Shown here: positions 1 through 64,000 of the stretch, in pieces | Layout of the letters: the number at the start of each line of letters is the position of its first letter | Position numbering within the stretch: position 1 is the first letter of the stretch | Assembly: GCF_003018235.1 (NCBI RefSeq) | Contig: NZ_CP027437.1 | DNA from: Escherichia coli | GTDB lineage: Bacteria > Pseudomonadota > Gammaproteobacteria > Enterobacterales > Enterobacteriaceae | DNA length: 64,000 nucleotides | Strand: one strand, 5' to 3' | The notes under the pieces: generated by a model | What the model was told of the DNA's origin: nothing | The model's database searches: none | What the model saw: the letters and a program-made list of their open reading frames with translations, nothing else | Program-made: the position numbers and the translations under genes

Positions 1-2
1 AT

Positions 3-560
3 GTGCAGGGTAGTGGGTATATCGACTTTGGTGATGGCAGTCCGCTTAACTTTTTCAGCTATGCAGGGAAAAACGGTCATGCATATCGCAGCATTGGTAA
101 GGTGCTGATTGACCGTGGCGAAGTGAAAAAAGAAGATATGTCGATGCAGGCGATTCGTCACTGGGGTGAAACACACAGTGAAGCCGAGGTTCGCGAGCTG
201 CTGGAACAGAACCCGTCTTTCGTCTTCTTTAAACCGCAATCTTTTGCACCGGTGAAAGGGGCAAGTGCGGTGCCGCTGGTTGGCCGTGCTTCTGTTGCCT
301 CCGATCGTTCAATTATTCCGCCAGGTACTACCTTGCTGGCAGAAGTGCCGCTGCTGGATAATAACGGCAAATTTAACGGTCAGTACGAATTGCGTCTGAT
401 GGTGGCGCTGGATGTCGGTGGCGCAATCAAAGGCCAACACTTCGATATCTATCAAGGGATCGGGCCGGAAGCCGGGCACCGCGCAGGTTGGTACAACCAC
501 TATGGACGTGTCTGGGTGCTGAAAACGGCTCCGGGCGCAGGTAACGTCTTTAGCGGCTGA
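3..560 (+). CDS. mltA: Membrane-bound lytic murein transglycosylase A, C-terminal part; the 5' end lies outside the window
   Basis: ORF open from the window edge to a stop at 558-560; the translation matches the MltA C-terminal domain as I recall it; position upstream of tcdA fits known synteny. Confidence 0.85.
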   Translation: MQGSGYIDFGDGSPLNFFSYAGKNGHAYRSIGKVLIDRGEVKKEDMSMQAIRHWGETHSEAEVRELLEQNPSFVFFKPQSFAPVKGASAVPLVGRASVASDRSIIPPGTTLLAEVPLLDNNGKFNGQYELRLMVALDVGGAIKGQHFDIYQGIGPEAGHRAGWYNHYGRVWVLKTAPGAGNVFSG

Positions 561-636
561 TGTGATATTCTGTATGCCGTTTTTACGGATACGACAGGGT
601 GAGGGATAACCTCGCCCTTTTTAATTCTGAGGTGCT

Positions 637-1443
637 ATGTCTGTGGTAATTAGTGATGCATGGCGTCAGCGTTTTGGTGGCACAGCGCGTCTGTATGGTG
701 AAAAAGCGTTGCAACTGTTTGCTGACGCGCATATTTGTGTGGTCGGTATTGGCGGTGTCGGTTCCTGGGCGGCGGAAGCGCTGGCGCGCACAGGGATTGG
801 CGCAATCACGCTTATCGATATGGATGATGTGTGCGTCACCAATACCAATCGGCAAATTCATGCCCTGCGCGATAACGTTGGGCTGGCAAAAGCGGAAGTT
901 ATGGCGGAGCGTATTCGCCAGATTAACCCGGAGTGCCGTGTAACGGTGGTGGATGATTTCGTGACGCCGGATAACGTAGCGCAGTATATGAGCGTGGGTT
1001 ATTCGTACGTGATTGATGCCATTGATAGTGTACGGCCCAAAGCGGCGCTGATTGCTTATTGTCGGCGCAATAAAATCCCACTGGTCACAACCGGTGGCGC
1101 GGGTGGGCAGATTGACCCGACGCAGATTCAGGTTACCGATCTGGCGAAAACGATTCAGGACCCGCTGGCGGCGAAGTTGCGTGAGCGCCTGAAAAGCGAT
1201 TTTGGCATAGTGAAAAACAGTAAAGGTAAGCTCGGCGTGGATTGCGTGTTCTCTACCGAAGCATTGGTGTACCCGCAGTCAGACGGTACGGTGTGTGCTA
1301 TGAAAGCCACGGCGGAAGGGCCGAAGCGGATGGATTGTGCATCTGGATTTGGCGCGGCGACGATGGTGACCGCCACCTTTGGTTTTGTTGCGGTTTCTCA
1401 TGCGCTGAAGAAGATGATGGCGAAAGCGGCCCGTCAGGGGTAA
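637..1443 (+). CDS. tcdA: tRNA threonylcarbamoyladenosine dehydratase (ThiF/MoeB-like E1 enzyme, CsdL)
   Basis: 268-aa ORF with the nucleotide-binding motif VVGIGGVGSW typical of ThiF/MoeB-like proteins; adjacent to csdE-csdA. Confidence 0.9.
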   Translation: MSVVISDAWRQRFGGTARLYGEKALQLFADAHICVVGIGGVGSWAAEALARTGIGAITLIDMDDVCVTNTNRQIHALRDNVGLAKAEVMAERIRQINPECRVTVVDDFVTPDNVAQYMSVGYSYVIDAIDSVRPKAALIAYCRRNKIPLVTTGGAGGQIDPTQIQVTDLAKTIQDPLAAKLRERLKSDFGIVKNSKGKLGVDCVFSTEALVYPQSDGTVCAMKATAEGPKRMDCASGFGAATMVTATFGFVAVSHALKKMMAKAARQG

Positions 1444-1493
1444 ACAATCAGGTCGGATGCGACGCGAACGTCTTATCCGACCTGGTTCTGTGC

Positions 1494-1937
1494 TTAAACC
1501 TGCTTCGCCACAGCGATAATCGCCTCGCTTAACGCATTCAACCCCTGGCTGCGTGAGGCGCTAAGCTGCGCACGCAATCCCAGCTCATCAAACAATGTCA
1601 GCGGCGACTGTGCCTGCAATTCGGCGGCGGTTTTCCCCTCAACGGCAGTCAACAACACCGCCAGCAGGCCGCGCACAATGCGCCCTTCGCTGTCGCCAAA
1701 GAAGTGCATTTTACCGTTTTCAGCCACGGTATATCCCAGCCAGACGCGGTTTTCGCATCCGGCAATCTCTTTAGCCTGCGCTTTTAACTCGTCTGGCAAA
1801 GCCGGAAGCTGTTTCCCCAGCATGATCAACTGGCGATATTTATCTTCCCATTGCGTCAACGGTGCGAAGGTATTGCGTAACGTTTCTGCGGTTACGGTTG
1901 TGCCGAACGGATGTCCGGCGAATTGCGGGTTCGTCAT
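1494..1937 (-). CDS. csdE: SufE-like sulfur acceptor protein CsdE
   Basis: 147-aa ORF, SufE-family sequence; its start overlaps the csdA stop (ATGA coupling). Confidence 0.9.
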
Positions 1938-3142
1938 TAATCCACCAATAATTCCAGCGCGCGGTCAACGGCATTCACCAGCGCATCCACATCACTCTTT
2001 GTATTATATGGCGCAAAAGAGGCGCGCAGTGTGCCGGTTACGCCTAATTCTGCCAGTAGCGGCTGAGCGCAATGCTGCCCGGCCCGCAGGGCAATACCGT
2101 ACTCCGCCAGCAGCGTCACCATATCGCTGTGATGAACGCCAGCAAAATCAAAGGCCAGCAGGCTGGAATCCTGGCAGCGAAATGAGCGGAAGCCAGGACG
2201 TTTTGCCAGCGCATCTTCCGCCAGCGTTGCTAAGCTACGGCTCCAGCTTTCGGCCTGGTTGATATCGTAATCTGCCAGCCATTCCAGCGCCGCGCTTAAT
2301 CCTATGACACCAGCGACATTTGGCGTTCCGGCTTCCAGTTTCCACGGCGCAGATTGAGTCGTGAAGCCGTCAAAACTCACTTCGTGAATCATTTTGCCGC
2401 CACCCAGCCAGGGTGACATCGCTTCCAGCAGTTCTGATTTGCCATACAGCACGCCGATACCCGTCGGGCCATACAGTTTGTGACCAGAGAAAGCATAGAA
2501 ATCAATATCCAGTTGCTGAACATCCGCAGGGAAATGCACCGCCCCCTGAGCACCATCAACCATCACCACCATCCCGGCTGAATGAGCAAAGGTAATCGCT
2601 CGCGCCAGATCCGGGCAACCGCCAGTGACGTTCGACATTTGTCCCAGAGCAAGAATTCGACTACGAGGTGTGATCAGTTCTGGCAACAAATCGACATCCG
2701 GCAATCGCTGCGCATTAAGCGGCAATTTCACCACTTTGGCTCCCGTTTGTTGGGCGACCATCAGCCAGGGGACGAGGTTAGCGTGGTGTTCTGCCACGCT
2801 GACAATAATCTCATCGCCCGGTTGCAGACGCGGACGCGCATAGCATTGTGCCACCATGTTGATGGATTCAGTGGTGCCGCGCGTCCAGACGATAGTTTTA
2901 TCATCCGGTGCATTCAGTAATTGCGCCACTTTCTCTCGTGCAGCTTCATAACGCGCGGTCAGGCGTTGGGCTTCGGCAAACTGGCTGCGATGGACGTTTC
3001 CGGCGCTCAGGCTGTAAAACTGTCGAGTGGCTTCAACCACGGCTTCAGGTTTAAGCGCGGTCGCGGCGCTGTCGAGATAGACGCCCGCATCCTGTAGCGC
3101 GGGAAACTGGGCGCGAAACTGCGCGGGATTAAAAACGTTCAT
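1937..3142 (-). CDS. csdA: Cysteine desulfurase CsdA (PLP-dependent aminotransferase class V)
   Basis: Track ORF 1937..3178; I place the start at the internal ATG (rc of cat at 3140-3142) giving MNVFNPAQF... and 401 aa, the length I recall for CsdA. Confidence 0.88.
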
Positions 3143-3333
3143 GGTACTCCTCGGCTTGATGCACCGATCGTGACGCAAAATTCACTTTGATACAAGGAGG
3201 GTGCTAACCATCAGAATTATCTGGATATCCTGGCGAAGCCGCGTCAGTAACATATGCTGAATAGTGTTAGGCGTTAATTTTAGCCTGTTAATCAATACTA
3301 TTAAGATTTATTAATCGCTTTAAGGAGAAGATG

Positions 3334-3561
3334 ATGAAAAAGACTGCCGCAATTATTTCTGCCTGTATGCTGACTTTTGCCCTGAGCGCCTGTTCCGGTT
3401 CGAACTATGTGATGCACACCAATGACGGACGTACCATCGTCTCTGACGGCAAACCACAGACTGATAACGATACCGGTATGATTTCGTATAAAGACGCTAA
3501 TGGCAACAAACAGCAGATCAACCGTACCGACGTGAAAGAGATGGTCGAACTGGATCAGTAA
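3334..3561 (+). CDS. ygdI: Small lipoprotein (DUF903 family)
   Basis: 75-aa ORF with signal peptide and lipobox LSAC; tandem ATG, second one chosen; located between csdA and gcvB. Confidence 0.8.
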
Positions 3562-3577
3562 TTCGCGATCGCAAGGT

Positions 3578-3783
3578 AAAAAAAAGCACCGCAATTAGGC
3601 GGTGCTACATTAATCACTATGGACAGACAGGGTAAATGTACAGGAAGTGAAAAAAGGTAGCTTTGCTACCATGGTCTGAATCGCAGACCAATTGCAAACA
3701 CAACAACACAACATCACAACCGTAAGCCAAAAGTTCACCAGAACACGCATTCCGATAAAACTTTTCGTTCCGGCTCAGGAAGT
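3578..3783 (-). ncRNA. gcvB: GcvB small regulatory RNA (Hfq-dependent, represses amino-acid transporter mRNAs)
   Basis: The reverse complement of this interval reads ACTTCCTGAGCCGGAACGAAAAGTTTTATCGG...GT-rich stretch TGTGATGTTGTGTTGTTGTGTTTG...terminator hairpin GCACCGCCTAATTGCGGTGC followed by a T-run, matching the gcvB sequence as I remember it; it is divergent from gcvA as expected and 206 nt long. Confidence 0.9.
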
Positions 3784-3911
3784 GCCGCCACTATAGGTAT
3801 TTGCTGGTAGAAGCTCAACGGACAATTTATAATGGCTCAGATTAAAAAAACTAATAGGTTACACAGTGTGATCTAATTGTTAAATTCATTTAACATCAAA
3901 GTTTAAAAGCC

Positions 3912-4829
3912 ATGTCTAAACGATTACCACCGCTAAATGCCTTACGAGTTTTTGATGCCGCAGCACGCCATTTAAGTTTCACTCGCGCAGCAGAAGAGCT
4001 TTTTGTGACCCAGGCCGCAGTAAGTCATCAAATCAAGTCTCTTGAGGATTTTCTGGGGCTAAAACTATTCCGCCGCCGTAATCGTTCACTCCTGCTGACC
4101 GAGGAAGGTCAAAGCTATTTCCTCGATATCAAAGAGATATTTTCGCAATTAACCGAAGCGACGCGTAAACTCCAGGCCCGTAGCGCCAAGGGGGCGTTGA
4201 CGGTCAGTTTACTCCCCAGTTTCGCCATTCATTGGTTGGTTCCGCGACTTTCCAGCTTTAATTCAGCTTATCCGGGAATTGACGTTCGAATCCAGGCGGT
4301 TGATCGTCAGGAAGATAAGCTGGCGGATGATGTTGATGTGGCGATATTTTATGGTCGGGGCAACTGGCCGGGGCTACGGGTGGAAAAACTGTACGCCGAA
4401 TATTTATTGCCGGTGTGTTCGCCGCTACTGCTGACTGGCGAAAAACCCTTGAAGACCCCGGAAGATCTGGCTAAACATACGTTATTACATGATGCGTCAC
4501 GCCGTGACTGGCAGACATATACTCGCCAATTGGGGTTAAATCATATCAACGTTCAGCAAGGGCCAATTTTTAGCCATAGCGCCATGGTGCTGCAAGCGGC
4601 TATTCACGGGCAGGGAGTGGCGCTGGCAAATAACGTGATGGCGCAATCTGAAATCGAGGCCGGACGTCTTGTTTGCCCGTTTAATGATGTTCTGGTCAGT
4701 AAAAATGCTTTTTATCTGGTTTGTCATGACAGTCAGGCAGAACTGGGTAAAATAGCCGCCTTTCGCCAATGGATCCTGGCGAAAGCCGCTGCTGAACAAG
4801 AAAAATTCCGCTTTCGTTATGAACAATAA
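3912..4829 (+). CDS. gcvA: LysR-family transcriptional regulator of the glycine cleavage system
   Basis: 305-aa ORF with an N-terminal LysR helix-turn-helix (LNALRVFDAAARHLSFTRAAEELFVTQAAVSHQIKSLE); divergent from gcvB. Confidence 0.92.
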   Translation: MSKRLPPLNALRVFDAAARHLSFTRAAEELFVTQAAVSHQIKSLEDFLGLKLFRRRNRSLLLTEEGQSYFLDIKEIFSQLTEATRKLQARSAKGALTVSLLPSFAIHWLVPRLSSFNSAYPGIDVRIQAVDRQEDKLADDVDVAIFYGRGNWPGLRVEKLYAEYLLPVCSPLLLTGEKPLKTPEDLAKHTLLHDASRRDWQTYTRQLGLNHINVQQGPIFSHSAMVLQAAIHGQGVALANNVMAQSEIEAGRLVCPFNDVLVSKNAFYLVCHDSQAELGKIAAFRQWILAKAAAEQEKFRFRYEQ

Positions 4830-4847
4830 TTTACGTAGGGTACGACC

Positions 4848-5243
4848 ATGACCAGCCGTTTTATGCTGATTTTCGCCGCCATTAGCGGCTTCATTTTTGT
4901 GGCTCTGGGCGCTTTTGGCGCGCATGTGTTAAGTAAAACCATGGGGGCCGTTGAGATGGGCTGGATCCAGACCGGTCTCGAATATCAGGCGTTCCATACG
5001 CTGGCGATCTTAGGTCTGGCGGTGGCAATGCAGCGTCGCATCAGTATCTGGTTTTACTGGAGTAGCGTTTTCCTCGCGTTAGGCACGGTGCTGTTCAGCG
5101 GCAGCCTTTATTGCCTGGCGCTGTCCCATCTGCGTTTGTGGGCATTTGTCACACCGGTTGGCGGCGTGAGCTTCCTCGCGGGCTGGGCGTTAATGTTAGT
5201 TGGTGCTATCCGTTTAAAGCGCAAGGGCGTAAGTCATGAATAA
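4848..5243 (+). CDS. ygdD: Small inner-membrane protein (DUF423)
   Basis: 131-aa hydrophobic ORF; its 3' end overlaps the rlmM start. Confidence 0.85.
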
Positions 5244-6336
5244 GGTTGTATTGCTGTGCCGTCCGGGCTTTGAAAAAGAGTGCGCCGCAGAAATTACCGA
5301 TAAAGCCGGCCAGCGGGAAATTTTCGGTTTTGCCCGCGTGAAAGAGAATGCGGGTTATGTCATTTATGAATGTTATCAACCTGATGATGGCGATAAGTTA
5401 ATCCGTGAGCTGCCGTTCAGTTCATTAATTTTTGCCCGCCAGTGGTTTGTGGTGGGGGAACTCCTGCAGCATTTGCCGCCAGAAGATCGTATTACCCCCA
5501 TTGTCGGCATGTTACAGGGTGTAGTAGAGAAGGGCGGTGAACTGCGTGTTGAAGTTGCCGATACCAACGAAAGCAAAGAGTTGCTGAAATTCTGCCGTAA
5601 ATTCACCGTGCCGCTACGCGCTGCCTTGCGCGATGCGGGTGTGCTGGCGAACTATGAAACGCCGAAGCGTCCGGTTGTGCATGTATTCTTTATTGCACCA
5701 GGCTGCTGCTATACCGGTTACTCATACAGCAACAATAATTCGCCGTTCTATATGGGCATTCCGCGCCTGAAATTTCCGGCAGATGCGCCGAGTCGTTCCA
5801 CGCTCAAACTGGAAGAGGCATTTCATGTGTTTATTCCTGCGGATGAGTGGGATGAACGCCTGGCGAACGGGATGTGGGCGGTGGATTTAGGCGCTTGCCC
5901 AGGCGGCTGGACCTACCAACTGGTGAAGCGCAACATGTGGGTTTATTCCGTCGACAACGGCCCGATGGCGCAAAGTCTGATGGATACCGGACAGGTGACG
6001 TGGCTGCGGGAAGACGGTTTCAAATTCCGTCCGATACGCAGCAATATCTCCTGGATGGTATGCGATATGGTTGAAAAACCGGCGAAAGTTGCGGCATTGA
6101 TGGCGCAGTGGCTGGTTAATGGCTGGTGCCGTGAAACCATTTTCAACCTCAAACTGCCGATGAAAAAACGCTACGAAGAAGTGTCACACAATCTGGCGTA
6201 TATTCAGGCACAGCTTGATGAACATGGCATAAATGCTCAGATTCAGGCGCGGCAGTTGTATCACGATCGCGAAGAAGTGACGGTGCACGTCCGCCGCATC
6301 TGGGCTGCGGTGGGTGGTCGTCGCGACGAGCGATAA
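5236..6336 (+). CDS. rlmM: 23S rRNA 2'-O-ribose C2498 methyltransferase
   Basis: 366-aa ORF matching RlmM (YgdE) in length and sequence as I recall it. Confidence 0.9.
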
Positions 6337-6379
6337 CAGGCAAGGCCGGGGCGTCGTCTCCGGCCTGCTACCCTTTCCG

Positions 6380-7111
6380 TCAGGCTGTTACCAAAGAAGT
6401 TGCAACCTGGCGCTCATCAGAAATAATGTGCGTTACCTCATCCAGATGCCCGATGCGGGCTTCCCCTGAACGATTAAATTTACTTTTATCAATCAATAAC
6501 AACGATTGCGCGGCACGTTTTAATAGCATCGATTTGTAATCAGCGTTGATGGCATTGGAGTCCCACAGTGCGCCGCTGCTATCGATCCCTTCACAAGAAA
6601 AAATAAACAGATCGATTTCCAGCGATTTAAGTTGGGAAATCAGCGAGGGATTGACGTAACAGCCATATTTGCGCTCAAGTGTGCCGCCGGAACTGATCAG
6701 TTGAATGCGTTCGCGTTTACCGAGTTCATGGCAAATCGGATGGCTATTGGTGAAGACCTGAATGTTGATGTCAGGCAACTGGCGTGCCAGATACCAGCAA
6801 GTTGAACTGGCGTCTAAGGCTATCACCATCCCTTCTTCAATCCACGCGAGCGCCTCGCGCGCGATATCTGCTTTATGCGCATAATGGCTTTTCAGCCGGA
6901 TGTGAAAGGGATCGCCACTGTCTTGATTTTGACGGTGGATATATTTAGCGCGCCCATGATTGCGCAGAATTTTACCCTGCGTCTGTAATTCATTGAGATC
7001 GCGACGAATGGTTTCTTTACTGACCTTTAGCTGTTCAGAGAGAGCTTCCGTGGTCAGGCTGGTATGGTTCAGCAGCAGGTCGACTATCGCTTGCTGGCGT
7101 GCCGCTTTCAT
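6380..7111 (-). CDS. fucR: DeoR-family activator of the L-fucose regulon
   Basis: Track ORF of 246 aa starts at a GTG; I place the start at the ATG three codons in (MKAARQQ...), giving 243 aa; DeoR-type HTH and sugar-binding domain. Confidence 0.88.
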   Translation of the reverse strand: MKAARQQAIVDLLLNHTSLTTEALSEQLKVSKETIRRDLNELQTQGKILRNHGRAKYIHRQNQDSGDPFHIRLKSHYAHKADIAREALAWIEEGMVIALDASSTCWYLARQLPDINIQVFTNSHPICHELGKRERIQLISSGGTLERKYGCYVNPSLISQLKSLEIDLFIFSCEGIDSSGALWDSNAINADYKSMLLKRAAQSLLLIDKSKFNRSGEARIGHLDEVTHIISDERQVATSLVTA

Positions 7112-7168
7112 ATTTTTCACCCCATCATTCGATAACCGCCCGCGTCATGCGGGCGTACCGGTATGAGA

Positions 7169-7591
7169 TTACGGTGTTACCCCTTTTTTTAAAAGAATAT
7201 TCCCGTACTTCGCTCGTTCGCCTGTGATAACGATCGCAAAGGCTTTTTGTGCCCGTTCATAAAACGCAAAACGATTGATGCGGATGATGTCAGGACACGG
7301 GGCTTGTAGTGAAAGCGCATTACGGTAACGTCGTTCTACTTCAGGATCGAGAGTGTCACCTTCTACCGCCGCCATCATCACCAGCGGCGGTGCATAACTG
7401 TCCAGTTCAAATAACGGGATAATCGCCTGGAGCAAGTCGCTCACCAACAGGCCATCAGCGCGGATCACCTGCGGTCCCATCGAATGGGCGGGAAAGTGAG
7501 CATCGGAAAAAATAATTTCATCTCCATGCCCCATCTCTGCCAGCACTTTCAATAGTTCGGGAGAAATTAACGGCGAAATTGTTTTCAGCAT
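7169..7591 (-). CDS. fucU: L-fucose mutarotase
   Basis: 140-aa ORF, RbsD/FucU family. Confidence 0.9.
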
Positions 7592-7592
7592 T

Positions 7593-9011
7593 TCACACTT
7601 CCTCTATAAATTCAGGTTCAGTTTGCGGGTAGAAATAACGGTACTGATAATGAATCTGCGCGCGGGCTTCCTCCGGGCTGTTAAATTCCCCTACGCCATA
7701 CCAACCGAACAGCGCAGCTCCTGCGACGGTCGTTTCGGCGTCGTCGAGAACTTTTACCGGAATATCAAGCATATTGGCTTTAATCTGATTCCACAATGTG
7801 TTGCGACTTCCTCCACCGACTAACAATAATTCAGAGGCTTTAAAGTGCCCGATTTTTTCCAGCATCTGTAGATTGTGCTGTAATTGCGCAGTTAACCCTT
7901 CCAGCGCCGCGCGATAGAAATGCCCCCGCGTGGTATTAAGCGTCACTCCTTGCCAGCCAGCGTTCTGACACGACAATAAATCACACTGCATTTTCACGCC
8001 ATCCGCGCCAGGTGCGATCAGACGAGCTTCTTCAATCAACATTTGCCAGGGTGTTTCAGCCGTCCAGAACAGTTTTCTCACCCATTCCAGCACGCCGGAT
8101 GCCAGCCATTGCATACCTGGGTTATACAACCCTGCCTGGCTATCCAGTTCGCAGGTGGAACCGGCGTACTGACTTAACAGCGAAGTATCAACTTGGGCGC
8201 TGCGGACCATTAAAATTTCCCATGTACCGGAAGAGAGCACGGGTTCATTTTGTTCGGCACCAGCGCCAAAAAGGGCGAACTGGGTATCGTGACCTGCGGA
8301 AATCACCGGTATGCCAACGGGTAAGCCGAGCATTGCTGCGGCGCTGTTCTGTAACGTACCAATCTGTTCACCCGCTTCCACCAGACGAGGGAAGAGTCGG
8401 CGTGGAATACCGGTGGCTTGTAAAATTTGCGGACTGAAATCGCGTTGCTGGATATCCAGCATCTGGCTGGTTCCGGCCATCGTGATATCAGTAGTGAATT
8501 CGCCGGTTAAACGGTGGTTAATCAGCGACGAAATAAAGAGCCAGGCGTGCGCGCGTTCCAGCAGTTGTGGATGATTTTCTTTCAACCACACCAACTTATA
8601 TAACGTATTGAAACTAAAGGCTCCGACGCCAGAAATAGCCTGCAACTGCTGTGCGGAGATCAACCGTTCAATATTGTCCATTACCGCTGCTGTTCGCGGA
8701 CATTTCCAGCTAATGATCGGATAGAGCAGATTGCCTTGCTTATCTACCAGAGCGCCATCCACACCAAAGGTGGTGACGGCGATACCGCGGATGTGGCAAT
8801 CAGTCAGTTCACTATTGATTTGCCGACAGCAATCAGCAAAGCGTTGCAAAATGGCGTCTAAAGACCACTGGTGCCAGGTGTTGTTTTCCATCGCGATATC
8901 GCTGGCATTAGGCGTTGAGGCGCGGGCAACAATTTTTCCCTGCCGATTAACCGCGATGGCCCTGACATTGGTCGCGCCACAGTCGAGTACCAGGATAACT
9001 TCTTGTTTCAT
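7593..9011 (-). CDS. fucK: L-fuculokinase (FGGY family)
   Basis: Track ORF 7593..9041 (482 aa). The internal ATG at 9011 is preceded by a good Shine-Dalgarno (GCAGGAGCGATT-ATG), whereas the ATG at 9041 has none and sits inside a hairpin; I favour 9011 (472 aa) but the longer form is possible. Confidence 0.85.
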
Positions 9012-9119
9012 AATCGCTCCTGCAATATAGCCGGATAACATTGCTTATCCGGCTAACCACTCTTGCTTGTTCAGGCCCGGTAGCCGGAGCGACCGGGCAT
9101 CACATCAGGGAGTAATGTA

Positions 9120-10895
9120 TTAACGCTTGTACAACGGGCCGTAGTTCTGGCAAGCGCGGTAATCCTGGCCTTCAATATCCATGCCGTGCGCGGCCCAGGC
9201 AGAAGGACGATACACTTTGGTCTCTTCAACGTTGTGCATACATACCGGGATACGCAGCATGGAGGCAAGAGTGATAAAGTCTGCGCCAACGTGGCCGATG
9301 GTCAGAACCCCGTGGTTAGCGCCCCAGTTCGCCATTACCGAGTACACATCCGTAAACGGCCCTTTACCGGTGAGGCGCGGTGCAAACCAGGTGGTTGGCC
9401 AGGTTGAGTTGGTGCGTTTGTTGAGGATGTCATGCACATCCTTCGGCAATTCCACGCTCCAGCCTTCCGCGATTTGCAGTACCGGTCCCAGGCCTTTGAT
9501 GATGTTGACACGAGTCATGGTGAACGGGACGCCGCCTTCGGTAAGGAAGCGGGAAGAGTAACCGCCGCCACGGAAGTATTCGTGGATCGCCGGGCACCAT
9601 TCGGTAGCGGCGAGGCAAGCGTCAGCCTCTTGCTGAGAGATTTCCCAGTGTGGCTTCATCGTCGGGTTACCTTCGCTGTCGCGTTGTTTACAGGAACCGT
9701 CCAGCGCAGCAGAACCGGAGTTGATCAAATGGATGATGCCGTGTTCTGCCAGTCCATCCAGTTTATGCCCCGTTACACGTTCAATTGCTTCTGGTGACCA
9801 GTAGGTACGCACATCGGCAAATACCTGAGCGGTGCCGGTGAGCTGGTGACCCATTAGCATTGCCACGCCGTTAAGACTGTCGTTTTCAGTCGCCACGACA
9901 AAGGGTTCGCGCACGCCATTCCAGTCAAATGAACTGTTAAGGATCGCTTCGGCGGTGTCGCCATTGGGATATTGATCGGTCCAGTGGCGTTGCCCCTGGA
10001 AGCCCGCAGCGATGGCGTTGTAGCCAAGTGATTCTTCCACGCGACCGATATCGGCCAGTTTGCTGTTGCCTTGCATCATGTCGCGGATACACATCGCCAT
10101 CAGTAAACTTTCGCGCAGAACTGCGCGGCTTTGCTCGGCATTGCGTTGATACTGTTTGTTATTTTCATCTTCGCCATAGCGGAAGTTTTTATCAGCCCAG
10201 GCCAGCGCCATTTCCAGTTCGGCTTCGTCGTAAATCTTCTGATCGATACGGCGACGCAGTTCGGTCATATCCACCGCCTGGACTTTCATTCCCAGCCAGG
10301 ATTCAAAGAAGTTGTGATCAACAATAGAACCGGCGATACCCATCGAAACGCCGCCCAGCGACAGATAGCTTTTACCTTTCATGCTGGCGACGGCCAAACC
10401 GGCGCGGGCAAAGCGCAGCAGTTTTTCTTCAACATCAGCAGGAATCGATGTGTCATCGGCATCCTGAACGTCATGACCGTAAATGGAGAATGCCGGGATG
10501 CCTTTCTGGCTGTGAGCTGCCAGAGCCGCTGCCAGGTAAACAGCGCCGGGGCGTTCAGTGCCGTTAAAGCCCCAAATGGCTTTCGGGCGGGTTGGATCCA
10601 TGTCGATAGTTTCACTGCCATAGCACCAGCAAGGCGTTACCGTAATGGTGAGGCCTACATTCTGACTGCTGAATTTTTCTTCGCAAGCAGCGGCTTCAGC
10701 CATACCCGCGATACAGGTATCGGAAATGACACACTCGACGGCAGCTTCGCAGGCATGGCGCAGTTTCTCGGTCAGCAGTGCGGCCGTAGCTTTCGCCATA
10801 TTCATTGTTTGTTCTTCAAGCGACTCACGAACACCCATGCGACGACCGTCAATAACCGGGCGGATACCAATTTTCGGTAAGCTGATTTTTTTCAT
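9120..10895 (-). CDS. fucI: L-fucose isomerase
   Basis: 591-aa ORF matching FucI. Confidence 0.93.
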
Positions 10896-10927
10896 TACAG
10901 ATTCCTCACTTTATTCGGAAAATATGT

Positions 10928-12244
10928 TCAGTTAGTTGCCGTTTGAGAACGGAAACGGGCAAAGATAAAGATGACTGCGAAGCAGAGTGCCGGGATCAGT
11001 TCGGCAGTGGGGATGTTGCCCGCTGCGTCACTGACAAAACCCATGACCGGAGTGACAATACCGCCGCCAATAATGGTCATAACGATGAAGGACGAACCGT
11101 ATTTGGTGTCCTGGCCGAGATTCTTAATGCCCAGCGAGAAGATTGTTGGGTACTGAATCGACATAAAGGCACTGCATAATGTCAGGGCTATTAAGCCCAC
11201 ATGACCGCCAGCGAAGGCTGAGATCAGGCACAGTGCCATAGCGATTAATGCGTAGGCTGCCAGGACTTTGTGTGGTGCGAAGCGACTGATGAGCCAGGTA
11301 CCGGTGAAACGACCAATAAAGAAGCACACCATGGTTCCGGTTAAATAGTTAGCGGCAAAGCCTGCGGTCATACCTGGAATTTCTTCTACAGCGTAGCGAA
11401 TCAAATAGCTCCAGCAGGCCGTTTGCGCGCCGACATAGCAGAATTGCGCTAATACCGCCCAGCGCCAGTGACGAATACGCGCCAGACGAGAAAGCGATGC
11501 GGAGAACGATCCTTGTTTGGCGTCACTGTGATTATCACTCTGCAATGCCGGGAATTTCGTCAGCATGATCAGCAGGGCGACCAGTAACACGATAGCCACG
11601 ATGATCATATAAGGTGTCTGTACCGATAATACCAGGCTGTGTTTATACGCACTCAATTGCTCTGGAGACATTTTATCGAGAACGTCTTGCGATTGATGTG
11701 GCACGTTAGACAAAATAAGACTTTGCCCAAAGACAACCGCGATAATTGCGCCAAACGAGTTAAATGTTTGCGCAAGATTTAAGCGGAAGTGACCACTGCT
11801 TTCCGGCCCTAATACCGTAACAAAAGGGTTTGCGGCAGTTTCCAGACAACCTAATCCGGCTGCAATAATAAATAGGCCAACTAAAAATAAGGTGTAGTTC
11901 ATTATTTCTGCAGCGGGCCAGAATAATGCAGCGCCCAAGGCATATAAAAATAATCCGGTAATAATCCCTGCTTTATAACTGAGTTTTTTCATCAATATCC
12001 CAGCAGGGATTGGGATAATGAAATAACCAAAGTAAAAGGCCGATTGGATCAGGCCAGCCTGGAAATTTGTCAGCGTAAAAGCCTGCTGGAATTGAGGTAA
12101 TAAAATGTCGTTAAGGTTATTGGCTACCGCCCAAAGAAAAAACAGTGAGCACAGCAGCGCGAATGGAATAATGTAACTTCTGCTTTGCCCTGCATCTTTA
12201 TCTACCGCACGGTAACTCTGCGTTTGTATTGATGTGTTTCCCAT
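10928..12244 (-). CDS. fucP: L-fucose:H+ symporter (MFS)
   Basis: 438-aa polytopic membrane ORF, first gene of the fucPIKUR operon. Confidence 0.92.
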   Translation of the reverse strand: MGNTSIQTQSYRAVDKDAGQSRSYIIPFALLCSLFFLWAVANNLNDILLPQFQQAFTLTNFQAGLIQSAFYFGYFIIPIPAGILMKKLSYKAGIITGLFLYALGAALFWPAAEIMNYTLFLVGLFIIAAGLGCLETAANPFVTVLGPESSGHFRLNLAQTFNSFGAIIAVVFGQSLILSNVPHQSQDVLDKMSPEQLSAYKHSLVLSVQTPYMIIVAIVLLVALLIMLTKFPALQSDNHSDAKQGSFSASLSRLARIRHWRWAVLAQFCYVGAQTACWSYLIRYAVEEIPGMTAGFAANYLTGTMVCFFIGRFTGTWLISRFAPHKVLAAYALIAMALCLISAFAGGHVGLIALTLCSAFMSIQYPTIFSLGIKNLGQDTKYGSSFIVMTIIGGGIVTPVMGFVSDAAGNIPTAELIPALCFAVIFIFARFRSQTATN

Positions 12245-12790
12245 AGCATCCTCTTAGGTTCAGAAGCTTAAGCACGTAATCGGTTATGTTTTCAAAAGTG
12301 CAAAACCAGCGAGTTCGGGCTTCATATCAGTGAATATTTGCCTGTCAGAAATGAACTCATGGATTCATTTTCAAATAAAAAACGCTCTGTAATATGACGG
12401 CGGTCACACTTATTAGCTGGGAGGTGACTTTATGTGACTACCATCACTTTAATAATCGAAATTTCATGCCCGTTTCAGAAAATAAATCATAAAAAACACA
12501 AACCCGATGACCGTATTAATTGTTTGTGCCGAAAACGGGCATTTCTGGCGAGGGGGAATGGAAAAATGACCGTTTTGATAAATATTTTTAAGAGCGGTCA
12601 TTTTTAATAGGGTTATAAAAAGAGAACTTGCAGTTATTTACTGTGATTAGTTGAACCAGGTCACAAAATATAAGCTTGTGAATTTCTTTCTGGTTAATCA
12701 GGAAGAAGATGGTGGGTAATTAAACGGCTAATTCAATAGTGTGAAAGGAACAACATTATTGCCCTGTTTTGAATCAGAGAGAGGTAGCTA
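12245..12790. promoter_or_regulatory. Divergent fucPIKUR / fucAO control region with a candidate CRP site
   Basis: 546-bp AT-rich non-coding interval between divergent operons; TGTGA-N6-TCACT at 12433-12448 is a near-consensus CRP half-site pair. No FucR site could be assigned from sequence alone. Confidence 0.5.
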
Positions 12791-13438
12791 ATGGAACGAA
12801 ATAAACTTGCTCGTCAGATTATTGACACTTGCCTGGAAATGACCCGCCTAGGACTGAACCAGGGGACAGCGGGTAACGTCAGTGTACGTTATCAGGATGG
12901 GATGCTGATTACGCCTACTGGTATTCCATATGAAAAACTGACGGAGTCGCATATTGTCTTTATTGATGGCAACGGTAAACATGAGGAAGGAAAACTCCCC
13001 TCAAGCGAATGGCGTTTCCATATGGCGGCCTATCAAAGCAGACCGGATGCCAACGCGGTTGTTCACAATCATGCCGTTCATTGCACAGCAGTTTCCATTC
13101 TTAACCGACCGATCCCCGCTATTCACTACATGATTGCGGCGGCTGGCGGTAATTCTATTCCTTGCGCGCCTTATGCGACCTTTGGAACACGCGAACTTTC
13201 TGAACATGTTGCGCTGGCTCTCAAAAATCGTAAGGCAACTTTGTTACAACATCATGGGCTTATCGCTTGTGAGGTGAATCTGGAGAAAGCGTTATGGCTG
13301 GCGCATGAAGTTGAAGTGCTGGCGCAACTTTACCTGACGACCCTGGCGATTACGGACCCGGTGCCAGTGCTGAGCGATGAAGAGATTGCCGTAGTGCTGG
13401 AGAAATTCAAAACCTACGGGTTACGGATTGAAGAGTAA
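12791..13438 (+). CDS. fucA: L-fuculose-1-phosphate aldolase
   Basis: 215-aa ORF, class II aldolase. Confidence 0.92.
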   Translation: MERNKLARQIIDTCLEMTRLGLNQGTAGNVSVRYQDGMLITPTGIPYEKLTESHIVFIDGNGKHEEGKLPSSEWRFHMAAYQSRPDANAVVHNHAVHCTAVSILNRPIPAIHYMIAAAGGNSIPCAPYATFGTRELSEHVALALKNRKATLLQHHGLIACEVNLEKALWLAHEVEVLAQLYLTTLAITDPVPVLSDEEIAVVLEKFKTYGLRIEE

Positions 13439-13465
13439 TTTCGTAAAGCAACAAGGAGAAGGATG

Positions 13466-14614
13466 ATGGCTAACAGAATGATTCTGAACGAAACGGCATG
13501 GTTTGGTCGGGGGGCTGTTGGAGCTTTAACCGATGAGGTGAAACGCCGTGGTTATCAGAAGGCGCTGATCGTCACCGATAAAACGCTGGTGCAATGCGGC
13601 GTGGTGGCAAAAGTGACCGATAAGATGGATGCTGCAGGGCTGGCATGGGCGATTTACGACGGCGTAGTGCCCAACCCAACAATTACTGTCGTCAAAGAAG
13701 GGCTCGGTGTATTCCAGAATAGCGGCGCGGATTACCTGATCGCTATTGGTGGTGGTTCTCCACAGGATACTTGTAAAGCGATTGGCATTATCAGCAACAA
13801 CCCGGAGTTTGCCGATGTGCGTAGCCTGGAAGGGCTTTCCCCGACCAATAAACCCAGTGTACCGATTCTGGCAATCCCCACCACAGCAGGCACTGCGGCA
13901 GAAGTGACCATTAACTACGTGATTACTGACGAAGAGAAACGGCGCAAGTTTGTTTGCGTTGATCCGCATGATATCCCGCAGGTGGCGTTTATTGACGCTG
14001 ACATGATGGATGGTATGCCTCCAGCGCTGAAAGCTGCGACGGGTGTCGATGCGCTCACTCATGCTATTGAGGGGTATATTACCCGTGGCGCGTGGGCGCT
14101 AACCGATGCACTGCACATTAAAGCGATTGAAATCATTGCTGGGGCGCTGCGAGGATCGGTTGCTGGTGATAAGGATGCCGGAGAAGAAATGGCGCTCGGG
14201 CAGTATGTTGCGGGTATGGGCTTCTCGAATGTTGGGTTAGGGTTGGTGCATGGTATGGCGCATCCACTGGGCGCGTTTTATAACACTCCACACGGTGTTG
14301 CGAACGCCATCCTGTTACCGCATGTCATGCGCTATAACGCTGACTTTACCGGTGAGAAGTACCGCGATATCGCGCGCGTTATGGGCGTGAAAGTGGAAGG
14401 TATGAGCCTGGAAGAGGCGCGTAATGCCGCTGTTGAAGCGGTGTTTGCTCTCAACCGTGATGTCGGTATTCCGCCACATTTGCGTGACGTTGGTGTACGC
14501 AAGGAAGACATTCCGGCACTGGCGCAGGCGGCGCTTGATGACGTTTGTACCGGTGGCAACCCGCGCGAAGCAACGCTTGAGGATATTGTAGAGCTTTACC
14601 ATACCGCCTGGTAA
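13466..14614 (+). CDS. fucO: Lactaldehyde reductase (L-1,2-propanediol oxidoreductase, Fe-dependent alcohol dehydrogenase)
   Basis: Tandem ATGs at 13463 and 13466; the second has the better spacing from AAGGAG at 13453-13458 and gives the 382-aa form. Confidence 0.9.
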   Translation: MANRMILNETAWFGRGAVGALTDEVKRRGYQKALIVTDKTLVQCGVVAKVTDKMDAAGLAWAIYDGVVPNPTITVVKEGLGVFQNSGADYLIAIGGGSPQDTCKAIGIISNNPEFADVRSLEGLSPTNKPSVPILAIPTTAGTAAEVTINYVITDEEKRRKFVCVDPHDIPQVAFIDADMMDGMPPALKAATGVDALTHAIEGYITRGAWALTDALHIKAIEIIAGALRGSVAGDKDAGEEMALGQYVAGMGFSNVGLGLVHGMAHPLGAFYNTPHGVANAILLPHVMRYNADFTGEKYRDIARVMGVKVEGMSLEEARNAAVEAVFALNRDVGIPPHLRDVGVRKEDIPALAQAALDDVCTGGNPREATLEDIVELYHTAW

Positions 14615-14632
14615 ATGCGCTGATGTGATAAT

Positions 14633-14665
14633 GCCGGATGCGACGCTAGCTGCGTCTTATCCGGC
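14633..14665. repeat. REP (repetitive extragenic palindrome) element between fucO and xni
   Basis: GCCGGATGCGACGCTAGCTGCGTCTTATCCGGC, an imperfect palindrome of the REP type in a convergent intergenic gap. Confidence 0.6.
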
Positions 14666-14718
14666 GTATAAGTTCATTAAATTCAATGTGTTGATAATCG
14701 TTTGCATCCGGCACGCCG

Positions 14719-16952
<2,234 letters not shown>

Positions 16953-17009
16953 AGGAAATACATCGCGTTAAAACGGAGGAAGCGCCGCCCGAAAGCGGCG
17001 CGAAAGGAC

Positions 17010-18299
17010 TTAGCTGAACAGAGAGTAGAAGATTGCGGAGATTGCAATCAGACCCATCACGACAACGAATACGTTGCTGATGTGACCGCTGTACTTACGC
17101 ATTGCCGGTACTTTCTGAATTGCGTACATCGGCATCAGGAACAGGATCATCGCGATGATTGGGCCGCCCAGGGTTTCAATCATACCCAGGATGCTCGGGT
17201 TCAGGGTGGCAACAATCCAGGTCGTTACCAGCATGAACAGCGCAGTGATACGGTTCAGCTTGTTGATTTCGATAGACTTACCTTTACCACGCAGAGATTT
17301 AATCACCATACCGTTGAAGCCTTCACGTGCGCCCAGGTAGTGGCCGAGGAAGGATTTGGTGATAGCGATAATCGCGATAATCGGAGCCATCCACGCGATA
17401 ACCGGTGCGTTAAAGTGGTTAGCCAGGTAAGACAGAATCGAGATGTTCTGCTCTTTAGCCGCAGCCAGGTCTGCCGGAGTCAGGCTCAGTACGCAGCTGA
17501 AGACGAAGAACATTACGGTCAGCACCATCATGATGTGTGCGAATGCCAGGATCTTCGAACATTTCTGTTCTGCCATATCGCCGTACTCTTCACGCTTCGC
17601 AACGGCGAAAGAAGAGATGATCGGAGAGTGGTTGAACGAGAACACCATTACCGGAATTGCCAGCCACAGGGTCATCCACAGACCGTTTCCGGTTGCAGAT
17701 GCAGTGTCCAGAGACAGCGTTTCCAGTGCTGCGCCGTTCCACTGCGGGATCAGGTACAGAGCCAGCAGCATCAGTACGCCAACAAACGGGAATACCAGAA
17801 TACTCATCGCTTTAACGATCATCTGCTCACCGAAGCGAACGATGGTCATCATACCCACGATCAGGATCAGCGACAGAATCGCACGCGGCGGTGGCGTCAT
17901 ACCCAGCTGGTGAGACATGAAGCTTTCAACTGTATTGGTGATTGCCACGCTATAAACCAGCAGGATCGGGTAGATAGCGAAGAAGTAGAGCAGGGTAATC
18001 AGTTTACCTGCGCCAATACCAAAGTGTTCTTCTACAACCTCGGTGATGTCTTCGCCCGGGTTTTTACCAGACAGTACGAAGCGAGTCAGACCGCGGTGAG
18101 CAAAAAATGTCATCGGGAACGCAAGGATAGCCATGATGATCAGCGGGATCATACCGCCAACACCGGCGTTGATTGGCAGGAACAGCACGCCCGCGCCGAT
18201 TGCCGTGCCGTAAAGGCCCAGCATCCACATGGTGTCTGTCTTGCGCCAGGCACTACGAGAGTCTTTCGACGCAATCGTGCTGGTTTGAGTCGTTTCCAT
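17010..18299 (-). CDS. sdaC: Serine:H+ symporter (HAAAP family)
   Basis: 429-aa polytopic membrane ORF. Confidence 0.92.
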
Positions 18300-18807
18300 C
18301 TATTTCTCCTGGAGGAATGCAAATAATTCAGCTTTTAGCCAGTTCAGCCCGGGAAGGTGCCTGACCGTAAAAATGAAATCTGTCTATCGGCGATGGCTTA
18401 ATCATTTACCGCCGTAATAATTTGAGGGCGGAAAGATACACACAAGTTATGTATCTATCAGTGATCTTGATCCCAAATACAATAATCTACTTGGAAGATA
18501 GATTATCCCAACGCTTTACTCTGTAAATCAAAAGTAAAGAGAATTTAAGGGCAATATTTGCCCATTAAACGACATCTGACTTCTTCCGGGGCGCGCAATA
18601 TATGTAGGTTGAACTGAAAAAATCAATACTTTTAGTTAATCATGGCGATAATTTCTTTTTCATAGCGATAAAATGTGGTTTATGAAAATAGGGAAACGTT
18701 TGCGTTACAGCATAAATTGTATGACATATTAACTGTAATGATATTTATCGCGTGAGGGTGGTAAGAAACATTCATATAACAAATGAAATAAATTGATGGG
18801 TATGTGA

Positions 18808-18844
18808 CCAAAAACGAGAAAACCCGGCAACAAACGTCACCGGG
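18808..18844 (-). terminator. Probable intrinsic terminator of ppnN
   Basis: Immediately 3' of the ppnN stop on the minus strand: GC-rich hairpin CCCGGTGACGTTTGTTGCCGGG followed by TTTTCTCGTTTTTGG. Confidence 0.55.
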
Positions 18845-18853
18845 GGAGGGAGA

Positions 18854-20218
18854 TTACGTGCAGATTTCGTAGCAAGGGATGTAGGCTGAGCCTGGCAACT
18901 TCATACGATGCTGGGCAACAAAACCCTGTAGCAGGTCATCCATACGACGCATAATCTCTTTATCGCCGTTGATTTTATAAGGACCAAACTCTTCAATGGC
19001 GCGAATACCGACTTCTTTTACGTTACCCGCCACAATACCGGAGAACGCACGGCGCAGGTCGGCAGCCAGCACTTCAACGGGTTGATCCGGGTAAAGCTTC
19101 AGATTAGCCATATTCTCGTGAGACGGCTCAAACGGCATTTGCAAATCTGGCGCAATGCGCATTGACCAGTTAAAGCTGTAGGCATCGCCTGTGTCGCGGC
19201 GATTTTCTTTCACCAGCGGCATCGATTTTTTCATCTGACGAGCGACTTCAGCGGCGTCATCAATGATGATGCGGTAATGGCGGCGCGCGTTTTCACCCAA
19301 CGTATGCACGACAAACTCGTCCAGTACGCGGAAGTAGTCGGCGCTCTCTTTCGGGCCGGTGAGGATCAATGGTAAAACCTGATCTTTGTTGGCCGGGTTC
19401 ATTAAAATTCCCAGCAAATACAGCAACTCTTCTGCCGTACCCACACCGCCAGGGAAGATAATGATACCGTGAGCGATACGGACAAACGCTTCCAGACGTT
19501 TTTCGATATCCGGCATGATGATCAATTCGTTGATCAGCGGGTTAGGCGGTTCAGCGGCGATAATCGACGGCTCTGTCATACCAATAAAACGACTGTCTTT
19601 GTAACGCTGCTGTGCGTGTCCGACCGCAGCGCCTTTCATCGGCGCTTCCATCGCTCCCGGACCACAGCCGGTGCAGATATTCAGCTCACGCAGGCCCAGC
19701 TGATTCCCGACGCGACGGGCATACAAATACTCGTTTTCGTTAATTGAGTGCCCGCCCCAGCAGACCACCATATTTGGCGCTTCACCAACATGCAGCGCGC
19801 GAGCGTTACGCAAGATGGAAAAGACCAGGTTAGTGATGTGGACGGAGTTGTCGAGATTCAGGTTGGGAAAACGAACAGTATTATGGATTTGCCCGTAAAC
19901 GAAGAGAATGTCGCGCAGAACCGCGAACAAGTTGGCCTGCAAAGCGCGAATAATTCGCCCATCGACAAAAGCCTCTTCCGGGGGATTAATCAGTTCCAGC
20001 TTTACGCCGCGTTCACGGCGCAAGACGTTAATATCGAAATTTTCAAAACGAGACAGCAATTCTTTGCTGTTATCGGTCAAACTACCGGAGTTCAGTACGG
20101 CAAGTGAACAGTTGCGAAACAGTTGATAGAGGTCGCTGCTGGCGGTGCGTTTAAGCATATCCACTTCCAGCTGCGACAACATATCCATGGAGCCAAGCGG
20201 GCTAATATGTGTAATCAA
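18854..20218 (-). CDS. ppnN: Pyrimidine/purine nucleotide 5'-monophosphate nucleosidase (LOG-family, YgdH)
   Basis: 454-aa ORF with a LOG-family core (PGGxGTxEE motif present as PGGVGTAEE). Confidence 0.9.
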
Positions 20219-20329
20219 GAAAAACTCCTTATGGGACGAATATCGTCATTCCCTTTGATTACAATAGCCCTGCCTGATGACCTTTCACAACCTTCTGCGT
20301 GAATCCAGCACGCAAAATTGAGAAAAAAT

Positions 20330-21178
20330 TTATTGCCGAACCAGTCTTGTGGTCGATGGGACAAAATCGCTATTACTGCGCCACGGGTTAATGTCCAGAC
20401 CGCCACGACGGGTATAACGTGCGTAAACGCTCAATTTCTCTGGCTGGCAGAAGCGTAACAGGTCATTAAAGATGCGTTCCACGCACTGTTCGTGGAACTC
20501 GTTGTGATGACGGAAAGAAACCAGGTAACGCAGCAGTTTTTCTCTGTCAATTTGGCGTCCACGATACTGAATTTGGATCGATCCCCAATCTGGTTGATGG
20601 GTGATCAGGCAATTTGATTTCAGCAGGTGGCTGACGAGCGTCTCTTCTACTACTTTTTCGCCACTGGTGGCATTCTCCAGATAGTCAGTAGTGAATTCAT
20701 AGTTATCGATAGTGATATCCTGGTCATCAATGCAAGTGCCATTGAAATGACCTATCGGTTGGCCTTCCAGATCATCAAGACGATATAACGCCACGCTAAC
20801 CTTACCCTGAGCGCAAGTGCTTAAGTCGCGCTCCAGCGTCTGGCGCACCTCATCCCAGTTATTAAAACGCGTCTGGTTAAAACTGTTGAGATAGAGCTTA
20901 AAACTCTTCGACTCAATCAGATTTGCGCTGGTGTAATCAAGTGCAACATGACCGACGGCGACCTGCGGCAAACCTTTCGCATTCAGCCAGGAAAGTTCAT
21001 ACAGCGTCCAGATATCCGTACCGTGAAAAGGCAGGTTATCCGCTTTCAGACCCAGCGGATCGCGATTCAGACTACGTGGAACGCCTTGCAGTAGGCTGGC
21101 GTCATAGGTATCCCGGTAATCGGTTGATTTTCCAAGAGTCAGGCCCGCAAGTGCCTGATGGTTTGCATAAGAAGACAT
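20330..21178 (-). CDS. queF: NADPH-dependent 7-cyano-7-deazaguanine (preQ0) reductase
   Basis: 282-aa ORF of the two-domain QueF type. Confidence 0.92.
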
Positions 21179-21245
21179 GTTTCACCGTCATAAACCAGAT
21201 AAACTAAACGACAAGTGTATCTGGTTTAAGTGAAGAGAGAAATTA

Positions 21246-21791
21246 GTGGACGATTTGACCGCACAAGCCCTGAAAGATTTTACTGCACGCTACTGCGATG
21301 CGTGGAATGAAGAGCATAAAAGCTGGCCGTTGAGTGAGGAACTGTACGGCGTTCCTTCACCGTGCATTATTTCAACCACCGAAGACGCCGTATACTGGCA
21401 ACCCCAGCCGTTTACCGGGGAACAAAATGTAAACGCGGTTGAACGCGCTTTTGATATTGTGATACAACCCACAATTCATACCTTTTATACGACTCAGTTT
21501 GCCGGGGATATGCACGCGCAGTTTGGCGATATTAAACTGACATTGCTGCAAACCTGGAGTGAAGACGACTTCCGTCGGGTGCAGGAAAATCTGATTGGTC
21601 ATCTGGTGACTCAGAAAAGGCTAAAACTGCCGCCCACGCTATTTATCGCGACGCTGGAAGAAGAGTTAGAGGTGATCTCGGTGTGTAATCTCTCCGGTGA
21701 AGTGTGCAAAGAGACGCTGGGAACACGTAAACGGACGCATTTAGCCTCAAATCTTGCGGAATTCCTTAATCAACTTAAGCCTCTTCTGTAA
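21246..21791 (+). CDS. syd: SecY-interacting protein Syd
   Basis: 181-aa ORF starting at GTG 21246. Confidence 0.9.
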
Positions 21792-21810
21792 TCCAAATAC
21801 CCCATCTGGT

Positions 21811-21828
21811 TGTGAGAGATCTCTTACA
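21811..21828. promoter_or_regulatory. UvrY (BarA/UvrY two-component response regulator) binding palindrome upstream of csrB
   Basis: Perfect 18-bp inverted repeat TGTGAGAGATCTCTTACA about 175 bp upstream of the csrB start; this is the type of site described for UvrY/SirA at csrB. Confidence 0.6.
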
Positions 21829-22001
21829 GACTCTGTAGGAGATCGCCAGGAAATAAGCGAATACTTAAAAAGATAAGAATCGTTATTTTCATTTAAAATC
21901 AATATATTGCTTGTCAATTCTTAACTTTCATATGAAATTTTCCTTAAGGCATTGTCTGTAAGCGCCTTGTAAGACTTCGCGAAAAAGACGATTCTATCTT
22001 C

Positions 22002-22367
22002 GTCGACAGGGAGTCAGACAACGAAGTGAACATCAGGATGATGACACTTCTGAAGGACACACCAGGATGGTGTTTCAGGGAAAGGCTTCTGGATGAAGCG
22101 AAGAGGATGACGCAGGACGCGTTAAAGGACACCTCCAGGATGGAGAATGAGAACCGGTCAGGATGATTCGGTGGGTCAGGAAGGCTAGGGACACTTCAGG
22201 ATGAAGTATCACATCGGGGTGGTGTGAGCAGGAAGCAATAGTTCAGGATGAACGATTGGCCGCAAGGCCAGAGGAAAAGTTGTCAAGGATGAGCAGGGAG
22301 CAACAAAAGTAGCTGGAATGCTGCGAAACGAACCGGGAGCACTGTGAATACAGTGCTCCCTTTTTTT
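22002..22367 (+). ncRNA. csrB: CsrB regulatory RNA (CsrA-sequestering sRNA)
   Basis: About 365 nt with no long ORF, carrying roughly twenty GGA-containing motifs (I count about 22 by eye, many as CAGGATG), ending in hairpin GGGAGCACTG-TGAATA-CAGTGCTCCC plus T7. The 5' end is placed from my recollection of the csrB sequence. Confidence 0.88.
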
Positions 22368-22412
22368 ATTCCTGCTATCCTTCGCGGCAGTTTTTCTTAT
22401 TGAGGTTGCTTT

Positions 22413-22742
22413 ATGACCACTCATGACCGCGTTCGTCTCCAGCTGCAGGCGCTTGAAGCATTACTGCGTGAACATCAGCACTGGCAAAACGATGAACCCC
22501 AGCCGCATCAATTTAACAGTACCCAACCGTTCTTTATGGACACCATGGAACCACTGGAGTGGTTGCAGTGGGTGCTGATCCCGCGAATGCACGATTTGTT
22601 AGATAACAACCAGCCGTTACCGGGCGCTTTTGCCGTCGCACCCTATTATGAAATGGCGCTGGCGACGGACCACCCGCAACGCGCGCTTATTCTGGCTGAG
22701 CTGGAAAAACTGGATGCTCTTTTTGCGGATGATGCGAGCTAA
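22413..22742 (+). CDS. yqcC: DUF446 family protein
   Basis: 109-aa ORF directly upstream of and coupled to truC. Confidence 0.85.
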   Translation: MTTHDRVRLQLQALEALLREHQHWQNDEPQPHQFNSTQPFFMDTMEPLEWLQWVLIPRMHDLLDNNQPLPGAFAVAPYYEMALATDHPQRALILAELEKLDALFADDAS

Positions 22743-23524
22743 TGCTGGAAATACTCTATCAGGATGAATGGCTGGTTGCGGTAAATAAACCCTCCGGCTG
22801 GCTGGTTCACCGCAGCTGGATGGATCGCGACGAGAAAGTAGTGGTCATGCAAACCGTGCGTGACCAGATAGGCCAGCATGTGTTTACTGCTCATCGTCTG
22901 GACCGACCAACTTCTGGTGTGTTGTTGATGGGATTATCCAGCGAGGCCGGACGGCTGCTGGCACAACAGTTTGAACAGCACCAAATCCAGAAACGTTACC
23001 ATGCGATTGTGCGCGGCTGGTTGATGGAAGAAGCAGTTCTGGATTATCCACTGGTGGAAGAACTGGACAAAATCGCTGATAAATTTGCCCGCGAAGATAA
23101 AGGCCCACAGCCAGCAGTGACGCATTATCGCGGTCTGGCGACCGTAGAAATGCCGGTAGCGACCGGACGTTACCCGACCACGCGCTACGGCCTGGTGGAA
23201 CTGGAGCCGAAAACCGGACGTAAGCACCAGCTCCGTCGCCATCTTGCCCATTTGCGCCACCCGATTATTGGCGACAGCAAACATGGTGATTTACGCCAGA
23301 ATCGCAGCGGTGCTGAACATTTTGGCCTTCAGCGGTTAATGCTGCATGCCAGTCAGTTGTCATTGACGCATCCTTTTACTGGCGAGCCGCTGACTATTCA
23401 CGCGGGCCTGGACGACACCTGGATGCAGGCGTTATCACAATTTGGCTGGCGGGGTCTGCTTCCTGAAAATGAAAGGGTTGAGTTCAGTGCGCCATCGGGT
23501 CAGGATGGAGAGATAAGTTCCTAA
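22742..23524 (+). CDS. truC: tRNA pseudouridine(65) synthase
   Basis: 260-aa ORF, RluA family (motif [12 protein letters not shown]). Confidence 0.9.
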
Positions 23525-23541
23525 TCCAGGGAGAAAACGGT

Positions 23542-23991
23542 ATGGCGGAAATTGGTATTTTTGTCGGCACTATGTACGGAAATTCGCTGTTAGTGGCGGA
23601 AGAAGCGGAAGCAATTCTGACCGCGCAGGGCCACAAAGCAACGGTATTTGAAGATCCTGAATTAAGCGACTGGCTGCCCTATCAGGATAAGTATGTTCTG
23701 GTGGTTACGTCCACGACCGGGCAGGGCGACCTTCCTGATAGCATTGTGCCGCTCTTTCAGGGAATCAAAGATACCCTGGGCTTCCAGCCGAATCTGCGTT
23801 ATGGCGTGATTGCGCTCGGCGACAGTAGTTATGTGAATTTCTGCAATGGCGGCAAACAGTTCGATGCCTTGTTGCAGGAACAGAGCGCTCAGCGGGTTGG
23901 CGAAATGCTGTTGATTGACGCCAGTGAGAACCCGGAACCGGAAACGGAATCAAATCCGTGGGTCGAACATTGGGGCACGCTGTTGTCCTGA
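23542..23991 (+). CDS. yqcA: Flavodoxin-like protein
   Basis: 149-aa ORF with a flavodoxin fold signature ([11 protein letters not shown]). Confidence 0.88.
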
Positions 23992-24044
23992 TATGTTCAG
24001 CGAGCGGTAAATGCCGTTTTAGCGGTGCTGAATCGAATCTTTTC

Positions 24045-24100
24045 AGGCAAATGCCAGTAAAAACTGCTTCATAGCGCGGATTTTTACTGGCGTTTGCCTG
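24045..24100 (+). other. Long inverted repeat / stable stem-loop in the yqcA-gudP intergenic region
   Basis: Arms CAGGCAAATGCCAGTAAAAA (24045-24063) and TTTTTACTGGCGTTTGCCTG (24081-24100) pair over about 19 bp with one G-U position, loop about 17 nt; no U-tract follows. Confidence 0.4.
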
Positions 24101-24425
24101 GAGTCAAGCGATCCATTTCATACTCTTCTTTATTTCTTCGTTTTAACCCTTCCTTTCTTGTTCTTGTTTTCATTTCCGTGAAGTGGATTCCACCGTCCAG
24201 GGCTAATGCCAAAATCGGGCCTCATTGAACGCATTAATGTTGTGTTGTTGCACGGTGAGCCGCTATGGCGCGCTTTTTATACTGCTATTGCCAGATATAA
24301 ACACGCGCCGTATTCGGCGAACGACCTATAAAAACGGCAAAAAACACCCTACGTCACCTCTGATTTCCTGGCGATGTCGCAGTCCAGAGTGAGCGTGGCT
24401 AACGCGAATTTTCAGGAGTGCAACA

Positions 24426-25778
24426 ATGAGTTCTTTAAGTCAGGCTGCGAGCAGTGTGGAAAAACGCACAAATGCTCGTTACTGGATAGTGGTGATGTTG
24501 TTTATCGTCACATCCTTCAACTACGGCGACCGCGCTACGCTCTCTATCGCCGGTTCGGAAATGGCCAAAGATATCGGCCTTGATCCTGTGGGAATGGGCT
24601 ATGTGTTCTCTGCCTTCTCATGGGCTTATGTTATCGGGCAGATCCCTGGTGGTTGGTTGCTGGATCGTTTTGGTTCAAAACGCGTCTACTTCTGGTCGAT
24701 CTTTATCTGGTCGATGTTTACCTTGCTGCAAGGTTTCGTCGATATTTTTAGTGGATTCGGCATTATCGTTGCCCTGTTTACGCTGCGCTTCCTGGTCGGG
24801 CTTGCTGAAGCGCCATCTTTCCCCGGTAACAGTCGCATTGTAGCGGCCTGGTTTCCGGCGCAGGAAAGGGGAACGGCGGTGTCGATTTTTAACTCCGCCC
24901 AATACTTCGCAACGGTGATCTTCGCGCCGATTATGGGCTGGCTGACGCATGAAGTGGGCTGGTCACACGTCTTCTTCTTTATGGGCGGTCTGGGCATTGT
25001 CATCAGCTTTTTCTGGCTGAAAGTCATCCACGAGCCAAATCAACATCCGGGTGTAAATCAGAAAGAGCTGGAGTACATCGCGGCGGGTGGCGCGCTGATC
25101 AATATGGATCAGCAAAACACCAAAGTTAAAGTACCGTTCAGCGTGAAGTGGGGGCAGATCAAACAGCTGCTCGGGTCACGGATGATGATCGGCGTTTATA
25201 TCGGTCAGTACTGTATCAACGCCCTGACTTACTTCTTTATTACCTGGTTCCCGGTTTATCTGGTGCAGGCACGCGGGATGTCGATTCTGAAAGCGGGCTT
25301 TGTGGCTTCCGTTCCGGCGGTTTGCGGTTTTATCGGCGGTGTGCTGGGTGGGATTATTTCCGACTGGCTGATGCGCCGCACGGGATCGCTGAACATTGCG
25401 CGTAAAACACCGATCGTAATGGGCATGTTGCTGTCGATGGTGATGGTGTTCTGCAACTACGTCAACGTTGAGTGGATGATCATCGGCTTTATGGCGCTGG
25501 CCTTCTTCGGTAAGGGCATCGGGGCGCTGGGTTGGGCAGTAATGGCAGATACCGCGCCAAAAGAGATCAGCGGTCTTTCCGGTGGCCTGTTCAACATGTT
25601 CGGTAACATTTCTGGCATCGTCACGCCAATCGCAATTGGTTATATCGTTGGCACGACTGGCTCGTTTAATGGGGCGCTGATTTATGTTGGTGTTCATGCC
25701 TTAATCGCGGTACTGAGCTACCTGGTGCTGGTGGGCGATATCAAGCGTATCGAGCTGAAACCTGTTGCGGGGCAATAA
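24426..25778 (+). CDS. gudP: Glucarate/galactarate transporter (MFS, anion:cation symporter family)
   Basis: 450-aa polytopic ORF, first gene of the gud operon. Confidence 0.9.
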
Positions 25779-25779
25779 G

Positions 25780-27120
25780 ATGGCGACACAATCCAGTCCT
25801 GTTATTACTGATATGAAAGTCATTCCGGTGGCCGGGCATGACAGCATGTTGCTTAATATTGGTGGTGCACATAACGCATATTTCACCCGCAATATTGTGG
25901 TACTCACCGATAACGCCGGGCATACCGGTATTGGTGAAGCGCCGGGCGGAGAGGTGATTTATCAAACACTGGTCGATGCTATTCCGATGGTGTTGGGCCA
26001 GGAGATCGCACGACTGAATAAAGTGGTTCAGCAGGTGCATAAAGGTAATCAGGCAGCCGATTTTGATACCTTCGGCAAAGGTGCCTGGACTTTTGAATTG
26101 CGCGTTAATGCCGTGGCGGCGCTGGAAGCCGCCTTGCTTGACCTGCTAGGTAAGGCGCTGAATGTTCCGGTCTGCGAACTGTTAGGGCCAGGCAAGCAAC
26201 GCGATGCTATTACCGTCCTCGGTTATCTGTTTTATATCGGTGATCGGACCAAAACCGATCTTCCTTATCTGGAAAATACGCCGGGCAACCATGAGTGGTA
26301 TCAATTGCGGCATCAGAAAGCCATGAACAGCGAAGCCGTTGTGCGTCTGGCGGAAGCTTCACAGGATCGCTATGGCTTTAAAGATTTCAAACTTAAGGGC
26401 GGCGTGTTACCTGGCGAGCAAGAAATCGACACTGTTCGTGCATTGAAGAAACGCTTCCCGGATGCGCGGATTACCGTTGATCCCAACGGTGCATGGCTGC
26501 TTGATGAAGCCATTTCTTTGTGCAAAGGGCTGAATGATGTTCTTACCTATGCCGAAGATCCATGCGGCGCAGAACAGGGTTTCTCCGGTCGTGAAGTGAT
26601 GGCGGAGTTTCGGCGGGCGACCGGCTTGCCCGTCGCGACTAACATGATCGCCACCAACTGGCGTGAAATGGGTCATGCGGTAATGCTCAATGCAGTAGAT
26701 ATTCCACTTGCCGATCCGCACTTCTGGACGCTTTCCGGTGCAGTCCGCGTGGCGCAGCTTTGCGACGACTGGGGGCTGACCTGGGGCTGTCATTCCAACA
26801 ACCACTTTGATATCTCTCTGGCGATGTTTACCCATGTGGGGGCGGCGGCACCGGGTAATCCTACCGCTATCGATACCCACTGGATTTGGCAGGAGGGAGA
26901 TTGTCGCCTGACCAAAAATCCGCTGGAGATTAAAAACGGAAAAATTGCCGTTCCTGATGCGCCCGGTCTGGGCGTGGAACTGGACTGGGAGCAGGTACAA
27001 AAGGCGCATGAGGCCTATAAACGTCTGCCTGGCGGTGCGCGTAACGACGCGGGCCCGATGCAGTACCTGATCCCCGGCTGGACCTTTGACCGTAAACGTC
27101 CCGTTTTCGGCCGTCATTGA
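25780..27120 (+). CDS. gudX: Glucarate dehydratase-related protein (enolase superfamily)
   Basis: Start placed at ATG 25780 ([17 protein letters not shown]...), 446 aa; paralogous to the next gene. Confidence 0.9.
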
Positions 27121-27140
27121 TTTTGAAAAAGGACATAAAT

Positions 27141-28481
27141 ATGAGTTCTCAATTTACGACGCCTGTTGTTACTGAAATGCAGGTCATCCCGGTGGCGGGC
27201 CATGACAGTATGCTGATGAATCTGAGTGGTGCACACGCACCGTTCTTCACGCGTAATATTGTGATTATCAAAGATAATTCTGGTCACACCGGCGTAGGGG
27301 AAATTCCCGGCGGCGAGAAAATCCGTAAAACGCTGGAAGATGCGATTCCGCTAGTGGTGGGTAAAACGCTGGGTGAATACAAAAACGTTCTGACGCTGGT
27401 GCGTAATACATTTGCCGATCGTGATGCCGGCGGGCGCGGTTTGCAGACATTTGATTTGCGGACCACTATTCATGTGGTTACCGGTATAGAAGCGGCAATG
27501 CTGGATCTGCTGGGGCAGCATCTGGGGGTTAACGTGGCATCGCTGCTGGGCGATGGTCAACAGCGTAGCGAAGTCGAAATGCTCGGTTATCTGTTCTTCG
27601 TCGGTAATCGCAAAGCCACACCGCTTCCGTATCAAAGCCAGCCGGATGATAAATGTGACTGGTATCGCCTGCGTCACGAAGAAGCGATGACGCCGGATGC
27701 GGTGGTGCGCCTGGCGGAAGCGGCATATGAAAAATATGGCTTCAACGATTTCAAACTGAAGGGCGGTGTACTGGCCGGGGAAGAAGAAGCAGAATCTATT
27801 GTGGCACTGGCGCAACGCTTCCCACAGGCGCGTATTACCCTCGATCCTAACGGTGCCTGGTCGCTGAACGAAGCGATTAAAATTGGTAAATACCTGAAAG
27901 GTTCGCTGGCTTATGCAGAAGATCCGTGTGGTGCGGAGCAAGGTTTCTCCGGGCGTGAAGTGATGGCAGAGTTCCGTCGCGCGACTGGCCTGCCGACCGC
28001 AACCAATATGATCGCCACCGACTGGCGGCAGATGGGCCATACGCTCTCCCTGCAATCCGTTGATATCCCGCTGGCGGATCCGCATTTCTGGACGATGCAA
28101 GGTTCGGTACGTGTGGCGCAAATGTGCCATGAATTTGGCCTGACCTGGGGTTCACACTCTAACAACCACTTCGATATTTCCCTGGCGATGTTTACCCATG
28201 TAGCCGCTGCTGCACCGGGTAAAATTACTGCTATTGATACGCACTGGATCTGGCAGGAAGGCAATCAGCGTCTGACCAAAGAACCGTTTGAGATCAAAGG
28301 CGGGCTGGTACAGGTGCCGCAAAAACCAGGATTGGGCGTAGAAATCGATATGGATCAGGTGATGAAAGCCCACGAGCTGTATCAGAAACATGGGCTTGGT
28401 GCGCGTGACGATGCGATGGGAATGCAGTACCTGATTCCTGGCTGGACGTTTGATAACAAGCGCCCGTGCATGGTGCGTTAA
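27141..28481 (+). CDS. gudD: Glucarate dehydratase (enolase superfamily)
   Basis: Start placed at ATG 27141 ([18 protein letters not shown]...), 446 aa. Confidence 0.92.
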
Positions 28482-28494
28482 GACAGAAAACCAA

Positions 28495-28518
28495 AACCGG
28501 CTTCATAAGAAGTCGGTT
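28495..28518. terminator. Hairpin between convergent gudD and barA (possible bidirectional terminator)
   Basis: AACCGGCTTC-ATAA-GAAGTCGGTT stem-loop flanked by an A-tract on the plus strand (a U-tract for the minus-strand transcript). Confidence 0.4.
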
Positions 28519-28554
28519 TGAGATTACTGACGAAGTGGTTTACGGGGCCGGTTT

Positions 28555-28656
28555 TCCCCCTCGCCCTTTCAGGGAGAGGGGCGGGGTGAGGGTAATCATT
28601 CGCACTTGCGTTGGCCTGTTCCCCTCACCCTAACCCTCTCCCCGGAGGGGCGAGGG
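28555..28656. repeat. Pair of GC-rich inverted intergenic repeat units
   Basis: Unit A CCCCCTCGCCCTTTCAGGGAGAGGGGCGGGGTGAGGG (28555-28591) and unit B CCCCTCACCCTAACCCTCTCCCCGGAGGGGCGAGGG (28621-28656) are approximate reverse complements of each other, about 30 bp apart; I cannot assign them with certainty to a named repeat family. Confidence 0.5.
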
Positions 28657-28721
28657 GACTGTCTGTGCTGCTCCCAGCATTGGCATTGGACGGAACCTAT
28701 TTTGACTCGACAAGACGTCCA

Positions 28722-31478
28722 TTACCCGAGAATTTTGCTGGCTTCGCGCGCGACATTATCCATCTCGTCCAACAGTTCCAGCAGCTCCGGCTCCAAATCT
28801 TCTTCTTTAGTACCGCTACGTAGCTGTTGTTCGATCAGCTGGCAGAGATTCTTCATACGCGGCACACCGCTATAGCCGCAACTGCCATGCAGTTTATGAA
28901 TCAAATCAACCAGGCCTTCCGGGTTTTCTCCAACCAGCTGTTCCTCAACTTTGTTGCGAACTTCAGGCAGGAAATCGAGTAACATTTGCAGCATATCGCG
29001 CGCTAAATCGGTTTTTCCTGCTGCCTGGCGTAGTGCCAGTTGCCAGTCGAGGGTCGCATTCGGGTTCACCACAATTTCGTTGACTTCGGGCGTCACGACG
29101 CGAGAGGAAATACCGCTGCCAGGCTTGTAGCGCAACAGCAAATTATGCAATCGCTCTTCTTCAATCGGTTTCGCCAGATAATCGCTCATCCCTGCGCCAA
29201 GCAGCTTCTCTTTTTGCCCGGCCATTGCATGCGCCGTTACCGCGATAACCGGCGTTTGTTGCTGATGGGGGAGCTGGTGGATGAGTTCGCAGGCCCGAAT
29301 GCCGTCCATGTCCGGCATTTGAATATCCATTAAGATCAAATCGAACGGCATCTGTTTCGCCCGTTCAACCGCCTGATGCCCGCTATCGCAAAGTTCCACA
29401 TGTTGCACCATATCTTCCAGCAATGCGCCGATAAGTTTCAGGTTAGCGGGGTTGTCATCAACCGCCATGACTGTCATTGCCAGCTTACTTTCATCGGTTA
29501 CAGGCAAAAGCGTGTTTTGTTTGTGATGACAAAATTCCGTCAGGGCAGGTAACAGGCGCGTAGGTGTTAATGGTTTCAGCAGACACGCGCCGATACCATC
29601 TTGCTTAAGTTTTTCAGCATTGACTTGTGCATGGCAAGGAAGTGCCAGCATCAGAAAATCGGTCATCGATACCGCTTTCGCTAATCGCTCATGTTGCATT
29701 GTTAGCGGCTCGCGGAAGGTCACCGCAATGCCTAATAACATCATGTCGTAATGCGCGGGAGGCAGCGCGGAGAACGTTGGGCTATAAACCACTTCCAGCG
29801 GCGTTTCACTTAAAATATCCAGCGTGCATTGCGCTGCTGCGGAGTTTGGTTCGACATAGGCCAGGCGCTTGCCGGCGAGGCACTGGGTGGATGGCCCTTC
29901 GATAATAATGTTCGGATTCAGATCGAGATTAATGTGGAACCAGAAAGTTGAACCGCGATTCGGCTGGCTATGGAACGAAATATCGCCGCCCATTTCATTA
30001 ACCAGTTTTTGTGTAATCACCAGCCCCAGCCCGGTGCCACCATGACGGCGGGAAATACTGGCATCAGCCTGTCGGAAGGCCTGGAATAAGCGCGATTGAT
30101 CGCGTTCAGGAATACCAATGCCGGTATCCCGAATCTGCACTTCAATCTGCACTTTGGTATTACTCAGCGCACGTTTTTCTACCAGAATATCAATGTTGCC
30201 ATTCTCGGTGAATTTAATTGCATTCCCCACCAGGTTAGTGATGATTTGCTGTAATCGTAGTGGGTCGCCGATCACGTTATCAGGCACGTCGCTTTTAATA
30301 TTGAGCGTCAGTTCCAGCCCTTTATCGTGAGAAGAATGTGCCAGCAGGGTAACGACTTCATCCAGCGTGCTGCGTAGTGGGAATGGAATACTTTCCAGAA
30401 TCAGCTTACCGGCTTCCAGTTTCGAGAAGTCGAGAACATCATTAATAATTGCCAGCAAATTATTTGCCGAACGTTCAATCGTATTCAGGTGATCGCGCTG
30501 CGTTGGTGTTAATTCTGTTTTCAGCGTCAGGCGGGTAAAGCCAATAACACCATTCAGTGGTGTACGCAGCTCGTGTGACATATTTGCCAAAAACTCGGAT
30601 TTAATACGCGCCGCTTCCTGGGCGCGCTTTTTCGCCAGATCCAACTCAACGTTCTGAATTTCCATCTGCTCCAGCGTTTCACGCAGATCGGACGTCGCCT
30701 GGTCGATATTGTGCTGCATCTCTTCGTGATAAGCAGCCAGCGACATTGCCATCGAGTTGATACCGTTTTTCAGCATATCCAGCTCGCCGAGCATAAATCC
30801 TTCCACCCGGCTGTCGAGTTGCCCGCGACGGATGCGGTCGACGGTATTCACCATATTGCGAATCGGACCGGTTACATCGCGCATTAAGCGCCAGCCAAAA
30901 ATAAGCGCAATACCGATACAAAACAGCATCATCACGCTGGAAATAAAGATCTCTTTATATTGCTGCAAGCGAACCGATTTAAGATCCAGCTCAAGCGCAA
31001 TATATCCCAACATATTTTGACTATTTTTGGCATCGCTACTGGGCGATTCGTCGGGGGAGTAACTCTCAGAAATAATCGGTGTGCGGAGGATCATAATATC
31101 GCCGTCACGAGTGACAGTGAGCTGGCGAGGAAACGGCACGTTGCTGCCGAGCTGCATTGATGAGGGATCAAGATGAAAATTGGAGGTGACAAAGAGTCGA
31201 TTATTTTCATCATAAACCGAAATCGCGCGAACAATATCGGAATGGCGACGATGCAGTACGCTTATTAACTGACCGATAGATTCGCGATTTTGCAGGCTCA
31301 TGCCATATTCAGTAGAAACTGCAAGCGGCTCAATAATGCTGGCTCCGGCATCTTCCAGTTGACGCTGCAAGTCGTTATAGCGATGCACAACGAAAAAGAT
31401 ACTCAGCAATAAACCAATAAGGACGGTCGGTGCCAGGATCAGAATCATCATGCGTGCGCGCAGGCTGTAGTTGGTCAT
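28722..31478 (-). CDS. barA: Hybrid sensor histidine kinase BarA (tripartite HK with receiver and HPt domains)
   Basis: 918-aa ORF with two N-terminal TM segments, HAMP, HisKA (H-box SHELRTPLN), ATPase, receiver and HPt domains. Confidence 0.93.
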
Positions 31479-31534
31479 GGAGTTCCGTTATGGGACAATT
31501 AAGGTCACACTGTTAAATTGAGAAAGTCTCGCCA

Positions 31535-32836
31535 ATGGCGCAATTCTACTCTGCAAAACGACGCACGACGACGCGTCAGATCATAACCGTTTCAGTCAAC
31601 GACCTCGACTCTTTTGGTCAGGGCGTGGCGCGACATAACGGCAAAACGTTATTTATCCCCGGATTATTGCCGCAGGAAAACGCTGAAGTTACTGTTACTG
31701 AAGATAAAAAACAATACGCCCGCGCTAAAGTCGTACGCCGGTTAAGCGATAGCCCGGAACGCGAAACGCCACGCTGTCCTCATTTTGGCGTATGCGGCGG
31801 TTGTCAGCAACAACACGCCAGCGTGGATTTACAGCAGCGAAGCAAAAGTGCGGCACTCGCCCGATTAATGAAACACGAAGTCTCTGAAGTGATCGCCGAT
31901 GTTCCCTGGGGCTATCGCCGTCGCGCGCGTTTAAGTCTGAACTACTTACCGAAAACACAGCAACTTCAGATGGGGTTTCGCAAAGCGGGCTCCAGTGACA
32001 TTGTCGACGTTAAACAATGCCCCATTTTAGTGCCCCAACTTGAAGCATTGCTGCCCAAAGTCAGGGCATGCCTGGACAGCTTACAAGCTATGCGCCATCT
32101 TGGTCATGTTGAACTGGTACAGGCAACCAGCGGCACGCTGATGATTTTGCGCCATACCGCACCGCTAAGTTCGGCTGATCGCGAAAAACTGGAACGCTTT
32201 TCGCATTCTGAAGGCCTGGATCTGTATCTCGCCCCCGATAGTGAGATACTCGAAACCGTCGCTGGTGAGATGCCCTGGTATGACTCAAACGGGTTGCGCT
32301 TAACTTTTAGCCCGCGCGATTTTATTCAGGTCAATGCGGGTGTGAACCAAAAAATGGTAGCGCGTGCGTTGGAATGGCTGGATGTGCAACCTGAAGATCG
32401 CGTACTGGATCTGTTCTGCGGTATGGGCAACTTTACACTGCCATTGGCGACACAAGCTGCCAGTGTGGTGGGTGTAGAAGGCGTTCCGGCGCTGGTGGAA
32501 AAAGGCCAGCAGAATGCGCGTCTTAATGGCTTACACAATGTGACGTTTTATCACGAAAATCTTGAAGAAGATGTCACAAAGCAGCCGTGGGCGAAAAACG
32601 GCTTCGATAAAGTGTTGCTGGACCCGGCGCGAGCAGGTGCCGCAGGTGTTATGCAGCAAATTATAAAACTGGAACCTATTCGTATAGTTTATGTATCCTG
32701 TAACCCTGCAACGCTGGCTCGGGATAGCGAAGCGTTATTAAAAGCAGGATATACCATTGCGCGACTGGCGATGCTGGATATGTTCCCACACACGGGACAT
32801 CTGGAATCGATGGTACTTTTCTCGCGCGTTAAATAG
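31535..32836 (+). CDS. rlmD: 23S rRNA (uracil1939-C5)-methyltransferase
   Basis: 433-aa ORF with an N-terminal TRAM domain, a CxxxxxxCxxC cluster ([10 protein letters not shown]) and a SAM-MTase core. Confidence 0.9.
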
Positions 32837-32883
32837 TTACGATTTGCCGATTTCGGCAGGTCTGGTCCCTAAAGGAGAGGACG

Positions 32884-35118
32884 ATGGTTGCGGTAAGAAG
32901 TGCACATATCAATAAGGCTGGTGAATTTGATCCGGAAAAATGGATCGCAAGTCTGGGTATTACCAGCCAGAAGTCGTGTGAGTGCTTAGCCGAAACCTGG
33001 GCGTATTGTCTGCAACAGACGCAGGGGCATCCGGATGCCAGTCTGTTATTGTGGCGTGGTGTTGAGATGGTGGAGATCCTCTCGACATTAAGTATGGACA
33101 TTGACACGCTGCGGGCGGCGCTGCTGTTCCCTCTGGCCGATGCCAACGTAGTCAGCGAAGATGTGCTGCGTGAGAGCGTCGGTAAGTCGGTCGTTAACCT
33201 TATTCACGGTGTGCGTGATATGGCGGCGATCCGCCAGCTGAAAGCGACGCATACCGATTCTGTTTCCTCCGAACAGGTCGATAACGTTCGCCGGATGTTA
33301 TTGGCGATGGTCGATGATTTTCGCTGCGTGGTCATCAAACTGGCAGAGCGTATTGCTCATCTGCGCGAAGTAAAAGACGCGCCGGAAGATGAACGCGTAC
33401 TGGCGGCAAAAGAGTGCACCAATATCTACGCGCCGTTGGCGAACCGTCTTGGGATTGGACAACTGAAATGGGAGCTGGAAGATTACTGCTTCCGTTATCT
33501 CCACCCGACCGAATACAAACGCATCGCAAAACTGCTGCATGAACGCCGTCTCGACCGCGAACACTATATCGAAGAGTTTGTCGGTCATCTGCGCGCTGAG
33601 ATGAAAGCTGAAGGCGTTAAAGCTGAAGTGTATGGTCGTCCGAAACACATCTACAGCATCTGGCGCAAAATGCAGAAAAAGAACCTCGCCTTCGATGAGC
33701 TGTTTGATGTGCGTGCGGTACGTATTGTCGCCGAGCGTTTACAGGATTGTTATGCCGCACTGGGGATAGTGCACACTCACTATCGCCACCTGCCGGATGA
33801 GTTTGACGATTACGTCGCTAACCCGAAACCAAACGGTTATCAGTCTATTCATACCGTGGTTCTGGGACCAGGTGGCAAAACCGTAGAGATCCAAATCCGC
33901 ACCAAACAGATGCATGAAGATGCAGAGTTGGGTGTTGCTGCGCACTGGAAATATAAAGAAGGCGCGGCAGCTGGCGGCGCACGTTCGGGACATGAAGACC
34001 GAATTGCCTGGCTGCGTAAACTGATTGCGTGGCAGGAAGAGATGGCTGATTCCGGCGAAATGCTCGACGAAGTACGCAGCCAGGTCTTTGACGACCGGGT
34101 GTATGTCTTTACGCCGAAAGGTGATGTCGTTGATTTGCCTGCGGGATCAACACCGCTGGACTTCGCTTACCACATCCACAGTGATGTCGGACACCGCTGC
34201 ATCGGGGCAAAAATTGGCGGGCGCATTGTGCCGTTCACCTACCAGCTGCAGATGGGCGACCAGATTGAAATTATCACCCAGAAACAGCCGAACCCCAGCC
34301 GTGACTGGTTAAACCCAAACCTCGGTTACGTCACAACCAGCCGTGGGCGTTCGAAAATTCACGCCTGGTTCCGTAAACAGGACCGTGACAAAAACGTTCT
34401 GGCTGGGCGGCAAATCCTTGACGACGAGCTGGAACATCTGGGGATCAGCCTGAAAGAAGCAGAAAAACATCTGCTGCCGCGTTACAACTTCAATGATGTC
34501 GACGAGTTGCTGGCGGCGATTGGTGGCGGGGATATCCGTCTCAATCAGATGGTGAACTTCCTGCAATCGCAATTTAATAAGCCGAGTGCCGAAGAGCAGG
34601 ACGCCGCCGCGCTGAAGCAACTTCAGCAAAAAAGCTACACGCCGCAAAACCGCAGTAAAGATAACGGTCGTGTGGTGGTTGAAGGTGTCGGTAACCTGAT
34701 GCACCACATCGCGCGCTGCTGCCAGCCGATTCCTGGAGATGAGATTGTCGGCTTCATTACCCAGGGACGCGGTATTTCAGTACACCGCGCCGATTGCGAA
34801 CAACTGGCGGAACTGCGCTCCCATGCGCCAGAACGCATTGTTGACGCGGTATGGGGTGAGAGCTACTCCGCCGGATATTCGCTGGTGGTCCGCGTGGTGG
34901 CTAATGATCGTAGTGGGTTGTTACGTGATATCACGACCATTCTTGCCAACGAGAAGGTGAACGTACTTGGCGTTGCCAGCCGTAGCGACACCAAACAGCA
35001 ACTGGCGACTATCGACATGACCATTGAGATTTACAATCTGCAAGTGCTGGGCCGCGTGCTGGGTAAACTCAATCAGGTGCCAGACGTTATCGACGCGCGT
35101 CGGTTGCACGGGAGTTAG
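32884..35118 (+). CDS. relA: GTP pyrophosphokinase, (p)ppGpp synthetase I
   Basis: 744-aa ORF with RelA/SpoT synthetase, TGS and ACT domains. Confidence 0.93.
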   Translation: MVAVRSAHINKAGEFDPEKWIASLGITSQKSCECLAETWAYCLQQTQGHPDASLLLWRGVEMVEILSTLSMDIDTLRAALLFPLADANVVSEDVLRESVGKSVVNLIHGVRDMAAIRQLKATHTDSVSSEQVDNVRRMLLAMVDDFRCVVIKLAERIAHLREVKDAPEDERVLAAKECTNIYAPLANRLGIGQLKWELEDYCFRYLHPTEYKRIAKLLHERRLDREHYIEEFVGHLRAEMKAEGVKAEVYGRPKHIYSIWRKMQKKNLAFDELFDVRAVRIVAERLQDCYAALGIVHTHYRHLPDEFDDYVANPKPNGYQSIHTVVLGPGGKTVEIQIRTKQMHEDAELGVAAHWKYKEGAAAGGARSGHEDRIAWLRKLIAWQEEMADSGEMLDEVRSQVFDDRVYVFTPKGDVVDLPAGSTPLDFAYHIHSDVGHRCIGAKIGGRIVPFTYQLQMGDQIEIITQKQPNPSRDWLNPNLGYVTTSRGRSKIHAWFRKQDRDKNVLAGRQILDDELEHLGISLKEAEKHLLPRYNFNDVDELLAAIGGGDIRLNQMVNFLQSQFNKPSAEEQDAAALKQLQQKSYTPQNRSKDNGRVVVEGVGNLMHHIARCCQPIPGDEIVGFITQGRGISVHRADCEQLAELRSHAPERIVDAVWGESYSAGYSLVVRVVANDRSGLLRDITTILANEKVNVLGVASRSDTKQQLATIDMTIEIYNLQVLGRVLGKLNQVPDVIDARRLHGS

Positions 35119-35133
35119 GCCGAAATTAGCTCG

Positions 35134-35178
35134 TATCTACAATGTAGATTGATATATACTGTATCTACATATGATAGC
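35134..35178 (+). promoter_or_regulatory. mazEF promoter region with the alternating palindrome
   Basis: TATCTACAATGTAGATTGATATATACTGTATCTACATATGATAGC just upstream of mazE; overlapping palindromic arms are characteristic of the autoregulated mazEF P2 promoter. Confidence 0.6.
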
Positions 35179-35195
35179 GGTTTGAGGAAAGGGTT

Positions 35196-35444
35196 ATGAT
35201 CCACAGTAGCGTAAAGCGTTGGGGAAATTCACCGGCGGTGCGGATCCCGGCTACGTTAATGCAGGCGCTCAATCTGAATATTGATGATGAAGTGAAGATT
35301 GACCTGGTGGATGGCAAATTAATTATTGAGCCAGTACGTAAAGAGCCCGTATTTACGCTTGCTGAACTGGTCAACGACATCACGCCGGAAAACCTCCACG
35401 AGAATATCGACTGGGGGGAGCCGAAAGATAAGGAAGTCTGGTAA
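35196..35444 (+). CDS. mazE: Type II antitoxin MazE
   Basis: 82-aa ORF (AbrB/SpoVT-like fold), overlapping the mazF start. Confidence 0.92.
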
Positions 35445-35779
35445 TGGTAAGCCGATACGTACCCGATATGGGCGATCTGATTTGGGTTGATTTTGACCCG
35501 ACAAAAGGTAGCGAGCAAGCCGGACATCGTCCGGCTGTTGTCCTGAGTCCGTTCATGTACAACAACAAAACAGGTATGTGTCTGTGTGTTCCTTGTACAA
35601 CGCAATCAAAAGGATATCCGTTCGAAGTTGTTTTATCCGGTCAGGAACGTGATGGCGTAGCGTTAGCTGATCAGGTAAAAAGTATCGCCTGGCGGGCAAG
35701 AGGAGCAACGAAGAAAGGAACGGTTGCCCCAGAGGAATTACAGCTCATTAAAGCCAAAATTAACGTGCTGATTGGGTAG
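35444..35779 (+). CDS. mazF: Type II toxin MazF (ACA-specific mRNA interferase)
   Basis: 111-aa ORF of the PemK/MazF family. Confidence 0.92.
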   Translation: MVSRYVPDMGDLIWVDFDPTKGSEQAGHRPAVVLSPFMYNNKTGMCLCVPCTTQSKGYPFEVVLSGQERDGVALADQVKSIAWRARGATKKGTVAPEELQLIKAKINVLIG

Positions 35780-35850
35780 GTGTTACTAACTCACTTCTAT
35801 TCTGGTCACAGGTTTCCACCTGACAGACCCGCAATTTTCAGGACATTCTA

Positions 35851-36642
35851 ATGAATCAAATCGACCGTTTGCTCACTATTATGCAGCGCCTGCGCGACCC
35901 GGAAAACGGCTGCCCGTGGGATAAAGAGCAGACATTTGCCACCATTGCACCTTACACCCTTGAAGAAACCTACGAAGTGCTGGACGCTATTGCCCGTGAA
36001 GATTTTGACGATCTGCGCGGTGAACTCGGCGATCTACTGTTCCAGGTGGTTTTTTACGCACAAATGGCCCAGGAAGAAGGGCGCTTTGATTTTAATGATA
36101 TTTGCGCCGCGATTAGCGATAAATTAGAACGTCGCCATCCGCATGTTTTTGCTGACAGTTCTGCCGAAAACAGTAGTGAAGTGCTTGCCCGTTGGGAGCA
36201 AATCAAAACCGAAGAGCGCGCGCAGAAAGCGCAGCATTCGGCGCTGGACGATATTCCTCGTAGTTTACCAGCCTTAATGCGTGCACAAAAAATCCAGAAA
36301 CGTTGCGCCAACGTTGGTTTTGACTGGACGACGCTTGGTCCGGTAGTCGATAAAGTCTACGAAGAGATCGACGAGGTGATGTACGAGGCACGGCAGGCTG
36401 TTATCGACCAGGCTAAACTGGAGGAGGAAATGGGCGACCTGCTGTTTGCCACGGTCAATCTGGCTCGTCATTTAGGGACAAAAGCGGAAATCGCATTGCA
36501 AAAAGCGAACGAAAAATTCGAGCGTCGTTTTCGCGAAGTGGAGCGTATTGTTGCCGCGCGTGGACTGGAAATGACAGGTGTTGACCTCGAAACAATGGAA
36601 GAAGTCTGGCAACAGGTAAAACGGCAGGAAATTGATCTCTAA
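35851..36642 (+). CDS. mazG: Nucleoside triphosphate pyrophosphohydrolase MazG
   Basis: 263-aa ORF with tandem MazG domains. Confidence 0.92.
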   Translation: MNQIDRLLTIMQRLRDPENGCPWDKEQTFATIAPYTLEETYEVLDAIAREDFDDLRGELGDLLFQVVFYAQMAQEEGRFDFNDICAAISDKLERRHPHVFADSSAENSSEVLARWEQIKTEERAQKAQHSALDDIPRSLPALMRAQKIQKRCANVGFDWTTLGPVVDKVYEEIDEVMYEARQAVIDQAKLEEEMGDLLFATVNLARHLGTKAEIALQKANEKFERRFREVERIVAARGLEMTGVDLETMEEVWQQVKRQEIDL

Positions 36643-36854
36643 GGGAATTACGTGGTCAAGCGCGATTTGTGTCATTTTTTAAATGACAAGCGCTTGATTT
36701 GCGTCAAAAACATTTACCCCAAAGGGGCTATTTTCTCACTCCTGATTTCAATAGTGCGCTGGCGAAGAGGAGGGATAATGAAAGTTTGTGGCACAGGTCA
36801 TGTTCGGGTATACTGCTTTCCCGTCCTGGTTATTCCATCGTCTTTTCAACCTAA

Positions 36855-38507
<1,653 letters not shown>

Positions 38508-38526
38508 GTAAAAAAGTTAGAACGGC

Positions 38527-38549
38527 AACGCGTACCCTGGGTACGCGTT
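38527..38549 (+). terminator. Intercistronic hairpin between pyrG and eno (possible partial terminator or processing site)
   Basis: AACGCGTACCC-TGG-GTACGCGTT perfect palindrome followed by GTTTGT, located 20 bp after the pyrG stop. Confidence 0.4.
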
Positions 38550-38579
38550 GTTTGTCTGGAGTTTCAGTTTAACTAGTGA

Positions 38580-39893
<1,314 letters not shown>

Positions 39894-39913
39894 GTCTGAC
39901 TTTATCTGATTTA

Positions 39914-39943
39914 AAAATGCCAGCCTTCGGGCTGGCATTTTTT
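39914..39943. terminator. Bidirectional intrinsic terminator between eno and ygcG
   Basis: AAAATGCCAGCC-TTCG-GGCTGGCATTTTTT: a GC stem with A-tract and T-tract flanks serving both convergent genes. Confidence 0.65.
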
Positions 39944-39952
39944 ATGGTTGAG

Positions 39953-40825
39953 TTACCAGCGACCGGACGCGCCGCCACCGCCAGAAGAACCGCCCCCGCC
40001 GCTAAATCCGCCGCCACTTGAGCCGCCACCGGAACCGCTGTTGTCTGAATGATAACTTCTACCAGATGCTTTTTTCTGAAGTACACATAAACAGGTAAAG
40101 ACCATAATGGTGGTGAAAGTAAAAAAGAAGAAAAATACAGCAATGGAAAAAGTTTTATCGGAGAACAGGAATAAATCTAAAAGATAGATTGCTGAAATAC
40201 AGACACTGCTTTTACATGCGCGACAAAAATTACTGCCTTGATGAAAAAACCAGAAAGGGAAGAACATCACTGCAAATACCCAAAAAATAGCAAAGTAGTA
40301 ATGATCGCTGGAATACGCTGATTCACTTTCTGAAGGATTAGCCGAATATTGGTGTTGTGAAGTGAGTTGGTTATTTAAAGCGATTATAGCTAACTCTAAT
40401 CCCTTAGCTAATTTTTGTTGTTTAAATGCGGGTATCATGTTGCTACGGATGATATCTCCAGCCAGAGCATCGGTTACCTTTTCTTCCAGCCCATAACCTA
40501 CCTGGATGCGGACAGCACGATCCGACAAGGCAACAATGATCAGTATCCCATCATTGCGTTTGGCATCTCCTAAACGCCAATTGTTAAAAACCCTTGTAGC
40601 ATATTGTTCAATTGTCTCGTCTTTGGTTGTGGGAATAATTAATACAGCAATTTGTACTTGGGTATTATTGAAAATAGATTCTAACTTCCGCGTCAGTTCT
40701 TTCTTTTCTTGTGAGTTTAAGCTACTCGTAAGATCCGTAACTTGTTGCTGTAATGATGGGACAATAGTTGGTTGGGCTGCAACAAAGGAACACACGAATG
40801 TAAACATTAGTATGAAATAGCGCAT
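39953..40825 (-). CDS. ygcG: TPM-domain membrane protein with a Gly/Ser-rich C-terminal tail
   Basis: Track ORF of 313 aa; start placed at [11 protein letters not shown]... (about 290 aa) giving a signal peptide; TPM/phosphatase-like domain, TM segments and a [22 protein letters not shown] tail. Confidence 0.8.
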
Positions 40826-41118
40826 TATAAATTTCTCATTAAATCTGGATAAATAAATTGACGGCGGCATCGGTAATTTGAGATTCGTTATCATTAAAAA
40901 CGAACACAGAAAAAATAAATATAAATTTGGTGAATGTTTTTGACATGATTAAATCCCTTTACTTTATTTATTTCTGACATAATACGTTACTCCCTTTTAT
41001 TATTAACGATCTGTTTCTCATTTTTCTTTAAACCTGCCTGTAACAGAATGTTAATAAGACATGATTGTTGTGGCAGGATCTGCAATAATTAACAATTATC
41101 CACTTCACAGAGAATGCT

Positions 41119-41790
41119 ATGCAGTACCCGATTAACGAGATGTTCCAGACCCTGCAAGGTGAGGGTTACTTTACCGGCGTCCCCGCTATTTTTATTCGTT
41201 TACAGGGATGCCCGGTCGGCTGTGCCTGGTGCGACACCAAACACACATGGGAAAAGCTTGAGGATCGGGAAGTTTCCCTTTTCAGCATTCTGGGTAAAAC
41301 GAAAGAGAGTGATAAGTGGGGAGCAGCAAGCAGTGAAGACTTACTCGCAGTCATCGGTCGTCAGGGATACACCGCGCGTCACGTGGTGATTACGGGTGGT
41401 GAGCCTTGCATTCATGATTTGCTACCACTGACTGATCTGCTCGAAAAGAACGGTTTTAGCTGCCAGATCGAAACCAGTGGTACTCATGAGGTACGCTGCA
41501 CACCGAATACCTGGGTTACCGTATCACCAAAGCTGAACATGCGCGGCGGCTATGAAGTGTTGTCACAGGCACTGGAGCGAGCCAACGAAATCAAGCATCC
41601 AGTGGGACGCGTACGTGATATTGAAGCACTGGATGAACTTTTGGCGACGCTGACCGATGATAAACCGCGAGTCATTGCACTGCAGCCGATTAGCCAAAAG
41701 GATGATGCCACACGATTGTGCATTGAAACCTGCATTGCGCGTAATTGGCGTTTGTCGATGCAAACACATAAATATCTAAATATTGCCTGA
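41119..41790 (+). CDS. queE: 7-carboxy-7-deazaguanine synthase (radical SAM)
   Basis: 223-aa ORF with a CxxxCxxC-type cluster (CPVGCAWC). Confidence 0.92.
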   Translation: MQYPINEMFQTLQGEGYFTGVPAIFIRLQGCPVGCAWCDTKHTWEKLEDREVSLFSILGKTKESDKWGAASSEDLLAVIGRQGYTARHVVITGGEPCIHDLLPLTDLLEKNGFSCQIETSGTHEVRCTPNTWVTVSPKLNMRGGYEVLSQALERANEIKHPVGRVRDIEALDELLATLTDDKPRVIALQPISQKDDATRLCIETCIARNWRLSMQTHKYLNIA

Positions 41791-42129
41791 TTAAACATTT
41801 ATAAGCGTTATAAATGGGTGGAACCTGTAAAGATTTCTACTCATTTATATTGTTTGTCGCCTCTGAAAACTCCTCCATTTTACCCATCCAGGGCTAATCA
41901 TTAGCATTCTCTACAAATTCTGCGGCATTAATTTTTCGCTGGAGTGAAAATTATTGCGGTAAAGTTTGGTAGATTTTAGTCGGTATAGGATTACTTTAAA
42001 TATTTAGCTTTTCAATCAATGAATTAAGTGCTCTTTAACATAATGGATGTGTTGTTTGTGTGATACTGTAAAGTTGGTAGATTGTGACTGGCTTAAAAAA
42101 TCATTAATTAATAATAGGTTATGTTTAGA
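41791..42129 (+). promoter_or_regulatory. AT-rich CRISPR leader
   Basis: About 340 bp of very AT-rich non-coding DNA ending ...TAATAGGTTATGTTTAGA immediately before the first repeat, the arrangement typical of type I-E leaders. Confidence 0.6.
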
Positions 42130-42438
42130 GAGTTCCCCGCGCGAGCGGGGATAAACCGGCCGTCGCCGGATCAGCCTGGCTATGCCAGCAGAGTTCCCCG
42201 CGCCAGCGGGGATAAACCGGACGAACAAAATAAAAACCAACTGAATGATGCGAGTTCCCCGCGCCAGCGGGGATAAACCGCGAACCCTTGAACCGATAAG
42301 GGCGCTGTTTTGGAGTTCCCCGCGCCAGCGGGGATAAACCGGATAGGTGTTACACATATGACCTGGCACTGGCGAGTTTCCCGCGCCAGCGGGGATAACC
42401 ATTCAGGTATGTTCAGGCCGGGCAGTTTCCCGCCCGGC
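42130..42438 (+). CRISPR. Orphan CRISPR array with type I-E 29-bp repeats (5 repeats, 4 x 32-bp spacers, plus a degenerate terminal unit)
   Basis: Repeats GAGTTCCCCGCGCCAGCGGGGATAAACCG at 42130-42158 (one C-to-G change), 42191-42219, 42252-42280, 42313-42341, and a degenerate 42374-42401; spacers at 42159-42190, 42220-42251, 42281-42312, 42342-42373. A further partial repeat-like GTTTCCCGCCCGGCC lies at 42425-42439 within a GC hairpin. No cas gene occurs in the window. Confidence 0.9.
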
Positions 42439-42447
42439 CTTCCTCAC

Positions 42448-43925
42448 TTACGCATTCGACCAGCTCTGGATCGAATCCGCATTCCCCAATTCCCCATGCA
42501 TCACTTCATACGATTTTTTCAGGATTACATCAGTATGTTTGGTTAACTCCTTGAAAATGCTTTTATTCATCGCGTCGTAGCGTTTGGCACTGTTCTCAAC
42601 AGGCATAAAGATATCTTTCACGCGAACCATTTTGTCGACAGCCGTTGCGTAATCCGGGTATAGCCCCAGACCTACCGCCGTATTAATCGCTGCCCCCAGA
42701 CTTGCACAACCATTAATGGCGTTACGGCGTGCCGGAAGGTTGAACACGTCGGCAAAAATCTGCATAAACAGATCGCTGTTCGAACCGCCGCCAGTAATGA
42801 TCACATGCTTTGCAAAGTGATTCATTTCATTACACATATTGTCGTAATTGTTCTTCAGCGTCAGGCCACGCTTTCCAGTATCGAACGATATATCCATGCG
42901 TAATCCATGCTGGAATCAAAGCCAATCATAATCCCGCGTTTGTACGGTTCCCACGGATTGGTCAGCCAGTCCAGCACCGTCATCAGACCATTACAGCCTG
43001 GCGGCACACAAGACGCTTTTTTGTTGAGCAAATCTTCCGGTGAAAGATCCTGTGCTTTGGCATCCTGAATTAACGACTCGCCTAACATGTCGCGTAGCCA
43101 GCTCACCGTCCACATGCCTTTGCGAATACCGTAACCTTCATACAGCAAGGTTTGCGGAATAGAAGACATAATCGGCCAGTACGCTACCGGATCTTTCGGT
43201 AGTAATTTGCCGTTCATCATCAACGCGATGTAAGTGCCAAGAGAAATTACCGCAGTTTCATCATCCAGTAACCCGGCTCCCAGTGCTTCTACCGGTTTAT
43301 CACTGGTGGTACAAACAACCGGCAGCCCAGCCGGGAAATGTGTCGCCAGCGCGGCTTGAGGAGTGATATGCCCAAGAACAGTGCCCGGCATTTGCACATC
43401 AAACAGCATATGACGGGGGATATTAAACTTCTCCATGACTGCGGCATCTTCACTCCATGCCCAGGTCTTATAATCCACCGGCCACTGACCAAAATAGTTG
43501 GCGATATTGTCTTTAAACTCGCCGGTTAAGCGATGCGTCAGATAACCTGAAAAAGAGGTGACATATGCCACGTCAGGATTCGTATGTTCGTAAGGGCGTG
43601 TAACGCGTGCATCCTGCCAGCTAATCAACGGCGCAGCTGGCGTGCCATCGGCTTTCAATAACGCACGGCAGCAACGGATGGATCCCAGACCAATACCGAC
43701 AATATCTTCTTTATTCCCGGCAAACTGACTCATCAAATCGTGACCGGCAAAACATAATGATGCCCATAAATCGTCGTCAGGATGTTCTGCGGTATCGGCA
43801 TCTGGCGTGTGCATCGGCTGCAATAAGCCTTTGCCTTCGCAAACCACATTACCTTCCAGATCATACATCACCACTTTTGTGCTCTGACTTCCGCCATCAA
43901 TCCCTATGATGTATTTTTTCGACAT
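42448..43925 (-). pseudogene. ygcE: FGGY-family sugar kinase split by an apparent frameshift
   Basis: N-terminal 354 codons (42861..43925) and C-terminal 149-codon ORF (42448..42897) are in different frames. The N-frame ends ...AWIYRSILESVA-stop and the other frame continues ...LTLKNNYDNMCNE...ITGGGSNSDLF, both matching conserved FGGY kinase regions, so the switch lies near 42861-42867 (GGCC run). Confidence 0.7.
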
Positions 43926-43951
43926 GATTTTTCTCCTGTAATTTTCTGGAC

Positions 43952-45229
43952 TTACTTGCTGCTAGCCATAGCAGGGGCGCTATCAGCAGTACGAATTTTT
44001 TGGAACAGCAAAAAGGTAAAGACGATCACCATGGCAAGCGCCGCCATGCCCATCAGCCACATATTGCGGTAGGCTTCTGCAGCGGGCAGGGTGTCTTGCC
44101 AGTAGCCGATAATCGGGTAAACGAAGACATCCGGCAGGAATCCAATCACCGAACAAATACCTACCGTGGTGCCCATAATGTAAGACGGTGTTCTCGCTTC
44201 GCCAGGGCAGGCCCAGTACAGCCCGCGTGAGGCGTAACAGGTGAATCCCAGCAGTAAAATCAGGCCAATCCCCATCGCGACCGATTGCGGGTTAGAGTTC
44301 GTGACGAGCAGGGCAGTTAACGCCAGCAAGCCGAGTACGGAAAGGATTTGGATCACGCGGGTAGGGGATTTCACTTTGCTGTAAGTGGTGATAATGCCGC
44401 CAAGCGGACCGCACAGTGCGCGGAAGATTTTGTTGATCACAATCCCCATGTAGCTCGCCGCCACCAGCGACATACCGTACATTTCGGTCAGATAGTTGGT
44501 GGAGTAACTCAGAATGGCGTAGATGGTGAAGACACCAAAAATCACCATGCTGCAATACCAGGTGGTGCTGATGCGCAAAACGGCCAGGATGTCGCTAAGC
44601 TGGAATGACTGTTTTTCTTCGTTATTGGTATTGCGTAGGTTGTTGTTATCGCTAACAAAAAACCAACACAAAATGCCCAGCAGAATGTAAACCACACTAT
44701 AGATAATAATGACCGTTTTCAGGCTGGCGCTGTCATCCGGTGCAAAGCGAGAAAAGACCCACATGGTAAACACCGCCAGCGACATTACACCGACGCCGCG
44801 CAGCCCTTCCATCCAGCCCATAATTTTCCCTTGCTCGCTATGATCGCCCAGCAACGATGCGGCTTTAATCGACACCGACCACAGCATTAAAATCGTCGTT
44901 ATCGCAAAGGCGACCTGAATACAGAGCATTACCCACAGCGGTGGATATGTTGCCATTAACAGACCCAGTAATCCGGTAATGATCATCGCGGAAGTAATCA
45001 TTTTGCGGTGTGAAAATTTATCGGCAATAACGCCGCTGGGGGCATAAAGAATAATAGCCGCAATACCAAAGGTACTCATTATTAAACCTATCTCGGTATT
45101 GCTGAATCCCATAAATTTCGCCATGGGAATTTGATAAATATAACGTAAATAAGCCAGGTCGAAACTAACGCCGCCGCTAAAACTAATTATCGCGAGGGTT
45201 ATCCAACGGCGATATGAGTTGTGTTGCAT
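43952..45229 (-). CDS. yqcE: MFS transporter
   Basis: 425-aa polytopic membrane ORF in the same orientation as ygcE. Confidence 0.85.
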   Translation of the reverse strand: MQHNSYRRWITLAIISFSGGVSFDLAYLRYIYQIPMAKFMGFSNTEIGLIMSTFGIAAIILYAPSGVIADKFSHRKMITSAMIITGLLGLLMATYPPLWVMLCIQVAFAITTILMLWSVSIKAASLLGDHSEQGKIMGWMEGLRGVGVMSLAVFTMWVFSRFAPDDSASLKTVIIIYSVVYILLGILCWFFVSDNNNLRNTNNEEKQSFQLSDILAVLRISTTWYCSMVIFGVFTIYAILSYSTNYLTEMYGMSLVAASYMGIVINKIFRALCGPLGGIITTYSKVKSPTRVIQILSVLGLLALTALLVTNSNPQSVAMGIGLILLLGFTCYASRGLYWACPGEARTPSYIMGTTVGICSVIGFLPDVFVYPIIGYWQDTLPAAEAYRNMWLMGMAALAMVIVFTFLLFQKIRTADSAPAMASSK

Positions 45230-45547
45230 ATCGTATTCCCATTTGTAATAGACAAAAAAAAGAGAAAAGTAAGCCGCCCTTTCAGGTGGATTACTTTTCT
45301 CAGGTCTCTAGTAATTGCAATAAGAAATAACATGGAAAGTAGTGGTGTTGTGTGAGAGTAATCACGCTTCTGCTTTTTAAAATTATTTGACAATTCGAAT
45401 ATCACACTGTGATTACGATCACATTAGCGATTATGCCCTTATGATAAAAATTATCTCCAGTTACCAGAGATAATGAGAAAGGTAACTTCCCTCTCGCGGG
45501 GGAAGTTACCTTTCTTTTTTTTTGCCTTACGGAAATTGGAGCTAACT

Positions 45548-46333
45548 ATGTCAATCGAATCTCTCAATGCGTTCTCAATGGATTTTTTCTCCCTGAAAGG
45601 TAAAACCGCAATTGTTACCGGCGGGAATAGCGGTTTAGGCCAGGCATTTGCCATGGCGCTGGCCAAAGCAGGCGCAAATATCTTTATTCCAAGCTTCGTT
45701 AAAGATAACGGTGAAACAAAGGAAATGATTGAAAAACAGGGTGTTGAGGTGGACTTCATGCAGGTGGATATCACCGCAGAAGGCGCGCCGCAGAAGATAA
45801 TCGCCGCCTGTTGCGAACGTTTCGGTACCGTCGATATTCTGATTAACAATGCCGGTATTTGTAAGCTGAATAAGGTGCTGGACTTCGGTCGTGCCGACTG
45901 GGACCCGATGATTGATGTGAACCTGACCGCCGCATTCGAGTTAAGCTATGAAGCTGCAAAAATTATGATCCCGCAGAAAAGCGGTAAAATCATTAATATC
46001 TGTTCATTATTCTCTTACTTAGGTGGACAATGGTCACCTGCATATTCTGCCACTAAACATGCTCTTGCCGGGTTCACCAAAGCTTATTGTGATGAACTAG
46101 GTCAATATAATATTCAGGTAAATGGTATTGCTCCGGGATATTACGCTACCGATATCACTCTGGCGACCCGTAGTAATCCAGAAACTAACCAGCGCGTTCT
46201 TGATCATATTCCGGCAAACCGTTGGGGCGATACTCAGGATTTAATGGGCGCAGCCGTATTCCTCGCAAGTCCGGCATCGAATTATGTCAACGGACATTTA
46301 TTAGTGGTTGATGGCGGTTATTTAGTGCGCTAA
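45548..46333 (+). CDS. ygcW: Short-chain dehydrogenase/reductase (SDR)
   Basis: Start placed at MSIESLN... (261 aa); Rossmann motif TGGNSGLG and catalytic YxxxK (YSATK). Confidence 0.85.
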   Translation: MSIESLNAFSMDFFSLKGKTAIVTGGNSGLGQAFAMALAKAGANIFIPSFVKDNGETKEMIEKQGVEVDFMQVDITAEGAPQKIIAACCERFGTVDILINNAGICKLNKVLDFGRADWDPMIDVNLTAAFELSYEAAKIMIPQKSGKIINICSLFSYLGGQWSPAYSATKHALAGFTKAYCDELGQYNIQVNGIAPGYYATDITLATRSNPETNQRVLDHIPANRWGDTQDLMGAAVFLASPASNYVNGHLLVVDGGYLVR

Positions 46334-46402
46334 TCCATAACGGTGGTTTCTGTTTTCTCTTATTAATGATTATTCCATTTTTATTATCAGGAAGGAATTA
46401 CT

Positions 46403-47857
46403 ATGTCTTTATCTCGCGCAGCGATTGTCGACCAGCTAAAGGAAATTGTTGGTGCAGATCGCGTAATTACCGATGAAACAGTATTAAAGAAGAACAGTAT
46501 TGACCGTTTTCGCAAATTTCCGGATATTCATGGCATTTATACTTTGCCGATTCCGGCAGCGGTCGTAAAACTCGGTTCCACAGAACAAGTATCCCGTGTG
46601 CTGAATTTTATGAATGCGCACAAAATTAACGGTGTGCCGCGTACCGGTGCTTCCGCTACCGAAGGTGGGCTGGAAACCGTTGTGGAAAACTCGGTGGTGC
46701 TCGACGGCTCTGCCATGAATCAAATCATTAATATTGATATTGAGAATATGCAGGCCACGGCGCAATGCGGAGTTCCGCTGGAAGTGCTGGAAAACGCGTT
46801 GCGTGAAAAAGGTTACACCACGGGGCATTCTCCGCAGTCAAAGCCGCTGGCGCAGATGGGCGGCCTGGTAGCAACCCGCAGTATCGGGCAGTTCTCCACA
46901 CTCTACGGCGCAATCGAAGATATGGTCGTTGGTCTGGAAGCAGTATTGGCTGATGGCACCGTAACACGCATTAAAAACGTACCACGCCGCGCGGCAGGCC
47001 CGGACATTCGTCACATCATCATCGGCAACGAAGGTGCATTGTGCTATATCACTGAAGTAACTGTGAAAATCTTTAAGTTCACCCCGGAAAACAACCTCTT
47101 CTACGGCTATATCCTGGAAGACATGAAAACCGGCTTCAACATCCTGCGTGAAATCATGGTGGAAGGGTATCGTCCGTCGATCGCTCGTTTGTATGACGCT
47201 GAAGATGGCACCCAACACTTCACCCATTTTGCTGACGGAAAATGCGTGCTGATCTTTATGGCTGAAGGTAACCCTCGCATTGCGAAGGCGACGGGCGAAG
47301 GGATTGCTGAAATCGTGGCACGTTACCCGCAATGCCAGCGAGTGGACAGCAAGCTGATCGAAACCTGGTTTAACAACCTGAACTGGGGACCGGATAAAGT
47401 GGCCGCTGAACGTGTGCAGATCCTCAAAACCGGCAACATGGGCTTTACCACCGAAGTGTCCGGCTGCTGGAGCTGCATCCACGAAATCTACGAAAGCGTT
47501 ATTAACCGTATTCGTACCGAGTTCCCGCACGCCGACGACATCACCATGCTGGGCGGTCACTCCTCTCACAGCTACCAGAACGGCACCAACATGTACTTCG
47601 TTTACGACTACAACGTTGTTGACTGTAAGCCGGAAGAGGAAATCGACAAGTACCACAATCCGCTCAACAAAATCATCTGCGAAGAAACCATTCGCCTCGG
47701 CGGTTCGATGGTGCACCACCACGGTATTGGTAAACATCGCGTTCACTGGAGCAAACTGGAACACGGCAGCGCGTGGACGTTGCTGGAAGGTCTGAAAAAA
47801 CAGTTCGATCCTAACGGCATTATGAATACGGGTACTATCTATCCGATTGAAAAATAA
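46403..47857 (+). CDS. ygcU: FAD-linked oxidase (FAD-binding PCMH-type domain)
   Basis: 484-aa ORF resembling glycolate oxidase GlcD / alkyl-DHAP synthase-type flavoproteins. Confidence 0.88.
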   Translation: MSLSRAAIVDQLKEIVGADRVITDETVLKKNSIDRFRKFPDIHGIYTLPIPAAVVKLGSTEQVSRVLNFMNAHKINGVPRTGASATEGGLETVVENSVVLDGSAMNQIINIDIENMQATAQCGVPLEVLENALREKGYTTGHSPQSKPLAQMGGLVATRSIGQFSTLYGAIEDMVVGLEAVLADGTVTRIKNVPRRAAGPDIRHIIIGNEGALCYITEVTVKIFKFTPENNLFYGYILEDMKTGFNILREIMVEGYRPSIARLYDAEDGTQHFTHFADGKCVLIFMAEGNPRIAKATGEGIAEIVARYPQCQRVDSKLIETWFNNLNWGPDKVAAERVQILKTGNMGFTTEVSGCWSCIHEIYESVINRIRTEFPHADDITMLGGHSSHSYQNGTNMYFVYDYNVVDCKPEEEIDKYHNPLNKIICEETIRLGGSMVHHHGIGKHRVHWSKLEHGSAWTLLEGLKKQFDPNGIMNTGTIYPIEK

Positions 47858-47950
47858 TGTGTGAGGCAGCGTTCCGCTATGACGGGGCGTTGCCTTTTCG
47901 GCTTCTCAGGCGAGAAGCCGTTCTTATTACCGGACAATGAAGGGGTAAAG

Positions 47951-49288
47951 ATGAACACTTCACCGGTGCGAATGGATGATTTACCGCTTAACCGTTTTCA
48001 CTGTCGAATTGCTGCGCTCACTTTCGGCGCGCACCTGACCGACGGTTATGTTCTCGGCGTCATTGGTTACGCCATTATTCAGCTTACGCCCGCCATGCAA
48101 CTGACGCCGTTAATGGCGGGAATGATTGGCGGCTCGGCGCTCCTTGGTTTGTTTCTTGGCAGCCTGGTTCTTGGATGGATCTCCGACCATATTGGTCGGC
48201 AAAAAATCTTCACCTTCAGCTTTTTGCTGATTACGCTCGCTTCGTTTTTACAATATTTTGCCACCACGCCAGAGCATCTTATAGGACTACGCATTTTGAT
48301 TGGCATTGGTCTGGGAGGCGATTACTCAGTAGGTCACACTTTGCTGGCTGAATTTTCTCCGCGCCGCCATCGCGGTGTTTTGCTGGGCGCGTTCAGCGTG
48401 GTGTGGACCGTAGGCTATGTGTTAGCAAGTATTGCCGGACATCACTTTATTAGCGAAAGCCCGGAGGCCTGGCGCTGGCTGCTGGCATCGGCAGCTCTGC
48501 CCGCGTTGTTGATTACGTTATTACGCTGGGGAACGCCAGAATCGCCACGCTGGCTACTGCGCCAGGGGCGTTTTGCAGAAGCTCACGCTATCGTGCATCG
48601 CTATTTTGGTCCCCATGTTTTACTGGGCGATGAAGTGGCAACGGCGACCCATAAACACATCAAAACCTTGTTCTCTTCGCGCTACTGGCGGCGCACAGCG
48701 TTTAACAGCGTCTTCTTTGTCTGCCTCGTAATCCCATGGTTTGTGATTTATACCTGGCTGCCAACTATCGCCCAGACTATTGGACTGGAAGATGCGCTGA
48801 CTGCCAGCCTGATGCTTAATGCGTTGTTAATTGTGGGCGCGCTGTTGGGATTAGTTCTGACGCACCTGCTGGCACATCGCAAATTTTTGCTGGGAAGTTT
48901 TTTGCTGCTGGCGGCAACGCTGGTCGTGATGGCCTGTTTGCCTTCCGGCAGTTCATTAACGCTGCTGCTTTTTGTTCTCTTCAGCACCACCATTTCGGCA
49001 GTCAGTAATCTGGTGGGCATTTTGCCTGCGGAAAGTTTTCCTACTGACATTCGCTCGCTGGGCGTCGGTTTTGCCACCGCCATGAGTCGACTTGGCGCGG
49101 CGGTAAGTACTGGCCTGCTGCCGTGGGTGCTGGCGCAGTGGGGAATGCAAGTCACCTTATTGCTCCTGGCGGCAGTGTTGTTGGTTGGTTTTGTTGTGAC
49201 CTGGCTATGGGCACCAGAAACCAAAGCACTCCCGCTGGTGGCGGCGGGAAATGTAGGAGGTGCGAATGAACATTCTGTTAGCGTTTAA
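47951..49288 (+). CDS. ygcS: MFS transporter (sugar porter-like)
   Basis: Start placed at MNTSPVRMDD... (445 aa); 12-TM profile. Confidence 0.85.
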   Translation: MNTSPVRMDDLPLNRFHCRIAALTFGAHLTDGYVLGVIGYAIIQLTPAMQLTPLMAGMIGGSALLGLFLGSLVLGWISDHIGRQKIFTFSFLLITLASFLQYFATTPEHLIGLRILIGIGLGGDYSVGHTLLAEFSPRRHRGVLLGAFSVVWTVGYVLASIAGHHFISESPEAWRWLLASAALPALLITLLRWGTPESPRWLLRQGRFAEAHAIVHRYFGPHVLLGDEVATATHKHIKTLFSSRYWRRTAFNSVFFVCLVIPWFVIYTWLPTIAQTIGLEDALTASLMLNALLIVGALLGLVLTHLLAHRKFLLGSFLLLAATLVVMACLPSGSSLTLLLFVLFSTTISAVSNLVGILPAESFPTDIRSLGVGFATAMSRLGAAVSTGLLPWVLAQWGMQVTLLLLAAVLLVGFVVTWLWAPETKALPLVAAGNVGGANEHSVSV

Positions 49289-50045
49289 AGCCGAACCGGA
49301 TGCCGGAATGCTGGCGGAAAAAGAGTGGCAGGCGGCGGCTCAGGGTAATAGCGGACCGGATGTTTCGCTACTGCGAAGTTTACTCGGTGCTGATGAACAG
49401 GCTGCCGCCGCGCTGCTGTTGGCGCAGAGAAAAAACGGTACGTCGATGTCTTTAACCGCGTTGAGCATGGGGGATGAACGGGCGTTGCACTGGCTGCGCT
49501 ATCTCATGGCTCTTGGGTTTGAGGAAGCTGTATTGCTGGAGACGGCGGCAGATCTGCGCTTTGCGCCGGAATTTGTCGCTCGCCATATTGCCGAATGGCA
49601 GCGTCAGAATCCGCTGGATCTGATAATTACCGGCTGCCAAAGCAGCGAAGGGCAGAATGGGCAAACGCCATTTTTGCTGGCGGAAATGCTGGGCTGGCCC
49701 TGCTTCACCCAGGTGGAGCGTTTCACTCTCGACGCGCCGTTTATCACCCTCGAACAGCGTACTGAACATGGGCTGCGCTGTTGCCGGGTTCGCTTGCCTG
49801 CGGTGATTGCCGTGCGTCAGTGCGGTGAAGTGGCCTTGCCAGTACCGGGAATGCGTCAGCGAATGGCGGCGGGGAAAGCAGAAATTATCCGTAAAACTGT
49901 TGCTGCCGAATCGCCAGCGATGCTGTGTCTGCAACTGGCAAGAGCAGAGCAACGACGCGGAGCGACGCTGATTGATGGGCAAACGGTAGCAGAAAAAGCG
50001 CAAAAGCTATGGCAGGACTATTTACGCCAAAGGATGCAGCCATGA
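49266..50045 (+). CDS. ygcR: Electron transfer flavoprotein beta-subunit-like (FixA-like)
   Basis: About 259 aa; ETF beta-like sequence; the 3' end overlaps the ygcQ start. Confidence 0.85.
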   Translation: MNILLAFKAEPDAGMLAEKEWQAAAQGNSGPDVSLLRSLLGADEQAAAALLLAQRKNGTSMSLTALSMGDERALHWLRYLMALGFEEAVLLETAADLRFAPEFVARHIAEWQRQNPLDLIITGCQSSEGQNGQTPFLLAEMLGWPCFTQVERFTLDAPFITLEQRTEHGLRCCRVRLPAVIAVRQCGEVALPVPGMRQRMAAGKAEIIRKTVAAESPAMLCLQLARAEQRRGATLIDGQTVAEKAQKLWQDYLRQRMQP

Positions 50046-50902
50046 ATATCGCAATTGTGACAATAAATCAGGAGAATGCCGCAATAGTGAGCTGGCTGGC
50101 AGAACAGGATTTCAGCGGTTGTACCCTGGCACACTGGCAGATTGAACCTCAGCCCGCTGTGGCGGAACAGGTACTGGATGCGCTGGTGGAACAGTGGCAG
50201 CGAACGCCTGCGGACGTTGTTATCTTTCCGCCGGGAACGTTTGGCGATGAACTGTCGACCCGGCTGGCCTGGCGTTTACATGGTGCAAGCATCTGCCAGG
50301 TGACTTCGTTAGATATTCCAACCGTAAGCGTGCGCAAATCCCACTGGGGAAATGCGCTAACGGCGACGCTGCAAACAGAAAAACGCCCGCTATGCCTTTC
50401 GCTGGCACGTCAGGCGGGAGCAGATAAAAACGCCACGTTGCCCTCTGGTATGCAGCAACTGAACATTGTCCCAGGTGCGCTTCCCGACTGGCTGGTTAGC
50501 ATAGAAAACCTGAAAAATGTTACCCGCGACCCATTAGCTGAAGCCAGACGGGTGCTGGTGGTGGGGCAGGGCGGAGAGGCAGATAACCAGGAAATCGCTA
50601 TGCTGGTAGAAAAGCTGGGAGCCGAAGTGGGCTACAGTCGGGCGCGAGTGATGAACGGTGGCGTTGATGCCGAAAAAGTGATTGGTATTTCCGGACATTT
50701 GCTGGCACCTGAGGTGTGTATTGTTGTTGGCGCTTCCGGCGCAGCAGCGTTAATGGCGGGCGTACGCAATAGCAAGTTTGTGGTGGCGATTAATCATGAC
50801 GCCAGTGCAGCGGTATTTTCACAGGCAGATGTTGGCGTGGTTGATGACTGGAAAGTGGTGCTGGAGGCACTGGTGACAAACATTCACGCAGATTGCCAAT
50901 AA
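50042..50902 (+). CDS. ygcQ: Electron transfer flavoprotein alpha-subunit-like (FixB-like)
   Basis: Start placed at MNIAIVTINQ... (286 aa); ETF alpha C-terminal FAD-binding region. Confidence 0.85.
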   Translation: MNIAIVTINQENAAIVSWLAEQDFSGCTLAHWQIEPQPAVAEQVLDALVEQWQRTPADVVIFPPGTFGDELSTRLAWRLHGASICQVTSLDIPTVSVRKSHWGNALTATLQTEKRPLCLSLARQAGADKNATLPSGMQQLNIVPGALPDWLVSIENLKNVTRDPLAEARRVLVVGQGGEADNQEIAMLVEKLGAEVGYSRARVMNGGVDAEKVIGISGHLLAPEVCIVVGASGAAALMAGVRNSKFVVAINHDASAAVFSQADVGVVDDWKVVLEALVTNIHADCQ

Positions 50903-50950
50903 CGTGCAGCCGGATGATCCTGCCTACGGTTCTGGGCTGGGGACTTGTAA

Positions 50951-50983
50951 GCCTGATAAGACGCGTCAAGCGTCGCATCAGGC
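50951..50983. repeat. REP element (inside a small BIME-like cluster spanning about 50903-51020)
   Basis: GCCTGATAAGACGCGTCAAGCGTCGCATCAGGC palindrome between convergent ygcQ and ygcP; flanking GCCGGATG / GGATGTGGCGTGCAGCC motifs are also REP-like. Confidence 0.6.
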
Positions 50984-51049
50984 GCTGAATGTCGGATGTG
51001 GCGTGCAGCCTACAAATCACACCAAATTCAACTTGTTACGATTATCCCG

Positions 51050-51625
51050 TCAAAGCAATTTTTTCGCTAACGTCCAGACCCCGGTATTCGTGGTGGAAAG
51101 CGCCACGACACCTGCGTTAATCGCATTACGCGCATCTTCTTCATCGCACACCAGCCCGCCAGCAATCAGCGGTTGGCGGATTTTCTCCGTTACCCAGCCC
51201 AGCACTTTGGGCATACAGCCAGGCAGGATCTCAATACAATCCGGATTCGATTGCGCAACTTGCTTATCAATGTTGTGAAACGAAATCGAATCAACAATAA
51301 ACAGGCGATGAATACAGAAAAAACCTTCCGCTCTTGCCGCTTTCAGCATTGAGGCTTTGGTACTGATAATGCCGTCCGCCTCGGTCACCAGTTTCAGAAA
51401 CTGAATCACCACTTCTTTGTTCGATGCGCCTTCCAGCAAATCAACATGAATAAAGGCATATTTTCCGGCGTGTTTAATCTTTTTCACGATTTGACTAATG
51501 GTGCAGATATTGCCGTACAACACGGAAATAAACTGGCATTCAGAATCGATTGCCAGTTGCAGGCTGGCATTATCTTTAACGGCAGCAATCACCGGATTCT
51601 GGCGGAGCAGGTGTAAGAGGGGCAT
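51050..51625 (-). CDS. ygcP: GlpP-like glycerol-3-phosphate-responsive antiterminator family protein
   Basis: 191-aa ORF of the GlpP family. Confidence 0.85.
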   Translation of the reverse strand: MPLLHLLRQNPVIAAVKDNASLQLAIDSECQFISVLYGNICTISQIVKKIKHAGKYAFIHVDLLEGASNKEVVIQFLKLVTEADGIISTKASMLKAARAEGFFCIHRLFIVDSISFHNIDKQVAQSNPDCIEILPGCMPKVLGWVTEKIRQPLIAGGLVCDEEDARNAINAGVVALSTTNTGVWTLAKKLL

Positions 51626-51641
51626 AAATTATCCTTATTAT

Positions 51642-51902
51642 TTATCCAAAGCGGTAGGTGATGCCGAATCCGGAAGGCGGATAGCGCCACTGTTGTAGTG
51701 TTGATTCGTCACACAGCAAACGGCAGGTGCCACACTCCAGGCAGCCGCGATAATCAACGCGTAAGTCACCTTCCGGTGTGAGCGAAAAAAGACCTGCCGG
51801 ACAGGCGTTAATCAACCGTTGTACCATCTGACGCTCAACGGAGTCAGCCGGAACAATGTGCGGCGCATCGGCAACGCGCCAGAGATTACGGGCTACAGAC
51901 AT
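51642..51902 (-). CDS. ygcO: Ferredoxin-like protein (FixX-like)
   Basis: Start placed at MSVARNLWRV... (86 aa); Cys cluster CLECGTCRLLC. Confidence 0.8.
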   Translation of the reverse strand: MSVARNLWRVADAPHIVPADSVERQMVQRLINACPAGLFSLTPEGDLRVDYRGCLECGTCRLLCDESTLQQWRYPPSGFGITYRFG

Positions 51903-53164
51903 CGCAGACTCCTGATAACATCGCCCGCCAGATGCCACAGGCCGTGACGACGTAAATGACGCCAGAATAACTGGCGCAGCGATGGAACAGGTTTATCACC
52001 CTGATCCCATAAATCGCGGGAAATATCCTGCATTAACGCAGGCCACGCACGGTACCATCCAGGGCGTTGCAAAAGCGCCGGAACATGCTGATAACGTTGT
52101 AGAACATCCCATAGCAGGCTGCGCTCGACGTTGTGATGATAAAGCGGAAACAGATTTTGCGGCTCGCGGTGCTGGCAGGCGCTTATCAGCGTTTGTGCCG
52201 CCGCCTGTGCGCCAGCCAGCGCCATATCCATACCGCGCACGGAAATTCCGGTATTGACGCAACTGCGCAACGCATCGCCCACCAGCAGCCAGCCGTTACC
52301 GGCGTATTGCACTGGCATACTGTGCAAGCCACCTTCTGGCACCAGATGCGCACCATACTCCAGTGATTCCGTGTTTTTGATAAGCGGGCGCACTGCCGGA
52401 TGCGTTTTAAAGCGAGCCAGCAGCTCGCTTGCCGGAACACGACTTTGCGTAAGGGAAGAGAGCGGGCAAACAATCCCTAACGAGAGCGTTTGTTGATTAG
52501 TATAAAGAAATGCGCCGCCGGGTAAGTCATCACAGATCCTGCCGCTGAACAGCAACGCTGCGCCTTCGTTATTCTCCAGATGAAAACGTTCTTCAATAGC
52601 GGATGTTTCCAGCGACAGCACTTCTTTGATCCCCAACGCCATCGCTTCGCCAGCAGGACGAGTCACTAACCCGTGACGTTCAGCCAGGACGCTGTTGGCA
52701 CCTTCTGCCAGCACCACATAACGGGCGCGGAGAATATCGTCACCACAAATGACACCACACACCCTGCCGTTTTCTTCATACAGCGCATCCACCGTCGCAC
52801 CAGGGATGCATTCGACACCTTCTTTTTCGGCTTCGGCAACCAGCCACGGATCGAACCGTGCACGTAATACACTCCAGGATTCACCGCCGGGCTGTAAGCT
52901 GGAAAACGTCGTTGCGCCATCCGGCGTTAGCAGAGAAAGGCTTTCGTGAGTGATGCGTCGTTCAAGAGGCGCGGTCAGATGAAATTGCGGGAGGAGTTCC
53001 GCGAGTGCATGGGTATATAACCGCCCGCCGGAAAGATTTTTGCTGCCGGGGATTTCAGCGCGTTCCAGTAACAAAACGGATAAACCCGCTCGCGCGCAGT
53101 GTAACGCGCAAGCGGTGCCTGCAATACCGGCACCAATAATAATAATGTCGCAGTCGTCTTCCAT
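51893..53164 (-). CDS. ygcN: FAD-dependent oxidoreductase (ETF-quinone oxidoreductase / FixC-like)
   Basis: Start placed at MEDDCDIIIIGAGIAGTACA... (423 aa) with an N-terminal FAD dinucleotide-binding motif; the 3' end overlaps the ygcO start. Confidence 0.85.
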   Translation of the reverse strand: MEDDCDIIIIGAGIAGTACALHCARAGLSVLLLERAEIPGSKNLSGGRLYTHALAELLPQFHLTAPLERRITHESLSLLTPDGATTFSSLQPGGESWSVLRARFDPWLVAEAEKEGVECIPGATVDALYEENGRVCGVICGDDILRARYVVLAEGANSVLAERHGLVTRPAGEAMALGIKEVLSLETSAIEERFHLENNEGAALLFSGRICDDLPGGAFLYTNQQTLSLGIVCPLSSLTQSRVPASELLARFKTHPAVRPLIKNTESLEYGAHLVPEGGLHSMPVQYAGNGWLLVGDALRSCVNTGISVRGMDMALAGAQAAAQTLISACQHREPQNLFPLYHHNVERSLLWDVLQRYQHVPALLQRPGWYRAWPALMQDISRDLWDQGDKPVPSLRQLFWRHLRRHGLWHLAGDVIRSLRCL

Positions 53165-53241
53165 GTCATGCCCCGGATATCCAGAACACAACACCCTAAC
53201 ATAGCGTTACTTAAGGGAAATTGACCGCCGACATACTCTTA

Positions 53242-53607
53242 TCATTCGCCGCGATAGATGCAACCTGCGGTGCAGGTTTCTTTCACCATAACCGCACTTA
53301 ACAGCGGAACAACCGGTTTAACCTGATCCCAAATCCATTTTGCTAAAACTTCGCTGGTTGGGTTTTCCAGACCTGGAATATCATTGAGATAATGGTGATC
53401 GAGGCGCTCATAAGTTGGCTTAAACGCCGCTTTCAGTTCAGCGAAATCGATAATCCAGCCCGTATGCGGATCGACTTCCCCGGTAATTTCCAGTCGCACC
53501 ATAAAGGAATGCCCGTGCAGGCGACCACATTTATGCCCTTCCGGGACGTGTGGTAAGCGGTGAGCGGCTTCGAAGGTGAAATCTTTAAATAACGTGGTGG
53601 ACATCAT
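53242..53607 (-). CDS. queD: 6-carboxy-5,6,7,8-tetrahydropterin synthase
   Basis: Start placed at [10 protein letters not shown]... (121 aa); Zn-binding His residues and CGRLHGH motif. Confidence 0.9.
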
Positions 53608-53922
53608 AATTTCTCTACAGGACGATAAAACCGCCGTAGAGTACCGGAAAGGCTGTTTTTTCGCATTATCTAAAACGACTTTGTTGCGCAAAATCGCTGA
53701 TTTATCTTAATGATTGGCTAAATTCATTTGTTTTTCATTGGGTTGGTTAATCTGTTTTGTTGTTAAAGACTATTGCTAAAACAGGTTAGTCGATTTGGTT
53801 ATTAGTTATCGCTATCCCGTCTTTAATCCACACCGTTCACCCCGTTAACCTTACCTTCTCTTCTGTTTTATGGGCGCTGACAGGGCGCAGAAACAGCTTT
53901 GCTTACTGGAACATAACGACGC

Positions 53923-55722
53923 ATGACGACACAGGTCCCACCTTCCGCGTTGCTTCCGTTGAACCCGGAGCAACTGGCACGCCTTCAGGCGGCCACGACC
54001 GATTTAACTCCCACCCAGCTTGCCTGGGTTTCTGGCTATTTCTGGGGCGTGCTCAACCAGCAGCCTGCTGCGCTTGCAGCGACGCCAGCGCCCGCCGCAG
54101 AAATGCCGGGTATAACTATTATCTCCGCTTCGCAAACCGGCAATGCGCGCCGGGTTGCTGAAGCATTACGCGATGATTTATTAGCGGCAAAACTGAACGT
54201 TAAGCTGGTGAACGCGGGCGACTATAAATTCAAACAAATCGCCAGCGAAAAACTGCTTATCGTGGTGACGTCAACGCAAGGGGAAGGGGAACCGCCGGAA
54301 GAAGCCGTCGCGCTGCATAAGTTCCTGTTCTCCAAAAAAGCGCCAAAGCTGGAAAACACCGCGTTTGCCGTGTTTAGCCTCGGCGATAGTTCTTATGAAT
54401 TTTTCTGCCAGTCCGGGAAAGATTTTGACAGTAAGCTGGCGGAACTGGGCGGTGAACGCCTGCTCGACCGTGTCGATGCCGACGTTGAATACCAGGCTGC
54501 TGCCAGCGAGTGGCGCGCCCGCGTGGTTGATGCGCTTAAATCGCGTGCGCCTGTCGCGGCACCTTCGCAATCCGTCGCTACTGGCGCGGTAAATGAAATC
54601 CACACCAGCCCGTACAGCAAAGACGCGCCGCTGGTGGCGAGCCTCTCTGTTAACCAGAAAATTACCGGGCGTAACTCTGAAAAAGACGTTCGCCATATCG
54701 AAATTGACTTAGGTGACTCTGGCCTGCGTTACCAGCCGGGTGACGCGCTGGGCGTCTGGTATCAGAACGATCCGGCACTGGTGAAAGAACTTGTCGAACT
54801 GCTGTGGCTGAAAGGCGATGAAACTGTCACCGTTGACGGCAAAACCCTGCCGCTGAACGAAGCGCTACAGTGGCACTTCGAACTGACCGTCAACACCGCC
54901 AACATTGTTGAGAACTATGCCACGCTTACCCGCAGCGAAACGCTGCTGCCGCTGGTGGGCGATAAAGCGAAGTTACAGCATTACGCCGCGACCACGCCGA
55001 TTGTCGACATGGTGCGTTTCTCTCCGGCGCAACTGGATGCCGAAGCGCTGATTAATCTGCTGCGCCCGCTGACCCCGCGCCTGTATTCCATCGCCTCCTC
55101 GCAGGCGGAAGTCGAGAACGAAGTACACGTCACCGTTGGTGTGGTGCGTTACGACGTGGAAGGCCGCGCCCGTGCCGGTGGTGCCTCCAGCTTCCTCGCG
55201 GACCGCGTGGAAGAAGAGGGCGAAGTCCGCGTATTTATCGAACATAACGACAACTTCCGCCTGCCAGCCAACCCAGAAACCCCGGTGATTATGATTGGCC
55301 CAGGCACCGGCATCGCGCCGTTCCGAGCCTTTATGCAGCAGCGCGCCGCTGACGAAGCGCCGGGTAAAAACTGGCTGTTCTTTGGCAATCCGCACTTTAC
55401 GGAAGATTTCCTCTACCAGGTGGAATGGCAGCGCTACGTCAAAGAGGGCGTGCTGACGCGTATCGATCTTGCCTGGTCGCGCGATCAAAAAGAAAAAATT
55501 TACGTACAAGACAAACTGCGCGAACAGGGCGCGGAGCTGTGGCGCTGGATCAATGACGGTGCCCACATTTATGTCTGCGGCGACGCTAATCGCATGGCGA
55601 AAGACGTTGAGCAGGCACTTCTGGAAGTGATTGCCGAATTTGGTGGCATGGACACCGAAGCGGCGGATGAATTTTTAAGTGAGCTGCGCGTAGAGCGCCG
55701 TTATCAGCGAGATGTCTACTAA
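53923..55722 (+). CDS. cysJ: Sulfite reductase [NADPH] flavoprotein alpha-component
   Basis: 599-aa ORF with flavodoxin and FAD/NADPH reductase domains. Confidence 0.95.
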
Positions 55723-57434
55723 TGAGCGAAAAACATCCAGGGCCTTCAGTGGTCGAAGGAAAACTGACAGACGCCGAGCGCATGAAGCTTGAAAGCAACT
55801 ACCTGCGCGGCACCATTGCGGAAGATTTAAACGACGGTCTGACCGGTGGTTTTAAGGGCGACAACTTCCTGCTGATCCGCTTCCACGGCATGTATCAGCA
55901 GGATGACCGCGACATCCGCGCCGAACGTGCTGAACAGAAGCTGGAGCCACGTCATGCAATGCTGTTGCGCTGTCGTCTGCCGGGTGGGGTGATTACCACC
56001 AAACAGTGGCAGGCGATCGATAAATTTGCCGGTGAAAACACCATCTATGGCAGCATTCGCCTGACCAACCGCCAGACGTTTCAGTTCCACGGCATTCTGA
56101 AAAAGAACGTCAAACCGGTGCACCAGATGCTGCACTCGGTCGGTCTTGATGCGCTGGCGACTGCTAACGACATGAACCGTAACGTGCTGTGCACTTCGAA
56201 CCCGTTCGAGTCGCAGCTGCACGCGGAAGCCTATGAATGGGCGAAGAAAATCTCTGAACATCTGCTGCCTCGTACCCGCGCGTATGCAGAGATCTGGCTC
56301 GATCAGGAAAAAGTCGCCACTACTGATGAAGAGCCGATCCTTGGTCAGACCTACCTGCCGCGTAAGTTCAAAACCACGGTAGTGATCCCGCCGCAGAACG
56401 ATATCGATCTGCACGCCAACGACATGAACTTCGTGGCGATCGCCGAAAACGGCAAGCTGGTGGGCTTTAACCTGCTGGTGGGCGGTGGGCTTTCCATCGA
56501 GCACGGCAACAAGAAAACCTACGCCCGCACCGCGAGTGAGTTTGGCTATCTGCCGCTGGAGCATACACTGGCAGTGGCGGAAGCCGTCGTGACAACTCAG
56601 CGTGACTGGGGTAACCGAACCGATCGTAAAAATGCCAAAACCAAATACACGCTGGAGCGCGTGGGGGTTGAGACGTTTAAAGCGGAAGTGGAGCGTCGCG
56701 CGGGGATCAAATTTGAACCGATCCGTCCGTATGAGTTCACCGGACGCGGCGATCGTATTGGTTGGGTTAAGGGCATTGATGATAACTGGCACCTGACGCT
56801 GTTTATCGAAAATGGTCGCATCCTTGATTATCCGGGGCGTCCGCTGAAAACTGGCCTGCTGGAGATCGCGAAGATCCACAAAGGTGATTTCCGCATTACG
56901 GCGAACCAGAATCTGATCATCGCCGGTGTGCCGGAAAGCGAGAAAGCGAAGATCGAGAAGATCGCCAAAGAGAGCGGGTTAATGAATGCCGTCACGCCGC
57001 AGCGTGAAAACTCAATGGCCTGCGTGTCATTCCCGACTTGCCCGCTGGCGATGGCCGAAGCCGAGCGTTTCCTGCCGTCTTTTATCGACAACATCGATAA
57101 TTTAATGGCGAAACATGGTGTCAGCGATGAGCATATCGTGATGCGTGTAACAGGCTGCCCGAACGGTTGTGGTCGCGCGATGCTGGCGGAAGTGGGCCTG
57201 GTGGGTAAAGCGCCGGGTCGCTACAACCTGCATCTTGGCGGCAACCGCATTGGGACACGTATCCCACGGATGTATAAAGAAAACATCACCGAGCCGGAAA
57301 TCCTGGCGTCGCTTGATGAACTGATAGGGCGCTGGGCGAAAGAGCGCGAAGCGGGTGAAGGCTTCGGCGACTTTACGGTGCGTGCGGGCATCATTCGCCC
57401 GGTGCTCGATCCGGCGCGCGATTTGTGGGATTAA
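55722..57434 (+). CDS. cysI: Sulfite reductase [NADPH] hemoprotein beta-component
   Basis: 570-aa ORF; start overlaps the cysJ stop; siroheme/4Fe-4S Cys motifs ([10 protein letters not shown]...CPNGC). Confidence 0.95.
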
Positions 57435-57454
57435 CCATCAGCCCGGTCTTGTAG

Positions 57455-57486
57455 GCCTGATAAGACGCGTGAGCGTCGCATCAGGC
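57455..57486. repeat. REP element between cysI and cysH
   Basis: GCCTGATAAGACGCGTGAGCGTCGCATCAGGC, nearly identical to the REP at 50951-50983. Confidence 0.6.
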
Positions 57487-57507
57487 AAGGCAAACAGTGA
57501 GGAATCT

Positions 57508-58242
57508 ATGTCCAAACTCGATCTAAACGCCCTGAACGAACTGCCGAAGGTAGATCGCATTCTGGCGCTGGCAGAAACTAACGCCGAACTGGAAAAACTG
57601 GATGCTGAAGGCCGCGTTGCCTGGGCGCTGGATAATCTGCCCGGTGAATATGTACTTTCTTCCAGTTTCGGCATTCAGGCGGCGGTGAGCCTGCATCTGG
57701 TGAATCAGATTCACCCGGATATCCCGGTGATCCTGACCGATACGGGTTATCTGTTCCCGGAAACCTACCGCTTTATTGACGAGTTAACGGACAAACTCAA
57801 GCTCAACCTGAAAGTGTACCGCGCTACCGAAAGCGCCGCCTGGCAGGAAGCGCGCTACGGCAAACTGTGGGAGCAGGGTGTTGAAGGCATTGAAAAGTAC
57901 AATGACATCAACAAAGTCGAACCGATGAACCGGGCGCTGAAAGAACTGAATGCGCAAACGTGGTTTGCTGGCCTGCGCCGCGAACAATCCGGCAGTCGCG
58001 CCAATTTACCGGTGCTGGCAATTCAGCGTGGCGTATTTAAAGTGCTGCCGATTATCGACTGGGATAACCGAACGATATATCAGTATCTGCAAAAACATGG
58101 CCTGAAATATCACCCATTATGGGACGAAGGATATTTATCGGTCGGTGATACCCATACAACCCGTAAATGGGAACCCGGCATGGCGGAAGAAGAAACGCGT
58201 TTCTTTGGCTTAAAAAGAGAATGTGGTTTACACGAAGGGTAA
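57508..58242 (+). CDS. cysH: Phosphoadenosine phosphosulfate (PAPS) reductase
   Basis: Track ORF extends upstream through the REP; start placed at ATG 57508 ([14 protein letters not shown]...), 244 aa. Confidence 0.92.
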
Positions 58243-58260
58243 ATGTTATCCGGATAAATT

Positions 58261-58298
58261 AAACGCCTCTGTCAGAAATGATGGGGGCGTTTTTATTT
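58261..58298 (+). terminator. Probable cysH terminator
   Basis: AAACGCC...GGCGTTT stem followed by TTATTTT, about 20 bp after the cysH stop; the stem is short and the loop long, so this is tentative. Confidence 0.4.
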
Positions 58299-58507
58299 TG
58301 CGAGCAGCATTCCTGATTTTAAACGTGAACGCCGCTGGAAGAATCAACAGGTATAGAATGGTGTCGGGTGCTTGAGGCTGTCTGGCGTTAAGCATTCGCG
58401 AGGTTCCAGATGGACAAAAGCCCCAGGCGATATTTCTATCAACCTGAGGCCAGCGTTCGAACCCAAACAATTCGAATGTTAGTCTCTTCTTTGCAGGGAG
58501 GCAAGAC

Positions 58508-58660
58508 ATGCTGACAAAATATGCCCTTGTGGCAATCATAGTGCTGTGTTTTACAGTACTGGGATTCACGCTGATGGTAGGCGACTCGTTGTGTGAGTTG
58601 AGTATCAGAGAACGTGGTATGGAGTTTAAGGCAGTTCTCGCTTACGAATCGAAGAAGTAG
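58508..58660 (+). CDS. hokX: Hok-family type I toxin (small membrane-depolarising peptide), positionally the hokX/sokX locus
   Basis: 50-codon ORF absent from the ORF track (under 60 aa): [50 protein letters not shown], with a single TM helix, the Hok signature DSLCE and C-terminal AYES; Shine-Dalgarno GGAGG 6 nt upstream. The symbol is inferred from position next to cysH. Confidence 0.8.
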
Positions 58661-58786
58661 CCACCACGCGGGGGTAAAACCCCGCGTACTGAATTGTTAA
58701 AGTTTGGCCTCCTGCACCCCTTTTTTATACTCTGTTTCTGGTGGCATTGATTTCCTGCAGGCAAGGGAGTAATCATTTCAAACCCA

Positions 58787-59824
58787 TCAAGACGCCTTCG
58801 CCAGCTCCTTCACCAGCGGTAGCATTATCCGCATAACATCACGGCAGCGACGTTCTATTCTTCCTGGAAGTGCCTTATCAATATGTTGTTGATTATCCAG
58901 TCTTACGTCATGCCAGCTATTTCCCGCAGGGAATGCAGCTGTTTTTGCGCGTTGCTGATAACCATCCTTATTCCCAAGATTCCAATTTGTTGCTTCTACC
59001 GAAAGTACGGCAATACCGGCTTTGTCGAAAACTTCGGCGTCATTACAACAGCCAGTACCCTTCGGATAATTTTTATTCAAACCCGGATTGGTCGTTGCGG
59101 CAATTCCATGACTACGCGCAATTGCCAGCGCCCTGTCGCGCGTTAATTTCCTTACTGCTTCAGGGGTTTTTACGCCGCTGTTGAAATACAATTTATCGCC
59201 AACAATTAAGTTATCGAGATTAATCACCAGCAGCGTATTTTTCTTTTCGGTGTCACTCATCCGCTTGAGTAAATTCTCAGCACCTAATTTCCCTTCCTCT
59301 TCACCACTGGTCGCCACAAATCGAATACCATACTCGGTAGGCGTATTTTTCAGGCGTTCTGCCAATTCCAGCATGACACCTAAACCTGCAGCGTTATCAT
59401 CCATTCCTTGTAACGTCAGTCCGCCGAGATTGGCATCGGCGTCAGCATCGCTCAGCGGGGCGTAAGTATCCAGATGCGCCATAATGATGATCTGCTGCGG
59501 CGCTTTGCCTTCATGAGCGGCAATCACCGTACTTCCCGTCACGTTATGCCAGCTCTTGCGATTATCGCGGGCGGTATAAATATACCGACTATTAAATGTC
59601 CGAATATCACTGCGATAACCCATTTGCTGAAACTGTTGGCGAATATAATCGGCAGATAACATTTCTGCTGGAGTTCCGGTCATGCGTCCCGGAAAGAAAG
59701 TAGCAATATGTCGTGCCTGAGTATTAGCAAAATCGCCAGGTTTAGATGACGAGGCGTGTACGGGGAGAATAAAGCATACGCCGAGCGCCAGGGCAGCGGT
59801 ACGGTGGCGCAATGCGGAAAACAT
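58787..59824 (-). CDS. iap: Alkaline phosphatase isozyme conversion aminopeptidase (M28 family)
   Basis: 345-aa ORF with signal peptide. Confidence 0.9.
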   Translation of the reverse strand: MFSALRHRTAALALGVCFILPVHASSSKPGDFANTQARHIATFFPGRMTGTPAEMLSADYIRQQFQQMGYRSDIRTFNSRYIYTARDNRKSWHNVTGSTVIAAHEGKAPQQIIIMAHLDTYAPLSDADADANLGGLTLQGMDDNAAGLGVMLELAERLKNTPTEYGIRFVATSGEEEGKLGAENLLKRMSDTEKKNTLLVINLDNLIVGDKLYFNSGVKTPEAVRKLTRDRALAIARSHGIAATTNPGLNKNYPKGTGCCNDAEVFDKAGIAVLSVEATNWNLGNKDGYQQRAKTAAFPAGNSWHDVRLDNQQHIDKALPGRIERRCRDVMRIMLPLVKELAKAS

Positions 59825-60075
59825 AGTGAGTCCTTAAATACCATGCAAATTTTTTTACCGCCATAGTATGAAACTGCCGATGCGCTAAAACAATTTCAAA
59901 TCTTCCTAAACGCCCGAAATCCGGTGCCTTAAGCACTTTTTGATATTAGCTTTGCCAAATCGTTATTCCGTTAAGGAACTACTCATTCTAATTGGTAATT
60001 TCATTCGTTCTCCTGCGCTCCCTATAGTCGAAACATCTGATGGCAAGAAAATAGCGGTATTGCAAAGGAACGGTT

Positions 60076-60984
60076 ATGGATCAAAAACGACTTACTCACC
60101 TGCGGCAACTGGAGGCGGAAAGCATCCACATTATTCGCGAGGTGGCGGCAGAATTCTCAAATCCGGTGATGCTCTACTCTATCGGTAAAGATTCCAGCGT
60201 CATGCTGCATCTGGCGCGCAAGGCGTTTTATCCAGGTACGCTGCCTTTCCCGTTGCTGCATGTCGATACCGGCTGGAAATTCCGCGAGATGTATGAGTTC
60301 CGCGATCGTACGGCTAAAGCCTACGGCTGCGAGCTGCTGGTGCATAAAAACCCGGAAGGCGTGGCGATGGGGATTAATCCATTCGTTCATGGCAGCGCGA
60401 AACATACCGATATTATGAAAACTGAAGGCCTGAAACAGGCGCTGAATAAATACGGTTTTGATGCCGCCTTCGGTGGTGCACGCCGCGACGAAGAGAAATC
60501 CCGCGCTAAAGAGCGAATCTACTCTTTCCGTGACCGCTTCCATCGCTGGGATCCGAAAAATCAGCGCCCGGAGCTGTGGCACAACTACAACGGGCAAATT
60601 AACAAAGGCGAAAGCATTCGCGTCTTCCCGCTCTCTAACTGGACCGAGCAGGATATCTGGCAATACATCTGGCTGGAAAATATCGATATTGTTCCGCTGT
60701 ATCTCGCTGCGGAACGACCGGTTCTGGAACGCGACGGTATGTTGATGATGATTGATGACAACCGTATCGACCTGCAACCGGGCGAAGTGATTAAAAAACG
60801 GATGGTGCGTTTCCGTACGCTGGGCTGCTGGCCGCTGACCGGCGCGGTGGAGTCAAATGCGCAAACACTGCCGGAGATCATCGAAGAGATGCTGGTCTCC
60901 ACCACCAGTGAACGTCAGGGCCGCGTGATTGACCGCGACCAGGCGGGGTCTATGGAGCTGAAAAAACGTCAGGGGTATTTTTAA
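60076..60984 (+). CDS. cysD: Sulfate adenylyltransferase subunit 2
   Basis: 302-aa ORF of the PAPS reductase-like fold. Confidence 0.95.
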
Positions 60985-60985
60985 G

Positions 60986-62413
60986 ATGAACACCGCACTT
61001 GCACAACAAATCGCCAATGAAGGCGGCGTCGAAGCCTGGATGATTGCGCAACAACATAAAAGCCTGCTGCGTTTTCTGACCTGTGGTAGCGTCGATGACG
61101 GCAAAAGTACCCTGATTGGTCGCCTGTTGCACGATACCCGCCAAATCTACGAAGATCAGCTCTCATCGCTGCATAACGACAGTAAACGTCACGGCACCCA
61201 GGGCGAAAAACTGGATCTGGCACTGCTGGTGGACGGCCTGCAAGCTGAGCGCGAACAGGGCATCACCATTGACGTGGCTTACCGTTATTTCTCTACCGAG
61301 AAGCGTAAATTTATTATCGCCGATACCCCAGGGCACGAGCAGTACACTCGCAATATGGCGACTGGCGCATCGACATGTGAACTGGCGATCTTACTGATCG
61401 ATGCCCGTAAAGGCGTGCTCGATCAAACCCGTCGTCACAGTTTTATCTCCACACTGTTGGGGATCAAACATCTGGTCGTGGCGATCAACAAAATGGATCT
61501 GGTGGATTACAGTGAAGAGACGTTCACCCGTATTCGTGAAGATTATTTGACCTTTGCCGGGCAGCTGCCGGGTAATCTGGATATCCGCTTTGTGCCGCTC
61601 TCTGCACTGGAAGGCGACAACGTGGCTTCGCAAAGTGAAAGTATGCCGTGGTACAGCGGTCCGACACTGCTCGAAGTGCTGGAAACCGTGGAGATCCAGC
61701 GAGTGGTGGATGCCCAGCCAATGCGCTTCCCGGTGCAGTACGTTAATCGCCCGAATCTCGATTTTCGTGGCTACGCCGGAACGCTGGCATCCGGTCGCGT
61801 GGAAGTCGGGCAACGTGTAAAAGTGCTGCCCTCTGGTGTGGAATCAAACGTCGCGCGGATCGTGACTTTTGATGGCGATTGCAAAGAAGCCTTTGCCGGA
61901 GAAGCGATCACCCTGGTGCTGACGGATGAGATCGACATCAGCCGTGGCGATCTGCTGCTGGCGGCAGACGAAGCGTTACCGGCTGTGCAGAGCGCGTCGG
62001 TGGATGTGGTATGGATGGCGGAACAGCCGCTTTCCCCGGGCCAGAGTTATGACATCAAAATTGCCGGTAAGAAGACGCGTGCTCGTGTTGATGGCATTCG
62101 TTATCAGGTTGATATTAATAACCTTACCCAACGCGAAGTTGAAAACCTGCCGCTGAACGGCATCGGCCTGGTGGATCTCACTTTTGACGAGCCACTGGTG
62201 TTAGATCGTTATCAGCAAAATCCGGTTACCGGTGGGCTGATTTTTATCGATCGCCTGAGCAATGTGACCGTGGGTGCCGGTATGGTGCACGAGCCAGTTA
62301 GCCAGGCAACTGCTGCGCCATCTGAATTCAGTGCATTCGAACTGGAATTGAATGCCCTGGTTCGTCGCCACTTTCCGCACTGGGGCGCGCGCGATTTGCT
62401 GGGGGATAAATAA
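60986..62413 (+). CDS. cysN: Sulfate adenylyltransferase subunit 1 (GTPase)
   Basis: 475-aa ORF with GTPase motifs ([19 protein letters not shown]). Confidence 0.95.
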
Positions 62414-63018
62414 TGGCGCTGCATGACGAAAACGTCGTCTGGCATAGCCATCCGGTCACTGTGCAACAACGCGAGCTACACCACGGTCATCGTGGTGTAG
62501 TGCTGTGGTTTACCGGCCTCTCCGGGTCCGGTAAATCAACGGTCGCCGGGGCGCTGGAGGAGGCGTTACATAAACTCGGCGTCAGTACGTATCTGCTGGA
62601 TGGCGACAATGTTCGCCACGGATTATGCAGCGATCTCGGTTTTAGCGATGCCGATCGTAAAGAGAATATCCGTCGCGTCGGTGAAGTGGCGAATTTGATG
62701 GTTGAAGCCGGACTGGTGGTGCTGACCGCATTCATCTCGCCACACCGCGCCGAACGCCAGATGGTTCGTGAACGCGTAGGAGAAGGGCGCTTTATCGAAG
62801 TGTTTGTCGATACGCCGCTGGCGATTTGCGAAGCCCGCGATCCAAAAGGCTTATATAAGAAAGCGCGTGCCGGTGAACTGCGCAACTTTACGGGAATAGA
62901 TTCCGTTTACGAAGCGCCTGAATCGGCAGAAATTCATCTCAATGGTGAACAATTAGTAACAAATTTGGTACAGCAATTATTAGATCTGTTGAGACAGAAC
63001 GATATTATCAGATCCTGA
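62413..63018 (+). CDS. cysC: Adenylyl-sulfate (APS) kinase
   Basis: 201-aa ORF with P-loop GLSGSGKST; start overlaps the cysN stop. Confidence 0.95.
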
Positions 63019-63067
63019 GACACCACCGGGTTTCCATGCCCGGTTCGTCAAAGTAACAGGATCAAAT

Positions 63068-63391
63068 ATGCGTAATAGCCATAACATTACACTAACAAAT
63101 AACGACAGCCTTACTGAGGATGAAGAAACCACATGGTCACTGCCTGGTGCCGTGGTCGGTTTTATCTCCTGGTTATTTGCGCTGGCGATGCCGATGTTGA
63201 TTTATGGCTCTAACACGCTGTTTTTCTTTATCTACACCTGGCCTTTCTTTCTGGCACTGATGCCTGTCGCGGTAGTGGTGGGGATTGCGCTGCATTCATT
63301 GATGGACGGAAAGCTACGCTACAGTATTGTTTTCACCCTGGTGACAGTAGGCATTATGTTTGGCGCACTGTTTATGTGGCTACTGGGCTAA
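63068..63391 (+). CDS. ygbE: DUF3561 inner-membrane protein
   Basis: 107-aa hydrophobic ORF between cysC and ftsB. Confidence 0.8.
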   Translation: MRNSHNITLTNNDSLTEDEETTWSLPGAVVGFISWLFALAMPMLIYGSNTLFFFIYTWPFFLALMPVAVVVGIALHSLMDGKLRYSIVFTLVTVGIMFGALFMWLLG

Positions 63392-63584
63392 TTTGTACTT
63401 TCTTGTCTCCTCTGTTCATAATTCAAACCGTAACTAATAATGAGATTATGTTCTGCACGCCCTGGGTATACGTAACAATGGACAAATGTGGTACATTTGC
63501 CCGCGTTGTCGCGGTATCCCCAACAGAGGATGTAGAGTCGTCTTCGGATGCATGGGATGATGATGCCGTTTTTCAGGGGGCAGG

Positions 63585-63896
63585 ATGGGTAAACTAACGC
63601 TGCTGTTGCTGGCTATTCTGGTCTGGCTACAGTATTCGCTGTGGTTCGGTAAGAACGGTATACATGACTATACCCGCGTCAATGATGATGTGGCGGCACA
63701 GCAAGCTACAAACGCGAAACTTAAAGCGCGAAACGATCAACTTTTTGCCGAAATTGACGATCTCAATGGCGGCCAGGAGGCGCTCGAAGAGCGTGCGCGT
63801 AATGAACTCAGCATGACCAGGCCGGGCGAAACTTTTTATCGTCTGGTGCCTGACGCGTCGAAGCGCGCACAGTCTGCGGGGCAAAACAATCGATAA
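63585..63896 (+). CDS. ftsB: Cell division protein FtsB
   Basis: 103-aa ORF with an N-terminal TM segment and coiled coil. Confidence 0.9.
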
Positions 63897-63914
63897 ATCA
63901 GCCCGGGAATTAAC

Positions 63915-64000
63915 ATGGCAACCACTCATTTGGATGTTTGCGCCGTGGTTCCGGCGGCCGGATTTGGCCGTCGAATGCAAACGGAATGTCCTAAGCAATA
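63915..64000 (+). CDS. ispD: 2-C-methyl-D-erythritol 4-phosphate cytidylyltransferase, N-terminal 28 codons only (3' end outside window)
   Basis: ATG at 63915 followed by [28 protein letters not shown], matching the IspD N-terminus and its position after ftsB. Confidence 0.8.

Follow-up and report, generated by a model that had tools for sequence, protein, structure and literature searches.

The closest described system is gcvB of Escherichia coli K-12, which encodes an Hfq-dependent small RNA (sRNA) that prevents translation from starting by acting at C/A-rich target sites, which double as translation enhancers (PMC4474525). In E. coli, GcvA activates the expression of gcvB together with glycine and represses it together with GcvR (McArthur et al. 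2006; PMC1557403), and the same control by GcvA, GcvR and glycine is described by Miyakoshi et al. 2022 (PMC9299463). In the latter account, three seed regions serve different targets: (i) R1 is the main seed and is used for most targets; (ii) R2 is used for cycA and (iii) R3 acts on further mRNAs such as phoP, lrp and ydeE, and point mutants of it are reported at G156, G160 and C162. More than 50 targets have been verified, most of which encode transporters of amino acids and peptides or biosynthetic enzymes, which places GcvB among the largest post-transcriptional regulons of E. coli (PMC9299463). GcvB is itself controlled by the SroC sponge, an RNA derived from the gltI 3′ UTR that pairs with stem–loops SL1 and SL4 and leads to decay of GcvB by RNase E (PMC9299463, PMC4474525). 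PMC1557403, citing Urbanowski 2000, gives two terminators as operating in E. coli gcvB and the 206-nt form of the RNA as the one needed to repress dppA and oppA.

The window, by which we mean the whole 64-kb stretch of DNA that was analysed, comes from an E. coli strain other than K-12. When it was scanned in full with Rfam 15 (cmscan) at gathering thresholds, three matches were returned, to GcvB, CsrB and sok. The GcvB match (RF00022) runs from 3783 to 3578 on the minus strand, is 206 nt long, covers model positions 1–204 of 204 without truncation and reaches 199 bits (E = 1e-46), the gathering score of the family being 42. The same interval is identical at 206 of 206 positions to the curated ncRNA gcvB of K-12 MG1655 (b4443, NC_000913.3 2942696–2942901), and the gene order csdA–ygdI–gcvB–gcvA–ygdD–rlmM is common to the window and K-12. 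On the basis of the Rfam match and the K-12 identity, the feature at 3578..3783 (minus strand) is a full-length, 206-nt GcvB sRNA gene with its +1 at 3783 and its 3′ end at 3578. An earlier interpretation made from the letters of the window alone (the sequence-only reading) had placed a 206-nt gcvB sRNA at precisely these coordinates. It had named a missing match to the GcvB covariance model as the outcome that would overturn the claim, and an alignment to reference gcvB as a further check, and both comparisons now speak for it. The RNA also folds more stably than expected from its composition, with an energy of −62.1 kcal/mol compared with −47.1 ± 4.1 kcal/mol for shuffled sequences (z = −3.6, with none of 200 shuffles as good). 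We therefore regard it as virtually certain that 3578..3783 is the gcvB gene of a non-K-12 E. coli strain, encoding the Hfq-dependent, trans-acting sRNA GcvB.

Of the 5426 complete E. coli genomes searched, all but one (5425) contain the gcvB sequence, with an identity of at least 99% in 5389 of them. Over 5 kb around gcvB, the window differs from K-12 at 92 sites (1.8%), none of which falls within gcvB; the differences in the flanking genes amount to 1.2% in gcvA and 2.8% in csdA.

In the window, gcvB lies in a gap of 350 bp (3562..3911) that is overlapped in the ORF list only by mechanical ORFs of 34–46 aa. The gap is bounded on one side by gcvA (3912..4829, plus strand), a 305-aa ORF for a LysR-type regulator at the position of K-12 gcvA (b2808), and on the other by ygdI (3334..3561, plus strand), a small lipoprotein gene that is convergent with gcvB and matches K-12 ygdI (b2809). 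The ygdI ORF has 76 aa when read from the first of two adjacent ATG codons (3331), and 3334 is the second ATG, as annotated in K-12. The sequence-only reading had described an otherwise empty gap of 350 bp between ygdI and gcvA that is filled by a gcvB gene diverging from gcvA. The ygdI end at 3561 and the gcvA start at 3912 give exactly this gap, the two neighbors agree with the ORF positions and with the K-12 gene order, and gcvB (minus) and gcvA (plus) are indeed on opposite strands, with 129 bp from the gcvB +1 to the gcvA ATG. Among the homologous matches listed, each of the 82 loci with sufficient flanking sequence has a divergent gcvA that starts no more than 400 bp from the gcvB +1, and the distance in Enterobacteriaceae is typically 129 bp, equal to that of the window. 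Among the same matches, ygdI is conserved on the downstream side of gcvB throughout Enterobacteriaceae and in Yersinia and Serratia, and is not conserved at this position in Proteus, Photorhabdus and Pasteurellaceae.

The gene is easily missed when annotation follows open reading frames, as the sequence-only reading had proposed. The PGAP RefSeq E. coli records that were listed or inspected have no feature under the gcvB match and so leave the gene unmarked; the ncRNA b4443 is carried, among the records listed or inspected, only by the curated NC_000913.3. A PGAP record of re-sequenced MG1655 (NZ_CP010444.1) likewise has no feature under the match. Recognition of gcvB accounts both for a 350-bp gap that looks empty and for the extreme conservation of that intergenic region. 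The value of the assignment is that of an annotation point only, a fix for an apparently empty gap, and it raises no new biological question.

Homologues were collected with a sequence pattern and with a covariance model. The pattern (TTGTGTTTGCA, 30–60 nt, CACTTCCTGT), scanned against one genome per species, recovered at least 120 loci, which belong to Enterobacterales and Pasteurellaceae apart from three. These three, in Borreliella, Paenibacillus and a Flavobacteriales MAG, are chance matches that fail the covariance model, and they were set aside. When 65 diverse homologues were aligned with MAFFT alone, long invariant blocks were seen, including the R3 region. From this alignment, RNAalifold recovered no more than SL5, the outer portion of SL1 and a helix, invariant in all columns, between R2 and the SL4 loop; the recovery was partial because MAFFT misaligned the variable hairpins, and this analysis was dropped. 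Our own covariance model was built from 29 well-aligned Enterobacteriaceae sequences with the Rfam structure, followed by structure-guided alignment. Among the matches listed, it identifies 95 homologues in Enterobacterales and Pasteurellaceae with scores from 262 down to 25 bits, and it scores the window gcvB at 261.5 bits.

The covariation signal in these sequences is strong. In the alignment, which was fitted to the model structure so that pair counts lean towards that structure, standard pairs occupy 93.7% of pair cells, compared with 36–47% after displacement of the 3′ partners by 1–3 columns. The slid-partner control retains the relatedness of the sequences, and the large gap is still seen. 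Changes on both sides are observed for 40 of the 46 pairs, and none of 500 shuffles reaches the observed values on any measure. All five stem–loops are supported by compensatory changes, strongly so for SL1, SL2, SL3 and SL5.

With RNA position n corresponding to window coordinate 3784 minus n, the Rfam structure can be mapped onto the window gcvB with all 46 pairs canonical and an energy of −44.2 kcal/mol. The 5′ stem–loop of the Rfam consensus structure, SL1, spans RNA nt 9–59 (3775..3725, minus strand); its helices 1 and 2 are paired in 98% and 93% of cases, and 16 of their 20 pairs show double changes. It is followed by the R1 linker (RNA nt 60–93; 3724..3691, minus strand), which is unpaired in the Rfam consensus and holds the G/U-rich seed R1. 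The sequence-only reading had pointed to a GU-rich single-stranded region as the reverse complement of a CA-rich stretch at about 3694–3718. On the plus strand, 3694–3718 reads caaacacaacaacacaacatcacaa, a CA-rich sequence complementary to RNA nt 66–90, and 26 of the 28 nt at RNA positions 63–90 are G or U, so that the composition and the unpaired state are both as described. The centroid fold also leaves most of the linker open. In the single-sequence minimum free energy fold, the 5′ end of R1 is paired with R2. The 65-sequence alignment shows strong conservation of R1, to which the search pattern contributes by fixing 11 of its bases.

Two short hairpins follow the linker. SL2 (RNA nt 94–112; 3690..3672, minus strand) contains helix 3 of the Rfam structure, which is 94% paired and has double changes in 6 of 7 pairs. 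SL3 (RNA nt 114–128; 3670..3656, minus strand) has a 6-bp stem with 4 G–C pairs, all of its pairs show double changes, and it runs directly into TTTTTT, the U6 tract found by the terminator scan at RNA nt 129–134 (3655..3650, minus strand). Judged from this arrangement, SL3 and U6 would form an internal Rho-independent terminator, t1, and a transcript ending there would be about 130–134 nt long. The t1 hairpin and the seeds R2 and R3 were not mentioned in the sequence-only reading.

The segment between the two terminators carries the remaining seeds. The R2 core, CACUUCCUGU, occupies RNA nt 135–144 (3649..3640, minus strand) and is written in upper case in the Rfam consensus, which marks high conservation; its invariance among the loci collected here is circular, R2 being part of the search pattern. 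SL4 (RNA nt 145–177; 3639..3607, minus strand) presents R3 (approximately nt 150–172) in its loop in the Rfam structure. The R3 region at nt 145–170 lies outside the search pattern and is invariant or nearly so in the 65 sequences. The SL4 stem is the weakest helix of the RNA, at 77% paired. RNAalifold on the MAFFT alignment favors an alternative helix within 3607..3652 (RNA nt 133–177), in which UCACU, made up of the last U of U6 and the start of R2, pairs with AGUGA in the 3′ part of the SL4 loop. All columns of this alternative helix are invariant, and covariation therefore cannot choose between it and SL4.

The RNA ends with SL5 (RNA nt 178–199; 3606..3585, minus strand), an 8-bp stem with 6 G–C pairs and a 6-nt loop that is followed by TTTTTTTT, with a T8 run in the terminator scan, and with a U tail (RNA nt 200–206; 3584..3578, minus strand). 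This helix, helix 8, is paired in 97.6% of cases and has double changes in 7 of 8 pairs. A strong intrinsic terminator had been expected from the sequence alone, and the stem and T-rich tail found here provide one. SL5 and the U tail constitute the Rho-independent terminator t2 and presumably the Hfq-binding 3′ module of the RNA, the latter because GcvB is Hfq-dependent (PMC4474525).

These structural features bear on whether the interval might instead be, or also be, a protein-coding gene. An ATG-started ORF of 46 codons is present in the sense orientation at 3750..3610 (minus strand), with its AUG at RNA nt 34–36, and could be imagined as a translated small-protein gene or as the coding part of a dual-function RNA. 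Among the matches listed, its ATG is kept in 46 of 95 homologues. However, the ORF is kept in close relatives because the RNA itself is near-identical there. The AUG forms part of the loop of SL1, and Yersinia, Serratia, Proteus, Photorhabdus and Pasteurellaceae have lost it despite the conserved RNA. The length of the ORF drifts with indels (46, 44, 43 and 29 aa), and the conservation pattern of gcvB is one of helices with compensatory changes rather than of codons. E. coli GcvB was moreover reported not to be translated (PMC1557403). We rejected the coding interpretation of the 46-aa ORF on the grounds of this poor conservation and the literature (PMC1557403), and judge it very improbable that the ORF is translated. 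The specific proposal that GcvB of Enterobacteriaceae is a dual-function RNA whose 46-codon ORF yields a hydrophobic micropeptide has, in our estimate, a similarly slight chance of being correct. A milder variant of the dual-function idea, in which an abundant t1-terminated form of approximately 134 nt has a regulatory role of its own, is just conceivable. The non-coding sRNA GcvB remains our interpretation of the interval.

The position of SL5 relative to ygdI and the shared regulatory sequences near gcvA suggest another way of viewing the interval, as passive intergenic DNA composed of the gcvA promoter/operator and a ygdI terminator, with no independent RNA. It is true that the sequence preceding gcvB is shared with the control region of gcvA, and the SL5 hairpin, located 16–45 bp after the ygdI stop codon, could be taken for the terminator that this view calls for. 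The strand-specific signals argue otherwise. The covariance-model match is full-length and on the minus strand, with compensatory changes in five helices, and the minus strand also carries a promoter and two terminators, whereas no plus-strand terminator was found by the consensus scan. In addition, northern blotting and interactome studies have characterized the RNA of the identical K-12 gene (PMC1557403, PMC9299463). It would be extraordinary, in our view, if the interval held no RNA gene. The ygdI stop lies 16 bp before the 3′ end of gcvB; read on the plus strand, SL5 has A8 before the hairpin and no T run after it.

Transcription of gcvB can be related to a conserved upstream region. The consensus scan identifies a sigma-70-type promoter on the minus strand at 3790..3818, consisting of TTGAGC (−35), a 17-bp spacer and TATAGT (−10), with 9 of 12 consensus positions. 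Its −10 hexamer ends 6 nt short of the +1, the correct placement for a start at 3783. Among 25 Enterobacterales genera there is almost no variation in either hexamer, or in the entire block from approximately −80 to +1 upstream of gcvB (3784..3865). From its position and from the published promoter (PMC1557403), we infer that TTGAGC-17-TATAGT acts as the gcvB promoter. A CTAAT motif (ATTAG on the gcvB strand) is located within the conserved block at 3851..3855, corresponding to −68 to −72 of gcvB, and ATTAG is invariant in 25 of 25 aligned genera. CTAAT is reportedly the recognition core of GcvA described by Wilson and colleagues in 1995. The motif is a putative core of a GcvA binding region common to the divergent gcvA and gcvB promoters, and the region from −90 to +1 of gcvB has been described as including putative GcvA binding sites (PMC1557403). 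Also within the conserved block is a plus-strand TATAAT (3829..3834), which gcvA could use; at its thresholds, the promoter scan called no site on that strand.

The promoter-like site, the conserved block with ATTAG/CTAAT and the intact gcvA are sequence correlates of GcvA control. That the gcvA product activates gcvB, also part of the sequence-only reading, is documented in the literature (PMC1557403, PMC9299463). In the strain of the window, GcvA would be expected to switch gcvB on when glycine is abundant, and GcvA together with GcvR would repress it (PMC1557403, PMC9299463).

The intactness of these elements is also relevant to the possibility that the window's strain carries a decayed or inactive gcvB copy. 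Natural disruption of the gene does occur. In the bovine E. coli OkiPb01677 (NZ_AP042483.1, 3001..4560), gcvB is split after nt 125 by an insertion carrying the transposase gene of the IS4-like element ISVsa5. The gcvB of the window, however, is uninterrupted and matches the functional K-12 allele at every one of its 206 positions, its promoter hexamers and conserved upstream block show no damage, and gcvA is full length at 305 aa. Decay was rejected based on this K-12 identity with intact signals, and we can give the idea hardly any credence. The window gcvB is intact.

GcvB from this locus would, together with Hfq, pair through R1, R2 and R3 with C/A-rich mRNA leaders, leading to a block in translation and often to promotion of mRNA decay. 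Repression of transporter mRNAs is documented for the identical RNA (PMC9299463, Table 1). As an in silico example, R1 (GcvB nt 61–92) pairs with positions −44 to −10 of the K-12 dppA leader with ΔG = −29.9 kcal/mol. The paired stretch of the leader is the C/A-rich sequence AACAACAAACAUCACAAUUGG, located just upstream of and extending into the ribosome-binding site. Shuffled sequences give −23.1 ± 2.8 kcal/mol, and 7 of 500 are as good as the observed pairing; the energy is only modestly better than that of the shuffles because any G/U-rich RNA pairs promiscuously.

The other two Rfam matches point to further RNA genes in the window. A full-length CsrB sRNA gene is present at 22011..22370 on the plus strand (RF00018, 380.9 bits, E = 8.5e-111) and would likewise be missed by an ORF track. 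A match to the sok antitoxin RNA is found at 58366..58523 on the plus strand (RF01794, 111 bits), and extends into the first part of a Hok-like ORF of 50 aa (58508..58660, plus strand); the pair is flanked by cysH-like and iap-like ORFs. From its sequence, the segment 58366..58660 looks like a chromosomal hok/sok locus. No verified GcvB target of PMC9299463 (Table 1) is known to fall within the part of the K-12 map that is equivalent to the window, as estimated from the spacing of the gcvB, CsrB and sok matches.

Compared with the described systems, the gcvB locus of the window is closest to that of K-12 MG1655, from which it is indistinguishable in the 206-nt sequence, the identity and orientation of the neighboring genes, the promoter, both terminators, the seeds R1, R2 and R3 and the stem–loops SL1 to SL5. 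The differences in the surrounding 5 kb include two substitutions in the gcvB–gcvA intergenic region, at 3864 and 3907, both outside the conserved block of approximately −80 to +1. The gene is a textbook example of an sRNA gene, described before and curated both for K-12 and by Rfam, and there is nothing new in its presence here.

Differences become apparent with increasing distance from E. coli. The R1 segment of the window carries an 8-nt insertion (uuguguug) relative to the Rfam consensus in the cmscan alignment, and the Yersinia/Serratia/Proteus-type RNAs have a gap of 7–8 nt in R1 relative to the copies of Enterobacteriaceae, including that of the window. The inner sequences of SL1, SL2 and SL3 in orthologues differ from those of the window, with compensatory changes. 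Pasteurellaceae GcvB is shorter, at 140–187 nt, and among the matches listed scores 25–53 bits with the enterobacterial model. The overall plan is nevertheless shared. GcvB of Salmonella, Yersinia and Pasteurella has the same 5′ stem–loop, R1 linker, two short hairpins, R2, R3 and terminator (PMC1557403; PMC5900567), and in all three gcvB is accompanied by a divergent gcvA, as it is in the window.

Follow-up and report, generated by a model that had tools for sequence, protein, structure and literature searches.

Conserved, apparently REP-derived hairpins lie at the expression step between fucI and fucK in Escherichia coli

REPs, and the inverted pairs of them that constitute BIMEs, are GC-rich extragenic palindromes of the Enterobacteriaceae, and their canonical copies carry a GTAG/CTAC foot, i.e. 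the recognition site of the RAYT transposase. It is known that REPs, like other stem-loops inside operons, halt 3'-to-5' exonucleases and thereby protect the segment upstream of them, the classic case being malE-malF, and many more internal protective stem-loops have been mapped by Dar and Sorek (PMC5927463; PMC6061677). BIMEs have also been tied to attenuation, according to a work cited (as reference 32) in PMC6061677. A related case is the galE-galT hairpin, which is described as setting the stable 3' end of the upstream sub-transcript once Rho has terminated transcription or RNase E has cleaved the RNA (PMC11925234).

Here we compare with these systems the junction between fucI and fucK in the fucPIKUR operon, which lies on the minus strand of the window (by which we mean the whole 64,000-nt stretch of E. 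coli DNA that was analysed; positions refer to it). In the direction of the mRNA, the fucI UAA is followed by a 21-nt leader, a first stem-loop (hairpin A), a 19-nt linker and a second stem-loop (hairpin B), after which 6 nt, the Shine-Dalgarno sequence AGGAG and another 5 nt lead up to the fucK AUG (Table 1). Of 5426 complete E. coli genomes, 5424 have the spacer, which is identical in MG1655/K-12, and an 801-nt query over the site gave at least 99% identity in 5043 of the 5424 matching genomes.

Table 1. Features of the fucI-fucK junction and other elements of the window
Feature	Position	Strand	Details
fucI (L-fucose isomerase) CDS	9120-10895	-	ORF list; C-terminal translation ...NYGPLYKR*; RefSeq annotation of identical strain
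fucI stop codon TAA	9122-9120	-	
fucI-fucK intercistronic spacer	9012-9119	-	108 nt
Hairpin A	9075-9098	-	mRNA GCCCGGUCGC-UCCG-GCUACCGGGC, -17.4 kcal/mol; R1 rank 9, 12.1 bits, E = 0.29
Hairpin B	9028-9055	-	mRNA UAGCCGGAUAA-GCAAUG-UUAUCCGGCUA, -16.7 kcal/mol; R1 rank 3, 16.8 bits, E = 0.015
Long-ORF (482-aa) ATG	9041-9039	-	in hairpin B loop, without Shine-Dalgarno sequence
fucK Shine-Dalgarno sequence AGGAG	9021-9017	-	5 nt upstream of ATG 9011
fucK short start ATG	9011-9009	-	
fucK (L-fuculokinase)	7593-9011	-	472 aa; RefSeq and PGAP; TIGR02628 equivalog, 844.5 bits
Genuine REP	57451-57486		R1 rank 1, 29.5 bits; just upstream of gene start
Genuine REP	50947-50983		R1 rank 2, 21.8 bits; degenerate partner at 50909-50927
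Other REP or REP-like palindromes found with R1	14633-14665; 1452-1483; 6345-6368		
fucP-leader complement to Spot 42	12273-12283	-	CCGATTACGTG; 11 nt, perfect, to Spot 42 nt 46-56
fucU-fucR gap, with GC-rich hairpin	7112-7168	-	hairpin CGCCCGC-AUGA(C)-GCGGGCG; no U-tract
Sub-threshold Twister-sister match (Rfam)	6333-6426	+	convergent rlmM/fucR gap; 24.2 bits against gathering threshold 34, E = 0.09

The arms of hairpin B (9028-9038 and 9045-9055; TAGCCGGATAA and TTATCCGGCTA) are 100% complementary over 11 bp and enclose a 6-nt loop, which bears out the original prediction of a perfect hairpin at 9029-9054 in a 108-bp gap and lengthens it by one pair. The second GC-rich palindrome that had been placed at about 9071-9100 corresponds to hairpin A, the arms of which (9075-9084 and 9089-9098) cover 10 positions with one C.U mismatch and close on a 4-nt loop, C(UCCG)G, of the UNCG tetraloop type. 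A 141-nt region folds at -49.2 kcal/mol as compared to -35.9 +/- 3.6 for shuffled sequences (z = -3.7; none of 200 shuffles as good), and the hairpins taken singly gave z-scores of -3.4 (A) and -6.4 (B), so that the structures exceed what is expected by chance. The non-coding gap thus holds two GC-rich stem-loops, as a BIME would, and the tails of these, CUGAACAAG and UAUAUUGCA, are not the U-tracts of an intrinsic terminator. Scans of 8700-9400 yielded neither a sigma-70 promoter nor a terminator-like site, which leaves both an internal fucK promoter and a classical terminator without support. An Rfam scan of 6000-13500 at permissive E-values gave no match in the fucI-fucK gap; its only hit, the sub-threshold Twister-sister match, shares sequence with a REP-like GC hairpin and is in all likelihood due to chance.

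The start of fucK had been considered ambiguous, as its frame is open from ATG 9041, from where a 482-aa protein would be made. The original prediction rightly placed this codon within a hairpin and without a ribosome-binding site, and rightly favoured ATG 9011 with its canonical one (AGGAG, 5-nt spacer); the start is nevertheless not truly ambiguous, for RefSeq K-12 (NP_417283.2) and PGAP already have a 472-aa FucK begin at 9011. At this position fucK begins with ATGAA(A/G/T), i.e. MK(Q/N), in 44 of 44 related species, the N-terminus reading MK(Q/N)(E/D) across the related species compared, while the upstream codon is ATA instead of ATG in E. albertii and the N-terminal extension is absent from every other genus compared. 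Moreover, in the 482-aa translation it is residues 14-473 that are matched by positions 1-465 of TIGR02628, which leaves the extension outside the model, and the alignments to the PDB homologues (FGGY kinases of solved structure) begin at its residues 13-14. Given also that a hairpin of -16.7 kcal/mol holds the upstream ATG in its loop, a 482-aa form as the real or an additional FucK isoform is exceedingly improbable, the open frame notwithstanding. The start question is settled in favour of ATG 9011, in agreement with the current annotation, and the 10-residue extension is an artefact of a frame that is open through the palindrome.

What the original prediction missed is that the hairpins are of REP origin, which became apparent from the fucI-fucK gaps extracted from the loci of 44 related species in a genome collection. 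Some 30 species of Citrobacter, Klebsiella, Salmonella and Raoultella have two inverted canonical REPs (e.g. GCCCGGTGGCGCAAGCTTACCGGGCCTAC, a spacer and GTAGGCCGGATAAGCGCAGCGCCATCCGGC) in this gap, which in them is about 93-125 nt long, and an alignment from the fucI TAA to the conserved fucK GGAG-ATG makes the E. coli hairpins match these foreign REPs arm by arm. By position, hairpin A is homologous to the GCCCGGTGGCG...TTACCGGGCCTAC REP of other genera and hairpin B to their GTAGGCCGGATAAG...CATCCGGC REP; the columns GCCCGGT...TACCGGG are invariant and the columns CCGG...ATCCGGC nearly so, and the GGAG is invariant in an 18-sequence alignment of related gaps. The orthologous site thus holds canonical REPs in relatives, as descent from REPs implies.

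A covariance model (R1) was built from 24 in-gap REPs of other genera, in-gap copies being used because the fetched loci held only 3 REP copies outside the gap, and was run unfiltered over the whole window (Table 1). The score of hairpin B falls between those of two clear REPs (29.5 and 21.8 bits) and that of the more REP-like copy at 14633 (14.4 bits). The model matched hairpin A on the plus strand and hairpin B on the minus strand, 19 nt apart, i.e. as an inverted doublet (BIME/REPIN) in the same arrangement as the foreign doublets. Two hallmarks of a REP are missing. The foot is lost, hairpin A having CTGA for CTAC and hairpin B GTTA for GTAG (GTAG being present in 24 of 24 related REPs), and the hairpins are not dispersed, as 41-nt queries with A and B found a median of 1 place per E. 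coli genome, whereas the canonical REP at 57448-57490 occurs in at least 40 places in every E. coli genome. The term 'degenerate, domesticated REP doublet' therefore fits better than 'REP', and, judged by this comparison of sequences, hairpins A and B appear to descend from a REP doublet (BIME) that has degenerated and is present in a single copy. No REP feature is present in the gap in the K-12 RefSeq record NC_000913.3, but the copy that was used is devoid of any repeat_region, even in the control interval 5000-6500, which makes the absence uninformative; we take that interval to carry an annotated RIP/REP element. A search of the literature returned no paper that connects REP with fucI or fucK, and the fucI-fucK hairpins would be a previously undescribed instance of a known mechanism.

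A stable stem-loop is present in the gap in all 44 species, yet of differing kinds, namely a REP doublet, a hairpin with a T-run or another long repeat, and the gaps fold at -0.24 to -0.59 kcal/mol per nt across the species compared. The junction is therefore always structured, but from unrelated parts. Short gaps of 50-57 nt with a single GC-rich hairpin are found in Raoultella terrigena, two Enterobacter species, Kosakonia, Buttiauxella and Escherichia whittamii, and in several short-gap species the hairpin is followed by a T-run; that of R. terrigena (GCCCTTTCATCGCGAAAGGGC plus T7) passes the terminator scan. Two Citrobacter genomes have a different, longer imperfect palindrome, which we presume to be ERIC-like and to which other loci of E. 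coli genomes give partial matches. The first hairpin begins 4-14 nt past the fucI stop in most other genera, as against 21 nt in E. coli.

Some individual loci deserve a remark. The 54-nt gap of E. whittamii (2947-3000 of its locus) has a hairpin-A-like stem-loop alone (GCCCGGTGGCGTAACGTCTACCGGG followed by TTTAT), and its FucK is 87% identical to that of E. coli, as compared to 96% for E. albertii; taken together, these features indicate that the fuc locus has had a different history there. A genome labelled Serratia marcescens (1001295B) has a fuc locus of the Citrobacter/Klebsiella type with a REP doublet and may be mislabelled. A 382-nt low-coverage contig that is 98% identical to E. coli fucK, found in the actinobacterial assembly of Agrococcus sp. 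HG114, is probably a contamination.

Divergence was measured between the window and three Escherichia lineages, for the spacer and for the fourfold-degenerate sites of fucI and fucK. The spacer differed at 3 of 108 positions from Escherichia sp. MOD1 (fourfold sites 66/509; Fisher p = 1e-3), at 2 of 108 from E. albertii (101/505; p = 1.5e-7) and at 7 of 108 from a divergent 'E. coli' (130/502; p = 3e-6), i.e. it diverges 4-10 times more slowly than the fourfold-degenerate sites of its flanking genes. Third codon positions diverge on either side of the gap, which implies that there is no recent recombination tract. The convergent fucR-rlmM gap outside the operon shows 12-19% divergence, and the fucP-fucI and fucU-fucR gaps are as conserved as the fucI-fucK spacer. 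In a survey of 11 sequences from Escherichia (the three lineages above in addition to the window, K-12 and six other E. coli genomes), the 42 stem positions had two substitutions, both of which preserve pairing (U-A to U.G in O157:H7 and G-C to G.U in the divergent 'E. coli'), and 4 of the 10 loop positions were variable, one change (UCCG to UUCG) again giving a UNCG tetraloop; this contrast between stems and loops rests on only some 15 variable sites. The slow divergence places the spacer under strong purifying selection. The unpaired leader and linker are likewise conserved, which exceeds what the stability of the hairpins by itself requires, and conservation of the whole 108 nt, unpaired parts included, would also allow for a stable processed RNA or for a binding site of a protein or sRNA.

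A natural exception is E. coli 13KWH46 (NZ_CP019250.1), where a 1331-bp IS3-family element (2670-4000 of its locus) is inserted in the loop of hairpin A, at a site that maps to 9085-9089 of the window, with a 5-bp target duplication (CGGAG). From its ends, TGGATTTGCCCC... and ...GGGGCCAGTCTA, we take this element to be IS2. The insertion fits reports of REPs as targets of insertion sequences (PMC1525189).

The expression of the operon can be read from the RNA-seq data of Kim et al. (Table S2; PMC6410053) for MG1655 in exponential growth on fucose. In the three replicates the RPKM values were 9957, 10783 and 12930 for fucP, 10507, 13627 and 13529 for fucI, 3281, 4645 and 4920 for fucK, 3257, 4884 and 4769 for fucU, and 246, 281 and 340 for fucR. 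The ratio of fucI to fucK mRNA is thus 3.2, 2.9 and 2.75 by replicate, with fucP/fucI and fucK/fucU both close to 1, so that a drop of about 2.9-fold sits exactly at the fucI-fucK junction, with more mRNA upstream than downstream, as in differential decay of the malEFG type; being a steady-state value from a single study, this step is equally compatible with termination, decay and internal processing. The same study found that fuculose accumulates and is exported on fucose, and its authors suggest that fucK expression is insufficient (PMC6410053). In the Term-seq and decay datasets that are available, the fuc operon is not expressed; the searched parts of PMC5927463, PMC6061677, PMC7815308 and PMC9122600 gave no fuc 3'-end or decay data, and no fuc expression data were found in PMC6452873.

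A further drop in mRNA, of about 15-fold, occurs from fucU to fucR (PMC6410053). The gap between these genes contains a second GC-rich intercistronic hairpin (Table 1), which coincides with this drop, and among Escherichia species the 57 nt of the gap differ at 0-1 positions.

The original prediction that the hairpins may set differential expression within the operon fits both the step of about 2.9-fold and the purifying selection, and the part of it that concerns causation is correlative: that the hairpins bring the step about by blocking decay is what we infer from anatomy, conservation and steady-state RNA levels. From its sequence record the hairpin pair, which is real and conserved, is probably functional. 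On balance we favour, with some confidence, the reading that the spacer carries domesticated REP-doublet stem-loops which mark, and probably create, the step from fucPI to fucKUR, most likely as a barrier to 3'-exonucleases, with or without attenuation. Endonucleolytic cleavage or termination downstream of the hairpins would be followed by 3'-to-5' exonucleases being halted at them, such that the fucPI segment would outlast the fucKUR segment, and attenuation of transcription at or after the hairpins might add to the step. Hairpin B would meanwhile leave AGGAG and ATG 9011 exposed and hide the spurious ATG 9041 in its loop. According to Liang, Rudd and Deutscher (2015), REPs within about 15 nt of a stop codon reportedly interfere with terminating ribosomes; hairpin A, at 21 nt, is beyond this range. 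A point against the favoured reading is that E. whittamii manages with hairpin A alone.

The main rival to such a decay barrier is attenuation, i.e. that the step results mainly from partial termination (Rho-dependent or weakly intrinsic) in or just after the gap and not from protection of the mRNA. It has in its favour that several genera, such as that of R. terrigena, have a hairpin with a T-run at the very same gap, that attenuation associated with BIMEs is cited in PMC6061677 and that steady-state RNA-seq does not separate termination from decay. Nevertheless, with neither E. coli hairpin having a U-tract, no terminator in the 8700-9400 scan and a gap so short (108 nt) and so largely base-paired that little unstructured C-rich RNA is left for the loading of Rho, we regard attenuation as the main cause as rather unlikely, and the decay barrier is preferred, possibly in combination with termination further downstream. 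Still less probable is that the hairpins are neutral relics, i.e. dead remains of selfish REPs, and that the step has another cause, like the stability or translation of the coding regions. Such decay would account for the lost GTAG/CTAC feet and the single-copy sequences, for the wide variation of the gap content among genera and for the tolerance of one natural strain to an IS insertion (IS2-like) in the loop of hairpin A. It is difficult to reconcile, however, with a spacer divergence 4-10 times below that of neighbouring synonymous sites (p down to 1.5e-7), with the fixation of the spacer in 5424 of 5426 genomes and with stem changes that keep the pairing, all of which argue against a neutral relic, nor would it lead one to expect some stable hairpin at the gap in every genus compared.

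It is also conceivable, but we consider it very unlikely, that hairpin B controls the translation of fucK, in that it would insulate the Shine-Dalgarno sequence against pairing with upstream RNA or would alternate with a pairing to fucK codons 5-9 that encloses the initiation region. Hairpin B ends just 6 nt before AGGAG, and fucK codons 5-9 (GUUAUCCUGGUA) resemble its 3' arm, so that an alternative pairing with its 5' arm can be drawn (82% complementarity to 8988-8998 inside fucK, repeat I2). The first 150 nt of fucK (8862-9011) moreover show a low third-position divergence of 1, 2 and 4 of 50, as against 7-12 of 50 for most of the later 150-nt bins of fucK when the two more divergent lineages are compared. 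Yet the alternative helix has two mismatches and competes with a hairpin of 11 perfect pairs, the step was measured in mRNA and would be explained only indirectly, and the resemblance is explicable by conserved V-I-L-V codons; it may reflect a constraint on mRNA structure, or chance.

According to reviews, fucI and fucK are among the targets of Spot 42. A Spot 42 site in the fucI-fucK gap was considered and rejected, as the sole long complement in the operon mRNA is the 11-nt one in the 5' leader of fucP (Table 1), some 29-39 nt upstream of the fucP ATG (12244). By its complementarity, this site may explain why fucI and fucK emerged as Spot 42 targets in overexpression arrays.

The junction locates, and probably explains, the unequal output of fucPIKUR, in which the mRNA for permease and isomerase is about three times that for the kinase and that for FucR is lower still. 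The overflow of fuculose on fucose and the engineering of fucose and 2'-fucosyllactose strains are matters for which this is relevant. The junction is also a clear case of a selfish REP doublet having lost its mobility signals, become single-copy and come under purifying selection. An interesting angle is that differing elements were recruited to one junction in different genera. As a tentative extension, which we put forward as possible though not probable, the fucI|fucK junction may be a selected expression step that was rebuilt several times in the Enterobacteriaceae from unrelated parts: in Escherichia from a domesticated single-copy REP pair with a UNCG cap, and elsewhere from an intrinsic-terminator-like hairpin, from a live REP doublet or from a longer repeat resembling ERIC. 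If so, selfish REPs would have been co-opted and then frozen, keeping FucK and FucR below the permease and the isomerase.

The fucI-fucK hairpins would represent an ordinary kind of operon tuning of a well-known class, and how they relate to the described members of that class can be summarized as follows. With the REPs and BIMEs of the Enterobacteriaceae they share that they are extragenic GC-rich palindromes of about 25-35 nt in an inverted pair, the arms of which carry the REP cores GCCGGATAAG...ATCCGGC and GCCCGGT...ACCGGGC; unlike canonical copies, they have no GTAG/CTAC foot, are internally shortened (hairpin B now being a perfect palindrome) and are single-copy and strongly conserved instead of variable and present in at least 40 places per genome. 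The malE-malF REP stabiliser likewise is an intercistronic stem-loop between an abundant upstream and a scarcer downstream segment, its protective role being established there, as opposed to deduced from anatomy, conservation and steady-state RNA-seq as in the fuc operon. Intrinsic terminators and attenuators have in common with the junction a GC-rich hairpin at the end of a cistron, complete with T-run in Raoultella, Enterobacter and similar short-gap species, but the E. coli hairpins differ from them in having no U-tract and no terminator-like site in the scan. The galE-galT hairpin, finally, accompanies a graded expression along a sugar-catabolic operon as in fuc (PMC11925234); it is not REP-derived, unlike the fuc hairpins, to which a comparable role could be ascribed by analogy.

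Follow-up and report, generated by a model that had tools for sequence, protein, structure and literature searches.

The 554 bp that separate ppnN from sdaC (18300-18853 of the 64,000-nucleotide stretch of E. coli DNA analyzed here, hereafter the window) are the control region of sdaCB, the E. coli operon for serine uptake and deamination. Nearly every part of this region has been described before and, because nearly all of its components are in print, we count it as already known. The modestly new elements are a predicted and conserved class II promoter (P2), the conservation of a PurR box, and a fixed distance of 232 bp between that box and the CRP site. In the reading that we favor, to which we assign a probability of roughly 0.7, the region controls sdaCB both transcriptionally and post-transcriptionally, and does so with two promoters, P1 and P2 (Table 1). 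Published experiments cover the binding of YieP, PurR, and CRP, the effect of ArcZ, and the cAMP-independent expression that results from mutations in the P1 -10 hexamer; the exact positions of the sites, their deep conservation, and their fixed geometry come from the present analysis. From these, we infer that P2 exists, where P1 and P2 start, and which regulator acts on which promoter.

If this reading is correct, the ppnN terminator would be followed by an upstream module consisting of two YieP activator sites and the PurR operator. P1, a sigma-70 promoter, would then provide CRP-independent expression in nutrient-rich conditions, assisted by YieP from its two sites, and P1 and YieP together would account for the high expression of sdaC in rich glucose medium. 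About 164 bp further down would lie a conserved block, possibly an Lrp site, and then the CRP site at -41.5 from P2, with P2 responsible for cAMP-CRP-dependent expression under carbon limitation or in stationary phase. Lrp, possibly bound at the block next to the CRP site, would repress, whilst ArcZ and Hfq would mask the shared ribosome-binding site and so cap the translation of either transcript. In cya suppressors, P2 would be dead without cAMP, and selection would make P1 consensus.

Table 1. Features of the ppnN-sdaC gap, ordered from ppnN toward sdaC (positions are those of the window).
Feature	Positions	Strand	Details and basis
ppnN intrinsic terminator	18810-18844	-	Stem-loop 18844-18823, U-rich tail to ~18810
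YieP binding site 1, ATTTGTTATATGAAT	18770-18784	-	Exact match to a site in PMC8282354; ~-187 from the P1 start
YieP binding site 2, ATATGTCATACAATT	18715-18729	-	Exact match to a site in PMC8282354; ~-132 from the P1 start
PurR operator, ACGCAAACGTTTCCCT (plus strand AGGGAAACGTTTGCGT)	18690-18705	-	Conserved block and ChIP-chip motif
Direct repeat, TTATCGCTATGA / TTATCGCCATGA	18640-18671	-	Repeat finder; 20 bp start to start
Promoter P1 (sigma-70)	18597-18626	-	-35 TTGATT (18626-18621), 18-bp spacer, -10 TATATT (18602-18597)
Conserved block, AGT(G/A)GATTATTG(C/T)A	18479-18492	-	Just upstream of the CRP site; conserved across genera
CRP binding site, TGGGATCAAGATCACT	18460-18475	-	Centre 18467.5; ChIP-seq in ETEC
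Promoter P2 (predicted, class II CRP-dependent)	18433-18461	-	-35-like CTGATA (18461-18456), 17-bp spacer, -10 TATCTT (18438-18433)
Shared sdaC leader	18300-18426	-	~127 nt from P2; a P1 transcript would extend to ~18590
Shine-Dalgarno region, CCUCCAGGAGAAAUA, and ArcZ pairing site	18301-18315	-	Published pairing, recomputed duplex

Judging from the open reading frame listing and the K-12 annotation, the minus strand carries ppnN (18854-20218), sdaC (17010-18299), and sdaB (15585-16952), with an intergenic gap between the first two of exactly 554 bp. A first-pass annotation, made from the sequence, had described this gap as AT-rich, with short inverted repeats and the terminator of ppnN at its right edge, and all three points were borne out. 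The GC content is 37.5% over the gap and 33.4% over 18400-18800, compared with 50.9% for the window, and just 1.1% of 554-bp windows reach the AT-richness of the gap. The repeat finder returned five pairs of inverted repeats of 8-15 nt, none of them remarkable. Similarly AT-rich segments (554-bp GC of 0.40 or less) are located at ~11950-13000, ~40050-41350, ~41550-42250, and ~44900-45750, with a minimum of 0.327 near 40550, and the first of these holds two one-mismatch CRP-like sites (12393 and 12433). A 751-bp query over the region matched 5425 of 5426 complete E. coli genomes, with 98.1% identity to K-12. Only five of the 5425 matching genomes lack at least 80% coverage of the query, and one of these is the clinical E. 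coli 23AR0151 (NZ_CP195448.1; locus L084, 1444-2500), in which IS903B replaces the sdaC-proximal part of the gap together with the N-terminus of sdaC, and sdaC is annotated as a pseudogene.

The terminator of ppnN is the single site returned by a terminator scan of the gap. It comprises a 9-pair stem, with six G-C pairs, and a 4-nt loop, followed by TTTTCTCGTTTTT, and the hairpin energy is -14.9 kcal/mol. A Term-seq 3′ end at K-12 position 2927709, labelled as primary for ygdH (which is ppnN), corresponds to ~18818 in the window, right after the hairpin; a GC-rich hairpin and U-tract are therefore accompanied by an in vivo 3′ end within the U-tract. The next entry of the Term-seq table after 2927709 is 2928350, and the table thus gives no other 3′ end for the gap, whichever the strand. 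The 3′ end at 2928350 (~18178 in the window; score 1255, 'internal') is located 121 nt into the sdaC open reading frame, at a position where no obvious terminator is visible by eye, and could represent a processing site or premature termination.

For the comparative analysis, we fetched 80 enterobacterial sdaC loci. In 77 of them, ppnN was found in front of sdaC at a distance of 436-648 bp, and these 77 plus the window make up the 78 sequences referred to below. The first-pass annotation had proposed an alignment to other enterobacterial genomes as a search for conserved blocks, and blocks were indeed found. Conservation of the gap is concentrated in a few of them, the strongest of which is 18495-18410. 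A footprint on a shorter evolutionary scale was obtained from six aligned Escherichia sequences. Between the named elements of the upstream half of the gap, 33-56 columns per 100 bp are variable, compared with 0-12.5 per 100 bp inside YieP sites 1 and 2, the PurR box, P1, the CRP block, the P2 core, and the Shine-Dalgarno/ArcZ site. Altogether, 7 columns are variable in the 159 bp of named elements and 105 in the remaining 395 bp (Fisher p = 2e-10); the limits of P2 and the CRP block were set after the cross-genus alignment had been seen and those of YieP, PurR, P1, and ArcZ were taken from the literature. Thus, both P1 and P2 appear to be constrained within Escherichia.

In the upstream module, Freddolino and colleagues described an occupancy peak within the gap that is specific to rich medium (PMC8282354). 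YieP was identified there by way of a pulldown, gel shift, comparison with ChIP-exo, and lacZ assays, and two sites were published, with site 2 backed by ChIP-exo, IPOD-HR, gel shift, and lacZ (PMC8282354). Within Escherichia, 1 of the 15 columns of site 1 is variable, in flanks that vary at 40-55 per 100 bp, and none of the 15 columns of site 2 varies. A candidate third promoter at the PurR box (TACAAT, 18721-18716) was rejected; it shares sequence with YieP site 2 and has no -35 that could serve it.

The PurR box was first found independently, as a conserved block that looked PurR-like. With two mismatches to the 16-bp PurR palindrome ACGNAAACGTTTGCNT, AGGGAAACGTTTGCGT is the sole match with three or fewer mismatches in the 64-kb window. 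The same motif appears in Table 1 of Cho et al. (2011; PMC3159470) under a PurR ChIP-chip peak that is assigned to sdaC-sdaB (region 2,925,514-2,926,070), where the log2 enrichment is 2.08 with adenine and 0.83 without it. Across genera, the core of the box (C4, A5, A6, C8, G9, T11, T12, and C14) is nearly invariant. When four or fewer mismatches are allowed, 49 of the 78 loci have a PurR box that lies upstream of the CRP centre by 230-234 bp, and by exactly 232 bp in 38 of them, compared with a chance of 0.0008 per locus for a box at that distance. The spacing is held while the length of the gap (436-648 bp) and the distance from the CRP centre to the ATG (146-173 bp) vary. Such retention of length where sequence is not retained may point to helical phasing, or to a wrapped or looped complex.

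Two observations weigh on the functional interpretation of the PurR box. Neither sdaC nor sdaB is among the genes that Cho et al. name as PurR-repressed under their conditions (PMC3159470), and its position at -108 from P1 is unusually far for a repressor, which counts against our best explanation. Nevertheless, because the box has been conserved in evolution, PurR binding at sdaC is probably functional, despite the lack of a reported expression effect in the ChIP study. The DNA bait of the YieP pulldown (18737-18552 in the window) includes the PurR box, and the lysate was first passed over lexA and purR promoter probes (PMC8282354), a passage that could have depleted it of PurR. PurR would be expected to show the same dependence on conditions as the rich-medium peak that was ascribed to YieP, and may therefore contribute to it. 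Between the PurR box and P1, a direct repeat spans -81 to -50 from P1, and its first TTATC shows partial conservation among genera. The spacing of the repeat amounts to two helical turns, and it could be a candidate binding site for an activator.

P1 matches the sigma-70 hexamers at 9 of 12 positions in the promoter scan and has a GC-rich discriminator. The scan found two such sites in 900 bp, when 2.4 were expected, and the match on its own is therefore no evidence for a promoter. However, cya mutants repeatedly gain +ATT or +A in the "-10 box" of the sdaC promoter, and these insertions raise sdaC expression independently of cAMP and allow the cya strain to grow on serine (Heyde, Frendorf and colleagues; PMC8546631, PMC10882989). 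The same group describes an sdaC -10 that is followed by a GC-rich discriminator (PMC8546631, PMC10882989). When the window is aligned with K-12, the +ATT insertion at K-12 2,927,928 maps inside TATATT and converts it to TATAAT. P1 consequently has sigma-70 hexamers within the usual 16-18 bp spacing, together with published mutations in a hexamer that change expression. We would place its start at ~18590 (K-12 ~2,927,937), which predicts a leader of ~290 nt. Within Escherichia, only 1 of its 30 columns is variable; in Salmonella it reads TTGATT-N18-TATCTT, and in more distant genera it is not evident. This narrow distribution counts against our best explanation, as does the statement of Frendorf et al. 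(2024) that experimental verification is lacking for any promoter of sdaC. Immediately downstream of where P1 would lie, most other genera have a conserved block, TAATGnTAGCCTTCGCGCC (e.g., at ~2225-2260 in loci L009, L020, L047, and L018), which E. coli replaces at 18575-18545 with sequence holding a perfect hairpin, GGGCAA-ATA-TTGCCC (18566-18552).

The CRP site that the first-pass annotation had proposed to look for is present and is backed by ChIP. In CRP ChIP-seq of ETEC, the sdaC peak lists the site AGTGATCTTGATCTCA (PMC4287617), which is identical to 18460-18475 of the window at 15 of 16 positions. TGGGATCAAGATCACT has two mismatches to the CRP consensus, TGTGA-N6-TCACA, and each of the 78 orthologous loci retains TGnGATCnnGATCACT. 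Elsewhere in the window, a perfect CRP consensus, TGTGATTACGATCACA, at 45408-45423 is the same sequence as that under the ETEC ygcW/yqcE CRP ChIP-seq peak, and CGTGATGCGTGTAACA, at 57137-57152, matches the cysI/cysH entry of the ETEC CRP table (PMC4287617).

At +29.5 from the CRP centre there is a hexamer that reads TATCTT in 70, TACATT in 5, and TATCGT in 3 of the 78 loci, which come from many enterobacterial genera. The spacing never changes, and T-12, A-11, and T-7 (TAnnnT) are invariant throughout. Within Escherichia, none of the 13 columns from the -10 to +1 is variable. A CRP site at -41.5 from a retained TAnnnT hexamer, with invariant spacing, argues for a second and deeply conserved class II promoter, P2, which would start at ~18426 (K-12 ~2,928,102) and give rise to a leader of ~127 nt. 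Counting against this part of our explanation, P2 has 8 of 12 sigma-70 matches, below the threshold of the scan, and its start would be a pyrimidine. CRP regulation has been reported for sdaC as a whole, as has expression in LB stationary phase, and the sdaC transcript is ~20-fold higher in rich glucose medium (PMC8282354). Expression in rich glucose medium on the one hand, and CRP dependence with stationary-phase expression on the other, would both fit two promoters with different inputs. The suggestion of multiple promoters in the first-pass annotation therefore holds to the extent that more than one is likely.

The leading alternative is that P1 is the only promoter (start ~18590, 5′ UTR of ~290 nt), that there is no P2, and that CRP, at ~+122, acts from downstream or on DNA architecture. 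Both experimental papers treat P1 as the core promoter of sdaC, the suppressors map there, and P1 is the promoter that scores 9 of 12 in a scan that P2 failed and is nearly invariant within Escherichia. However, the known sites of CRP activation are upstream, at -41.5 or -61.5 for example, and a site at +122 would therefore not explain CRP-dependent activation. That site is also exactly -41.5 from TAnnnT, with no change in length in 78 loci, whereas P1 is unrecognizable outside of Escherichia and Salmonella. Furthermore, the suppressors turn P1 into TATAAT so as to escape the need for cAMP, and a P1 that has to be made consensus fits a CRP-independent and normally weaker route. We consequently regard a single promoter as unlikely, albeit not far-fetched, and prefer the reading with both P1 and P2.

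Beyond the existence of two promoters, one can envisage that P2, which is unannotated, is the ancestral main promoter of sdaCB across the Enterobacteriaceae in place of P1, the one usually drawn, and, in addition, that the 232±2 bp between PurR and CRP reflect a single phased complex of DNA and protein, such as one in which Lrp wraps the DNA. The distance corresponds to ~22 helical turns, in ~50 species, and such a complex, if true, would couple purine status to serine catabolism. We consider this combined proposal to be doubtful.

The conserved block just upstream of the CRP site (18479-18492) is a candidate site for Lrp or another factor. At 18478-18492, it provides the only match in the gap, with three mismatches, to what we take to be the Lrp SELEX consensus. 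Applied window-wide, this consensus found 84 matches compared with 80.7 expected, which is chance level. Thus, of the scan for Lrp and CRP sites that the first-pass annotation had proposed, the CRP part yielded a site and the Lrp part returned matches at the chance level. Freddolino and colleagues cite an EcoCyc Lrp site ~200 bp downstream of the YieP peak (PMC8282354). In the same area, a candidate hairpin or palindrome, ATCCAC-N7-GTGGAT (ATCTAT-N7-GTAGAT in E. coli, 18506-18482), which had looked compensatory between E. coli and Salmonella, was rejected as it is not consistently kept across 75 sequences.

The extent of the sdaC leader follows from the positions of the promoters. Accordingly, only the 127-290 nt of the gap nearest to sdaC would be 5′ UTR, and the rest would be untranscribed regulatory DNA. 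The first-pass annotation had entitled the entire gap an untranslated region, with room for a long 5′ UTR. A long 5′ UTR, of ~127 nt and/or ~290 nt, is indeed likely, but about half of the gap (18853 to ~18591) would be untranscribed, and the title does not suit this upstream half, which is regulatory DNA with a terminator, two YieP sites, the PurR operator, and P1. The length of the leader differs among genera, as seen from the range in the distance between the CRP centre and the ATG.

At the end of the leader, pairing of ArcZ with sdaC at -13 to -2/-3, and repression of sdaC by ArcZ in both Salmonella and E. coli, have been published (PMC11331407, PMC3546686). The duplex between K-12 ArcZ, which was located by Rfam, and sdaC has an energy of -13.2 kcal/mol over 18315-18301 of the window when computed with short-window RNAduplex; full-length input gave meaningless long interrupted duplexes. 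sdaC therefore has both seed complementarity at the ribosome-binding site and published ArcZ-dependent repression. None of the 16 columns of the Shine-Dalgarno/ArcZ site is variable within Escherichia, and TCCTCCAGGAGA is kept in most genera.

It is very improbable that the long leader functions as a cis-acting RNA (a riboswitch, attenuator, or leader peptide) that senses serine or another metabolite. A leader of 127-290 nt is certainly available for such a purpose, E. coli has hairpins in it (the GGGCAA-ATA-TTGCCC hairpin described above, and CCGCC-N13-GGCGG at 18430-18408), and small upstream open reading frames (uORFs) of 15 aa from 18575 and 25 aa from 18405 are visible. However, the matches to Rfam over 17800-19400, at E up to 10, were no more than noise (SprX at 16.7 bits compared with a threshold of 80, a snoRNA, and speF), and RNAalifold on 23 genera gave -0.62 kcal/mol and three pairs, none of which covaries. 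The folding z-scores of the leader were -1.66 (long, 306 nt) and +0.54 (short, 143 nt), no better than shuffled sequence. The 15-codon uORF, MSFNGQILPLNSLYF (18575-18528), begins 15 nt past the predicted P1 start and, because a 1-nt insertion in K-12 shifts the frame to give a 29-codon open reading frame, the peptide is not conserved. Other genera lack the ATG of the 25-aa uORF, and the start of the 15-aa uORF is not retained there either. An attenuator or riboswitch would also have to be reconciled with Term-seq data that are without a 3′ end inside the leader.

Least probable of all is an independent small RNA, for which the first-pass annotation had seen room in the gap, whether on either strand or from the 3′ end of ppnN; although the gap offers length, AT-richness, and promoter-like hexamers, and large AT-rich gaps are a classic place to find small RNAs, Term-seq lists no 3′ end within it on either strand, its sole terminator-like site is that of ppnN, it has no Rfam match, no conserved structure, and unremarkable folding energies, the RefSeq annotation of K-12 has no feature there, and conservation falls on protein-binding motifs and not on a hairpin with a U-tract. 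With no Rfam match, structure, conserved uORF, or internal 3′ end, a riboswitch, attenuator, leader peptide, or small RNA gene is unsupported.

sdaCB governs how E. coli spends its serine, and on the reading that we favor, 554 bp would combine inputs for carbon (CRP), purines (PurR), amino acids (Lrp), the YieP signal, and oxygen (ArcZ). As by-products, the published sites are now mapped precisely onto one sequence and P2 is offered as a testable prediction, with little beyond such bookkeeping.

Several parts of the region have well-known counterparts. The sdaC box resembles the PurR operators of the purine regulon in being two mismatches away from the palindrome and in having an adenine-enhanced peak, the strength of which is the same as that of the glyA, purM, and carAB peaks in the ChIP-chip table (PMC3159470). 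Unlike those operators, it is located ~108 bp upstream of the nearest promoter start and not between a -35 and a -10; sdaC, unlike the targets of the regulon, is not named as PurR-repressed, and the target is serine catabolism rather than nucleotide synthesis. galP1 is a class II CRP-dependent promoter, with CRP centred at -41.5. P2 would be similar to such class II promoters in that CRP lies at -41.5 from the predicted start and overlaps a weak -35 (CTGATA), in its imperfect -10 (TATCTT), and in the binding of CRP in vivo, as seen by ChIP-seq; the definition of the class is quoted in PMC10882989. Unlike promoters of the galP1 type, P2 would be situated downstream of another promoter and inside the transcript of that promoter.

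At the level of translation, the ArcZ targets repressed at the ribosome-binding site include sdaC itself and STM3216 in Salmonella, insofar as the work is represented in a later paper (Papenfort 2009, via PMC11331407). In several other genera, GAUAC replaces GAAAU after GGAGA, a change that would be predicted to weaken the pairing with ArcZ. As a whole, the region is reminiscent of multi-input catabolic promoters with tandem starts, such as gal P1/P2, and of the tdcABC control region with its CRP and Lrp. Like these, it joins a carbon signal through CRP to nutrient-specific regulators and nucleoid-type proteins over several hundred bp. Unlike gal and tdcABC, however, the combination of YieP, PurR, CRP, Lrp, and ArcZ is particular to sdaCB.

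Follow-up and report, generated by a model that had tools for sequence, protein, structure and literature searches.

The window analysed here, a 64-kb stretch of Escherichia coli DNA taken at its full length of 64,000 nucleotides, carries csrB, the gene of the CsrA-sequestering small RNA CsrB, together with its upstream activating region and, further downstream on the opposite strand, the gene of the sensor kinase BarA. The interval 21811-22367 is almost certainly an ordinary E. coli csrB locus preceded by its activating region. Read from 21500 to 22700, the DNA presents the stop codon of syd (21789-21791), the inverted repeat TGTGAGAGATCTCTTACA, an AT-rich stretch, a GGA-rich segment that closes with GGGAGCACTGTGAATACAGTGCTCCC followed by seven T, and the next start codon at 22413. 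The individual features are given below, with positions counted from the first letter of the window and promoter positions relative to the csrB start at 22002.

21811-21828, no strand assigned: UvrY-P binding site by identity to the sequence footprinted in K-12, an 18-bp nearly perfect inverted repeat (TGTGAGAGATCTCTTACA)
21834-21842, plus strand: third UvrY half-site (TGTAGGAGA), 5 bp downstream of the inverted repeat
21897-21909, plus strand: putative IHF site (AATCAATATATTG, matching WATCAANNNNTTR), at -105 to -93, coordinates inferred
21967-21972, plus strand: candidate -35 hexamer, TTGTAA, from orthologue conservation
21990-21995, plus strand: candidate -10 hexamer, GATTCT, at -12 to -7, from conservation and the K-12 +1 position
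22002-22370, plus strand: csrB, a 369-nt CsrA-sequestering sRNA, with the coordinates of the K-12 ncRNA b4408 transferred by alignment
22335-22367, plus strand: csrB intrinsic terminator, with a perfect 11-bp stem, a 4-nt loop and seven T
28722-31478, minus strand: barA, the tripartite sensor kinase that phosphorylates UvrY, an equivalog of NCBIfam NF008318 of 918 aa

The csrB gene and its transcript

The RNA gene is recognized by the CsrB/RsmB model of Rfam (RF00018), which matches the plus strand at 22011-22370 over its full length (model positions 1-356 of 356) with 380.9 bits against a gathering score of 71 (E 8.5e-111), the sole match to this family in an Rfam scan of the whole 64-kb window. 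The GGA motif occurs 22 times within csrB, 14 of these as AGGA and 6 as CAGGAUG, which amounts to a density of approximately 60 per kb compared to approximately 14 per kb on the plus strand of the whole window and to the 12.4 per kb predicted for the window from its mononucleotide composition. Both the GGA count and the 369-nt length equal the figures published for E. coli CsrB (369 nt and 22 GGA sequences; PMC5027483). The stem of the intrinsic terminator spans 22335-22360 and is followed directly by the run of seven T. A preliminary description of this DNA had identified csrB from its GGA repeats and terminator, and the Rfam score, the 22 motifs and the perfect 11-bp stem bear this out; the interval that it had marked out (21811-22367) holds the regulatory region as well as the gene, and the RNA itself begins only some 190 bp in, at 22002.

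The gene resembles csrB of K-12 MG1655 (b4408) in its length of 369 nt, its 22 GGA motifs, its neighbors (syd upstream and yqcC downstream) and its terminator, and the two are identical at 366 of 369 bases (99.2%). At the first of the three substitutions, 22053, the window bears A where K-12 bears C, giving AAGGA instead of CAGGA with the GGA kept. At 22186, a T in place of the K-12 C converts the basal pair of a 4-bp stem, which presents AGGAA, from G-C to G-U, while at 22341 an A in place of G forms an A-U pair where K-12 has G-U, and the terminator stem is thereby perfect. T22186 is rare: of 5,417 complete E. coli genomes, just three (FDAARGOS_944 and two isolates from pigeons, PT62 and LP5-1) contain the exact 61-mer that bears it. 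This change is probably neutral, because the same G-U pair occurs in 7 of 33 aligned sequences (the window included). The binding and sequestration of CsrA have been shown for K-12 CsrB (PMC5027483) and, at 99.2% identity, would be expected of the RNA encoded in the window.

In the minimum-energy fold of the window csrB, 11 of the 22 GGA motifs are presented in hairpin loops; the remainder lie mostly in single-stranded linkers, with one inside the terminator stem. RNAalifold was run on 33 Enterobacteriaceae csrB orthologues in a plain MAFFT alignment that was not fitted to structure, and it returned the same series of short GGA-presenting hairpins, with 66 predicted pairs and compensatory changes at 25 of them. 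Four spurious long-range pairs that touched the U tail were dropped to leave 62 scored pairs, which show standard pairing in 98.0% of cells across the 33 orthologues compared to 33-53% when the 3′ partners are slid by 1-3 columns. Pairs changed on both sides number 25 as predicted and 3-7 with the partners slid in the same way. None of 500 shuffles attained any of the observed pairing measures, which are favored somewhat by the consensus structure having been predicted from the very alignment on which it was scored. The terminator stem (helix 13 of the consensus) also carries compensatory changes among the orthologues. The GGA motifs do, then, lie in hairpin loops, and the covariation in 33 orthologues backs these hairpins; this arrangement, together with the lack of a conserved open reading frame discussed below, favors a structured non-coding RNA.

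It had further been supposed that the number of GGA motifs might differ subtly between strains. No such difference was seen in a sample of seven E. coli alleles, evenly spaced along the identity ranking of 5,425 genomes: each carries 22, and the same count is found in E. albertii and in six Citrobacter, while other genera range from 20 to 28. These data suggest that GGA number shifts by the duplication of units over genus-level time and not between strains. An extra GGUUUAYGGAUGAAC hairpin unit (alignment columns 271-287) is found in Enterobacter ENT03 and in Pseudescherichia vulneris, whose csrB genes are 386-387 nt long and contain 27 and 24 GGA motifs, respectively.

The window is chromosomal E. 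coli DNA: a 611-bp query around the locus found matches, at 95-99.8% identity, in all but one of the 5,426 complete genomes of the species. In 22 of the resulting 5,425 genomes, no one place covers 80% or more of the csrB locus, which puts natural csrB disruptions at about 0.4%. In E. coli MARGA_3 (NZ_CM170101.1; approximately 2745-4001 of the extracted locus L003), an IS3-family element splits csrB after the equivalent of 22093. One of the 5,448 matching places falls on a plasmid-typed record and may represent either a mis-assigned replicon or a plasmid-borne chromosomal fragment. The gene is left without annotation in most RefSeq genomes, and this is an annotation gap and not a biological difference.

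Other loci were also encountered elsewhere in the window. The gene of the GcvB sRNA is located at 3578-3783 on the minus strand (Rfam RF00022, 199 bits, full model), and a hok/sok-type toxin-antitoxin locus is located on the plus strand at 58366-58660, between cysH-like and iap-like genes, where an Rfam sok match (RF01794, 111 bits, 58366-58523) is accompanied by a Hok-like ORF of 50 aa at 58508-58660 on the plus strand.

The UvrY site and the promoter region

The activating region opens with the inverted repeat TGTGAGAGATCTCTTACA, whose halves, TGTGAGAGA (half-site 1) and TCTCTTACA (half-site 2), together span -191 to -174. With +1 at 22002, the center of the repeat falls between 21819 (-183) and 21820 (-182), which is the published position. 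Indeed, Zere et al. 2015 (PMC4682653) describe the same 18 nt as a nearly perfect palindrome centered at -183/-182 in E. coli. In that work, ChIP-exo placed BarA-dependent UvrY crosslinking at -222 to -142 of csrB, phospho-UvrY protected the inverted repeat in DNase I footprinting, and the deletion of barA lowered in vivo binding of UvrY at csrB approximately 35-fold as measured by ChIP-PCR (PMC4682653). The window and K-12 are identical throughout 21790-21902, and they agree as well in the promoter-proximal sequence.

The preliminary description had referred to a perfect 18-bp palindrome of the kind bound by UvrY. Its assignment to UvrY stands and can be made more specific: the 18-mer is identical to the K-12 sequence footprinted with phospho-UvrY and lies at the same distance from the start, and, by this identity, the repeat is the mapped K-12 UvrY site itself. 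The binding of UvrY here, and its dependence on BarA, would carry over from the K-12 work on identical or nearly identical sequence. The word "perfect" does require correction, as only 8 of the 9 pairs are complementary, with the G at position 4 and the T at position 15 left unpaired (the reverse complement of TGTGAGAGATCTCTTACA reads TGTAAGAGATCTCTCACA), and Zere et al. 2015 likewise write "nearly perfect". Within the 64-kb window, 21811-21828 is the only match to TGTGAGAGATCTCTTACA at up to three mismatches (shuffle mean 0.03) and the only match to the degenerate box TGTRAGNNNNNNCTYACA at up to one mismatch (0 mismatches; shuffle mean 0.21), and a second UvrY box was not found in the window at either threshold.

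The third half-site (TGTAGGAGA) combines with half-site 2 to make a second, everted repeat with arms at 21818-21830 and 21832-21844. This element is the "partially conserved additional sequence" of PMC4682653, and it is conserved as TGTRRGAGATCGCC in the aligned orthologues.

The conservation of the palindrome was examined by taking the best match to the E. coli 18-mer within 400 nt upstream of each of 35 csrB copies. A box with 0-4 mismatches lies upstream of all 35 copies, the identical 18-mer being present in 27, and the center of the box, near -182, is located between -180 and -186 in 34. The single outlier in position, from Pseudocitrobacter, is an alignment artefact in which a split hit offset the estimate of the 5′ end. 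None of the 35 copies carries a perfect palindrome, the best again reaching 8 of 9 pairs, and this retained asymmetry could be due to phylogenetic inertia or indicate that an asymmetric site is preferred. The exact reverse complement of the E. coli 18-mer, TGTAAGAGATCTCTCACA, in which the asymmetry is kept and flipped, is found in Enterobacteriaceae strain RIT691 and in Enterobacter BIGb0383. In an uncultured Enterobacteriaceae MAG, csrB is duplicated in tandem (15981-16352 and 16670-17038 of locus L034), and each copy has its own UvrY-type repeat near -182 (TGTAAGATATCTCTCACA and TGTAGGAGATCTCTTACA).

Further toward the promoter, AATCAATATATTG is regarded as a putative IHF site for its match to the IHF consensus, WATCAANNNNTTR. 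Its CA(N5)TTR core (21900-21909) is kept in 31 of 33 orthologues. In PMC4682653, a putative IHF site is marked in the stretch that separates the distal from the proximal UvrY crosslink region. IHF is needed for csrB expression, and without it CsrB falls approximately 10-fold (PMC4682653). T21899 is replaced by A in some alleles (KE51, UID23 and STB20), which breaks the ATCAA core of the putative site.

The alignment of the upstream region (260 nt, 33 sequences) resolves into conserved islands formed by the repeat, TGTRRGAGATCGCC, the IHF core, CTTGTAAGAC (21966-21975) and GATTCTAT (21990-21997), with a free-running spacer between them. In the -35 region, all 33 orthologues keep the TTG and most of them read TTGTAAGAC, while GATTCTAT is nearly invariant. 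The candidate -35 and -10 hexamers that these islands point to are separated by 17 bp. A consensus promoter scan of 21700-22450 called no sigma-70 promoter, because the candidate -10 matches TATAAT weakly, and the absence of a consensus promoter fits one that is activator-dependent.

The first six bases of a UvrY half-site, TGTAAG, are found at 21968-21973, where they overlap the candidate -35 hexamer, and the TTGTAAGAC form is present in 25 of 33 Enterobacteriaceae orthologues; a second TGTAAG lies 13 bp upstream, at 21955-21960, in E. coli and Citrobacter. In K-12, UvrY crosslinks at -56 to +25 without a footprint, and the inverted repeat is not preserved there (Zere et al., PMC4682653). A lone half-site at the -35 region might be the cause of this proximal crosslink.

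Compared to K-12, the spacer of the window has four clustered differences (T21903, A21906, C21910 and C21915 in the window), of which two occupy N positions of the putative IHF site, the other two lying just downstream. This part of the locus is a local hot spot of E. coli polymorphism. The 90-mer at 21865-21954 is exact in 373 genomes, 95-99% identical in 3,314 and only 90-95% identical in 1,731 of the 5,418 matching genomes; by contrast, no matching genome falls below 95% identity over a 61-bp piece of csrB.

Linkage of csrB and barA

The assignment of 28722-31478 to barA rests on a score of 1623.9 bits with NF008318 against a cutoff of 890, the match extending over residues 1-917 of 918. 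From the 3′ end of csrB to the barA stop codon there are 6351 nt, in agreement with the distance of about 6 kb first noted for the two genes. The absence of the response regulator gene from the window was likewise confirmed, as a tblastn search of the 64 kb with K-12 UvrY gave only the receiver domain of BarA (28.6% identity); the possibility of uvrY or a paralogue within the window was rejected on this basis. The barA gene is convergent with the csrB-yqcC-truC-yqcA-gudPXD block, and the order ppnN-queF-syd-[csrB]-yqcC-truC-yqcA-gudP-gudX-gudD-barA-rlmD is that of K-12 MG1655 and of strain N3.

The extent of this linkage was surveyed by collecting loci that match BarA, each with up to 10 kb of flanking DNA, and searching them by nhmmer with the csrB of the window. 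A full-length csrB on the strand opposite to barA was recovered in 34 loci, one of them the MAG with two tandem copies (hence 35 copies). Where BarA is at least 70% identical, which corresponds to the level of the Enterobacteriaceae, csrB lies within 10 kb in 33 of 34 loci with full flanks, the single miss being Citrobacter gillenii; eight further loci at this level had too short a flank and were left out of the 34. The Enterobacteriaceae csrB is situated 1,669-8,944 nt past the barA stop codon, with a median of 7,312 nt, and is always convergent. The shortest gaps, of approximately 1.7 kb in E. albertii and strain RIT691, have room for just yqcC-truC-yqcA and lack the gud operon, so that this operon seems to have been either inserted later or lost.

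A different picture is obtained where BarA is 47-68% identical. Of the 12 loci with full flanks at this level, drawn from Erwinia, Mixta, Pantoea, Rahnella, Rouxiella, Yersinia, Edwardsiella and Moritella, a single one has csrB within 10 kb, that of Pantoea stewartii, at a distance of 9.5 kb. In the other 11 loci, nhmmer found no csrB within 10 kb of barA, and Rfam confirmed this for 10 of the 11, the negative for Moritella PE36 being that of nhmmer only. The linkage is real and old in one family and is not general to the BarA/UvrY-Csr circuit, and the proximity of the two genes looks like synteny inherited at the family level, not a shown function. A search of titles and abstracts for work on csrB-barA synteny returned nothing relevant to the Enterobacteriaceae.

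Alternative readings, proposed mechanism and known counterparts

Other readings of the locus may be weighed against that of an ordinary csrB gene with an upstream UvrY site, which none of the observations contradicts. Four mechanical ORFs of 45-71 aa overlap 21944-22424, and the interval might on that account code for a small protein instead of, or besides, a non-coding RNA; the likelihood of this is negligible. Any one frame is open with a start codon in just 0 to 3 of 32 orthologues, in half to three quarters of the orthologues the length changes by a number not divisible by three, and internal stops occur in most. The annotations of K-12 and strain N3 carry none of the four ORFs, and the pattern of substitution fits RNA stems. 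The coding hypothesis was accordingly rejected for want of conservation of the four ORFs. A subtler proposal concerns the repeats that follow the syd stop codon, which might act mainly as RNA, in the form of a terminator or a stabilizing 3′ hairpin of the syd mRNA, rather than as DNA to which UvrY binds. The RNA of 21818-21844, comprising half-sites 2 and 3, does fold to a 12-bp hairpin with a minimum free energy of -21.8 kcal/mol (z-score -2.66, with 1 of 200 shuffles as good). This hairpin begins 27 nt past the syd stop codon (21791), the two overlapping repeats lying 20-53 nt past it, and the orthologue variants of half-sites 2 and 3 can all still pair as RNA by means of G-U wobbles. However, the hairpin is not followed by a U tract and the terminator scan is empty at this place, while the 18-mer alone leaves no space for a loop. 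What is conserved is the sequence, identical in 27 of 35 copies, and the distance of the element is fixed relative to the csrB start and not to syd. Moreover, both an in vitro footprint of phospho-UvrY and in vivo crosslinking have been reported for this DNA (PMC4682653), and the footprint explains why the element is conserved. It is thus very unlikely that the repeats act chiefly as RNA, although the predicted hairpin may have a secondary role at the 3′ end of the syd mRNA.

The closeness of csrB and barA invites a functional explanation of its own, in which the two genes would be kept together by co-inheritance of sensor and target or by a local supply of UvrY-P near a membrane-tethered barA. 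Convergent linkage in 33 of 34 Enterobacteriaceae loci, despite the varying genes that intervene, is what such an explanation would lead one to expect. Yet just 1 of the 12 loci from outside the family is linked, though the BarA/UvrY-Csr circuit is common to all these organisms; csrB and barA are transcribed as separate, convergent units and have the unrelated housekeeping genes yqcC, truC and yqcA between them; and UvrY, which is diffusible, and its second target csrC are both encoded elsewhere. Conservation of core-genome order at the family level is, furthermore, the default expectation, and a functional basis for the proximity must be considered very unlikely. Slightly less probable still is the more specific idea that selection keeps csrB and barA convergent because the co-translational membrane insertion of BarA tethers the region near the place of UvrY phosphorylation. 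Were it true, tethering would speed the induction of csrB, and the linkage would be more than inherited gene order.

With the interval read as an ordinary csrB locus, and its proximity to barA as inherited synteny, a mechanism may be proposed for its activity. BarA, encoded 6.35 kb away, would phosphorylate UvrY, which is encoded elsewhere, and UvrY-P would bind the 18-bp inverted repeat at -183/-182 and probably also the adjacent third half-site. The presence of BarA, the synteny, and the identity and position of the UvrY site are established here. IHF, on which dependence is presumed by analogy with the K-12 experiments, would bend the AT-rich spacer at about -100 and so allow the distant activator to act on the promoter; the exact IHF site and the -35 and -10 hexamers are those placed by inference above. 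The promoter itself would be a weak sigma-70 promoter (TTGTAA, 17 bp, GATTCT). The RNA made from it, whose identity, structure and covariation are likewise established here, is a 369-nt transcript that would display 22 GGA motifs, roughly half in the loops of short hairpins, and these would titrate CsrA dimers off mRNAs, with transcription expected to stop at the strong intrinsic terminator.

BarA and the csrB gene, with its UvrY site and its need for IHF, are among the best-characterized parts of post-transcriptional regulation in E. coli. As csrB, the UvrY site and the location beside barA are all already known, there is nothing new in them, and the present analysis has little value as discovery; its value lies in confirmation, in the small correction that the palindrome is imperfect, and in the comparative details. 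The same logic of a GacA box, GGA hairpins and the titration of RsmA is displayed by rsmX, rsmY and rsmZ of Pseudomonas, at different loci and with shorter RNAs. Closer to hand, csrC shares with csrB an upstream TGTRAG...CTYACA box, multiple GGA hairpins and CsrA titration, but it resides at another locus, encodes a shorter RNA, has a much less symmetric repeat (TGTGAGACATTGCCGATA) and does not need IHF (PMC4682653). The counterpart of the upstream element is the csrB UvrY site of K-12 (Zere et al. 2015), a UvrY/SirA site of the GacA-box type, with which the window shares the 18-mer, its center and the third half-site 5 bp downstream; only the spacer differs, by its four clustered SNPs, while the site itself is unchanged.

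Follow-up and report, generated by a model that had tools for sequence, protein, structure and literature searches.

The spacer between yqcA and gudP of Escherichia coli carries a long and strongly conserved RNA hairpin. Comparison with related genera indicates that it is most likely the form that a conserved, and often bidirectional, intrinsic terminator has taken in Escherichia. The explanation that we favor, with a probability of roughly 55%, is that this hairpin serves as the 3' end and the insulator of the yqcC-truC-yqcA transcript: a remodelled terminator that would end and protect the message and shield the gudP control region.

The window that we analyzed is the whole stretch of 64,000 nucleotides from contig NZ_CP027437.1, of which one strand is considered the plus strand. 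MG1655 coordinates (minus strand) are obtained by subtracting the window position from 2946526, which places the hairpin at 2922426-2922482 of that genome. It begins 52 nt past the yqcA stop codon, on the same strand, and ends 325 nt ahead of the gudP ATG, close to the 55 nt and about 330 nt given in a preliminary description made from the sequence alone. The hairpin is within the yqcA 3' untranslated region, and the inferred start site of gudP is about 190-250 nt further downstream. The 434-bp yqcA-gudP spacer contains no annotated feature in the MG1655 RefSeq record or in a PGAP-annotated K-12 record. The literature search found no paper that names both yqcA and gudP, and none of the yqcA papers is concerned with RNA. 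The parts of the locus are listed in the table.

Features of the yqcA-gudP region, in window coordinates
Feature	Position	Strand	Description
csrB	22011-22370	+	Rfam match, 380.9 bits
yqcC	22413-22742	+	
truC	22742-23524	+	
yqcA	23542-23991	+	flavodoxin; last gene of the co-oriented yqcC-truC-yqcA row
Left flank (L block)	24028-24043	+	conserved; 24028-24035 is CTGAATCG, kept across genera
5' arm of the hairpin	24044-24063	+	CAGGCAAATGCCAGTAAAAA; from sequence, repeat finder and fold; A5 run 24059-24063
CpxR-box-like 15-mer in the 5' arm	24047-24061	+	GCAAATGCCAGTAAA
Hairpin loop	24064-24080	+	17 nt; inner helix CUGC 24064-67 with GCGG 24076-79; bulged A24080
3' arm of the hairpin	24081-24100	+	TTTTTACTGGCGTTTGCCTG; U5 run 24081-24085; second short U-run GUUUG 24092-24096
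CpxR-box-like 15-mer in the 3' arm	24083-24097	-	
Right flank (R anchor)	24103-24125		GTCAAGCGATCCATTTCATAC; invariant TCAAG.GA; conserved, with fixed 71-72 nt spacing
Pyrimidine-rich, G-poor tract	24113-24177	+	directly 3' of the hairpin; putative rut-like Rho loading region
TATACT	24278-24283	+	invariant; inferred -10 element of the gudP promoter
gudP	24426-25778	+	

The sequence and a repeat finder confirmed the location of the long stem-loop and its 17-nt loop as they had been described previously. The stem, for which about 19 bp had been counted, comprises 20 bp, of which 19 are Watson-Crick pairs and one is U.G. This sole non-Watson-Crick position, T24052/G24092, is a U.G wobble in the plus-strand RNA and a C/A mismatch on the minus strand. 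The inner 4-bp helix of the loop is coaxial with the 20 contiguous pairs, which results in a helix of about 24 bp. The base of the stem, which had been described as AT-rich, is in fact GC-rich (CAGGC/GCCTG), and the A/U-rich part is the apical half.

RNAfold gave a strong fold on each strand, as the proposed check of both strands called for, with the plus strand being the more stable. The plus-strand fold has an energy of -45.5 kcal/mol (z = -7.37; none of 200 shuffles was equally stable), and the minus-strand fold has an energy of -38.3 kcal/mol (z = -5.55; again no shuffle was equally stable). The most stable 60-nt window in the spacer coincides with the hairpin, at -35 kcal/mol vs. -23 kcal/mol for the runner-up. 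The structure is real and far beyond chance, and it is the only strong local structure of the yqcA-gudP spacer.

Within the species, the element is nearly universal. The hairpin is found in 5425 of the 5426 complete E. coli genomes, at one place in each, and the 73-nt stretch 24036-24108, which includes it, is at least 99% identical in 4320 of the 5425. A sensitive genome search reported two places, most likely owing to the palindrome matching its own opposite strand. In the five variant or clade sequences inspected, the changes fall in the loop, the flank or the bulge, or are G.U-compatible changes in the arms. Among Escherichia clades, the loop is almost wholly rewritten while the arms stay paired, i.e. 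the loop is the variable part.

No second copy was found in the 64-kb window at up to three mismatches, and no match was found in phage records. The only three records labelled as plasmids that do match are 4.8-4.9 Mb long and are evidently mislabelled chromosomes. With a single copy per genome, no phage match and all plasmid matches being chromosomes, the hairpin is not a REP/BIME, an ERIC or a mobile element. Similar to these repeats, it is an intergenic imperfect palindrome that follows a gene, but it differs from them in being single-copy in each genome. We also take it to bear no resemblance to the REP consensus. The earlier judgment that this is not a REP element was hence correct. An Rfam scan of 21000-26000 at E-values up to 1 returned only CsrB (22011-22370) and nothing at the hairpin.

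Three other candidate features overlapping the hairpin were considered and set aside. A 7-codon open reading frame (MPVKTAS, 24051-24074), which starts in the 5' arm, extends to 16 codons in Citrobacter and, as judged by eye, loses its start or frame in Salmonella. A 42-residue minus-strand frame (24084-24212), annotated by PGAP in some genomes, is probably spurious, as the sequence of the tract is not kept between genera. A possible minus-strand promoter inside the hairpin (TTGACT-16-AAAAAT) matches at nine of 12 positions, and finding one such match where 0.6 are expected is at chance level.

The origin of the element was traced in the yqcA neighborhoods of 80 enterobacterial species, in most of which gudP is located next to yqcA. 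In Escherichia, part of Citrobacter, Salmonella, Silvania, Kosakonia, Phytobacter and Superficieibacter, the spacer contains a module that consists of a left anchor, CTGAATCG, and a right anchor, GTCAAGCGA, 75-76 nt further on, with the hairpin position between them. In Salmonella, this distance is 66 nt because of a 10-nt deletion. An invariant box, TTTTCATTTCCGTGAAG, is located 71-72 nt past the right anchor and is followed by the invariant TGCACGGTGA and the TATACT of the gudP promoter. A left anchor is not recognizable in Raoultella, Atlantibacter and some others, which have nevertheless kept the hairpin position along with the right anchor and the spacing. Enterobacter and the C. freundii group have no module and carry REP-like elements in the spacer instead (GCCGGGT...ACCCGGC in Enterobacter). 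The hairpin element itself has been lost or has degraded in Kosakonia, Phytobacter and Silvania. The preliminary description had stated that a lack of conservation of the inverted repeat in related genomes would speak against it; a hairpin at the same position with retained pairing is found in other Enterobacteriaceae.

The two flanks have different relationships to the hairpin. In the remainder of the L block, AATCTTTT, Escherichia has diverged from the consensus (A/T)GT(T/A)AGC.T. The R anchor lies outside the hairpin proper, and the conserved region upstream of gudP begins with it. With its center at 24114.5 and its G, G and A invariant, the R anchor might be read as a CRP site (nGnGA-N6-TCA(C/T)A), a resemblance of sequence only. 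The literature searched yielded nothing usable on CdaR or CRP sites near gudP/gudT, nor on a Salmonella small RNA there.

Outside Escherichia, the core of the hairpin is a short GC hairpin whose sequence varies, with an A-run ahead of it and a T-run behind it, as in AAAAGCCTTTCATTTGAAAGGGTTTTTAC of Citrobacter, CCCCGCATCTTACGCGGTTTTTT of Raoultella and CCCTTTGCAATAAAGGGTTTTT of Superficieibacter. A terminator is called at this position on both strands in Citrobacter (L008) and on the plus strand in Raoultella (L080), and the Superficieibacter orthologue is likewise terminator-like. Our custom scan for a hairpin followed by at least five T in 8 nt gave plus-strand hits in at least 11 lineages and minus-strand hits in five. 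The arms around the core, AAATGCC-N-GTAAAA and TTTTAC-N'-GGCRTTT, pair with each other.

Other genera have an additional hairpin, CCCTCCC...GGGAGGG, directly past the yqcA stop codon, which Escherichia has lost. As this hairpin is mostly without a plus-strand T-run, the first proper plus-strand terminator downstream of yqcA is the module hairpin in those genera as well. The Escherichia version of the module hairpin has a GC core reduced to 4 bp at most and an outer stem extended by CAGG/CCTG. Of this stem, the four or five pairs at the base are Escherichia-specific, and the helices of the orthologues in Raoultella, Salmonella and elsewhere are much shorter. The inner helix of the E. coli loop is a remnant of the GC hairpin of the ancestral terminator. 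Separately, we observe that the lengthening of the stem in Escherichia is more than a simple barrier to exonucleases requires and might indicate some other function, e.g. one that involves RNase III.

In order to count pairs across genera, the 20 pairs of the E. coli structure were imposed on an alignment of 27 orthologous sequences. With all 27 taken together, RNAalifold gave no consensus fold, as the outer stem is missing in several genera. Of the alignment cells, 67.8% are paired, compared to 31-47% when the 3' partner is slid by one to three columns. The covariation score is 0.160, vs. 0.126 ± 0.012 for shuffled alignments (two of 500 reach 0.160) and at most 0.104 for the slid controls. 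Pair 49-81 is C-G in eight sequences, A-U in seven and U-A in three.

The strand on which the structure is read can be approached in the same way. At pair 45-85, U.G (12 sequences) alternates with U-A (11 sequences) across lineages, and both of these pair only on the plus strand. Within Escherichia, G.U-compatible cells outnumber A.C-compatible cells by 10 to 2, a count that reflects few independent events. The substitution pattern is suggestive of selection for the structure on the plus strand; the sequences are related to each other, and hence these statistics are not decisive.

The E. coli element does not score as a terminator. A plus-strand terminator scan made no call anywhere from yqcA to gudP. 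We also calculated the hairpin-plus-T-tail discriminant of d'Aubenton-Carafa, using modern energy parameters, so that its values are indicative only. All nested hairpin and tail configurations of E. coli have a discriminant of -18 to -60, whereas the inner hairpins of orthologues reach +13.5 (L022), +6.5 (L008), +4.6 (L010), +3.3 (L066) and +3.1 (L074). The full stem has an energy of -36.8 to -45.5 kcal/mol, but as long as the U5 run remains in the hybrid, no more than 4 bp of the hairpin can form, with an energy of -2.8 kcal/mol. The loop is 8-17 nt long.

The U-rich tract of about 7-9 nt that directly follows the stem of an intrinsic terminator is absent in E. coli and present in the orthologues. 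The full stem is followed by GAGTCAAG and the mid-stem by GTTTGCCT. The lack of a U-tract, as stated in the preliminary description, is therefore true of the full extended stem, but leaves out the U5 run which is buried in the 3' arm. Similarly, its statement that this is not a canonical terminator applies to E. coli and does not extend to the terminator-like orthologues of other genera. The element shares with enterobacterial intrinsic terminators the position just downstream of a co-oriented transcription unit and the order of A-run, hairpin and U-run. It differs from them in that its GC hairpin is 4 bp long, its U-run is base-paired and no U-tract trails the stem. Given the negative discriminants and the absence of a plus-strand call, intrinsic termination at this site in E. 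coli is probably weak and inefficient.

The sequence downstream of the hairpin has a peculiar composition. The 65-nt tract 24113-24177 is 85% pyrimidine, contains 18 C and 3 G and has a GC content of 32%. The C/G ratio of the 78 nt at 24100-24177 is 2.5, which is above the 99th percentile of the 64-kb window. This tract is the only AT-rich part of the 325 bp that lead up to gudP; these had been described as AT-rich throughout, but their GC content is 46.5%. C exceeds G in 32 of 32 orthologous tracts, with a median of 19 C vs. 7.5 G, and the ratio is 2 or greater in 28 of the 32. The length of the tract is 64-65 nt in 31 of the 32, and its sequence is not conserved. Such a fixed length suggests a constraint on spacing at the DNA level, from the right anchor to the invariant gudP box, which might act besides a rut function or instead of it.

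Dar and Sorek (2018, PMC6061677) reported that Rho-dependent transcripts of E. coli end precisely after stable stem-loops without U-rich tails, that these stem-loops protect against PNPase and RNase II, that the sequence directly downstream is enriched in C over G and contains rut sites, and that A-tracts are not associated with Rho-dependent ends. Judged by analogy, the E. coli element fits this description feature by feature: the stem-loop is stable, it has no U-rich follow-on and a C-rich, G-poor tract begins directly after it. Unlike the stem-loops of that study (PMC6061677), it has a stem that is longer than typical and an A-run ahead of its apical part, and it is known here from its sequence. 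Neither yqcA nor gudP nor these coordinates appear in the supplementary tables of Adams 2021, TERMITe 2025 or SMRT-Cappable-seq 2018. Low expression, the lack of a dominant RNA end or truncated tables could each account for this, and the absence is uninformative.

These findings are in agreement with the following sequence of events. Between yqcA and the control region of gudP, the ancestor would have had a terminator built from an A-run, a short GC hairpin and a U-run, as many Enterobacteriaceae still do. In the Escherichia lineage, the GC core would have decayed to 4 bp, whereas the complementary arms were kept and lengthened by CAGG/CCUG, with the U-run becoming buried in a helix of about 24 bp. 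The hairpin would act as plus-strand RNA, transcribed by RNA polymerase that is leaving yqcA. Termination at the hairpin itself would be weak at best, either at the internal U5 run or at the GUUUG past the mid-stem. Polymerases that read through would expose the C-rich, G-poor RNA of 24113-24177, on which Rho, as base composition suggests, may load and then terminate transcription before or within the gudP promoter region. The 3'-to-5' exonucleases would trim the RNA to the base of the hairpin, which would then protect the yqcA message. The net result would be a defined yqcA 3' end and a CdaR-controlled gudP promoter that is insulated from upstream transcription.

Four other explanations deserve attention, all of which we find improbable to a similar degree. 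Three of them develop suggestions of the preliminary description, which had named an RNase III or RNase E processing site, an operator for gud regulation and a small RNA. One is that RNase III cleaves the helix of about 24 bp, thus setting the decay of the yqcA mRNA or destroying the read-through RNA directed toward gudP. RNase III needs roughly two helical turns of double-stranded RNA, and the 20 contiguous pairs with the coaxial 4-bp helix supply the near-perfect duplex of about 20 bp or more. Furthermore, Escherichia has lengthened the stem while losing the canonical terminator core, and termination alone leaves this lengthening unexplained. However, the long duplex is not the conserved feature of the element, with the orthologues of Raoultella, Salmonella and other genera being much shorter. 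We regard cleavage by RNase III as unlikely; it is nevertheless compatible with the role of the hairpin as a 3' end and insulator.

Equally unlikely, in our estimate, is that the hairpin is a functionless relic, i.e. the palindrome of a decayed terminator that persists because of low divergence within Escherichia. The poor terminator score of the E. coli version would be expected of a relic, and so would the loss or degradation of the element in Kosakonia, Phytobacter and Silvania and the presence of REP elements in its place in Enterobacter. However, the arms have stayed paired among Escherichia clades whose loops are heavily substituted, the stem has been extended rather than eroded, and the pairing exceeds that of both the slid and the shuffled controls.

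Somewhat less probable still is that the hairpin is the terminator of a small RNA, which would be transcribed from a promoter of its own or else arise by processing of the yqcA 3' UTR, and which would use the L block as its base-pairing seed. The sequence of the L block is more conserved across genera than the hairpin. In the other genera, the yqcA-adjacent GC hairpin is mostly without a plus-strand T-run, so the L block is part of a long 3' UTR that ends at the module terminator. In Salmonella and some Citrobacter, the L block is complementary to the gudP ribosome-binding region, with duplexes of -22 to -26 kcal/mol, and the gudP site ranks between 1st and 18th among about 1,600-2,150 windows per locus. 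This complementarity is absent in E. coli (z = -0.1 to -0.9), where the L block has diverged, and a small RNA that pairs with gudP was rejected for this species. In addition, no convincing -35/-10 pair was seen upstream by eye and none was called by a promoter scan, the hairpin has no Rfam match, and the U-run is sequestered in the E. coli stem, which leaves no free U-tail of the Hfq type, whereas it is free in the orthologues. The gudP ribosome-binding sequence is also conserved in loci in which the L block has been lost (L010 and L021).

The same complementarity raises a related and similarly doubtful possibility that the L block and the hairpin form a riboregulator of the neighboring gudP gene, acting either in trans, as a small RNA derived from the 3' UTR and ending at this hairpin, or in cis. 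In Salmonella and Citrobacter, a loop-like L block, UCGUGUUAGC, is flanked by CUGAA/UUCRG and is complementary to the gudP ribosome-binding region GCUAACRCGA...UUCAGGAG. A riboregulator acting in cis would silence gudP translation on read-through RNA, and only the transcripts from the CdaR-dependent promoter would be translated. On this view, the pairing would have been lost and the hairpin remodelled in Escherichia. An origin of the upstream module as a duplication of the gudP leader was also considered and rejected, as the support for it is uneven and no more than modest (z between -1.1 and 3.7); the distal segment is missing from E. coli, and this idea therefore has no bearing on the hairpin. 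As a side observation, the module copy and the gudP-leader copy co-vary at the level of clades.

The least probable of these explanations, and one we consider very unlikely, is that the arms are tandem CpxR boxes (GTAAA-N5-GTAAA), an inverted pair of which would bind two phosphorylated dimers of CpxR, or of another OmpR-family protein, and modulate gudP. A genome-wide PSSM screen listed two putative CpxR boxes for gudP, GCAAAtgccaGTAAA (-365, score 11.12) and TTTACtggcgTTTGC (-329, score 9.68) (PMC9600279, Table S4), which map exactly to 24047-24061 and 24083-24097, respectively. By qRT-PCR, gudP mRNA was 0.42-fold in cpxA24 and 1.91-fold in a cpxA deletion (PMC9600279). Each arm is one mismatch off the tandem consensus. 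However, the boxes are a prediction whose two scores are among the lowest in that table; the main text names gudP in two tables only, and we found no binding assay for gudP. The change of gudP upon NlpE overexpression was not significant (PMC9600279).

Sites with at most one mismatch to the CpxR consensus occur seven times in the 64-kb window, vs. 3.5 times expected by chance, and the A-run and the T-run of a bidirectional terminator yield GTAAA/TTTAC unaided. The first pentamer of the left box is conserved only in Escherichia, Citrobacter and Superficieibacter. Both arms resemble CpxR boxes to within one mismatch, but they differ from them in being inverted, in being complementary to each other including the spacers and in their location far upstream of the promoter, about 190-240 nt from the inferred gudP start site. 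Moreover, substitutions in the N5 spacer of one box are matched by pairing substitutions in that of the other (TGCCA/TGGCG, TGCCT/AGGCA and TGCCC/GGGCG), which CpxR binding does not need. Such covariation favors a structure over a sequence that is recognized by a protein. Motif scans should be treated with caution here, as the two reported CpxR boxes of gudP are the two strands of one RNA hairpin.

In summary, the unannotated hairpin between yqcA and gudP is real and conserved. It belongs to an ordinary kind of element and will not surprise a specialist. If it is the remodelled terminator that we propose, it would fill an unannotated gap in the map of E. coli K-12 (MG1655 2922426-2922482, minus strand) and would provide a clear example of an intrinsic terminator that has turned into a long hairpin without a U-tract and has become coupled to a Rho loading tract. 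It would also explain what ends the yqcC-truC-yqcA message and what shields the inducible gudPXD promoter from upstream transcription.

Judged by its sequence, the conserved right flank of the hairpin in the yqcA-gudP spacer (the right anchor) resembles a CRP site of the form nGnGA-N6-TCACA, and in Raoultella it reads AGTGA-N6-TCACA. Literature support for a CRP reading of this element was looked for, and none was found. The anchor lies upstream of the next invariant box at a constant distance of 71-72 nt.

Two invariant blocks and the TATACT hexamer delimit the conserved gudP control region, and they are presumably the sites of CdaR and RNA polymerase. In Citrobacter (L008), the promoter scan called the gudP promoter as GTGAGA-17-TATACT. 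A second inverted repeat, with a folding energy of -23 kcal/mol in a 60-nt window, flanks the -10 and start region.

Coordinates of the features in the window and of paired segments in related loci (L numbers denote the yqcA neighbourhoods of 80 enterobacterial species)
Feature	Position	Strand	Remark
CsrB small RNA gene	22011-22370	same as yqcC	just upstream of yqcC; Rfam RF00018, 380.9 bits
L block	24028-24050		conserved, directly 5' of hairpin; CTGAATCGTGTTAGCT in Salmonella and several Citrobacter
Mini-ORF MPVKTAS	24051-24074		ATG CCA GTA AAA ACT GCT TCA TAG; start in 5' arm, stop in loop
WP_001296328.1	24084-24212	minus	42-aa 'hypothetical protein', TTG start; PGAP, some E. coli genomes
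Right anchor	24103-24125		GTCAAGCGATCCATTTCATAC; TCAAG.GA invariant across genera
Invariant block	24167-24183		TTTTCATTTCCGTGAAG; gudP control region
Invariant block	24249-24258		TGCACGGTGA; gudP control region
Second inverted repeat	24264-24312		TATGGCGCGCTTTT / AAACACGCGCCGTA
TATACT	24278-24283		inferred -10 of gudP; gudP control region
Terminator-like site	24319-24306	minus	
L block/gudP complementarity	L023:3045-3055 vs L023:3402-3412		also L008, L022, L024
Leader-repeat pair	L024:2982-2995 vs 3287-3300		also L074
Leader-repeat pair	L051:3006-3020 vs 3326-3340		

Two small ORFs overlap the hairpin. WP_001296328.1, the stop of which falls within the 3' arm, is probably spurious because the tract that it spans shows no sequence conservation from one genus to the next. 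The MPVKTAS mini-ORF extends to 16 codons in Citrobacter (MPVKAFHLKGFLLAFS); Salmonella no longer has its start or its frame.

The L block, which is the conserved left flank of the hairpin, shows complementarity in Salmonella and several Citrobacter to a stretch of the gudP mRNA (AGCTAACRCGA...TTCAGGAG) that lies shortly before the Shine-Dalgarno sequence and extends into it. Duplex energies are -22 to -26 kcal/mol, and in each locus this site ranks first or close to first. This complementarity is absent in E. coli, where the L block instead holds a direct copy of the gudP ribosome-binding stretch, CGAAT(C)TTTTCAGG (24033-24047 vs 24403-24416).

In genera that retain it, the stretch from the yqcA-proximal hairpin to the L block directly repeats the beginning of the gudP leader (TGCCAGT...AACGACC), and the two copies are ~305-320 bp apart. 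They co-vary by clade, scoring 20.4 within a genome vs 16.6 across genomes. The repeat may go back to an ancient duplication whose copies evolved in concert, or both copies could bind a common factor. E. coli is without the distal copy.

The 2.5 kb that follow yqcA contain no gudP in Escherichia albertii (L017), Citrobacter L012, L015, L016 and L020, L056, Pluralibacter (L057), Buttiauxella (L068) and Yokenella (L070), and therefore these species have either undergone a rearrangement at the yqcA-gudP junction or lost gudP.

The inferred 5' UTR of gudP is ~135 nt long (~24290-24425) and strongly conserved across genera, for example in the stretches ACGTCA.CTCTGAT and CCCTAC.GGTTGTGC.GTTCAGA.TGA.CGT.GC. 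It has no match in Rfam. Such a leader suggests that gudP is under post-transcriptional control.

Follow-up and report, generated by a model that had tools for sequence, protein, structure and literature searches.

REP (PU) sequences and the BIMEs are small palindromic intergenic repeats that are often located between convergent genes and in 3' UTRs. The REPs have a dedicated transposase family, RAYT; we know of no dedicated transposase family for BoxC, the repeat considered here. ERIC (IRU) and other enterobacterial MITE-like repeats are about 120 bp in length, imperfectly palindromic, dispersed and intergenic, as are the paired forms of BoxC.

BoxC has been described under three successive names, BoxC in the 1990s, then PIT elements and then TMECO (PMC4666352). 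The PIT, or potential intrastrand triplex, elements (Hoyne/Maher 2000-2002) are the same as BoxC, which in the early 1990s was a 56-bp GC-rich intergenic repeat. Holder et al. 2015 (PMC4666352) gave the consensus as 5'-CCCTCNCCC-N3-6-GGGNGAGGG-N3-GGGNGAGGG[G/T/C/-]-3', counted 3,610 copies in 262 proteobacterial genomes, and recorded five MG1655 sites with two inverted units, always one of type A and one of type B. The same paper demonstrated by CD and NMR that K-12 oligonucleotides of both types, A and B, form a triplex in vitro, and reported raised variability around the elements, with inverted pairs that had mutated units or partial deletions still leaving a hairpin. A survey of stem-loop families also names E. 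coli BoxC, with 22 copies detected, and quotes a literature value of 56 bp and 32 copies (PMC2267715).

Identity of the inverted repeat

The repeat studied here lies in a 64-kb stretch of E. coli DNA (the window), between two convergent genes:

27141-28481, plus strand: gudD, with its stop codon at 28479-28481; the start is a calculated one, taking the K-12 annotation of 1,341 nt as the length of the gene
28722-31478, minus strand: barA, with its stop codon at 28722-28724; the BoxC pair is 65-165 nt downstream of this stop

A preliminary description of the window had reported two units of about 36 bp, inverted and about 30 bp apart, between gudD (ending at 28481) and barA (ending, on the minus strand, at 28722). 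Both the dimensions and the gene context were accurate, the spacer measuring 27 nt. Both arms fit the BoxC/PIT/TMECO consensus with no mismatches, and a regex scan of the window returned exactly two matches, 28558-28592 on the plus strand and 28656-28622 on the minus strand, which correspond to these units:

28558-28593, plus strand: BoxC/TMECO unit, type-B-like, CCCTCGCCC-TTTCA-GGGAGAGGG-GCG-GGGTGAGGG-T; exact to the published consensus and 35/36 identical to MG1655 TMECO no. 10
28621-28656, minus strand: BoxC/TMECO unit, type A 'mm', CCCTCGCCC-CTCCG-GGGAGAGGG-TTA-GGGTGAGGG-G; exact to the consensus and 36/36 identical to MG1655 TMECO no. 23

The two MG1655 copies are among the 23 in Table 1 of PMC4666352, where no. 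23 is of type A 'mm' and no. 10 of type B 'mm'. The single difference from no. 10 is in the second loop, which is GCG in the plus strand unit, one base off the canonical CCG, as compared with CCG, TCG or CTG in the described family. The pair combined one unit of each type, with loop 2 being TTA in the minus strand unit and the CCG-like GCG in the plus strand unit, and the order was that of the K-12 pairs. The core CCCTCNCCC-N5-GGGNGAGGG occurred twice in the 64-kb window, both times in the inverted pair, with 0.00 occurrences expected from 100 shuffles.

Based on the exact consensus and the identity to named copies, we assigned the GC-rich inverted repeat as one copy of BoxC/PIT/TMECO in the documented tandem inverted form, with a probability of at least 90%. 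The preliminary description had suggested that the units might come from a small intergenic repeat family other than REP, and had proposed comparison with the catalogued E. coli families; the suggestion was right, and the comparison matched both units to MG1655 BoxC copies. The resemblance to the family also extended to the intergenic position, the dispersed copies, the inverted A+B arrangement with a conserved spacer, and the local variability with hairpin-preserving partial deletions that has been published for these repeats. Unlike the described copies, the gudD-barA site is not among the 23 of MG1655, because K-12 has a REP segment at that place, and it is not named in the text or the accessible supplements of PMC4666352. 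It thus adds only a further site to the family. Elements of this kind, with this paired layout and this behavior, are already published and there is no new family here; what had looked like an unknown GC-rich element belongs among the textbook repeats of enterobacteria, in a known paired form, and calls for no new category.

The element was unrelated in sequence to the REPs and without their GCCGGATG/GCCTGATG core. A REP (PU) core such as GCCGGATGCGGCG...CGCCTTATCCGGCCTAC was absent from the surrounding block (28524-28704) and present in the K-12 allele of the spacer, which bore out the difference from the REP consensus that had been noted earlier. There was no sequence similarity between the pair and ERIC/IRU; unlike those repeats, a BoxC pair is assembled from two units of the triplex type, each self-complementary, and at gudD-barA there was no sign of a target-site duplication. 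No Rfam family reached its gathering score in a search at permissive thresholds, the best being plant MIR1846 (37.1 bits versus 77.5). All of these sub-threshold matches were to eukaryotic miRNA-precursor models, which we rejected as generic long hairpins. Inspection by eye showed no GTTRRRY core pair, and the element was accordingly not taken for an integron attC site. The small ORFs that overlap the element (28466-28633, plus strand, and 28630-28722, minus strand) were dismissed as frame noise from a repeat, and the pair at gudD-barA encodes nothing.

Architecture and predicted folding

A repeat search of the window delimited inverted arms at 28557-28595 and 28619-28657, each 39 nt in length, 82% complementary and separated by a gap of 23 nt, and it found that each of the two arms has its own short internal palindrome. 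Together with the sequence between and beside the units, the arms form the following:

28594-28620, no strand assigned: spacer AATCATTCGCACTTGCGTTGGCCTGTT, with a small apical palindrome CGCA/TGCG, forming the apex of the predicted hairpin
28549-28669, no strand assigned: the whole composite, which comprises the flank CGGTTTTC (asymmetric, conserved), the B unit, the spacer, the inverted A unit and the conserved end GACTGTCTGTGC

The predicted fold of the pair was one long interrupted hairpin of approximately 35 bp. Folded as plus strand RNA, positions 28540-28670 had an energy of -83.5 kcal/mol, compared to -56.2 +/- 4.1 for shuffled sequences (z = -6.68; none of 200 shuffles was as good), and the minus strand RNA folded at -72.2 kcal/mol (z = -5.51). 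The composite as single-stranded DNA gave -35 kcal/mol (z = -4.98). The preliminary description had raised a large cruciform or RNA hairpin and had called for the region to be folded as RNA; the fold was far more stable than shuffled sequence, and the hairpin and cruciform potential is real. According to these predictions the arms jointly, and each unit alone, are able to fold back in single-stranded DNA or RNA.

To place the window copy beside other pairs, the K-12 BoxC sites were re-read from NC_000913.3 and four pairs were aligned with it. Identity over 124 nt was 87% for ygfF-gcvP, 83% for alx-sstT, 82% for fepB-entC and 71% for hrpB-mrcB. The spacer of about 27 nt was conserved in three of the four K-12 pairs, that of hrpB-mrcB being shorter and divergent, and the short asymmetric flanks CGGTTTTC (left) and GACTGnCTGnGC (right) were common to the K-12 pairs in varying degree. 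The conservation of the spacer and short flanks along with the units indicated that the pair is one composite repeat of about 120 bp (28549-28669) and not two independent units. RNAalifold on the five pairs found compensatory changes at none of 33 base pairs, because the copies of the BoxC pair are nearly identical.

Alleles of the gudD-barA spacer in E. coli

Alignment to the common E. coli allele showed that the pair is part of a larger segment specific to its own allele:

28524-28704, no strand assigned: allele-specific 181-bp block, containing the BoxC pair and unique flanks (GATTACTGACGAAGTGGTTTAC, CTGCTCCCAGCATTGGCATTGGACGGAACC)

Opposite this block, the common allele, represented by K-12, had a non-homologous REP/BIME-like segment of about 171 nt with REP-type palindromes (GCCGGATAAGGCGTTAACGCCGCATCCGGC), and K-12 was without BoxC between gudD and barA. 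The K-12-type spacer was covered to at least 80% in 5,209 of 5,426 genomes (~96%), so that a REP pair occupies the same spacer in some 96% of E. coli genomes. In the K-12 allele (NC_000913.3, about 2917814-2918044; also EPI300, L001 850-1010), two REP-like palindromes faced each other in inverted orientation across an A/T-rich spacer, an arrangement that looked like a BIME. Nothing was annotated for the REP-like segment of the common allele in the RefSeq feature table.

The BoxC-containing block was identified in 189 of the 5,426 genomes (~3.5%). When the non-repeat flanks of the block were used alone as a query, the same 189 genomes were returned, once each and always at gudD-barA. An intragenomic source of the block was rejected, as its flanks were found at no other E. 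coli locus. Among barA loci from other genera, BoxC units were present downstream of barA in several, and the 181-bp block in none; in that set, only three Escherichia-labelled records (two E. coli and E. albertii) had at least 98% BarA identity.

Most of the 189 carriers resembled the window allele. Flank variants were present in 36 of them, and the three that were read (HCP5S3_I2, EC581 and strain 135) had a degenerate B unit in which AGGAGAGGA replaced GGGAGAGGG. A further 14 of the carriers had a shortened allele that retains a single small hairpin:

28563-28632, no strand assigned: the segment absent from the 70-bp-deletion allele, which GN02461 shares with 13 more genomes; the sequences on either side meet at CCCCCTC|ACCCTCTCCCC, with an imperfect CCCT microhomology

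In one carrier, CFSAN018748, 110 bp was gone between GGGGAC direct repeats, leaving one GGGGAC and the conserved right end of the element, ACTGTCTGTGC. Since this right end is retained, the CFSAN018748 allele is the product of a deletion and not a site that the element had never entered.

The same two genes are thus separated, in natural isolates, by a REP segment, a full BoxC pair, a degenerate pair, a pair with a 70-bp deletion or a nearly complete deletion. This allelic series fits the published link of these repeats with local instability. It also offers a ready-made test bed for the published, still unproven, idea that BoxC repeats promote local genome instability, and it could reveal effects on the mRNA of the neighboring regulator gene barA.

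Transcriptional context

A separate small hairpin was found just past the gudD stop codon:

28494-28519, no strand assigned: small hairpin AAACCGGCTTC-ATAA-GAAGTCGGTTT; -16.7 kcal/mol, z = -3.2

On the minus strand, this hairpin is followed by UUUUGGUUUUCU (U-tract, complement of 28480-28493). Its stem was kept in all alleles, with variation in the loop and in stem bases (CTTC-ATAA-GAAGTC in the window versus CTC-TATCTG-GAGCC in K-12). Judging by its sequence, the small hairpin probably terminates barA and would act as a weak terminator of gudD. Because its minus-strand form contains an A.C mismatch, it escaped the simple terminator scan, which covered 28300-28900 and found no promoter pattern and no terminator-like sites. 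If the small hairpin terminates barA transcripts, the BoxC pair is inside a barA 3' UTR of about 240 nt, and we consider that the pair is probably so placed, between the barA stop and the hairpin/U-tract at 28519-28480. The big hairpin persisted when the whole of this putative 3' UTR was folded. In E. coli strain E69, a second terminator-type hairpin, AACCGGCTTC-TTAT-GAAGTCGGTT, was seen right after the barA stop (L012 2403-2460). Its stem is that of the hairpin on the gudD side in the window and its loop is inverted.

The sequence after the big hairpin was GACUGUCUG on the plus strand and GAAAACCGG on the minus strand, a U-run being present on neither. Lacking a directly following U-run, the BoxC pair is not an intrinsic (Rho-independent) terminator. 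The transcription barrier proposed in the preliminary description was therefore unsupported, given the missing U-tracts, the empty terminator scan and the earlier experiments, summarized in PMC4666352, in which promoter or terminator activity was absent for these elements.

Copy number and spread

A megablast query with the 241-bp gudD-barA spacer matched 4,553 of 5,426 complete E. coli genomes, with a median of four places per genome, nearly all of them chromosomal. With the more sensitive blastn, the E. coli chromosomes listed as plasmids in PLSDB each had 12-20 places; the top three such E. coli "plasmid" records were 4.8-4.9 Mb, the size of a chromosome, and E. coli records of 0.1-1.3 Mb were matched too. 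The preliminary description had looked to two properties, further copies in the genome and conservation in orthologous intergenic regions. The first was found, the units being multi-copy in E. coli, and the second was not, since about 96% of E. coli genomes lack them between gudD and barA.

Together, the megablast searches of E. coli genomes and the phage search indicated that the element is almost absent from true plasmids and phages, with three short partial matches only among phage records. The Campylobacter phages MG065686.1 and MG065691.1 (174 kb) each had a 41-nt, 97.6% match to the A unit at two places, which was unexpected for phages of an AT-rich host.

Megaplasmids of the alphaproteobacterium Azospirillum brasilense had 13-15 places each. 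On its plasmid p2 (168773-169009, L096), a B unit, a spacer, an inverted A unit and a GGGGACTG end were located between two ABC-transporter genes. The Azospirillum units were nearly identical to those of E. coli and the spacer was not. These copies agree with the proteobacterial spread counted in PMC4666352. Plasmids of Sinorhizobium (40 records) and Rhizobium (20 records) also matched.

Origin and possible roles of the element

In the reading that we consider best, the gudD-barA BoxC pair is a passenger repeat and serves no cellular function of its own. Under this explanation the arms would fold back during replication, and the fold-back would promote misalignment between short direct repeats. 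Such misalignment could give rise to the two kinds of deletion allele, the 70-bp loss between CCCT microhomologies and the near-complete loss between GGGGAC direct repeats. Replication slippage across the hairpin is, on the evidence of these junctions, the likely deletion mechanism. A minority lineage has the 181-bp block in place of the REP/BIME-like segment of most E. coli, and in members of that lineage the element has undergone mutation as well as partial or almost complete deletion.

A passenger repeat explains one feature poorly: from one bacterial class to another the unit hardly changes, which is hard to square with neutral drift. The unit is almost unchanged from E. coli to A. brasilense, as are the A+B layout and the GGGGACTG end, which points to constraint or horizontal spread. 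We therefore allow a small chance that the B-spacer-A composite is a selected or actively spread module, interchangeable with the REP/BIME pair at the barA 3' end. If so, there would be an enzyme or protein that recognizes the unit, or a required structured element in the barA 3' UTR.

Among more specific roles, a working RNA module in the 3' UTR of barA (or gudD), acting as a block to 3'-to-5' exonucleases or as an RNase III site and replacing the REP/BIME pair, is unlikely in our estimation. It would accord with the great stability of the hairpin on both strands and in the whole-UTR fold, with the position of the pair between the barA stop and the hairpin/U-tract, with the presence of a palindromic repeat pair in the alternative allele as well, and with a secondary source that mentions transcription of the BIME and boxC repeats of E. 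coli (PMC3738161). A crude motif screen of the 250 nt downstream of barA in 61 Enterobacterales loci found a BoxC hairpin in 11 and a REP-like motif in about 22; however, 30 of the 61 had neither, and the BoxC units in other genera were in both orientations relative to barA. The lack of covariation (0/33 pairs) and the natural alleles in which the element is truncated or deleted also argue against such a module. A barrier or terminator against colliding gudD and barA transcription would make sense of a large GC-rich hairpin between convergent genes, yet it is highly improbable given the lack of a U-run on either strand, the scan with no sites, the separate small hairpin with its U-tract at 28494-28519 and the negative published tests of promoter and terminator activity cited in PMC4666352. 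A similarly faint prospect is a sequence-specific protein-binding site. The extreme conservation of the 9-nt blocks, both between copies and between bacterial classes, is an indirect hint of one, but no such protein was found in the literature covered, the position relative to promoters is inconsistent among copies, and PMC4666352 found the function of flanking genes to be unconnected with the elements. Our search for later functional work on these repeats returned nothing beyond that paper.

A non-autonomous MITE-like element that had transposed into the spacer in an ancestor of the 189 carriers would be expected to resemble the ~120-bp composite, which has inverted arms at its ends and a conserved spacer inside, is dispersed in many copies, and is present at gudD-barA in some genomes and absent in others; near-identical composites in distant Proteobacteria also fit. 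We nevertheless find such a transposition rather improbable, as there is no clean empty site: unrelated sequence stands in the alternative allele, and the sole "empty" allele keeps the right end. In addition, target-site duplications were absent at other copies, the right GGGGAC is part of the element, true plasmids and phages almost lack it, and PMC4666352 reported no linked transposase and loci mostly fixed across 56 strains. Non-B DNA formed in vivo, whether an intrastrand purine-motif triplex, a G-quadruplex or a cruciform, could also modulate local replication or recombination. The units fit the consensus for which the stable in vitro triplex was established (PMC4666352), and since they are near-identical to those of K-12, triplex folding of their G-rich strand is to be expected. 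A quadruplex pattern, G3+N1-7 x4, can also be read in each of the G-rich strands (28572-28592, GGGAGAGGGGCGGGGTGAGGG; minus strand, GGGGAGAGGGTTAGGGTGAGGGG), and instability induced by structure would be in keeping with the deletion alleles of the gudD-barA spacer. Against this, the double-stranded form gave duplex signals only, in vivo DMS footprinting gave the triplex no support and the published NMR spoke against a quadruplex (PMC4666352). Ordinary hairpin slippage, moreover, can account for the instability, and we hold an in vivo role for non-B DNA to be distinctly doubtful.

barA 3' flanks in other Enterobacterales

Two Enterobacter sp. were observed to have tandem arrays of half-BoxC units just downstream of barA. 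These arrays comprised 51 bp x 5.2 copies with 92% matches and 41 bp x 3.9 copies (L038 2415-2679 and L032 2431-2595, respectively), and this tandem half-BoxC form is not described in PMC4666352.

Outside E. coli (Citrobacter, Salmonella, Enterobacter, Klebsiella and others; L015-L063), the 3' end of gudD was at least 1.2 kb from the barA stop, versus about 230 bp in E. coli, and a reverse-strand coding-like sequence began soon after barA. The tight convergent gudD-barA junction looks specific to Escherichia, plus Siccibacter (L064).

Follow-up and report, generated by a model that had tools for sequence, protein, structure and literature searches.

The mazEF module lies between relA and mazG in the 64-kb stretch of Escherichia coli DNA analyzed here, to which we refer as the window. 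All five genes from relA to pyrG are on the plus strand, with the antitoxin gene placed first and the toxin gene directly downstream. The features of the locus are as follows, with their basis in brackets.

32884-35118, plus strand: relA, 744 aa, upstream neighbor (ORF list, Pfam, K-12 annotation)
35085-35484, minus strand: position homologous to aMEF (ameF, b4844) (K-12 annotation 2911051-2911450 mapped by alignment)
35118-35132, no strand assigned: 15-mer similar to the Fis consensus, on the upstream side of the operator (consensus match of the K-12 allele)
about 35119-35817, plus strand: mazEF cassette, present in some genomes and missing from others, between relA and mazG (alignment to mazEF-less genomes)
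35130-35179, plus strand: mazEF operator 'cab', three MazE-dimer sites ('c', 'a' and 'b') including the alternating palindrome (match to a published oligonucleotide)
35196-35444, plus strand: mazE, antitoxin, 82 aa (ORF list; Pfam, NCBIfam, K-12 identity)
35444-35779, plus strand: mazF, toxin, 111 aa, ACA-specific endoribonuclease (ORF list; Pfam, NCBIfam, K-12 identity)
35851-36642, plus strand: mazG, nucleoside triphosphate pyrophosphohydrolase, 263 aa, downstream neighbor (ORF list, Pfam, NCBIfam)
36870-38507, plus strand: pyrG (ORF list)

The initial annotation had recognized a type II toxin-antitoxin module with relA directly upstream and mazG downstream. Family matches, ORF coordinates and complete protein identity with K-12 bear out the first statement, and the positions of the relA end (35118) and the mazG start (35851) bear out the second. 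MazE combines an N-terminal AbrB/MazE-type (swapped-hairpin) DNA-binding domain with a C-terminal MazF-binding tail and matches the Pfam family PF04014 (MazE_antitoxin) with 52.9 bits, while MazF matches PF02452 (PemK_toxin) with 84.8 bits against a cutoff of 23.1. The NCBIfam equivalog models give 196.2 bits for MazE (NF007312, cutoff 113) and 227.4 bits for MazF (NF007386, cutoff 120). In alignments to E. coli K-12 MG1655, 82 of 82 residues are the same as in b2783 and 111 of 111 the same as in b2782. Both proteins are also full-length, near-perfect matches to solved E. coli structures: PDB 1MVF, 1UB4 and 2MRN for MazE; 3NFC, 5CK9 and 1UB4 for MazF. Entry 1UB4 is reportedly that of Kamada et al. 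2003. The translations retain the key residues W9, N11 and R16 of MazE, which bind DNA (PMC4803016), and E24, R29 and T52 of MazF, the first of which is replaced in E24A, the inactive MazF mutant used in PMC5888573.

The window pair has the PemK/MazF toxin fold and the AbrB-type antitoxin family in common with chromosomal chpBIK (ChpS/ChpB) and plasmid pemIK/parD (Kis/Kid). A chpB or pemK paralog was rejected on NCBIfam scores (34.6 against the ChpS cutoff of 101; 55.2 against the ChpB cutoff of 129): since the MazE and MazF equivalog cutoffs are far exceeded and those of ChpS and ChpB far missed, the pair represents mazEF proper. We also rejected a pseudogene or decayed copy, the reading frames being intact and identical to those of K-12 at the protein level; mazE and mazF contain no frameshift, no premature stop and no substitution of a catalytic or DNA-binding residue. 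RefSeq annotates the 761-bp stretch as relA/mazE/mazF/mazG, and at least 80% of it is covered in 4,415 of 5,426 complete E. coli genomes. We found no sequence evidence against this identity: the locus is almost certainly the canonical chromosomal mazEF (chpA) module of E. coli, intact and protein-identical to K-12. As such it is already known and fully described. The arrangement had indeed been called a known one, and every defining sequence feature is present in the same form as in the reference. Compared with K-12 mazEF (chpAI/chpAK; b2783/b2782), the proteins, the 50-bp 'cab' operator, the stop-start junction, the 77-bp length of the spacer and the relA and mazG neighbors are all the same.

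The junction of the two genes differs slightly from its earlier description. A Shine-Dalgarno sequence, GAGG, precedes mazE at 35185-35188. The mazE stop codon (TAA, 35442-35444) and the mazF start codon (ATG, 35444-35446) have a single base in common in the sequence TAATG; the overlap thus measures 1 nt, at 35444, rather than one codon, and the antitoxin-first order is associated with TAATG coupling.

The relA-mazE spacer occupies 77 bp (35119-35195); position 35127, at which the module had been said to begin, has no special meaning. A repeat search in the spacer returned three operator arms, ATCTACA at 35135-35141, TGTAGAT at 35143-35149 and ATCTACA at 35163-35169 (35170 if the following T is included), along with a central palindrome, ATATAT, at 35152-35157. 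The latter falls inside site 'a', TTGATATATACTGT, at 35149-35162. The middle arm is able to pair with either of the outer arms; this corresponds to the 'alternating palindrome' that PMC4803016 summarizes from Marianovsky et al. 2001. When the 77-nt spacer was shuffled 20,000 times with its dinucleotides preserved, a direct-inverted-direct triple of 7-mers arose just 7 times, so that the alternating palindrome exceeds chance expectation. The overlapping palindromic operator reported before mazE is thus recovered with its arms and central palindrome. Its proposed span, 35134-35178, was close to that of the published 'cab' fragment, 35130-35179, where 50 of the 51 nt of the oligonucleotide (Zorzini et al. 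2015, PMC4333400) match the window and the lone mismatch is the last base of the oligonucleotide.

Since the operator is the same as that of K-12, base for base, and the same as the 'cab' sequence, there is no operator variant here. Variation in the operator arms or in the active site had been singled out as worth seeking; alignment to K-12 and comparison of haplotypes returned no such variant in the window. Three further natural haplotypes carry spacer changes at 35121, 35126, 35176 and 35193, all of which leave the arms untouched. From its sequence, this region may be taken as the MazE autoregulatory operator, with binding of MazE predicted. Folding of the relA-mazE and mazF-mazG spacers as RNA yields a stability no better than that of shuffled sequences (z = -0.39 and -0.46, respectively), which gives no sign of an RNA element and leaves the palindrome as a DNA operator. 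An Rfam scan likewise returned no match in the mazEF region.

The P2/P3 promoter-operator of K-12 mazEF is said to have been described by Marianovsky et al. 2001. Neither of these published promoters was recovered in the window by a simple sigma-70 consensus scan, whose sole match in the spacer overlaps the start codon. P2 and P3 lie 13 nt apart (PMC4803016), and the sequence suggests TATACT (35155-35160) and TATGAT (35170-35175) as candidate -10 hexamers for the two.

The spacer differs from K-12 at a single position, 35128 (A in the window, T in K-12), which precedes the 'cab' fragment by two bases. This position falls in the 15-mer at 35118-35132. The K-12 form of the 15-mer, GGCCGAAATTTGCTC, fits perfectly the degenerate sequence GNNYRNNWNNYRNNC, which we take to be the Fis consensus, and the window allele has one mismatch to it, at position 11 (35128). 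A second perfect match, at 35106-35120, is unaffected by the change. This consensus is a loose one: per position and strand it is matched at a rate of about 0.0014, and the 64-kb window contains 178 perfect matches. We regard 35118-35132 as a possible position of the published Fis activation site, a lead and not a result. The T-to-A change at 35128 could affect Fis activation or promoter strength. Among 4,418 complete E. coli genomes with mazEF, 342 (about 8%) carry exactly the 77-nt spacer of the window, A at 35128 included, which makes it a standing natural minority allele.

The initial annotation was incomplete in that it overlooked aMEF, an antisense RNA known from the K-12 annotation and from PMC8749433. 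The homologous region in the window lies opposite the whole of mazE and the operator, as well as 41 nt at the start of mazF and 34 nt at the end of relA, in antisense orientation. In the published work, aMEF starts inside mazF, measures about 400 nt and was seen solely in an RNase III mutant; it raises MazE and MazF levels and favors a monocistronic mazE transcript, and its promoter is weak and poorly conserved (PMC8749433). Relative to K-12, the transcribed region differs in the window at four positions (35085, 35128, 35336 and 35417), and the 75-bp promoter fragment, which precedes the annotated 5' end of the RNA, contains three synonymous differences (35521, 35533 and 35551, that is, -37, -49 and -67). 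No Rfam family covering aMEF was returned by the scan. In the source strain aMEF is putative, by virtue of its homologous position to K-12. On the same strand, a 146-aa open frame (35165-35605) runs antisense to mazE and mazF and partially overlaps the aMEF region; nothing points to its being a gene.

Elsewhere in the window, a hok-like locus had been proposed as a second toxin-antitoxin system. An Rfam sok match and a Hok-like ORF at 58366-58660 confirm it:

58366-58523, plus strand: sok, Rfam RF01794 (111 bits)
58508-58660, plus strand: Hok-like ORF, 50 aa, between cysH-like and iap-like ORFs (ORF list)

This hok/sok-type locus is a type I toxin-antitoxin system. The Rfam scan also located the small RNAs CsrB (22011-22370, plus strand, 380.9 bits) and GcvB (3578-3783, minus strand, 199 bits).

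At the nucleotide level, mazEF of the window differs from that of K-12 by eight synonymous substitutions, two in mazE and six in mazF. One of them, at 35722, turns mazF codon 93 from ACA into ACG, leaving eight ACA sites in mazF rather than nine; at sites of this kind the toxin reportedly cuts the mRNA that encodes it (PMC5888573). The mazF-mazG spacer has one extra base and three substitutions. Each of the flanking proteins shows a sole amino acid difference from K-12, I505V in RelA and V185I in MazG. Separately, a common alternative mazEF allele, found in APEC O1 and 2015C-4136CT1, combines MazF M9T and an unchanged MazE with a spacer altered at window positions 35126 and 35176.

We may ask whether these differences amount to an allele with altered MazE:MazF expression dynamics, through the joint effect of the 35128 T-to-A change, in what may be the Fis site or the -35-proximal region, the missing ACA site in mazF and the three substitutions of the aMEF promoter fragment. 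We consider this quite improbable. A decayed or silenced copy, present in the sequence yet unexpressed or non-toxic in the source strain, would find some support in the 35128 substitution, located in the putative Fis/promoter-upstream region, and in the synonymous changes of the aMEF promoter fragment. However, the reading frames are intact and their products equal the active K-12 proteins; the operator, the Shine-Dalgarno sequences and the coupling are unchanged; and the spacer with A at 35128 is common to the 342 genomes mentioned above. Silencing or decay of the module is, in our view, extremely improbable, and we retain an intact, canonical mazEF.

Because the proteins and the operator are identical to those of K-12, the mechanism worked out in K-12 would apply here by inference (PMC4333400, PMC5888573, PMC4803016, PMC8749433, PMC7167474). 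On this basis, mazE and mazF would be co-transcribed from the P2 and P3 promoters in the 77-bp spacer, possibly also by read-through from relA, and their translation would be coupled via TAATG. MazE dimers would occupy sites 'c', 'a' and 'b' across the alternating palindrome and repress the promoter; MazF would strengthen the binding of MazE to the operator, so that the complex would repress its own synthesis (PMC4333400). Fis, bound upstream, would modestly activate transcription (PMC4803016), and aMEF, started inside mazF, may tune the ratio of mazE to mazEF transcripts. MazE is expected to be labile through degradation by ClpAP and Lon. Once its synthesis stops, free MazF dimers would cut single-stranded RNA at ACA (PMC5888573), the mazEF mRNA included, and translation would be inhibited. 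Cleavage at ACA by MazF, its neutralization by MazE and the lability of MazE are thus predicted from the 100% protein identity to K-12.

What purpose this mechanism serves is another matter: the physiological role of mazEF is disputed (PMC7167474). Proposed roles include ppGpp-linked cell death, reversible stasis, phage defense and selfish insertion, among which sequence cannot decide. The distribution of the module nonetheless bears on its relationship with its neighbors. About 19% of complete E. coli genomes are missing mazEF. Among the complete genomes matching the flanks, 4,415 of 5,425 contain the whole region and most others match 60% of the query, with relA followed by mazG. In the mazEF-less genomes, the alignment breaks off at the relA stop codon and picks up again at about 35818, with about 60 bp of unrelated sequence in between, which delimits a cassette of about 35119-35817. 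The mazEF-less allele (UTI89 in PMC7167474; GN05652 here) has relA and mazG flanks homologous to those of the window; in GN05652, a 95-bp relA-mazG spacer stands in place of the window's cassette of about 700 bp. This 95-bp spacer (799-893 of the GN05652 stretch) contains a hairpin with a 12-bp stem after relA (-33.3 kcal/mol, z = -5.8), without counterpart in the window; the hairpin could be a terminator or REP-like element that was replaced by the mazEF cassette. In a further genome, NZ_CM129852.1, the match runs only from inside mazF onward, at two separate places, which suggests a disrupted mazEF, possibly by insertion.

The flanks and the module also diverge to different degrees. Divergence from K-12 is 8/584 bp in mazEF, 59/2,235 bp in relA and 30/792 bp in mazG. 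The 761-bp mazEF core is 100% identical to that of three genomes, VCSW7, VCSW5 and 18KM2445. In VCSW7, differences from the window cluster on either side, at 34600-35099 (23 sites in 500 bp of relA) and 35850-36099 (10 sites in 250 bp of mazG). Over the 16 kb from 28000 to 44000, the best identity among 5,426 complete E. coli genomes is not above 98.1%. We interpret the 28000-44000 region, from these comparisons, as a recombination mosaic.

The module had been described as embedded in the relA-mazG operon. The context is correct; mazEF, as judged from the genome survey and PMC7167474, is an accessory insertion and no fixed part of that operon. The latter work has already described the polymorphism, citing UTI89, and argues that the relA-mazG operon is functional in its own right and that mazEF came into it by insertion. 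A functional tie to the stringent response has been put forward in the Engelberg-Kulka/Glaser model, in which RelA-made ppGpp silences transcription from the mazEF promoter, MazE is then lost by decay, programmed cell death is carried out by MazF, and MazG keeps the process in check; relA-mazEFG would then be a designed regulatory unit. The order relA-mazE-mazF-mazG is as this model, described in PMC1626106 and PMC4803016, would have it, and we detected no terminator-like site on the plus strand in the relA-mazE or mazF-mazG gaps. However, in the 19% or so of complete genomes without mazEF, relA is directly followed by mazG. In such strains the relA-mazG operon is undisturbed; no functional link was found, and the claims of cell death are contested (PMC7167474). 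The presence/absence pattern, together with the mosaic divergence, argues against an obligatory link between mazEF and relA, and we hold both the stringent-response tie and the designed unit to be unlikely. Inserted into the relA-mazG spacer as an accessory element, mazEF has no required functional link to either neighbor.

An accessory insertion of this kind may act mainly as an anti-phage (abortive-infection) element or as a selfish, addictive cassette, whose place beside relA would be an accident of insertion. Several observations are in keeping with this reading: the segment that is present or absent is sharply delimited, by the relA stop codon on one side and by about 35818 on the other; mazEF is less diverged from K-12 than are its relA and mazG flanks; and the core is 100% identical to that of strains whose flanks are 4-5% different, a pattern compatible with horizontal exchange. 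Native mazEF has been described as moderately protective against RNA phages (PMC12151602), and PMC7167474 cites a role in defense against phage P1. Yet the reported protection is modest, and no mobile-element genes or repeats lie beside the cassette in the window. We give this reading about an even chance. It concerns the biological role of the module and does not conflict with the canonical molecular mechanism of mazEF.

The useful outcome of this analysis is negative: this much-studied module presents no variant of the operator or the active site to pursue. The small allele differences represent common standing variation, which may be of interest for natural variation in mazEF expression.
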